The position numbers and the translations under genes are program-made. Source: an uncultured archaeon (lineage in GTDB: Archaea > Iainarchaeota > Iainarchaeia > Iainarchaeales > 0-14-0-20-30-16). From it: a stretch of 15,977 bases of DNA. Positions within the stretch are counted from its first letter, which is position 1, and the number at the start of each line of letters is the position of its first letter. The notes beneath the pieces were generated by a model that saw nothing but the letters and a program-made list of their open reading frames with translations, was not told the origin of the DNA and did not search any database. The stretch spans positions 1-15,977 of the forward strand of contig CAZMCX010000011.1 of assembly GCA_964565125.1 (NCBI GenBank), read 5' to 3'. This document shows, piece by piece, positions 1 through 15,977 of this stretch.

Positions 1-169
1 TTCGGATTAGATTACTTGTAAGAGAATTAATTTCTCTTTCCTTTTTTTTCTTTTTTTATTTCTGATAAGTGACAAAGTTTAACCATGTTTTATAGAATGC
101 CAAAGTCTTTCATGTTGTTTCTTTGTGTTGATTTGTTTTGCCTTTAGGTACAGCTTCTCTTTTGTCTAA

Positions 170-967
170 CTAAACCGGGTTCTTGCCCGACTCTCTTTTA
201 TTCATGTGGGTATGTACAAAGAATCTGCCCATAAAAAATAGCATCTCTCTTATTGTCTTTGGATTTTGTTGGTATCTTAAAGATAAATCCCGTTCTTTGT
301 TAATAAAATCGCCGGGTACTAAAAAATGTTTTCCAAGTGGCTGGTGTTCTGCAAATTCTAAAGCTTCTAAATCTATATTATATCCAATAAATGCATTCTT
401 TAATTTTTTTAGTGTTGATCCAGAATCTATTAAATCAACTATAAATACTTTTTTTGGTGTGGTTGAAGTGTGTATTTTTGTGACTTGGCTGATTAATTCG
501 CGAAAGCCACTATACTCTTTTAGGGGGTCATTAGTTGCTTGAGGGGTGACTATTGTCCTTGCAGAAAGATTTGTAACTTCTTGTTTTCTTAACTCCTCGA
601 TAAGTCCACGCATAAAATAGAAAGTAAATAACTGCCCAGTTTGTGGGAACAAAAACAGAGTTCGTTCTTTAGATTGTATTGCTGATGCCACTGCTGTTTC
701 CAAATCAGATTTATGCGTATTACCAGGATATAAATTATGCTTTTGGCCTAGTAGGGATCCCAATTGCCCAGTATATTCTACCCCGTATCTTTTCTTGAAG
801 AACTCTTCTGCTTTTTCTAGAGTGATTTCTTTTCTTTTCTTTAGCTTTGCTCTTTCAAGTTCTCTTCTTCGTTCTCTTAAGTATTCTTTTCTGTTCTGTC
901 TTGCACCTAATTCCCCGTCTTTTAGTTTTCTGTATTCTGCTTTGAACTTGGGTCTTTCTGCAGGCAT
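170..967 (-). CDS. Hypothetical protein: Lys/Arg/Glu-rich helical N-terminus plus a C-terminal phosphoribosyltransferase-like (PRTase-like) motif; function unknown
   Basis: 265-aa ORF. Its ATG (965-967) directly abuts the FEN-1 stop (968-970). A strong SD, AGGTGG, sits 6 nt upstream, inside the last FEN-1 codons. KKVFIVDLIDSGSTLKKL resembles the PRPP-binding loop of type I PRTases (hydrophobic strand, acidic residue, then D-S/T-G-x-T), but is one residue shorter and has a single acidic residue. TLFLFPQTGQLFTFYF resembles the preceding PRTase strand-loop. Confidence 0.7.
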   Translation of the reverse strand: MPAERPKFKAEYRKLKDGELGARQNRKEYLRERRRELERAKLKKRKEITLEKAEEFFKKRYGVEYTGQLGSLLGQKHNLYPGNTHKSDLETAVASAIQSKERTLFLFPQTGQLFTFYFMRGLIEELRKQEVTNLSARTIVTPQATNDPLKEYSGFRELISQVTKIHTSTTPKKVFIVDLIDSGSTLKKLKNAFIGYNIDLEALEFAEHQPLGKHFLVPGDFINKERDLSLRYQQNPKTIREMLFFMGRFFVHTHMNKRESGKNPV

Positions 968-1999
968 TTAGAACCACCTACTTAGTTTAGGCTGGGCTTT
1001 CTCTTCTTTTTCTTTCTTTTGCAGCTTGCCTAAAGTGTTTTCAATTCTTTCCTTGCTGAAACTGTATTTTTCTACAAGCAGACTTGTAAGCTTTTCTAAA
1101 TTTGGCTCTGTGTTTTGGATTTCTTTTTTCTTTACTTCCTTGTAATCTGGCTTTTTAAAGATTTCATATACTTTTTTGTAATCATAATTTGGGCTATATT
1201 CAAGCTCTTTATAAATGTCTTCTAAAGAGTTGTGCTTTGATACAAGCTTTAATGCTGTCTTGGGCCCTACTTTTGGCGCCTTTTCATTGAAATCGTTTCC
1301 AATAAGGATTGCTATCCAAATAAGTTTCTCTCTTGTTAGGCCTTGTTTTTCTAGGCTCTCTTGTAGGTTTAGGTGTTCTGGACTTACTGTTAAAGAATAG
1401 CTCTTTCCGTTTGCTTTTTTCTTGTTGCTTATAGTGATATTTCTATAGAGGTCTTTTCCTCCAAAAAGAAGAACATCAAAGTCTTGGCTTACACAGCCAT
1501 CCAGAAGCCCTTTTTCATTCATTACTGCTAGCTGGGCTTCTCCATCGTGGATTGCATCTATACAAGGAATTCCAAAAGCATCTAAGAGTTCTTTGCTTTC
1601 TTTAACTATTTCTGGAGTTATACGCATGGCCTGTTTTCCAAACTTTCTTGCATTTTCATAGTCCTCTGCTTCCATTGCTTCTCTGTGCTTTTCTTTTGCT
1701 ATGTCCCTTATTTCGTTTCTTTTTTTTATAACTGTGATCTTTTCATCTAATGGCTTTCCGTCAAATACAAACACAGGATTAACTCCAGTTTCAAGGATAT
1801 TAGTCATTCTGTAAAATAGCCCAACTATGTGGCTTGTGATCTGGCCTTTTTCATTTTGTAAAGGATTTCCATACTGGTCTCTTATGCTTGAAAGGAATTG
1901 GTAGATGGTGTTGTAGGCATCAAAACCAAGCTTTTTGTTTGCAAGGTCGCTTAGCTTGATCTTATTTTTAGTTATGATATCTCCTAAATCACAACCCAT
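968..1999 (-). CDS. fen1: Flap endonuclease 1 (FEN-1, XPG/Rad2 family)
   Basis: 343 aa. The N-terminal MGCDLGDII...LGFDAYNTIYQFL, VFVFDGKP, DGEAQLA, SQDFDVLLFG and GNDFN match the FEN-1 N, I and H3TH motifs. The C-terminal QPKLSRWF is a canonical PIP box (QxxLxxWF) at the extreme C-terminus. Confidence 0.95.
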   Translation of the reverse strand: MGCDLGDIITKNKIKLSDLANKKLGFDAYNTIYQFLSSIRDQYGNPLQNEKGQITSHIVGLFYRMTNILETGVNPVFVFDGKPLDEKITVIKKRNEIRDIAKEKHREAMEAEDYENARKFGKQAMRITPEIVKESKELLDAFGIPCIDAIHDGEAQLAVMNEKGLLDGCVSQDFDVLLFGGKDLYRNITISNKKKANGKSYSLTVSPEHLNLQESLEKQGLTREKLIWIAILIGNDFNEKAPKVGPKTALKLVSKHNSLEDIYKELEYSPNYDYKKVYEIFKKPDYKEVKKKEIQNTEPNLEKLTSLLVEKYSFSKERIENTLGKLQKKEKEEKAQPKLSRWF

Positions 2000-2004
2000 G
2001 TAAA

Positions 2005-2355
2005 TTACTCCAAATCTAGACTAATTTTAAGGGCCTCTTCAATTTTTAATAGTGTCTGTTTGTCTTCTATTGCCCCTAACTTTTTTATAAGTCTGTTTTT
2101 TATTGAAAAAGTATAAATGTGCGAACATAAAATAGAACTATCTTTTTCTAAACCTGAAATGTTTTTTGGAACAAAAACACAAGTAGGCAAATTTTCAGTT
2201 ATCTTGCTAGTTATTGCCAGAACTATTGTGTTTGGAGAATATGTATTTCCCACATCATTTTGAATTATTAAACAAGGACGAGTTTTGCCCATTTCAGAAC
2301 CAAATGCGGGATCAAATCTTGCTAAATAAATTTCTCCCCTTTTTATATCTACCAA
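2005..2355 (-). CDS. mazF: MazF/PemK-family endoribonuclease toxin
   Basis: 116 aa. IKRGEIYLARFDPAFGSEMGKTRPCLIIQND is the typical MazF/PemK N-terminal signature. The start is TTG, preceded by SD GGTGAT (2361-2366 on the + strand as atcacc). It overlaps the upstream antitoxin gene by 7 nt. Confidence 0.9.
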   Translation of the reverse strand: MVDIKRGEIYLARFDPAFGSEMGKTRPCLIIQNDVGNTYSPNTIVLAITSKITENLPTCVFVPKNISGLEKDSSILCSHIYTFSIKNRLIKKLGAIEDKQTLLKIEEALKISLDLE

Positions 2356-2600
2356 GTAGTATCACCTAAAGTAGACTCAAAATCTTTTGCAATCTCTGCG
2401 TGTAATTTAGAATATTTTTGATAATATTCCTTTAATTTATCTATTGTATCTTTTTTTTGTTCTAATTTTTCTATTATTACTTTTCCATTTTCTACTTTTA
2501 CTAATATGCTGTCTTTAGGCCTTATTCCAGTGTAATCTCTTATATTCTTTGGAATTGTTATTTGTCCCCTTTCTCCTACCACGCTTACATCAGCAACCAT
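2349..2600 (-). CDS. mazE: AbrB/SpoVT/MazE-type antitoxin (swapped-hairpin DNA-binding fold)
   Basis: GERGQITIPKNIRDYTGIRPKDSILVKVENGKVIIEKL is an AbrB/MazE-type looped-hinge motif. I prefer the ATG at 2600 (83 aa), because GGTGAT lies 3 nt upstream (2604-2609 as atcacc), over the GTG at 2618 used by the ORF track. An A/T-rich TATA-like tract lies at 2619-2635. Confidence 0.85.
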   Translation of the reverse strand: MVADVSVVGERGQITIPKNIRDYTGIRPKDSILVKVENGKVIIEKLEQKKDTIDKLKEYYQKYSKLHAEIAKDFESTLGDTTW

Positions 2601-2661
2601 TACATCACCAATACCCACTTTACATATATTTCATACTTGGAACCCTTTTTAAACAAATCTA

Positions 2662-4896
2662 TTATTGATTTGTATTTTCATACTCCTTATTAATTATATC
2701 ATAAATTTTCTTGGCCTTCTTCTCGCCTAGCTTGTCTATGTTCTGCAAAGAATCCTCGCTTGCATTAAATACTCTTTTTACACTTTTATACTTTTCTAAA
2801 AGCCTTTTGGCTAAGGTTGGTCCAACAAAAGGAAGGCCTTCTAGTATGCTTCTCTGGAGAATGTGATCTTCAACTCCTTTTTTGACTTTCCTGAGATGCA
2901 ATTCGTTCTCTTTCTTTGTCTGTTCCCTTTTTGCAACTAAAGTGATAAACTCTGCAACCTCTTTTGGGGTTTTTATGAAAAATATTGGAATCTTGAAGTC
3001 TGTGCTTAAAGAAAGTATGCTTCCTAAAACTGCGTTTTTGTTTATGTTTCTGCTCTCATAATCCAAAATGCCTTCTACAATAATTATTGGCTTTTCATAT
3101 GCAATGAGTTTTGATGCTTGGGTGAAAAGCCTGTTATCTAAAATTGAATTGAGGAAATCGTCTGATTTCTTTCGTTCTATTACTGCTTCTTGACCAACTA
3201 GGTAATCTCCAATGTCTAGAGTCTCAAATTCTAGATCTACTTCTTCTTTGTTGAAGAAGGATAATGCCTGTGCATTTCTCTCTCTGTGGTCAATTATAAT
3301 TGTTGGTTTAAGTTTTTTTTTTGAATCTATAGTTGTAAGTAAAGTAGTTTGTTTTATCTCTTTAGGTTTAACAATCCCGTTTATTTTGTCGTTCACAGAT
3401 TCTTTTTTTGAAAGCCTGTCTATTGTGGTCTCCATTTTCTTTTCTTTTTTCAGAGATGACCAGTAAAAAATTTCATCTTTTGTGTCTTTAGTAATTAAAA
3501 TATAGACTTTTCCACTTTTAAAACGCCCAGTTCTTCCTCGTCTTTGGATCATTCTTATCTCAGAGGGTACGGGCTCATAGAAGACTATAGTGTCTACTGC
3601 CGGAAGGTCAAGACCTTCTTCTGCAACCGAGGTAGCAAGTAATACATTGTATTTTCCGTCTTTGAAATCATCGATTATCTCTTTTTGTTCTTTTTGGTTC
3701 AAGCCTTTGTCATCTTCTTTATTTGCCTGGCCTACAAACCTCTTAACACTAAGCAAGGGATTTTTTTGTAAGATTGATTCAAGATGCTTTACGGAATCTC
3801 TGTAATGATTGAAAACAATTATTTTCTGTTTTGGATCTCGATTTAATTCAAATAAAACTATTTCTATGAGCTTTTGTAATTTTGGGTGATTTATGTCTGC
3901 TAAATTGAAGCCTTCAGTTAGGTAAATTGCTTTTTGGATTCTTTCATCTTTTTGCATCATTCCTGCTGATTTTGTGATGTCTTCTTTGAGTTTATGGAAA
4001 TATTCTTCAAGAGCTTGTACGCCCTGAGTTTCAAGCATAAGTGAAGCATGGTTTGTTTTCAATAATGCGGAAATATACATCATGGCCTGGTAATCTTTAC
4101 TTTCCTTTTTTTCTATCTGGGATACTTTTCTCTGTAACATTAGAATCTCGCTTTGGGTGCATTGGCTTCTTAGGGCAAATCCATATCTTTGAATATGGTG
4201 GATAACTTCTTTTGCATAACTATCTAATGAACTTTGGATGAGTTTGTATTGCTCGGGAAGCTCAACTTTTATCCACTGTACATTTACTGGGTTTGTGTAA
4301 GGTGCTATGTCTGCATCGGTTTTTCTTTTTAGTTCTATGTTTGTGAACCTTAGGTTGTCCATTATTGCTTTTATTTTGCTTTTTTCGTTTCCGGGTGATG
4401 CGGTTAGGCCTAATGTCTTACAGATAGTTTTTTTTGCTATGTCTACATAGGCATAAGCCCCCGCAGCTTTATGGGCTTCATCAAATATAATTAGGTCGAA
4501 AGCCCCTAATTCTTCTTTACTTAAACCTGAAAAAGTTTGGGGTGTGGCGCAAATAACTTCACAATTGCTTAGTTCTGTGCTTCTTTTTTTTGTTGAGATT
4601 GAGCCTGTGATAAGGCCTATTTCTGCTTTTAAAACAGAACTTAAAAATTCATAATGTTGGTTAACAAGTGGCTTGGTTGGTGCAAGAAACAGAATCTTGC
4701 CTTTTTTCTTTAGTAAAGTTTCAGCAATTACAAATAATGCAATAACTGTTTTTCCTAATCCGGTGGGCAAAACAATTAAAGTGCTTTCTTCGAGACCTTT
4801 TTCTGCAAGAGCAATCTGGTATTGCCTGTGTTTTATTATGTCTTTTTTCATTAGGGGGTGGTTGTAGTAGATACCCTCGAGATATTTTTCTAGCAT
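2662..4896 (-). CDS. hef: Hef: archaeal helicase-nuclease (SF2 helicase + ERCC4/XPF nuclease + (HhH)2)
   Basis: 744 aa. Helicase motifs are present: PTGLGKT (Walker A), FDEAHKA (DEAH), TASPG and QRRGRTGR (motif VI). The C-terminal ERCC4 nuclease carries IIIDHRE...IGDYLV...ERKKSDDF. A terminal tandem helix-hairpin-helix follows (LPFVGPTLAKRLL...LGEKKAKKIY). Confidence 0.95.
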   Translation of the reverse strand: MLEKYLEGIYYNHPLMKKDIIKHRQYQIALAEKGLEESTLIVLPTGLGKTVIALFVIAETLLKKKGKILFLAPTKPLVNQHYEFLSSVLKAEIGLITGSISTKKRSTELSNCEVICATPQTFSGLSKEELGAFDLIIFDEAHKAAGAYAYVDIAKKTICKTLGLTASPGNEKSKIKAIMDNLRFTNIELKRKTDADIAPYTNPVNVQWIKVELPEQYKLIQSSLDSYAKEVIHHIQRYGFALRSQCTQSEILMLQRKVSQIEKKESKDYQAMMYISALLKTNHASLMLETQGVQALEEYFHKLKEDITKSAGMMQKDERIQKAIYLTEGFNLADINHPKLQKLIEIVLFELNRDPKQKIIVFNHYRDSVKHLESILQKNPLLSVKRFVGQANKEDDKGLNQKEQKEIIDDFKDGKYNVLLATSVAEEGLDLPAVDTIVFYEPVPSEIRMIQRRGRTGRFKSGKVYILITKDTKDEIFYWSSLKKEKKMETTIDRLSKKESVNDKINGIVKPKEIKQTTLLTTIDSKKKLKPTIIIDHRERNAQALSFFNKEEVDLEFETLDIGDYLVGQEAVIERKKSDDFLNSILDNRLFTQASKLIAYEKPIIIVEGILDYESRNINKNAVLGSILSLSTDFKIPIFFIKTPKEVAEFITLVAKREQTKKENELHLRKVKKGVEDHILQRSILEGLPFVGPTLAKRLLEKYKSVKRVFNASEDSLQNIDKLGEKKAKKIYDIINKEYENTNQ

Positions 4897-4928
4897 ATTT
4901 ATATATATTGTAAATAACTAATAAATAT
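4897..4928. promoter_or_regulatory. 32-bp A/T-only divergent promoter spacer between hef and the 4929 gene; both genes probably leaderless
   Basis: The sequence is atttatatatattgtaaataactaataaatat. TATA-like tracts lie about 20-30 nt upstream of each start codon on the respective strands. No SD motif precedes either ATG. Confidence 0.5.
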
Positions 4929-5744
4929 ATGTTACAAGTGCCACCGGAATATTTGAAAACAAGGGGAAAAGGCTTATTTAAGACTTTAGAGTTTTCTGAT
5001 CATGTTTTAGGCCATAAAGACCCTTTTTTTAGAGACTGCGGACTTTTTGGTGCAAGAAAATTAATTTCTTGGGTTGGAGAACAGGGAAATAGGATAAATG
5101 AACTAATTCACTTGGTTGGTCCAAGAGAAGCAAGGCCTTTTTTGGACTTGCTTGCTACTGCAAAAGTTAGAGATAAACGCAGATTTTTGGAAAAATTAAG
5201 GCTTTTTATTCAGGATGACAGTACACGAGGTCTTAATAGGTCCAATAAGGTAATTGGGATTTTAGCAGGATATGGGTTTAGTGAAAATGGGCTAGCTGAA
5301 TGTCTTGGTGAGATTTCAATGGCAAACAAAGCAAGCGGTCCGGCTTTAGCAGAAGCCTATGAACAAGTTATAGATTTACTTGCTTATTATAAAGGTACTT
5401 TTAAAGGAGATGAAGCAGTTTATCCCTTGAAAATGGTTAGAACAATTTTTGCAATTTCCGGTGACCCTGAAACCCAAAGAAAAATATGCAAAAAGTATAT
5501 TGATTTAATATTTTCTAGTTCAAATCCAAAGGCTTGTTTACAAAAAGGAAAAAACTTTTTAGTAATACTTTTGAAATTATTAAAAGAAAAAAAATATGAT
5601 GCCATTGACAGAATGTTTAGGAATATCAAAGATCTTAAAACCTATGTTGACTTGACAAGTAAAATTGATGATGCTACTTTACAAACTGACTTTGCGAAAA
5701 TTTCAGAATATTTATTAACTGCCCGTGAAGTTGAATTTTCTTAA
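4929..5744 (+). CDS. Hypothetical protein, predicted all-helical, no recognisable motif
   Basis: 271-aa ORF filling the gap between hef and the MFS gene. Its stop TAA (5742-5744) overlaps the convergent MFS stop within the tetranucleotide TTAA. No family signature recognised by eye. Confidence 0.7.
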   Translation: MLQVPPEYLKTRGKGLFKTLEFSDHVLGHKDPFFRDCGLFGARKLISWVGEQGNRINELIHLVGPREARPFLDLLATAKVRDKRRFLEKLRLFIQDDSTRGLNRSNKVIGILAGYGFSENGLAECLGEISMANKASGPALAEAYEQVIDLLAYYKGTFKGDEAVYPLKMVRTIFAISGDPETQRKICKKYIDLIFSSSNPKACLQKGKNFLVILLKLLKEKKYDAIDRMFRNIKDLKTYVDLTSKIDDATLQTDFAKISEYLLTAREVEFS

Positions 5745-6925
5745 TATGGAACAATTACTTCTTTTATTTTTAAACTTATATAAAAAAATACCGCCATCAA
5801 AACAAACATTGTCAAAAATGCAAACTGGTTTGGTAAAAATAAAAGTACTATTGCTGGGATAAATTTTCCAAGCGCGGCGCCCAGATCTTTAGAAGTTGCA
5901 AAAATAGGGTAATACTTTTCTTCATCTAGTCTTTTTACTTGTTTGAAAAAGAAAGCCCCCTCTATTGGCTCGATGAATGAGGCGGCGATACTTGCAATTA
6001 CCACAAGAGTAAGCTGTAAGTAAATATTGTTTATGAAAAATAAAGCCAGTGAAATTAGACTTAATAAAAAAAATCCATACTTAAAGAATTTTCTGAATCC
6101 TAATTTTTCGGATGCCTTTCCAACAAAATATTCAAATATAATTAGTGGTATAACTAAAACTGCAATAAATACACTTACTGTGCCATTGCTTAATCCAGCT
6201 TTTATTATGAATAATGGCAGATAAATATAGACAAACCCCCACCAAACCTGTAAGCCCATTGAAATTAGATATGGAAGTTGTAATGTTTTGTCTTTTACAA
6301 AATATATCAGATTTAATAAAATATGTTTATCTAATCCATCTCTTTCTTTTTGTAAGGGGGAAATTTTTAAGATTAAGAATAATATTAATGCCATTGCATA
6401 AAATCCTGCTGCAGATAAAAATACAGATCGCAATCCATATTCAACCAAGAAAAATCCAGCAATTAACGGGCCTATTAACCATGCAAAATTGATTATACAA
6501 AACATTATTGACATTTGTCTGTTTAATTTTCCATCTTCAGAGTTGTCTCTAAACAAAATGTCGCTTGCGTTTACTCTTAGTATGGTATTTATAACTAATA
6601 CCAGATATACTGCCAAAAAGAAATATAAGTTTGTAATTATTAACAGGATCCCAAATCCGACAATTGAAATTAACAAGCTTACTATAATTATTTTTCTTTG
6701 GTTATATTTTTCTAAGATTGGAATTGCTAAAAGTGATGACCCAACAGAAACAATTACGAAAATACTGGAAATAAGACCAACTTCAGATTCAGATAAACCA
6801 AAACTAAATAGGTAAATCGCCCATATTGTTGTTATTGCAGCTAAGGCAAGCGATACAAAAAACCTTACAAATGCAAGCTCTGTACTTTTTGAGATTTGTA
6901 TATTTGCATAGTTTAGCTTTTGCAT
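5741..6925 (-). CDS. Major facilitator superfamily (MFS) transporter
   Basis: 394 aa, about 12 hydrophobic segments in a 6+6 layout with a central loop (KISPLQKERDGLDK). Composition and length are typical of MFS; the substrate cannot be inferred. Confidence 0.8.
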   Translation of the reverse strand: MQKLNYANIQISKSTELAFVRFFVSLALAAITTIWAIYLFSFGLSESEVGLISSIFVIVSVGSSLLAIPILEKYNQRKIIIVSLLISIVGFGILLIITNLYFFLAVYLVLVINTILRVNASDILFRDNSEDGKLNRQMSIMFCIINFAWLIGPLIAGFFLVEYGLRSVFLSAAGFYAMALILFLILKISPLQKERDGLDKHILLNLIYFVKDKTLQLPYLISMGLQVWWGFVYIYLPLFIIKAGLSNGTVSVFIAVLVIPLIIFEYFVGKASEKLGFRKFFKYGFFLLSLISLALFFINNIYLQLTLVVIASIAASFIEPIEGAFFFKQVKRLDEEKYYPIFATSKDLGAALGKFIPAIVLLFLPNQFAFLTMFVLMAVFFYISLKIKEVIVPY

Positions 6926-6978
6926 GATATAAGAAGATTATTGTTATTTATATTTTTTTGTACCAGTCTTTTACAAAA

Positions 6979-7020
6979 GGCAAAAAGCTTTCTTTGCCAT
7001 AGCAAATTGCTTTCTTGGCA
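6979..7020. repeat. Two tandem copies of a ~20-nt imperfect-palindromic motif (gcaaaNNgctttctt core)
   Basis: The two copies are ggcaaaaagctttctttgcc (6979-6998; stem GGCAAA/TTTGCC) and agcaaattgctttcttggca (7001-7020). The core gcaaaaagctttctt (6980-6994) recurs exactly at 7524-7538. Confidence 0.6.
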
Positions 7021-7120
7021 CAAGGCCACCGGTATAATCTTTGTTGCCTGGAAAAAGAAGAATCCCTTATGGCATTTATGCCATTATTTTTCTTTTGGTG
7101 AACCTATGCTTTTCTTTTTT

Positions 7121-7135
7121 TTAAAAAGAAAAGAA
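7121..7135 (-). terminator. Oligo-T tract immediately 3' of tRNA-Arg (archaeal-type terminator)
   Basis: The minus strand reads TTCTTTTCTTTTTAA directly after the discriminator base. Archaeal RNA polymerase is known to terminate at oligo-T runs. Confidence 0.5.
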
Positions 7136-7208
7136 TGGCCTCACGGGGATTTGAACCCCGGCCGGAGGCTCCGCAAGCCCCTATGCTATCCAACTGCACC
7201 ATGAGGTC
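7136..7208 (-). tRNA. tRNA-Arg (anticodon GCG), 73 nt, no intron, CCA not encoded
   Basis: Hand-folded from the reverse complement GACCTCATGGTGCAGTTGGATAGCATAGGGGCTTGCGGAGCCTCCGGCCGGGGTTCAAATCCCCGTGAGGCCA. D-arm is GTGC/GCAT. Anticodon stem is GGGGC/GCCTC with loop TTGCGGA. T-arm is CGGGG-TTCAAAT-CCCCG. The acceptor stem pairs 6 of 7 positions, with an A2:C71 mismatch. Confidence 0.9.
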
Positions 7209-7267
7209 AATAATATATATCTTTATTCCAATAATATAATAAGTTTAATTTTTTGGGAGAGATATTG

Positions 7268-7480
7268 ATGGGGTATAAAATAGAACAAGATTATAAGAAT
7301 TGTATCGGGTGTGGGGCTTGTGTGGCAATTTGTCCTAAGTTTTGGGTTATGGAAGGAGTAAAAGCAAAGCCAAAGAAAACAGAATTTGATGAAAAAGACT
7401 TAAAGTGCAACAAAGAAGTAGCAGAATCCTGTCCGGCAAATGTAATACATCTTTTTAAGGATAAGAAGAAGATAATTTAG
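7268..7480 (+). CDS. Small mono-cluster [4Fe-4S]/[3Fe-4S] ferredoxin
   Basis: CIGCGACVAICP plus a distal SCP gives the CxxCxxC...CP ligand pattern. The extra Cys pair (ICP and KCN) matches the disulfide pair of Pyrococcus/Thermotoga-type ferredoxins. I prefer the ATG at 7268 (70 aa), preceded by GGGAGAG (7255-7261), over the TTG at 7253. Confidence 0.85.
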   Translation: MGYKIEQDYKNCIGCGACVAICPKFWVMEGVKAKPKKTEFDEKDLKCNKEVAESCPANVIHLFKDKKKII

Positions 7481-7555
7481 CGTTCCGCTAAATTACTTCT
7501 GCCCCAGAAACTTTTTGCGTTAAGCAAAAAGCTTTCTTGAGAAGAAGATAATTTA
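7464..7555 (+). repeat. 16-nt exact direct repeat (agaagaagataattta at 7464-7479 and 7540-7555) flanking a 60-nt segment with two strong hairpins
   Basis: Hairpin 1 spans 7473-7495: taatttagcg-ttc-cgctaaatta, 10 bp, covering the ferredoxin stop codon. Hairpin 2 spans 7506-7537: agaaactttttgc-gttaa-gcaaaaagctttct, 13 bp with one bulged C. The first repeat copy encodes the ferredoxin C-terminus (KKII-stop). The second copy would encode the same end and overlaps the TATA-like tract upstream of the alkD-like gene. Confidence 0.7.
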
Positions 7556-7570
7556 AGATAACTGATTTTT

Positions 7571-8272
7571 ATGCTTGAACAAATTTTTAAAGAAACTGAA
7601 AGATTAAAAGATCCGGAGAGGGCAAAACAACTTAAAAGATTCTTTAAAACTGGCAAAGGTGAATATGGCGAGGGAGACGAATTCTTAGGTGGAATTACTG
7701 TTCCCCAATTAAGAATCCTTGCAAAAAAATATGGGAGTATAGAGTTACAAGAACTCCAGAATCTTATATGTAGTAAGTATCATGAATATCGTCAATTGGC
7801 TCTGATAATATTAGTCAACAAGTACAAAAAAGTCAAGCAAGAACGAGAAAAAAAGGAAATAGTTGACTTTTATATTAAGAATCGAAAGTATGTAAATAAT
7901 TGGGATTTAGTTGATTGTTCTGCGCCATATATTACTGGAGACTACTTTTTTGATAAAGACAAAAAAGTTTTGTATAATTTTGCAAAATCAAAAAACTTGT
8001 GGGAAAAAAGAATTGCAATAATTTCTACTTTTGGATTTATAAAACAAAATTCTTTTGAAGACTCTTTAAAAATTGCGGAGATTCTTTTGGAAGATAAACA
8101 CGATTTAATACATAAGGCAGTGGGTTGGATGTTAAGGGAAATAGGGACCCGGGACAGGGCTGTTGAAAAAAGGTTTTTGGATAAGCACATAAGAAAAATG
8201 CCGAGAACTATGTTAAGATATGCGATTGAAAAATTTCCTGAAAAAGAAAGATTATATTATTTGAAGTTATAA
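7571..8272 (+). CDS. alkD: DNA alkylation repair protein, AlkD/AlkC-like HEAT-repeat DNA glycosylase family
   Basis: 233 aa. NNWDLVDCSAPYITGDYF, LWEKRIAIISTFGFIKQ and HDLIHKAVGWMLREIG match the conserved blocks of the DNA_alkylation family as I recall Bacillus AlkD (WWDSVD..., W..R.A.., IQKAIGWVLRE). Confidence 0.85.
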   Translation: MLEQIFKETERLKDPERAKQLKRFFKTGKGEYGEGDEFLGGITVPQLRILAKKYGSIELQELQNLICSKYHEYRQLALIILVNKYKKVKQEREKKEIVDFYIKNRKYVNNWDLVDCSAPYITGDYFFDKDKKVLYNFAKSKNLWEKRIAIISTFGFIKQNSFEDSLKIAEILLEDKHDLIHKAVGWMLREIGTRDRAVEKRFLDKHIRKMPRTMLRYAIEKFPEKERLYYLKL

Positions 8273-8418
8273 TCTTGCAGGCTGACAAAATTTATCTTGT
8301 TTTTCTTTGTGTAGTTGTGATCTGTCTTTCCTTTTGGTGCTTTTTGTCTTTAACATCTTTAATCCTGACTATAACAGACCTATTTTCCTACTTGCTGTTC
8401 TTTTCCCTATTTGTCATT

Positions 8419-9300
8419 TTACAACTTGTCTTTGATATAATTTACTATCTCATCTTCATTGAACATGTTTCCAATTGTTGACCTTAATTCTTTTGCGCCT
8501 CTGAAGCTGTGGAAAAATTGGATTGCTTTTTGTTTTAAGTCATTTGGATTTGTTAAGTTGTATTTTTTGAAAAGTTTATAATATTCGAGGAAAATCTTTT
8601 TTGGGTTTGCGTCTTTTTTTGAAAAGACCCACGGATTTTTCATGGCTTCTCTCCCGATCATGAATCCATTACAGTATTTTTCTTTTAGGTATTTCTTTCC
8701 TTGTGCGATGGTTTGGATATCCCCATTTCCAATAATAAAGTTATCAGTAGTTTCTTTAAGTTCTTTTATTATTTCCCAATCTGCAGTTCCAGAGTACCTT
8801 TGCTCTGAAGTTCGTCCGTGTATTATTATTACATCTACAAATGAAGAAATCTTTTCAACTAGCTTTTTTGTGCTTTCTTTGTTTTTTAGAATTCTTATTT
8901 TTACTGATTTTGTAAAATCAAAACTTTGGATTGATTTTAAAATTTCAATTAATGTATCTTGATTTGTAAGAAGCCTTGATCCAGCCCCGATTTTTATAAT
9001 CTTTGGCATTGGGCACCCCGCATTGATGTCAAGCCATTTTATTTTTTCAAAAGTATTTATTCTCTCAATAGCAAGTGGATATTCTTCAGGCTTTGTGCCG
9101 AACAGTTGTATTCCGACTTTTTTTTCTTTTGTGAAATCAATGAATTTGTGTATGTTCTTATCTTTTTGATGTATTATTTGTGTTGTATTAATTAAGGGTG
9201 CAAAAGTAAACTCTGCACCAGATTTTTTACAGAGTTCTCTAAATGGCCTGTTTGTGTATTCTGAAATCGGTGCCAAATAAATCTTGGGAAATGTTGTCAT
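8419..9300 (-). CDS. dus: tRNA-dihydrouridine synthase (Dus family, TIM-barrel flavoenzyme)
   Basis: 293 aa. LAPISEYTNRPFRELC, INAGCPMPKIIKIGAGSRLL (catalytic Cys loop), IIIHGRTSEQRYSGTADWEII and the GNGDI motif are typical Dus signatures. Confidence 0.85.
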   Translation of the reverse strand: MTTFPKIYLAPISEYTNRPFRELCKKSGAEFTFAPLINTTQIIHQKDKNIHKFIDFTKEKKVGIQLFGTKPEEYPLAIERINTFEKIKWLDINAGCPMPKIIKIGAGSRLLTNQDTLIEILKSIQSFDFTKSVKIRILKNKESTKKLVEKISSFVDVIIIHGRTSEQRYSGTADWEIIKELKETTDNFIIGNGDIQTIAQGKKYLKEKYCNGFMIGREAMKNPWVFSKKDANPKKIFLEYYKLFKKYNLTNPNDLKQKAIQFFHSFRGAKELRSTIGNMFNEDEIVNYIKDKL

Positions 9301-9352
9301 AATTACCTTTAAATACGAAAAGGTTAATAAAGCTCAATGTTCCTCTTTAATA

Positions 9353-10024
9353 ATGTGTTTTACTCCAGCAATATCTTTATCAACTGCAATATTTGAGTTT
9401 GCAGTAGCAACTTTTATTTTATTCTATTTTAGGAAGGCGACCTTACATAAATCTGTAGTGATATTTCTTTATGTCCTTGGTTTGTACCAATTAACAGAAT
9501 TCTTTTTGTGCACTACCTCAAATCCGTTTTTGTGGGCTAAGATTGGATTTATAACCTATTCATTCCTGCCTGCTTTGGGCCTGTATTATGCTTTAGACTA
9601 CTTAAGAAAGAAAGTTTACTTAATCCCAATTTTTTTGGTCCCGGTTGCGATTACAATATTTGTTTTAATTAAAACCAATTTCGTTAGTATGGCGGCTTGT
9701 GGAAACTTTTTTGTAACTACAAGAAATATATTTATGGGTCACTGGCTTGGAGTAGTATATTTAGTATATTATTTTGGATTTGTTGTATTAATTGCTGTGT
9801 TTTTGGTTCTACATGCAATAAAAAAACAGGGAACAAAGAGGAGGATAGATATTATTGTGCTTATTGCTCTTGTGCTATCCCTTTTGCCGCCAATAGTTTT
9901 GATATTTATTCTTCCGTCTTTGAAGATAATGTTCCCATCAATATATTGTGAGTTTGCTGTGCTTTTTGCATTTGCTATCCTCTTGGGCTTTTGTTTGGAT
10001 TCAAAACAAAAGACAAAAAAATAA
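9353..10024 (+). CDS. Polytopic integral membrane protein, unknown function
   Basis: There are about 7 hydrophobic segments. I prefer the ATG at 9353 (223 aa), because the TTG at 9284 would overlap the divergent dus start. No family motif recognised. Confidence 0.65.
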   Translation: MCFTPAISLSTAIFEFAVATFILFYFRKATLHKSVVIFLYVLGLYQLTEFFLCTTSNPFLWAKIGFITYSFLPALGLYYALDYLRKKVYLIPIFLVPVAITIFVLIKTNFVSMAACGNFFVTTRNIFMGHWLGVVYLVYYFGFVVLIAVFLVLHAIKKQGTKRRIDIIVLIALVLSLLPPIVLIFILPSLKIMFPSIYCEFAVLFAFAILLGFCLDSKQKTKK

Positions 10025-10044
10025 ATAACTTTAAAAGATTTGCG

Positions 10045-10473
10045 ATGTTAAAAAAAATAATGCAAAATAAAAGATGCCATTATGGTAACTCGAGAGATTT
10101 TATTAGCTCTCCAGTTGGTAATGAGGTTTCTGCAGTTTTCTTTGGCGTAGAAGATAAAATAATCAATAATTCTAAATTTCTTTATAACTCTCTTAAACAA
10201 GGATTGAAGAAAGAAAAATTTACAATTCTAGGGGAATCTTCATATAGCTTTAAACCGCAGGGCTACACGCTTGTATTTCTGCTAGGGGAATCTCATGTTG
10301 CAATACATACCTATCCTGAGTTTAATTCTATTACTTTTCAGATTTATTCTTGTAGGGGCCCAGAAGATGGCTTTATAACATTTAAACATTTTGTTGATAA
10401 AGTAAAACCAAAGAAAGTAAAGATGACTGATTTTAGAGTTGTAGTTGATCCTAGGTTTAAACAAATTACTTAA
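10045..10473 (+). CDS. speH: S-adenosylmethionine decarboxylase proenzyme, pyruvoyl-dependent class 1 (SpeH/SpeD-like)
   Basis: FKPQGYTLVFLLGESHVAIHTYPEFNSITFQIYSC matches the F.P.G.T....L.ESH..IHT.PE self-cleavage motif, with the Glu-Ser bond as the processing site. I prefer the ATG at 10045 (142 aa), just after the upstream gene's stop. A related pyruvoyl arginine decarboxylase paralogue cannot be excluded. Confidence 0.75.
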   Translation: MLKKIMQNKRCHYGNSRDFISSPVGNEVSAVFFGVEDKIINNSKFLYNSLKQGLKKEKFTILGESSYSFKPQGYTLVFLLGESHVAIHTYPEFNSITFQIYSCRGPEDGFITFKHFVDKVKPKKVKMTDFRVVVDPRFKQIT

Positions 10474-11098
10474 TTTTTTTAATTGCTATTGCATCTTGTA
10501 ACTTTGCTGTTGTGAATCTTTTGTCTTTCATAATTTCTCTTGGGATTTTTAATACTGGGTAAATTAATAATATTCCCCCGCTTCTAAGCGAATGTGAAAG
10601 TTTTCTAATAACTAGGTCTGGCATTACTGTATATTTTAAGCCACCCAGATTAGAAACTATGATATCATATGCTTGTCTTGGAAGGAATAACTCTGCAGAT
10701 TCATAAATAATTTCATCTACTAATCCTTTTTTGTATTTTTCGTTAAGTTCTGGATGTTCATAAATATCTAATGCGGTTGTGTAAATCCGTTTTCCTAAAT
10801 CTTTTTTGAGTGATGCTAAGAACTGGCCTTTTCCAGCACCAACATCTAAAATTTTTATTTTTCGTCTTACTGCTTTTAGTGTTTCAATATATCTGTTAAA
10901 ATCAAAATCAGAACCATTTGGCAAAGCAAACCGATAAGGGGATTGTGAATAAACCATTTCAAGCCTTGTGTCTCCTGATTTTATTTCTTTTATGTGATGT
11001 TCGAATTTGTGTTTTTCTTTGGGGTTTATTATCCGCTTTTGTAATTCTTCCTGTGCTTTTTTTACTTCTGAATTAATATATTGTTTATCTTTCAGCAT
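10466..11098 (-). CDS. Class I SAM-dependent methyltransferase, substrate unknown
   Basis: KILDVGAGKGQF is motif I (the GxGxG loop). ALDIY and YDIIVSN serve as the downstream acidic and motif IV-like strands. I prefer the ATG at 11098 (210 aa), 4 nt after the MetAP stop. The 3' end overlaps the convergent speH-like gene by 8 nt. Confidence 0.8.
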   Translation of the reverse strand: MLKDKQYINSEVKKAQEELQKRIINPKEKHKFEHHIKEIKSGDTRLEMVYSQSPYRFALPNGSDFDFNRYIETLKAVRRKIKILDVGAGKGQFLASLKKDLGKRIYTTALDIYEHPELNEKYKKGLVDEIIYESAELFLPRQAYDIIVSNLGGLKYTVMPDLVIRKLSHSLRSGGILLIYPVLKIPREIMKDKRFTTAKLQDAIAIKKIK

Positions 11099-11102
11099 AA
11101 AG

Positions 11103-11996
11103 TCACCTGGCAAATATATGAATATTATTATTTTCACCTATATATATTGTTGCTTCTGCTTGTGAAATCAAACAACCTTCTCTGTCATCTAATTGTGGTG
11201 CTGGTCGTATGCACCCCTCTTTTACTAATAATGCCAAAGTAATTTTCTTGCTTGTTGGGTTTAAATCTTTTCCAATCCATCTTTCAGAGAATGGCAACCC
11301 CTTGCTGTTCTCTAACTCTTTAAGAATTTTTCGCCCTATTTGGTTTCTTGTTTGTTTTTCTGTGGGAAAATATATACTACAAAAAGACGCATTTTTTACA
11401 AACCCGTTTCCTGTGCTCGCAAATGGTTCTATTGCGTAAATTCTATTTGTGCCTAAAGTTGAGTTGTCTTTTTGAGAAATGTTTGGAATGCTTTTTCCAG
11501 CATGTAAACTATAAGCGGAAATTTCATGGCCCATAAGATTTGAAATTGGCTTGAATCCAAATGAAATAATTTCTTTTTCAATAATTGTGCCGATTTCTCC
11601 AACTTTTGAATCTTTTTTGTTTTTCTTAATATAATCTAATGCTTTTTCCAGGGCGTTTTTGCTTGCATTAACTAATTTCTCATTTTTTCCAGATAGATCT
11701 ATTGTAAACGCGCCATCTATTGTATAACCATTTGACTGCGCACCAATATCCACTTTAATTAAGTCGTCTTTTCCCCAAACTTCTTTGGAATCAGATAGCG
11801 GGGAATAATGTGCCGCAGAATTGTTTCTGGACAGGTTCACAGGAAATGCAACTTCTGCATACTTTCTAATCTCGGACTCTATTTTCTCTGCACAGTCTAG
11901 AATAGATTTGCCAAATTTAATTTCTTTTAAGGCAACCTTTTTTGCGGAAAGCCAAGCTTTATTTGCTTTTTCCAAGTTTTCAAGAATCATGTTCAC
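11103..11996 (-). CDS. map: Methionine aminopeptidase, type 2 (archaeal)
   Basis: FPVNLSRNNSAAHYSP, KVDIGAQSNGYTIDGAFT, GHEISAYSLHAGKSIP and YAIEPFASTGNG match the MetAP2 pita-bread metal-ligand blocks. GGTG lies directly after the polB stop. The start is either the GTG at 11996 or the ATG at 11990. Confidence 0.92.
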   Translation of the reverse strand: MNMILENLEKANKAWLSAKKVALKEIKFGKSILDCAEKIESEIRKYAEVAFPVNLSRNNSAAHYSPLSDSKEVWGKDDLIKVDIGAQSNGYTIDGAFTIDLSGKNEKLVNASKNALEKALDYIKKNKKDSKVGEIGTIIEKEIISFGFKPISNLMGHEISAYSLHAGKSIPNISQKDNSTLGTNRIYAIEPFASTGNGFVKNASFCSIYFPTEKQTRNQIGRKILKELENSKGLPFSERWIGKDLNPTSKKITLALLVKEGCIRPAPQLDDREGCLISQAEATIYIGENNNIHIFAR

Positions 11997-12005
11997 ATTT
12001 ACACC

Positions 12006-14354
12006 CTAAAATAATTTCTGTTGCTTTGTGCTTTCAATAAGCTTTTCTTTTGTAAATCCTAACTGCTCTACTAACGGAATTACTGCTGGAAGCACCTGGT
12101 TGTTAATATAATATTCTTCATCATAAGAATTGTCTTTTACAAACTGTTCTAACTCTGCTTTCTCTGAAATTGTAATTCCGTTTTTTGTGATAATGTAATT
12201 TACAATAGTCCCCGGCCTCATTAAAACCCCCCTTCTCTCTGCTTTTCTTGCTGCAGAAACATGTGGGGAAATGTTGTTGTATTTATTTAATGGTTTTGTA
12301 ATTTTTGAAGAAAGTACAAGATCCTCTTTTTTTACTTTGTGGGCAATTAACAAAGAAATAGTTTCTCTTATTTTTTTAATTGCTTTTTCTAGATTCCCTT
12401 CTTTTAAAATTATTTCTAAAACATCTTTTTGTAGGCTTTTTGCAACATTGCTCCAATCCCTGCGTACAAATTCAAATCCAACAATTTTTAGGTTTCCTTC
12501 AAAGTCGATTAGTGCATATCTTTTTTTTGCACCAACGTTTTCTGACTTCTTAGAAACAAACAAACCTCTTTTGTAAAAACCATCAAGAGTTAATTTTATT
12601 TCACCAGGAAGTGTGGAATTTATTTTTTTCAAAAATGTTTCTACTTCGCTTTGTTTTCTATAAATTAAGAATGCACTATCTGTATCAGAATAAATTACTT
12701 TTAATGCGTTTTTTTCTGCTTGTTCACAAACCATTTTTATATACTCTTGAGAATATGCAACTGTTGATCTTGCACACTCTAAACAATACCATCTTGCTCG
12801 GGGGTATGCTAAGTATCCATAAAAACTTGCTAATAATCTTTTTAAGCTCCATTGTCTTGCAAATAAAACATCTTTTTTGCTTTTGTCTGCTTTTTGCATT
12901 TCTGTTTTTACTTTCATTCTTTTGTCTAAAATTTCTTTTATAATTCCGGGAATTATTGCTTTAACTTCTAAATTGAATTTGTCTTTTGTGGGGCTTATAA
13001 CAAGTTTCTTTCCCGGAACATTTAATGTTTCTGGAGATATATTATGTGTAATAATAATTGATGGGTGTAGTGATCTGAAATCGATTACTGCAATATTTTC
13101 ATAAATATTTGGCTCTGGCTGTTTTACATATCCGCCCACATAAGTAATATCTGCTCTGTCTCCAATTATCTCCCCACTTGGCTTTTTGGGGATAAACTTT
13201 TTCTCCTTTGCATAATAATACATTATTATTGATTCGATCATATTGCTTGTGGGAAGCCTTATTGTATCTTGTAATGTTCTGCGTATTATTTTTGAAAGTT
13301 CTGTGAAAGTAAGAAGATATTTTTCGCCTAACTTGTAAGTTGCTTTTGAATCATCTAAATTGTATTCAAATAAACGATTTCGTTTTTCAATATTTTCCCA
13401 TAATTCAGGAATTTCTGTATATTCTAGGTCTATTTTCTCTTTTTCTAAAAGGGTTTCATAAGCAGTCGTTAAATCTAATTTGTTTAAACTTATGCTTCCT
13501 AATCTTGCAAGATAGGCAATTATTTTATATACGTCTACGTGCTGTATTCCGGTTGTGTAAGAAATTTTGCCCATACTTGATTTTCGGATTTTTGGTTTTA
13601 AATAAATCCCTAAGTCAATATCGAATTCTTTTGCTCGATTGTAAATTACCGGGATGTCAAAGTTGTCCCCATTATAAGTAAAAATAAAATCAAAATTGTT
13701 TAAAATTTCTAGAGTTCTTTCGATCATTTCTTTTTCATCTTTACAAAGTTCTAAGTTTTTGTTATTTTCTTTTGTGTCTCTGTAACTTAAAATTGTTTTA
13801 ATTTTATCTGAATAAATTGAAATAGAAATTATTTCGTTTTTTAACATATCTTTGTTGTCGCTTGTTGTTTCAATATCTAATGCACAGCATAATGGCGCAA
13901 ATTCTTTTTTGGTTTCTTTGAATTCTAAACCCTCTTTTGAAGTTATTTCATAATGTGCAAGAGGGGTGATCTGTTTGTCTATTATGTATCTCTGGTCAAA
14001 AGGAATATCATAATCATGTTTTGCTATAAAGGACTCTAATGTCTTTACATTGCCCCGCATTTCCATTAGCTGGGTTGTGTTTTTGAAACATAATTTATAA
14101 ATAGTATTTTTTTCATATTTTTTTTGTTTTTCATAACTTAGGAAAAGATTTTTGTTGTTTGCTAAAGCTTTTTCAAATTTCTTTTCGTTGTCAACTTCTA
14201 CATAAAAATATGGCTTAAAATAAGGGTCTTCTATTATTTGTTTAACTTTTCCGCTATTTATACAGATGTTTATTATGGATTCATTCTTTTCGTTGTTTTC
14301 ATAGAATATATCTAAAATTGTTCCCGAGTACTGCTTCTTTAATTTTTTACCCAT
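12006..14354 (-). CDS. polB: Family B DNA polymerase (PolB), no intein
   Basis: Exo I ALDIETT, Exo II YNGDNFDIP, Exo III EYNLDDSKATY, motif A DFRSLHPSII, motif B KRLLASFYGYLAY...RWYCLECA, motif C VIYSDTDS, and KKRYAL. I prefer the ATG at 14354 (782 aa), preceded by GAAGGT (14361-14366 as accttc). The 37 extra codons in the ORF track read through the A/T promoter region. Confidence 0.95.
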   Translation of the reverse strand: MGKKLKKQYSGTILDIFYENNEKNESIINICINSGKVKQIIEDPYFKPYFYVEVDNEKKFEKALANNKNLFLSYEKQKKYEKNTIYKLCFKNTTQLMEMRGNVKTLESFIAKHDYDIPFDQRYIIDKQITPLAHYEITSKEGLEFKETKKEFAPLCCALDIETTSDNKDMLKNEIISISIYSDKIKTILSYRDTKENNKNLELCKDEKEMIERTLEILNNFDFIFTYNGDNFDIPVIYNRAKEFDIDLGIYLKPKIRKSSMGKISYTTGIQHVDVYKIIAYLARLGSISLNKLDLTTAYETLLEKEKIDLEYTEIPELWENIEKRNRLFEYNLDDSKATYKLGEKYLLTFTELSKIIRRTLQDTIRLPTSNMIESIIMYYYAKEKKFIPKKPSGEIIGDRADITYVGGYVKQPEPNIYENIAVIDFRSLHPSIIITHNISPETLNVPGKKLVISPTKDKFNLEVKAIIPGIIKEILDKRMKVKTEMQKADKSKKDVLFARQWSLKRLLASFYGYLAYPRARWYCLECARSTVAYSQEYIKMVCEQAEKNALKVIYSDTDSAFLIYRKQSEVETFLKKINSTLPGEIKLTLDGFYKRGLFVSKKSENVGAKKRYALIDFEGNLKIVGFEFVRRDWSNVAKSLQKDVLEIILKEGNLEKAIKKIRETISLLIAHKVKKEDLVLSSKITKPLNKYNNISPHVSAARKAERRGVLMRPGTIVNYIITKNGITISEKAELEQFVKDNSYDEEYYINNQVLPAVIPLVEQLGFTKEKLIESTKQQKLF

Positions 14355-14453
14355 AGAAATACCTTCGAGTTGTTGTTCTATATGAATTACAGAGTATAAT
14401 AATATATTTATATATATTCGGATGTTTACATATATGGTTGAGGTGAAATAGAT
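14355..14453. promoter_or_regulatory. Divergent promoter region between polB and the 14454 gene
   Basis: A/T-rich TATA-like tracts (aataatatatttatatatatt, about 14396-14418). SD GAGGTGA (14440-14446) lies 7 nt upstream of the ATG at 14454. SD GAAGGT on the minus strand lies 6 nt upstream of the polB ATG. Confidence 0.55.
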
Positions 14454-14864
14454 ATGGTCGAACAAACTCTGGGAAATAGTGCGGAGCTTAAAGCTCTAAA
14501 TACTACTGTTATGCTTCTTTCTCAGAAAATGGCCTATTTGGTAAGAAATGAAAAAATTCTGAGTAAAAATATCTTAATTCTTAATGAAAAAATAAACAAA
14601 GTTGCAGAAAAATCCATTACTGTGGGCGGATCTTCCACGGATTCTGCCCAAATGGAAGAAATTAATGTTCAAGTTGTTGAATTATATGATAAACAAAAAA
14701 GCATAAGACAAGAAATGGAGTCTTTAAGGACATCTATAGATAACTTGAAAGAGGTATTTGTTACAAAAGAAGAACTTCAGGAATTAAAATATATAATTGA
14801 CACAATAAACCCGTTGGAGTTTGTTACTTATCAGCAATTAAAAGATTTGCTTAATAAAAAGTGA
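14454..14864 (+). CDS. Hypothetical coiled-coil protein
   Basis: 136 aa with an excellent SD (GAGGTGA). Heptad-like Leu/Ile/Glu/Lys-rich segments flank a short Gly/Ser linker (VGGSSTDS). No family recognised. Confidence 0.75.
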   Translation: MVEQTLGNSAELKALNTTVMLLSQKMAYLVRNEKILSKNILILNEKINKVAEKSITVGGSSTDSAQMEEINVQVVELYDKQKSIRQEMESLRTSIDNLKEVFVTKEELQELKYIIDTINPLEFVTYQQLKDLLNKK

Positions 14865-15133
14865 AAACTGTCAATAACCAACTAATAAATTAGTTGGCTT
14901 GTTCTGACAGGAACAAGGGCAACAATTTGACTACAGAAAGAGGAAACAAAAACATGGAAACAAAAACTACGAGAACAGAGCTACAAGAACCTACAGATGC
15001 TTCACTAGTCTGTAGCACTTCAGCAGAACTGTTAAATGCAACGAGTTTAGAAAACATTGAAAACATCAGTGATAACTCTATGCTTTGTTCTCATTCTGGA
15101 AGTGAGTATAACTTGAACGAAGGTTTAGCCAGT
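14865..15133 (+). ncRNA. Candidate structured non-coding RNA (omega-RNA-like scaffold) upstream of the IscB/IsrB-like ORF; alternatively a disordered N-terminal protein extension
   Basis: The position is analogous to IscB-associated omega-RNAs, which lie immediately 5' of the PLMP-domain start. Hairpins occur at 14878-14917, 14991-15015 (ctacag/ctgtag) and 15090-15106. An 11-bp long-range complement pairs gagaacagagc (14971-14981) with gctttgttctc (15082-15092, one G:U). Counter-evidence: the region is stop-free in the ORF frame for 80 codons, and GAGG lies 10 nt upstream of the ATG at 14954. Confidence 0.3.
14878..14917 (+). other. Two back-to-back perfect hairpins just downstream of the coiled-coil gene and upstream of the IscB-like ORF
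   Basis: The first is ccaactaat-aa-attagttgg (14878-14897, 9-bp arms). It is followed immediately by cttgttc-tgacag-gaacaag (14898-14917, 7-bp stem, 6-nt loop). Neither is followed by a T-run. Confidence 0.7.
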
Positions 15134-15394
15134 ATGTCTGGAAGAATATTTGTTTTAAGTTTTACAGGAAAGCCATTAACACCTTGTAAACCGGGCAAAG
15201 CAAGAAAGTTAATTTGTGGAGGGGTAGCAAAAGTAGTTTGGAACAAGTTTGGAGAATTTGGAATACAAATGTTAATTCCAACAAGAAGAGCTTGTAGATT
15301 TGATAATAGAAAAAGAGATGGATTTATTGCACCATCACAACTGATGATGGTTCAAAGCAGATTAAAAGCAATACAAGAACTTTTCAACTATTGA
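15134..15394 (+). pseudogene. IscB/IsrB-like (RRXRR / PLMP-domain) OMEGA-family nuclease, N-terminal fragment: PLMP domain fused directly to the RF.NR.R..PS segment, with no RuvC-I
   Basis: MSGRIFVLSFTGKPLTPCKPGKARKLICGGVAKVVWNKFGEFGIQML matches the recalled PLMP-domain consensus (vfVl...GkPLMPc.parAR.LL..GkA.vv...PFtIQL), which in IscB begins at the protein N-terminus. RRACRFDNRKRDGFIAPSQL matches the recalled RF.NR.r..gWL.PS block. GAAGGT lies 10 nt upstream of the ATG at 15134. The ORF ends in TGA at 15392-15394. The ORF track extends it upstream to a TTG at 14894. Confidence 0.6.
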
Positions 15395-15908
15395 AGTTGG
15401 TAAAAATATGATTAAAGCATTTATTATTGGAAAAGTTGGTAGAGATAATTATATTACTTTTGAAGGATTTGAAACAGGACAGGCAAGAGAAAAAAGAGAA
15501 TTAAAAAAGTCTTCAAAGAAAGCTTTAGAAACTTTTAACTCTCATTGTGTAGACAGCTTTTCAATAGCTTCTGAATTATCAAATGCAGAACCAAATTTTA
15601 ATATTAAAATTGTTGACGACACTTACAGACCAACAAGAAGAAAGTTACATGATACTCAGCCAAAGAAAGGAAATATAAGAAAAAAATATTCAACAGGAAA
15701 TTTTAAAGGAATAAGAAAGGGAACAATCTGCGAGTTCGGACAGATTGTTGGTGGAACTAAAAATAATGTCTGGATTAGAAATTCAGATAACAAAAGGATT
15801 GGTAAAGATATTAAGAAAATTAGTTGGTTATCTCATAATTTTAAACTAAAGGAGGGCTCAATTCCCCCAACCAATAAATTGGGTGGTATCCTTGAGCAAG
15901 TTTTATGA
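15366..15908 (+). pseudogene. IscB/IsrB-like nuclease, C-terminal fragment in a different frame: candidate RuvC-II Glu region, RuvC-III H..D, and a TID-like C-terminal domain; no HNH
   Basis: This frame is open from 15366, with the first ATG at 15408. STIEVGKN (candidate RuvC-II Glu) lies upstream of that ATG. SHCVDSFSIAS resembles the RuvC-III H..DA motif. RPTRRKLHDTQPKKGNIRKKYSTGNFKGIRKGTICEF...VWIRNSDNKRIGKDIKKISWL resembles the IscB C-terminal target-interaction domain pattern (basic stretch, GF..gD.V, G.v.vR.sG, i....l.ll). No Cys-pair or HNH motif is present. Confidence 0.6.
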
Positions 15909-15977
15909 AAACAAGATCCATAGCACTATTAATCTTTTTTCTGTTTTTGTTTATATCTTTCTCGTTTTCTCTAGATA
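15905..15977 (+). CDS. 5' end of a secreted or membrane protein (signal-peptide-like N-terminus), running off the window
   Basis: The ATG at 15905 overlaps the upstream TGA in an ATGA junction. Translation is MKTRSIALLIFFLFLFISFSFSLD: a basic n-region, a hydrophobic core and a small-residue c-region. Only 24 codons are visible. Confidence 0.45.
   Translation, partial: MKTRSIALLIFFLFLFISFSFSLD

Follow-up and report, generated by a model that had tools for sequence, protein, structure and literature searches.

The window analysed here, a stretch of 15,977 nucleotides from an uncultured archaeon, contains two open reading frames of 166 codons each, ORF1 (14894-15394, TTG start) and ORF2 (15408-15908, ATG start), which lie one frame apart. 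A sequence-only reading had proposed that both together recapitulate an HNH-less IscB relative (IsrB), being either a dead IS200/IS605-associated remnant or a catalytically inactive, possibly domesticated, RNA-guided DNA-binding protein. The question raised by this locus is which of these descriptions applies and where the element starts and ends. Our results indicate that the segment 14870-15904 is very probably one non-autonomous IS200/IS605-type OMEGA element, composed of an omega (HEARO) RNA and a decayed isrB gene. It is of a known kind and recently pseudogenised, an ordinary decaying transposon rather than a new system.

First of all, the family membership of both ORFs was studied. The Pfam family RRXRR (PF14239) matched residues 85-126 of ORF1 with 41.3 bits (cut-off 25; E 1.9e-10), and this block, rightly proposed to be a PLMP domain, aligned to the PLMP domain of the structurally solved IsrB OMEGA nickase of Desulfovirgula thermocuniculi (DtIsrB; PDB 8DMB; Hirano et al. 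2022, PMC9581776). The suggested profile check thus succeeded for ORF1 and failed for ORF2, which on its own had no Pfam or NCBIfam match. The NCBIfam guided_IscB profile, which gave 34 bits versus a cut-off of 175, was not used to decide on membership, a low score being expected for a truncated IsrB. The identity of ORF2 was instead provided by a homologue search, which yielded 439 homologues and ruled out that ORF2 is an unrelated ORF. The frameshift-corrected fusion of both window ORFs was about 60% identical, along its whole length, to RRXRR proteins of about 405 amino acids from Nanoarchaeota-type MAGs, and so the intact full-length copies that were to be sought in related genomes do exist. 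One of these intact relatives matched 8DMB with an E-value of 2.6e-46 (1.5e-12 for the window fusion), while IscB structures were matched at about 1e-9 and in the N-terminal part only. Moreover, the relatives carry PF14239 as their sole domain, in agreement with the absence of HNH claimed for this locus, and an omega/HEARO RNA lies immediately upstream. Of the features of an IsrB, the window retains the PLMP domain, the RuvC-III His/Asp motif, the lack of HNH and the upstream omega RNA; the RuvC-I Asp strand (GxDxG), the Arg-rich bridge helix and the RuvC-II catalytic Glu are missing, and a TI domain is predicted by homology only.

Most of the motifs pointed out from the letters alone found a counterpart in DtIsrB. 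The block written as RF.NR.R...PS aligned to ARFDNRRRKGYWLAPTQ, the RuvC-III-like SHCVDS, invariant in the relatives, aligned to THANDA, and the C-terminal part corresponded to the stretch of IsrB leading into the TI domain. The exception was TIEV, taken as the RuvC-II Glu, which aligned to TVEIGK of DtIsrB, downstream of the true Glu (VAIEDVKF in the relatives and TEDVRF in DtIsrB).

The limits of the element were established from an alignment of independent copies and from an orthologous empty site (L015), and these occupied and empty sites fix them to the base. Homology between copies started exactly at 14870 and ended at about 15904-15910. The empty site was collinear with the window up to 14869, and excising exactly 14870-15904 restored collinearity, giving the junction ...AAGTGAGGGCT|ATGAAC... 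and leaving the two host genes 5 nt apart. The insertion point is located between the stop of a gene of 136 amino acids and the ATG of a gene of 442 amino acids, and neither the empty site nor the comparison of copies made visible any duplication of the flanks. L015 could be either a never-occupied site or the product of a scarless excision. The features of the locus, all of them on the + strand, are as follows.

14851-14869, +: probable guide segment of the omega RNA; host DNA just outside the element, comprising the final codons of the 136-aa gene with its TGA stop, and the 5-nt spacer
14870-15904, +: whole element, a non-autonomous IS605-type OMEGA element of the IsrB kind, 1,035 nt, from the alignment of copies and the empty site
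14870-15112, +: omega RNA scaffold, HEARO RF02033 (Rfam); its end may reach about 15133
14878-14897, +: subterminal hairpin of the omega-proximal end (CCAACTAAT/ATTAGTTGG), a perfect 9-nt inverted repeat
14954-15133, +: stop-free in-frame stretch that begins at an internal ATG and covers the 3' two-thirds of the omega RNA, given by gene callers as an N-terminal extension
15134-15286, +: isrB pseudogene, piece 1, PLMP domain (MSGRIFVLSFTGKPLTPC...FGIQMLIPT), matched by Pfam RRXRR
15283-15287, +: junction of deletion 1, 186 nt (62 codons) lost in frame, from protein and DNA alignment
15287-15374, +: isrB pseudogene, piece 2, REC-linker block and helix before RuvC-II (RRACRFDNRKRDGFIAPSQLMMVQSRLKAIQ), aligned to 8DMB chain positions 263-302
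15375-15378, +: junction of deletion 2, 80 nt lost with a frameshift, from protein and DNA alignment
15387-15905, +: isrB pseudogene, piece 3, in the +1 frame, with the ORF2 ATG at 15408, aligned to 8DMB chain positions 322-476
15856-15897, +: subterminal hairpin of the TAM-proximal end, an inverted repeat (GCTCAA..CCAACCAAT/ATTGGGTGG..TTGAGC)
15905-15910, +: ATGAAA, host DNA, start codon of the 442-aa gene and target-adjacent motif (TAM)

The ends agree with those of the IS605 group, as they are defined and common to the copies and have subterminal hairpins and no terminal inverted repeats. The stem at 14878-14897 covaried between copies (consensus pairs 11-17/39-45), and both stems of the hairpin at 15856-15897 presented compensatory changes among nine copies. 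The mode of insertion is also that of this group: a short specific motif, no target duplication and a scarless empty site. The sequence-only reading had suggested looking for such ends and for a TnpA; the ends were found, but neither the larger ORFs of the window, all of which were searched, nor the 18-kb contig yielded a Y1 (HUH) TnpA transposase, for which reason we call the element non-autonomous. The absence of a nearby TnpA is usual for IscB/IsrB elements (10.1101/2023.03.14.532601). Intact copies measure 1,295-1,328 nt (about 1,300 nt).

The same reading had noted that the stop of ORF2 overlaps the ATG of the downstream gene (ATGA) and considered such tight coupling unexpected for a freshly inserted mobile element. 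The overlap is real: the IsrB frame lacks its own stop and uses the TGA at 15906-15908 instead. It is not unexpected, as the coupling is a trait of the family, in which the target motif recurs: among 16 independent insertions the motif was ATGA in 12, TTGA in one and ATAA in three. A scan of viral contigs gave three distant loci only, which contributed nothing to this count beyond examples from outside the clade. ATGAA was already present at the empty site, and the TAM described for IsrB is NTGA (PMC9581776), while GstIscB has TTCAT, which reads ATGAA on the opposite strand (10.1101/2023.03.14.532601). The ATG opened a sizeable downstream ORF in at least 6 of the 12 ATGA insertions, and several insertions were located elsewhere than at gene starts. 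This archaeal IsrB clade thus lands on ATGAA motifs, often host start codons, and takes its stop codon from the target. An insertion inside an operon can therefore spare the downstream gene, as in those found before a PCNA gene and between the T2SSE and T2SSF genes.

Comparison with the intact relatives revealed that the isrB gene has suffered two deletions, the second of which, like the omega RNA, had been overlooked. Piece 1 aligned to 8DMB chain positions 157-203, about residues 7-53 of DtIsrB. Deletion 1 took away RuvC-I (LGIDxGTKFEG in intact relatives) and the Arg-rich bridge helix, whose absence had been suspected and was confirmed by the protein alignment; the tail RRACRFDNR is all that is left of the helix. 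The gap corresponds to about DtIsrB 54-112, as counted from the alignments with domain limits from PMC9581776, and in intact copies both breakpoints carry an AAGA microhomology. Deletion 2 removed the RuvC-II Glu strand (VAIEDVKFNH) together with the start of the HNH-like linker, and its 80 nt account for the frame change between ORF1 and ORF2; the breakpoints lie, in intact copies, in an imperfect direct repeat of 13 nt (AAGAGTTTTTCAA / AAGAACTTTTCAA). Piece 3 comprises the remainder of the HNH-like linker, followed by RuvC-III and the WED/TI-like C-terminal part, and was 85-87% identical to intact relatives over the aligned columns. About 258 codons remain of the approximately 345 that the relatives have from the PLMP Met onwards, and in place of a single uninterrupted ORF of about 350 amino acids there are two fragments one frame apart. 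With catalytic residues missing, this copy should have no nicking activity.

The omega RNA presents the opposite situation. Rfam RF02033 matched with 73.1 bits (E 2e-13) over model positions 1-211 of 211, under the Rfam gathering score of 83 bits, and the omega RNAs beside intact genes of the archaeal clade, at 55.7-81.4 bits, all fall under this cut-off as well. The E-value and the covariation support homology to HEARO despite the sub-threshold score: in a consensus fold of 11 sequences, 38 of 57 pairs had changed on both sides without loss of pairing. The window RNA retained 56 of the 57 consensus pairs (51-57 in the other sequences), and it is predicted to be still structurally intact, like those beside intact genes, whose scores it matches. 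The closest relative (P0007) was left out of the DNA comparison of the omega region. The guide of these RNAs lies 5' of the scaffold and is read in from the flank (PMC9581776; bioRxiv 10.1101/2023.03.14.532601).

The presence of this RNA also changes the interpretation of ORF1, whose 5' part had been read as a coding N-terminus. Its first 80 or so codons (14894-15133) overlie the omega/HEARO RNA and, judging from the relatives, appear to be free of amino-acid constraint. The codons overlapping the RNA had a pN/pS of 0.98 and no codon periodicity; in the PLMP core, pN/pS was 0.29. As a side observation, the IsrB frame was stop-free across the omega RNA in the relatives: none of the 13 loci compared had a stop in it (780 codons in all), with 50 and 71 stops in the other two frames over the same stretch. 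Gene callers systematically take about 60 codons of omega RNA in this clade for protein.

Regarding the population, both deletions were present on all nine overlapping contigs, which came from several groundwater samples and assemblers (JGI, for example 3300025150 and 3300025868, and ENA, ERZ272933xx) and were near-clonal (99.4-100% nucleotide identity); both are fixed in the sampled population. The other short relatives had different lesions or were cut by contig ends, and as these lesions differ there is no conserved minimised form: the conserved split or deleted architecture that was to be looked for was discarded. The dN/dS between the window and intact copies (0.11-0.19) was like that between intact copies (0.11-0.22), with L019 left out of this comparison, and the retained coding pieces violated 0 of 93 conserved columns and had no further stops or indels. 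Because of these two results, the inactivation is judged to be recent relative to the divergence of the family; the same lack of further damage would also be expected under continued purifying selection. Only six population variants were found inside the element, one of which, G116E, replaces a family-invariant Gly of the TI region on three contigs and is no more than suggestive of relaxed constraint. The frameshift, the loss of three parts required for activity and the differing lesions of the other short relatives favour the dead remnant, and the idea of a minimised or domesticated nuclease does not hold.

The history of the locus may be pictured as follows. The element would have landed in an archaeal operon, whose host is probably DPANN or Nanoarchaeota-like judging by the labels of the relatives, beside an ATGAA that was at once TAM and host start codon. 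While it was intact, its omega RNA would have been transcribed with some 16-20 nt of upstream flank as guide, probably because transcription of the upstream gene, which has the same orientation, ran on into the element. Intact IsrB and omega RNA would then nick the element-free donor joint, recognised by the guide match and NTGA, and so favour re-copying of the element; for the window guide the predicted target is AATAAAAAGTGAAAACT followed by ATGAAA. This working of the intact element is established for the family, and it presumably extends to the copies described here. The two deletions would have taken place between short direct repeats, most simply by slippage or microhomology events, leaving two ORF fragments, one with the PLMP domain and linker and another with RuvC-III and TI.

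An element with a broken gene and a well-formed RNA could also persist as an omega-RNA-only satellite, its intact RNA being loaded in trans by IsrB from an intact paralogue in the same genome, which would keep the element from being lost or let it spread. This possibility is compatible with recent decay, to which it adds a retained function, and we regard it as unlikely. The window RNA is in no worse shape than its counterparts beside intact genes, although this is equally expected if inactivation was simply recent. An intact paralogue (P0006/L032) shared a sample (JGI 3300025150), which need not mean a genome, with a contig of the decayed copy, but at 82-85% nucleotide identity cross-recognition is uncertain. 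Another closely related copy is hinted at by a locus (L008) whose left flank is a different one, with the break falling precisely at the element end, and found no match among the flanks of the other copies, and protein-less relatives (PATEs) have been described (10.1101/2023.03.14.532601). Taken as a whole, it is rather improbable that the copy is not fully dead, in the first place as a guide-only OMEGA satellite homing in trans, its guide matching its own empty site, and, less likely, as a nuclease-dead binder or a translational coupler.

The second of these, a domesticated nuclease-dead binder in which both fragments, perhaps with the omega RNA, are kept for DNA binding or regulation, would fit with the unviolated conserved columns, the lack of extra stops, the own ATG of ORF2 and its end in the ATGA of the host gene, and the fixation of this state in the population. 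However, the frameshift rules out a single polypeptide, and the guide-holding bridge helix and RuvC-I, the packing partner of PLMP (PMC9581776), are gone. Part of the HNH-like linker is also lost, and deletion of this linker alone abolishes nicking (PMC9581776). In addition, the form is known from one near-clonal population only, the other short relatives are broken elsewhere, the invariant Gly of the TI region varies within the population and dN/dS gave no signal apart from the family background, so that we consider domestication very improbable. A similarly faint chance is given to ORF2 being kept open so that ribosomes terminating at ATGA can start again on the 442-aa gene. As the host genes are 5 nt apart at the empty site they form an operon, whose direct coupling was lost on insertion; in the occupied site no ORF other than ORF2 ends at the host ATG, and the proportion of ATGA insertions that precede a sizeable ORF agrees with such a role. 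Nevertheless, recent inactivation explains the openness of ORF2, no conserved ribosome-binding signal was identified before its ATG, and insertions away from gene starts are at odds with coupling. Finally, the data are metagenomic and one junction lies beside a T-run, but lesions of 186 and 80 nt exceed single-base errors and recurred unchanged on all nine overlapping contigs, derived from JGI and ENA samples with different assemblers, which ruled out assembly or sequencing errors in an intact isrB as the origin of the frame change and missing blocks, leaving them practically no chance.

Recent decay of an ordinary element being the preferred explanation, the locus matters little as a finding: it is one further IsrB/omega-RNA transposon, caught early in its decay in an uncultured archaeon. 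In it, repeat-mediated deletion has broken the nuclease gene while the guide RNA stays perfect, which is the intermediate to be expected on the way towards guide-only or protein-less derivatives.

With respect to known systems, the intact relatives share with DtIsrB the succession of PLMP, RuvC-I, bridge helix, REC linker, RuvC-II, HNH-like linker, RuvC-III and TI, in which the short HNH-like linker takes the place of the HNH domain, as well as the omega RNA immediately upstream and an NTGA-type TAM, which is ATGA in the window. Unlike DtIsrB, the window copy is frameshifted and has lost RuvC-I, the bridge helix and the RuvC-II Glu. The archaeal clade further differs in its AT-rich omega scaffold of about 245 nt, which scores under the HEARO gathering cut-off, and in a reading frame that is open far into the omega RNA. 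The likeness to HEARO RF02033 lies in the full-length match with covariation-supported stems, and the difference in the score below the gathering value. The IS605-family IscB elements of Geobacillus stearothermophilus (Meers et al., 10.1101/2023.03.14.532601) are likewise non-autonomous and have no nearby TnpA; they also take the guide from the omega-side flank, have the TAM abutting the opposite transposon end, leave a scarless empty site, are co-oriented with the upstream gene and carry subterminal hairpins. The protein of the window differs from theirs in being an IsrB (no HNH), archaeal and pseudogenised. Lastly, the window copy resembles the PATE-like protein-less IS200/IS605 derivatives (Meers et al.) in being decayed, with transposon ends kept and coding function lost, whereas it retains most of the gene and the omega RNA in full, and thus represents early decay rather than a minimal palindromic remnant.

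The locus formed by the two 166-codon ORFs is very probably explained as a pseudogenised IsrB/omega RNA element. As the sequence-only reading had stated, both ORFs lie in different frames, one frame apart:

14894-15394, + strand: ORF1, 166 codons, TTG start
15408-15908, + strand: ORF2, 166 codons, ATG start

A Pfam profile search matched ORF1 residues 85-126 to RRXRR (PF14239), a family whose core is the PLMP N-terminus of IscB and IsrB, with 41.3 bits (E 1.9e-10; Pfam's own threshold, 25 bits). The NCBIfam guided_IscB profile was weakly matched (34 bits versus a cut-off of 175), and ORF2 gave no profile match in Pfam and NCBIfam searches. With the 258-aa frameshift-corrected fusion as query, 439 homologues were recovered. 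The best ~100, from MAGs of Nanoarchaeota, Woesearchaeota and other archaea, were 'RRXRR domain-containing' proteins of 400-415 aa with ~60% identity over 100% of the query. The homologue P0001 matched the solved IsrB structure of Desulfovirgula thermocuniculi (DtIsrB, 8DMB) with E 2.6e-46 and IscB structures with ~1e-9 in the N-terminal part only, while the window fusion matched 8DMB in three collinear pieces (E 1.5e-12). The protein family is IsrB, an HNH-less nickase (PMC9581776). Alignments to intact copies and to 8DMB confirmed the PLMP domain, the RF.NR.R..PS block (the REC linker), the SHCVDS motif of RuvC-III and the C-terminal TI-type region. The TIEV motif was wrongly proposed as the RuvC-II Glu, since it aligns to TVEIGK of DtIsrB, downstream of the catalytic TEDVRF.

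The IsrB protein proper begins at the ATG at 15134 (MSGRIFVLSFTGKPLTPC...). HEARO (RF02033), the omega RNA of IscB and IsrB, was matched by an Rfam scan at 14870-15112 on the + strand (73.1 bits, E 2e-13, model positions 1-211 of 211), so that guide-RNA scaffold takes up the first ~80 codons of ORF1. This RNA had been overlooked when ORF1 was read as a PLMP-bearing protein, a description which holds for its PLMP part. The score is under the Rfam gathering value for HEARO (83 bits), as are those of all omega RNAs of the archaeal clade (55.7-81.4 bits), including those adjoining intact genes:

HEARO matches scored below 83 bits: L001, L003, L010, L012, L014, L016, L017, L019-L021, L023, L025

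The whole archaeal clade will escape default Rfam annotation, although covariation support is strong. The consensus fold from an 11-copy alignment has 57 pairs, with two-sided changes that keep pairing in 38 of them. The window omega RNA forms 56 of the 57 pairs, copies beside intact genes form 51-57, and by this predicted fold the window scaffold is structurally intact.

In 13/13 clade loci the IsrB frame also ran without a stop for 57-94 codons ahead of the PLMP Met. In most loci an in-frame ATG, often preceded by an AAGGAG-like motif, lies ~80-100 nt into the omega RNA. From this ATG to the PLMP Met there were 0 stops in 780 codons, and the two alternative frames had 50 and 71.

14954-15133 of the window, + strand: stop-free omega stretch; likewise in L010, L012, L014, L016-L023 and L025

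The stretch showed a pN/pS of 0.98 and no codon periodicity, and the PLMP core a pN/pS of 0.29 and a strong third-position bias. The omega-overlapping frame stays open although its amino acids are not under constraint. It may be translated as a leader, in which case the same DNA would encode both a peptide and the guide-RNA scaffold, or the frame could be open for another reason. Gene callers annotated a ~60-aa N-terminal extension there in 108 of 120 homologues.

The limits of the element were established by comparison among loci. In copies from unrelated neighbourhoods homology starts exactly at 14870 (GTCAATAACC, HEARO position 1), and between independent copies it ends just after '...TTTATGAAA'. 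In a sister lineage, the orthologous locus L015 has counterparts of PolB, of the coiled-coil gene and, at 75% aa identity, of the 442-aa gene, and neither IsrB nor HEARO was found there. Nucleotide identity with the window was 81% over PolB and the coiled-coil gene. The L015 junction reads ...CTTAATAAAAAGTGAGGGCT|ATGAACGC..., and removing exactly 14870-15904 from the window leaves ...CTTAATAAAAAGTGAAAACT|ATGAAAAC..., collinear with L015. The element therefore measures 1,035 nt, versus 1,295-1,328 nt in intact copies. Two subterminal hairpins covary across copies:

14878-14897: left subterminal hairpin
15856-15897: right subterminal hairpin

The ATG at 15905 is the 442-aa host gene's own start codon. 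The IsrB frame has no stop of its own, and the TGA at 15906-15908 is supplied by the target. The stop-containing motif was tallied in 16 independent insertions of the archaeal IsrB clade:

ATGA: 12/16 insertions
TTGA: 1/16 insertions
ATAA: 3/16 insertions
Target-borne stop at right junctions: window 15905-15910; L010, L012, L016, L019, L021-L025, L030, L032

In at least 6 of the 12 ATGA insertions the ATG opens a sizeable ORF, among them T2SSF (L012), PCNA (L032) and the 442-aa gene of the window (full on L001). The published IsrB TAM is 5'-NTGA-3' (PMC9581776), which the ATGA of this clade fits. The GstIscB TAM, TTCAT, is the reverse complement of ATGAA; it lies directly at the transposon end distal to the omega RNA, and TnpA and the nuclease share it (10.1101/2023.03.14.532601). 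Given these matches, the tight ATGA coupling to the downstream gene, which had seemed unexpected for a mobile element, is a consequence of target choice and a family trait. By taking its stop from the target, the element can occupy operons and leave the downstream gene undisturbed. The upstream gene is co-oriented with the window element, the same bias as in IscB elements (Meers et al., 10.1101/2023.03.14.532601). No TnpA was found in the window or on an 18-kb contig, as is usual for such elements (10.1101/2023.03.14.532601; PMC9755519).

Protein and DNA alignments to intact copies revealed two internal deletions in the window isrB:

After 15286, + strand: deletion 1, 186 nt (62 codons), in frame
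After 15374, + strand: deletion 2, 80 nt, frameshifting

Deletion 1 takes out '...REETPKTILGIDxGTKFEG...RRQLRRARRWRNCR' and with it both RuvC-I and the Arg-rich bridge helix, whose absence had been correctly suspected. By our own count it spans approximately DtIsrB residues 54-112 (8DMB chain numbers taken to differ by 150 from those of DtIsrB; domain limits as in PMC9581776). Deletion 2 removes 'FKCYPINKVAIEDVKFNHRDKRWGKN', which comprises the strand bearing the RuvC-II Glu and the first part of the HNH-like linker; deleting this linker by itself abolishes DtIsrB nicking (PMC9581776). Since short direct repeats flank both breakpoint pairs in intact copies (AAGA for deletion 1; the imperfect 13-mer AAGAGTTTTTCAA / AAGAACTTTTCAA for deletion 2), the sequences point to slippage or microhomology-mediated deletion.

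At least 11 contigs, assembled from several samples in JGI and ENA, shared the order PolB, 136-aa gene, ORF1, ORF2, 442-aa gene. Nine window-overlapping contigs were 99.4-100% identical to the window and all shared both deletions, which excludes an assembly artefact and shows the lesions to be fixed in the sampled population. Non-synonymous variants included G>A at 15754 (Gly116Glu in ORF2, at the family-invariant Gly of GQIVGGT), segregating on three contigs (L007-L009), and I80M at 15373, on L002 and L007. Contig L008 keeps the decayed element and its right flank, and its left flank is unrelated (L008 1-163 versus window 14700-14869), with the break exactly at 14870. Possible causes are recombination between copies, a second insertion, or a chimera assembled through the omega 5' region, which is repeated.

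The simplest account, which we adopt, is a recent pseudogenisation of the window isrB. It is also possible that the element persists in a guide-only state, served in trans. One intact copy, encoding a 407-aa IsrB and accompanied by its omega RNA (P0006; L032 490-1799; JGI 3300025150, Ga0210057_1051668), is 82-85% identical to the window element in nucleotides and comes from the same sample as the decayed-copy contig L004. Its neighbours are genes for a TFIIS-type Zn-ribbon protein on one side and PCNA on the other. The loci of P0001, the closest intact relative (L010 and L011), carry many co-oriented small ORFs without Pfam matches, an nSTAND3-like ATPase and a Band_7 protein, and resemble a viral or other mobile element from a DPANN archaeon.

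Two results are neutral towards domestication of the remnant or favour it. Of 93 columns conserved at 90% or more among 108 intact relatives, the retained parts violate 0 (intact mean, 2.0), and pairwise dN/dS is 0.11-0.19 for window versus intact copies, the same as within the intact set (0.11-0.22). These numbers fit a recent pseudogene as well as continued constraint; as dS to the nearest sampled intact copy is at least 0.44, their main message is that the deletions came late relative to family divergence. Against domestication, a frameshift splits the gene, three parts each needed for activity are gone, G116E segregates at an invariant Gly, and the deleted form is confined to one near-clonal population. 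Nor is there a conserved minimised form, because the lesions of other short relatives differ: P0102 carries a different deletion, larger and in frame, L025 is broken at another site and keeps VAIEDVKF, P0112 is cut by the contig end and P0106 (978-nt contig) probably likewise.

Elsewhere in the window, genes for a MazF/PemK toxin (2005-2355) and a MazE-type antitoxin (2349-2618) lie on the - strand with a 7-nt overlap. The pair is flanked closely by genes for a FEN1/XPG-type nuclease (968-1999) and a Hef-like helicase-ERCC4 nuclease (2662-4896). A tRNA-Arg (GCG) gene was located at 7135-7209 on the - strand. Near it, the strong hairpin AAGCTTTTTGC...GCAAAAAG at 7496-7544 may be a terminator-like structure; its mir-208 match was spurious.

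The mechanism is established for the family (PMC9581776; 10.1101/2023.03.14.532601), and we infer it for the window copy. The omega RNA would be transcribed with ~16-20 nt of upstream flank as guide (window ~14851-14869), IsrB with this RNA would nick the element-free joint (guide match, then NTGA), and nicking would favour reinstatement of the element. Of these two components, the window copy retains the RNA and has lost the protein. HEARO/IscB systems are widespread in bacteria and archaea, rarely beside TnpA and often on viral fragments (PMC9755519). The window element is a pseudogenised descendant of a known kind, the IsrB/omega RNA element of IS605 type, and not a new variant or system.

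Follow-up and report, generated by a model that had tools for sequence, protein, structure and literature searches.

The leader at positions 14870-15141 of the window, i.e., of the whole stretch of 15,977 nucleotides from an uncultured archaeon analysed here, encodes, as judged from its sequence, the scaffold of an IsrB-type omega RNA of the HEARO family. Taking all observations together, we consider it highly probable that this is a HEARO/IsrB omega RNA gene with a reading frame running through its scaffold, and that the copy in the window is dead. An earlier note on this DNA had offered two readings of the leader, a guide RNA scaffold or a disordered N-terminal extension of the protein, and had set them against each other as mutually exclusive. 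In the homologues both hold, and we are equally confident that for the family the leader can be read as an omega RNA gene and as an in-frame N-terminal extension at the same time; the earlier interpretation is partly supported. Neither the RNA family nor the nickase nor the transposon type is new, and with a dead copy the annotation itself is an ordinary result; less ordinary is the pattern seen at the level of the family.

The covariance-model search suggested in the earlier note gave a match of RF02033 (HEARO) to positions 14870-15112, covering model positions 1-211, i.e., the full model, with 73.1 bits and an E-value of 2e-13. The score is below the Rfam gathering threshold for HEARO (83 bits), and the same was true for all clade relatives matching the model (14/14, 64-77 bits). 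The gathering threshold is a database cut-off and no biological property, and Meers et al. accepted HEARO matches from 15 bits if position and orientation agreed (10.1101/2023.03.14.532601). The same authors described the HEARO model as lacking downstream elements; default Rfam thresholds miss the omega RNAs of this clade. Pairing and covariation were measured on a MAFFT alignment which was not fitted to the structure. Across 64 non-redundant homologous leaders the 57 base pairs of the scaffold, arranged in 11 helices including a pseudoknot, were 91.8% paired, compared to 35-45% in a control with slid partners. The covariation score of 0.593 compares with 0.105 at most in the controls and was reached in 0/500 shuffles, and 47 of the 57 pairs had changes on both sides. 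RNAalifold on the homologous leaders found compensatory changes in 39/43 pairs. The window leader also folds better than its shuffles (z = -2.76, 0/200), and conservation at the DNA level spans the whole leader in most of the 98 matching loci. A leader which is purely a protein-coding, low-complexity N-terminal domain with incidental hairpins would agree with the conserved ORF and start codon described below, but it is refuted by the covariation and we give it practically no credence: the covariance model matches over its full length, most pairs carry the both-sided changes, there is no excess variation at third positions, and the correlated amino-acid replacements are radical (e.g., PTD...VCS vs LRN...IPN) and follow the pairing of the stems.

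Coordinates of the structural elements are listed in Table 1. Helices 1 and 2, belonging to the guide-adaptor region, covary. The two abutting perfect hairpins which the earlier note had seen there are both present with 8 bp each; SL2 is perfect in the window, while for its four outer pairs the MAFFT columns, gappy at this place, give a pairing of only 53%. SL1 is similar to the hairpin at the opposite end of the element. The pseudoknot, helix 4, corresponds to [[[[[ ]]]]] of the HEARO consensus and was 90.9% paired, with compensatory changes on both sides in 4/5 pairs. Core helices 5-10 were 85-99.5% paired, and compensatory changes were found at 11/11 pairs of the long stem, which is the long-range 11-bp pairing reported before and consists in the window of 10 Watson-Crick pairs and one G-U. 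The ctacag/ctgtag hairpin at 14991-15015 was also recovered (8 bp). The hairpin proposed at 15090-15106 can be drawn, though weakly (-3.1 kcal/mol), but was rejected as a structural part, having no covariation beyond shuffles and sharing positions with the long stem, which does covary, and with the pseudoknot strand. The terminal helix was 99.6% paired, and 3/4 of its pairs covary. The region had been taken to end at 15133, but the RNA runs past this point to about 15141, and the PLMP domain (PF14239, E 1.9e-11), encoded on the same strand, starts at 15134 inside the last RNA hairpin.

Table 1. Annotated and predicted features of the element, its omega RNA and its remaining coding parts (window positions).
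Feature	Position	Strand	Remarks
ISC1/IsrB-type non-autonomous IS200/IS605-family element	14870-15904	+	1035 bp after two internal deletions
Predicted guide segment of omega RNA	14850-14869	+	Host DNA flanking the element, CTTAATAAAAAGTGAAAACT
Omega RNA scaffold (HEARO RNA)	14870-15141	+	RF02033 match; two further 3' hairpins kept in homologues; covariation
Guide-adaptor region	14870-14931	+	Stem P1 (14870-14874 with 14927-14931) around SL1 (14878-14897) and SL2 (14898-14917)
Pseudoknot, 5' strand CAGAA	14934-14938	+	Pairs with 15094-15098 (UUCUG)
Unpaired A-rich linker	14939-14965	+	Holds SD-like GAGG (14940-14943) and the conserved start ATG of the family (14954-14956)
Scaffold core	14971-15092	+	Long stem 14971-14981 with 15082-15092; entire core inside the ORF
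Core hairpins within long stem	14987-15021; 15022-15040	+	Inner stem of the former 14991-14997 with 15009-15015
Third core hairpin within long stem	15043-15078	+	Inner stem 15056-15059 with 15067-15070
Two 3' hairpins outside the Rfam model	15113-15141	+	
Penultimate 3' hairpin	15113-15118 with 15123-15128	+	GAAG loop; folds in 58/64 loci
Terminal 3' hairpin	15129-15132 with 15138-15141	+	Loop UAUGU holds ATG 15134
ORF1, truncated IsrB front end, 146 aa	14954-15394	+	PF14239 RRXRR match, E 1.9e-11
Deletion 1 junction	15283-15286	+	186 nt (62 aa) lost, in frame; AGAAGA microhomology
Deletion 2 junction	15375-15387	+	80 nt lost, frameshift; imperfect direct repeats (GAAYTTYTYAA)
ORF2, IsrB back end, 166 aa	15408-15908	+	RuvC-III (SHCVDSF) and TAM-interacting domain
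Imperfect subterminal hairpin, distal end	15867-15886	+	Inside IsrB C-terminal codons; folds
ATGA host target motif (likely TAM)	15905-15908	+	Present in the empty site of G001

The 5' end of the scaffold is the end of a transposon, so that the guide derives from flanking DNA. The boundaries of the element could be fixed because a genome of the same genus, G001, has an empty site, where the flank ...GTGAAAGCC is joined directly to ATGA. Homology to other loci begins at 14870, and in locus L107 the same element follows a different upstream flank with the break at the same position. The omega RNA reading, which the earlier note had put forward as a candidate, is upheld by the match to HEARO, by where the leader lies, by the covariation and by this coincidence of the 5' end with the transposon end. 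The guide length of 20 nt is borrowed from DtIsrB (PMC9581776). The predicted guide segment reaches into the 136-aa gene upstream, the stop codon of which it overlaps. The element lies between two host genes of the same orientation. Its 5' terminus is GTCA and its insertion N|ATGA, with no duplication of the target; in these traits, in its imperfect subterminal hairpins and in being non-autonomous it resembles the ISC1 transposons of Kapitonov, Makarova and Koonin (2016, PMC4810608), from which it differs in its archaeal host (DPANN) and in the two internal deletions of this copy. There is no tnpA inside the element, and a Y1 transposase gene is found elsewhere in the genome. By analogy with the hairpins of ISC1 elements (PMC4810608), the distal hairpin may serve as the recognition hairpin of a Y1 transposase. 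Judged by eye, the stem of this hairpin covaries among loci aligned at the element end. A blastn-short search linking the element ends to other repeats of the genome gave nothing significant, and the element was not found in 38 of the 39 relatives searched. At the target position 39 of 45 distinct loci have ATGA, five have ATGG and one has ACGA, and the known IsrB TAMs are NTGA, TTGA and ATGG (PMC9581776). Within this motif the downstream signal-peptide gene (442 aa) has its start codon, ATG, and the IsrB frame its stop codon, TGA. Operon coupling was rejected as an explanation of this stop/start overlap, since ATGA is host target DNA and stands in the empty site too.

The earlier note had placed the leader in an IscB system, which is right with respect to a guide scaffold upstream of a PLMP domain, but the partner is IsrB, i.e., a protein with no HNH domain, and not IscB. 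Indeed, the homologues of 403-408 aa have no HNH segment between RuvC-II and RuvC-III, and their best solved relative is DtIsrB (8DMB; E 2.6e-46 for the full-length homologue P0001), while IscB structures match the N-terminal part only. The DtIsrB-omega RNA complex of Desulfovirgula thermocuniculi (PDB 8DMB; Hirano et al. 2022, PMC9581776) has the same HNH-less arrangement of PLMP, split RuvC and TI domains, a structured RNA of ~270-280 nt directly 5' of the gene, which draws its guide from the DNA flanking the transposon and has adaptor hairpins, a pseudoknot and, beside the PLMP codons, tandem 3' hairpins, and a TAM of the NTGA/ATGG type. Its ORF, however, starts only behind the RNA, the terminal hairpin of which contains the Shine-Dalgarno sequence, whereas in the archaeal family the ORF starts in the linker, reads ~190 nt of scaffold and adds ~60 residues which DtIsrB lacks; the window protein differs further in being broken. 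The likeness to the HEARO RNA of IscB covers the architecture over all 211 model positions and the location upstream of an RRXRR/PLMP protein on the same strand, and the differences are the score of 73 bits against 83, the two extra 3' hairpins and IsrB as partner instead of an HNH-containing IscB. HEARO RNA (RF02033) is the omega RNA of IscB (Weinberg et al.; Altae-Tran et al. 2021; OgeuIscB structures 7XHT and 7UTN).

The frame of the PLMP domain is open in the window for the 80 codons counted before, from ATG 15134 back to TAG 14891, and the other frames have eight stops each; 0.18% of mononucleotide shuffles were open as long, in agreement with the earlier estimate of below 1%. Frame analysis of the homologues was run on DNA and not on called genes. 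In-frame stops were absent from all 64 leaders, against 373 and 201 stops in the other two frames. A linker ATG was found in 61/64 loci and was in frame with the PLMP domain in every case (61/61, none out of frame), and L077 has an in-frame ATG slightly 3' of the linker. Distances from RNA anchors to the PLMP domain took 13 values, and 94/96 loci fell into one class modulo 3, while distances from anchors upstream of the linker ATG fell into all three classes. The variable segments measure 12/30/33/36/39/45/48 and 17/20/23/26/29/32 nt, and the few length exceptions of 1-2 nt are compensated by a second indel within the ORF. Frame, start codon and indel phase are thus all conserved, which bears out the N-terminal extension for the family. 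The observations proposed earlier for separating the two readings do not separate them, since the homologues have covarying helices and no codon periodicity, yet neither stops nor frame-breaking indels. The GAGG pointed out 10 nt upstream of ATG 14954 is present, and SD-like tetramers precede the linker ATG by 2-14 nt in 34/64 loci; as support for a start in the linker this motif is weak. On this evidence the IsrB frame in a mostly archaeal clade starts at a linker AUG inside the scaffold, and not behind the RNA as in bacteria, and continues in phase into the PLMP domain. The clade consists, by its labels, mainly of Nanoarchaeota, Woesearchaeota, Thermoplasmata and Borrarchaeota MAGs; the labels are those of the MAGs, and a few open-frame loci were binned as bacteria (L093, L098, L103, L104). 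Loci are phylogenetically related, and the counts therefore exceed the number of independent events. In a control set of 16 bacterial HEARO loci, compared with about 100 mostly archaeal ones, the frame was open for 5-44 codons before the PLMP domain and none of the 16 reached 50, while three loci of a second archaeal HEARO clade were open for 59-66 codons.

Bacterial relatives such as L095 have an SD sequence and an ATG right at the PLMP domain and stops in the leader, and published accounts call the omega RNA a 5' UTR (PMC9755519, PMC9581776). Together with the missing codon periodicity of the leader and with ATG 15134, which is kept in 55/64 loci, this would fit a leader that is omega RNA only, with the start at 15134 and an open frame as a by-product of RNA conservation and of ORF extension by the gene caller. 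Such an explanation is strongly disfavoured, and we hold it to be very improbable, given that the frame was followed on DNA, that indels in loops and variable hairpins are multiples of three, or compensated, downstream of the linker ATG but not upstream, and that the linker ATGs and the absence of stops single out one frame. Moreover, eight loci, in which the PLMP-proximal ATG is replaced by ATA, TTA or TTG, and all Borrarchaeota copies, in which it is missing, have no start codon at the PLMP domain. Where it is conserved, this ATG lies in a hairpin loop, and internal initiation may for both reasons also occur there. Another possibility is that the leader is translated only as a regulatory device, for scaffold unfolding or coupling, and that IsrB is made mainly from the PLMP-proximal AUG, the extended form being minor or unstable. 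We find this unlikely, if less so than the former. In its favour, the PLMP-proximal AUG is conserved and occupies the loop of the terminal hairpin, which covaries, the extension combines predicted disorder with no constraint at the protein level, and DtIsrB functions without such a tail (PMC9581776). Against it, a purely regulatory upstream ORF has no need to keep the phase of the PLMP domain through 13 length variants, and loci with no start near PLMP still have intact bodies.

We therefore return to a frame which starts in the linker and encodes an N-terminal extension. Nucleotide diversity in the leader at codon positions 1/2/3 was 0.332/0.353/0.315, i.e., with no codon periodicity, compared to 0.278/0.180/0.493 in the adjacent PLMP codons, and the ~60-residue extension would therefore be shaped by the RNA. 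In the AlphaFold prediction the extension is disordered, with pLDDT 26-29 for residues 1-65 and 70-90 for PLMP and RuvC, and alignment to DtIsrB begins only at residue 58-64. In the window the extension has, as remarked earlier, a single Lys in 60 residues, against 11% Lys in the protein of the upstream gene and 14% in ORF2. A comparable sharing of DNA between scaffold and nuclease coding sequence, in the same orientation and in an IS200/IS605-family element, is known from the omega RNA/reRNA of TnpB (Meers et al., 10.1101/2023.03.14.532601), but tnpB shares the 3' end of its ORF, in a part encoding folded protein domains, whereas in the IsrB leader the shared stretch is the 5' end of the ORF with its start codon, and the codons concerned have no constraint at the protein level. 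The dual-function RNAs VcdRP and AzuCR (PMC8672173; 10.1101/2021.04.27.441574) likewise use one transcript region as functional RNA and as coding sequence; they encode separate small proteins and base-pair with mRNAs, while the coding part of the IsrB leader is an in-frame N-terminal extension of the protein partner of the RNA itself. An ORF running through an omega RNA was not found in the papers covered by our literature search.

From the characterised family we infer that transcription, probably reading through from the upstream gene, would give an omega RNA with ~16-20 nt of the 5' flank as its guide, and that this RNA would fold into P1, two adaptor hairpins, the pseudoknot, the long stem with its inner hairpins and the two 3' hairpins. 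The omega RNA would then direct IsrB to nick the empty allele, where a match to the guide is followed by ATGA, and nicking would favour re-copying of the element. Ribosomes reading through the 3' ~190 nt of the scaffold would produce IsrB with a disordered tail of ~60 residues, the sequence of which would be set by RNA pairing and not by protein function. A single molecule could not be folded guide and translated message simultaneously, and for this reason IsrB binding its own leader could repress translation. Whether read as guide or as message, such a transcript may be typical of archaeal IsrB/IscB lineages generally; we think it somewhat more probable than the opposite that in these lineages scaffold translation is obligatory, the start having moved from behind the omega RNA into the linker, with an RNA-written tail of ~60 residues as the result. 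If true for them generally, this would be a domain-specific way of initiating translation downstream of a large structured RNA, with a switch or feedback built in between the making of the guide and that of the nuclease. Within the clade, ~190 nt of structured guide scaffold are kept as an in-phase, stop-free frame with a conserved start codon and no selection at the amino-acid level, which makes the leader a clean natural case of selection for RNA structure and selection for frame only acting on the same bases. It also accounts for the odd 60-residue N-terminus of archaeal "RRXRR proteins" in databases, and for the use of archaeal IsrB/IscB as tools it means that the annotated N-terminus is dictated by the RNA. 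Competition between translation and guide formation on one transcript becomes testable.

In the window itself, IsrB is by comparison with its homologues a dead pseudogene that cannot work as a nickase. ORF1, which aligns to homologues of 403-408 aa, consists of the 60-aa extension encoded by the omega RNA, the PLMP domain (starting at 15134) and, of the bridge helix, only the C-terminal part, and ends at an out-of-frame TGA; PF14239 covers residues 5-46 of the frame from 15134, and the PLMP domain is 83-91% identical to homologues. Deletion 1 removed RuvC-I (LGIDxGTKFEG), which has the catalytic Asp, together with the first, Arg-rich part of the bridge helix, and deletion 2 removed RuvC-II (AIEDVKF), which has the catalytic Glu, so that of the RuvC-I, -II and -III of full-length homologues RuvC-III only is kept. 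The frame of ORF2 is open already from 15366 (KNFSTIEVGKN...), and ORF2 is 86-88% identical to residues 226-408 of P0001. An exhaustive protein search with ORF2 gave little beyond a word-indexed search. As a second IsrB copy was not found in the 82%-complete genome and the nuclease gene is dead, the leader here is an intact-looking, orphaned omega RNA gene heading a truncated ORF of 146 residues; with the protein a pseudogene, the extension can therefore only head this truncated product.

The dead copy recurs at its site in at least 11 contigs, which come from several samples and are 99.5-100% identical. By analogy with nuclease-dead repressors derived from TnpB, one could see in it a miniaturised, nuclease-dead IsrB whose omega RNA is still used for RNA-guided DNA binding or regulation of the neighbouring genes. 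The omega RNA is intact, with an nhmmer score second of 98 and a HEARO score well within the range of its relatives, the doubly deleted form recurs in these contigs, and the stop of ORF2 overlaps the start of the next gene. We nevertheless judge such a role to be very doubtful, even slightly more so than an RNA-only leader. The near identity of the contigs means one population and not independent retention, the frameshift splits the gene, and the RuvC-I strands which form the core of the fold are missing; the overlap is the transposon target motif, already there in the empty site of G001, and the narrow occurrence among relatives also speaks against it. P0092, from another lineage, has a different internal deletion, which fits random decay. 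Random decay of the protein with an intact-looking RNA thus remains our reading of the window copy. Two other explanations of the broken frame were discarded. A one-base frameshift at the T run near 15381 disagrees with the alignment to L010 and to full-length proteins, by which 80 nt flanked by direct repeats are deleted; the TIEV motif is part of NFSTIEVGKN, which in the intact protein follows the RuvC-II motif AIEDVKF lost here. An alternative genetic code reading through TGA 15392 disagrees with the downstream text, which is in another frame, and with the homologues, which show that a segment is missing.

The leader upstream of the PLMP domain (14865-15133) had been read in an earlier note either as an omega-RNA candidate or as a disordered N-terminal extension. 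The features behind these readings were found in the DNA: two abutting perfect 8-bp hairpins (14878-14897 and 14898-14917), a hairpin at 14991-15015 with a stem of 8 bp, an 11-bp long-range pairing of 14971-14981 with 15082-15092 (10 Watson-Crick pairs and one G-U), and GAGG 10 nt upstream of the ATG at 14954. The hairpin claimed at 15090-15106 exists but is weak, and it was ruled out as part of the RNA structure, since its covariation was no better than in shuffles and it overlaps covarying helices. Folding of the 280-nt stretch was better than all of 200 dinucleotide shuffles (z = -2.76). The frame of the ATG at 15134 is free of stops for 80 codons, back to TAG at 14891, and the two other frames hold 8 stops each; only 0.18% of mononucleotide shuffles reached such a length. 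Lysine is as scarce as noted, with one Lys in the 60-residue peptide against 11% and 14% in the two neighbouring proteins checked.

An Rfam model scan placed HEARO (RF02033), the RNA now called IscB/IsrB omega RNA, at 14870-15112 (all 211 model positions, 73.1 bits, E 2e-13). The curated gathering score, 83, is reached neither here nor in any of the 14 relatives scanned (64-77 bits), so the whole clade, consisting mostly of archaeal IsrB loci, lies under the Rfam threshold. Homologous loci, 103 in number, were gathered by peptide patterns in the RuvC and bridge-helix region, the leader not being used for retrieval; nhmmer matched the leader in 98 of them, mostly at full length and starting at the equivalent of 14870. 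Covariation was tested on a plain MAFFT alignment (A3) of 64 non-redundant leaders, in which RNAalifold predicted 43 pairs, 39 with compensatory double changes. With the outer stem P1 (14870-14874/14927-14931), the second abutting hairpin and a pseudoknot (14934-14938/15094-15098; 4 of its 5 pairs with compensatory changes) added, the structure comprised 57 pairs, which were 91.8% paired in A3 compared with 35-45% when the 3' partners were slid. It had a covariation score of 0.593; the slid controls did not exceed 0.105, and none of 500 shuffles came up to 0.593. Two hairpins beyond the model end (see table) fit the remark of Meers et al. (10.1101/2023.03.14.532601) that RF02033 is without downstream elements. 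The omega-RNA reading is borne out by the model match and by helices covarying across homologous loci; judged from the sequences, a genuine IsrB omega RNA gene occupies the leader and looks intact, and the flank up to 14869 would serve as its guide.

The homologous proteins are called at 403-408 aa with the extension already included, and the frame was therefore tested on the DNA itself. From the conserved ACUACG to the PLMP domain, the 64 leaders contain no stop in this frame, compared with 373 and 201 in the others. The ATG at 14954 lies in the linker, an unpaired A-rich segment (14939-14965) whose length across loci is 19-50 nt. Between the PLMP anchor and RNA anchors that lie 3' of the linker, 13 different distances occur (119-158 nt), with 94 of 96 loci in one mod-3 class; those measured from both P1 strands, upstream of the ATG, occupy all three classes. 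Variable loops within the ORF measure 12/30/33/36/39/45/48 and 17/20/23/26/29/32 nt, length changes of 1-2 nt occur in three sequences, each with a second, compensating indel inside the ORF, and no such restriction on segment length is seen 5' of the ATG. Linker ATGs are present in 61 of the 64 loci, 61/61 in frame and none out of frame; two of the other three loci have an in-frame TTG or GTG in the linker, and in the third an in-frame ATG follows a few bases past the linker. In place of the PLMP-proximal ATG, 4 loci have ATA, 2 TTA and 2 TTG; this ATG is also missing from the Borrarchaeota copies, where the frame upstream is open. The coding reading thus also holds as regards openness and phase. 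The stop-free frame is, on this comparative evidence, no accident and presumably the true 5' part of the family's coding sequence, in which only phase and openness are maintained; transcription and translation of the leader we infer. In two leaders (L027 and L037, A3 columns about 145-175), 4 nt are inserted directly behind the start codon and 2 nt some way further 3' (~25 nt), a pair of changes that restores the frame and looks like a compensated frameshift within the omega RNA.

Covariation had been proposed as a test against codon-periodic conservation; it was strong, and no codon periodicity was found, though the frame stays stop-free. For codon positions 1/2/3, the leader had a per-site diversity of 0.332/0.353/0.315, and the adjacent PLMP codons one of 0.278/0.180/0.493; in this comparison across homologous loci, nothing pointed to selection on the extension at the protein level. 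Amino-acid replacements in it track stem covariation, e.g., PTD...VCS vs LRN...IPN. AlphaFold2 gave residues 1-65 of a full-length homologue pLDDT 26-29 and no secondary structure, with 70-90 for PLMP and RuvC, and the alignment of DtIsrB, the characterised bacterial IsrB, to the homologue begins only at residue 58-64. Because of the flat diversity, the replacements following stems, the low pLDDT and the lack of a DtIsrB counterpart, the extension is best read as a translated yet unconstrained, disordered tail.

As a control, 16 bacterial HEARO loci were examined, in which the frame upstream of PLMP is open for 5-44 codons, none reaching 50. One of the bacterial loci, L095, has six in-frame stops in the leader and GGGAGG with ATG directly at the PLMP domain, as in the published layout of DtIsrB. 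Another archaeal HEARO clade (L134, G043:C72; L139, G043:C117; L135, G044:C29), hosted by Thermoplasmata and Woesearchaeota MAGs, scores 90-105 bits, above the Rfam threshold, and its frame with ATG is open for 59-66 codons into the PLMP domain. The omega RNA has been described as a 5' UTR with the SD located in the terminal hairpin (PMC9755519, PMC9581776). No description of an ORF running through the omega RNA was found in the literature searched, which did not cover Altae-Tran et al. 2021. The RNA and the transposon are of known kinds, and the ORF-through-scaffold layout is a variant not found in that literature.

The empty site in a same-genus genome, ...CTTAATAAAAAGTGAAAGCC joined directly to ATGAAAGC..., sets the element limits at exactly 14870-15904, with insertion between N and ATGA without duplication. 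Like ISC1 (PMC4810608), the element has a 5'-GTCA terminus. The ATGA (15905-15908) belongs to the host; the downstream signal-peptide gene starts with its ATG, and its TGA ends the IsrB frame. Among 45 distinct loci the target motif is ATGA in 39 and ATGG in 5, in agreement with known IsrB TAMs. Upstream, a gene in the same orientation stops 5 nt short of the scaffold, consistent with the orientation bias that Meers et al. described. At the 3' ends of L004-L106, the TGA in the host's ATGA motif generally doubles as the IsrB stop, and what follows the motif often resembles a host gene start; elements of this clade therefore tend to lie directly 5' of a host start codon, with a co-oriented gene on their own 5' side. 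In a metagenome contig (L107), a 99.7% identical copy of the doubly deleted element has the same downstream flank; its upstream flank (L107:1-163) is unrelated, breaks exactly at 14870, at the GTCA terminus, and had no match in the window's genome. Either an assembly chimera or a rearrangement at the transposon end could explain this.

The protein belongs to the IsrB family, which has PLMP, split RuvC and TI domains and lacks HNH, and its closest solved structure is DtIsrB (8DMB, E 2.6e-46). Compared with the closest locus, L010, the window's gene has two deletions, both at short direct repeats, which leave two ORFs. With these losses the nuclease is dead, which makes the locus a fossil. At least 11 contigs, drawn from several samples, carry the doubly deleted form at the identical site; being 99.5-100% identical, they represent one population. 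A protein of another IsrB lineage (P0092, 283 aa, on a 3368-nt contig) has a different, independent in-frame deletion of ~125 residues, which begins directly behind the RuvC-I Asp and stops just short of RuvC-III; losses of internal segments appear to be a common way for these genes to decay. No second IsrB copy was found in the window's 82%-complete genome, and a search of 39 relatives did not find the element in 38 of them.

Features of the omega RNA 3' end and of the decayed IsrB gene
Feature	Positions	Strand	Size	Remark
First hairpin 3' of Rfam model end	15113-15128	+
Terminal hairpin 3' of Rfam model end	15129-15141	+		Loop UAUGU holds ATG 15134
Deletion 1 (vs L010)	junction 15283-15286		186 nt	RuvC-I with LGIDxGTKFEG and bridge-helix start lost
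Deletion 2 (vs L010)	junction 15375-15387		80 nt	RuvC-II with AIEDVKF lost; frame shifted
ORF1	14954-15394	+	146 aa	Left after deletions
ORF2	15408-15908	+	166 aa	Left after deletions

A search of the genome for IS200/IS605 Y1 transposase genes (TnpA) gave a single one, on another contig (G000:C9:15925-16272), with an intact frame of 144 residues (PF01797, E 1e-41); in principle, its product could act in trans to mobilise elements of this type. Elsewhere in the window, a tRNA gene was located at 7136-7208 on the minus strand (Rfam tRNA, 53 bits), and a microRNA-family match of a nearby hairpin (7496-7544) was dismissed as spurious. The last 55 bases of the window (15923-15977) overlap G000:C45:1-55. 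The 442-aa signal-peptide gene downstream of the element runs on into this contig, which is therefore the genomic neighbour of the window's own contig.
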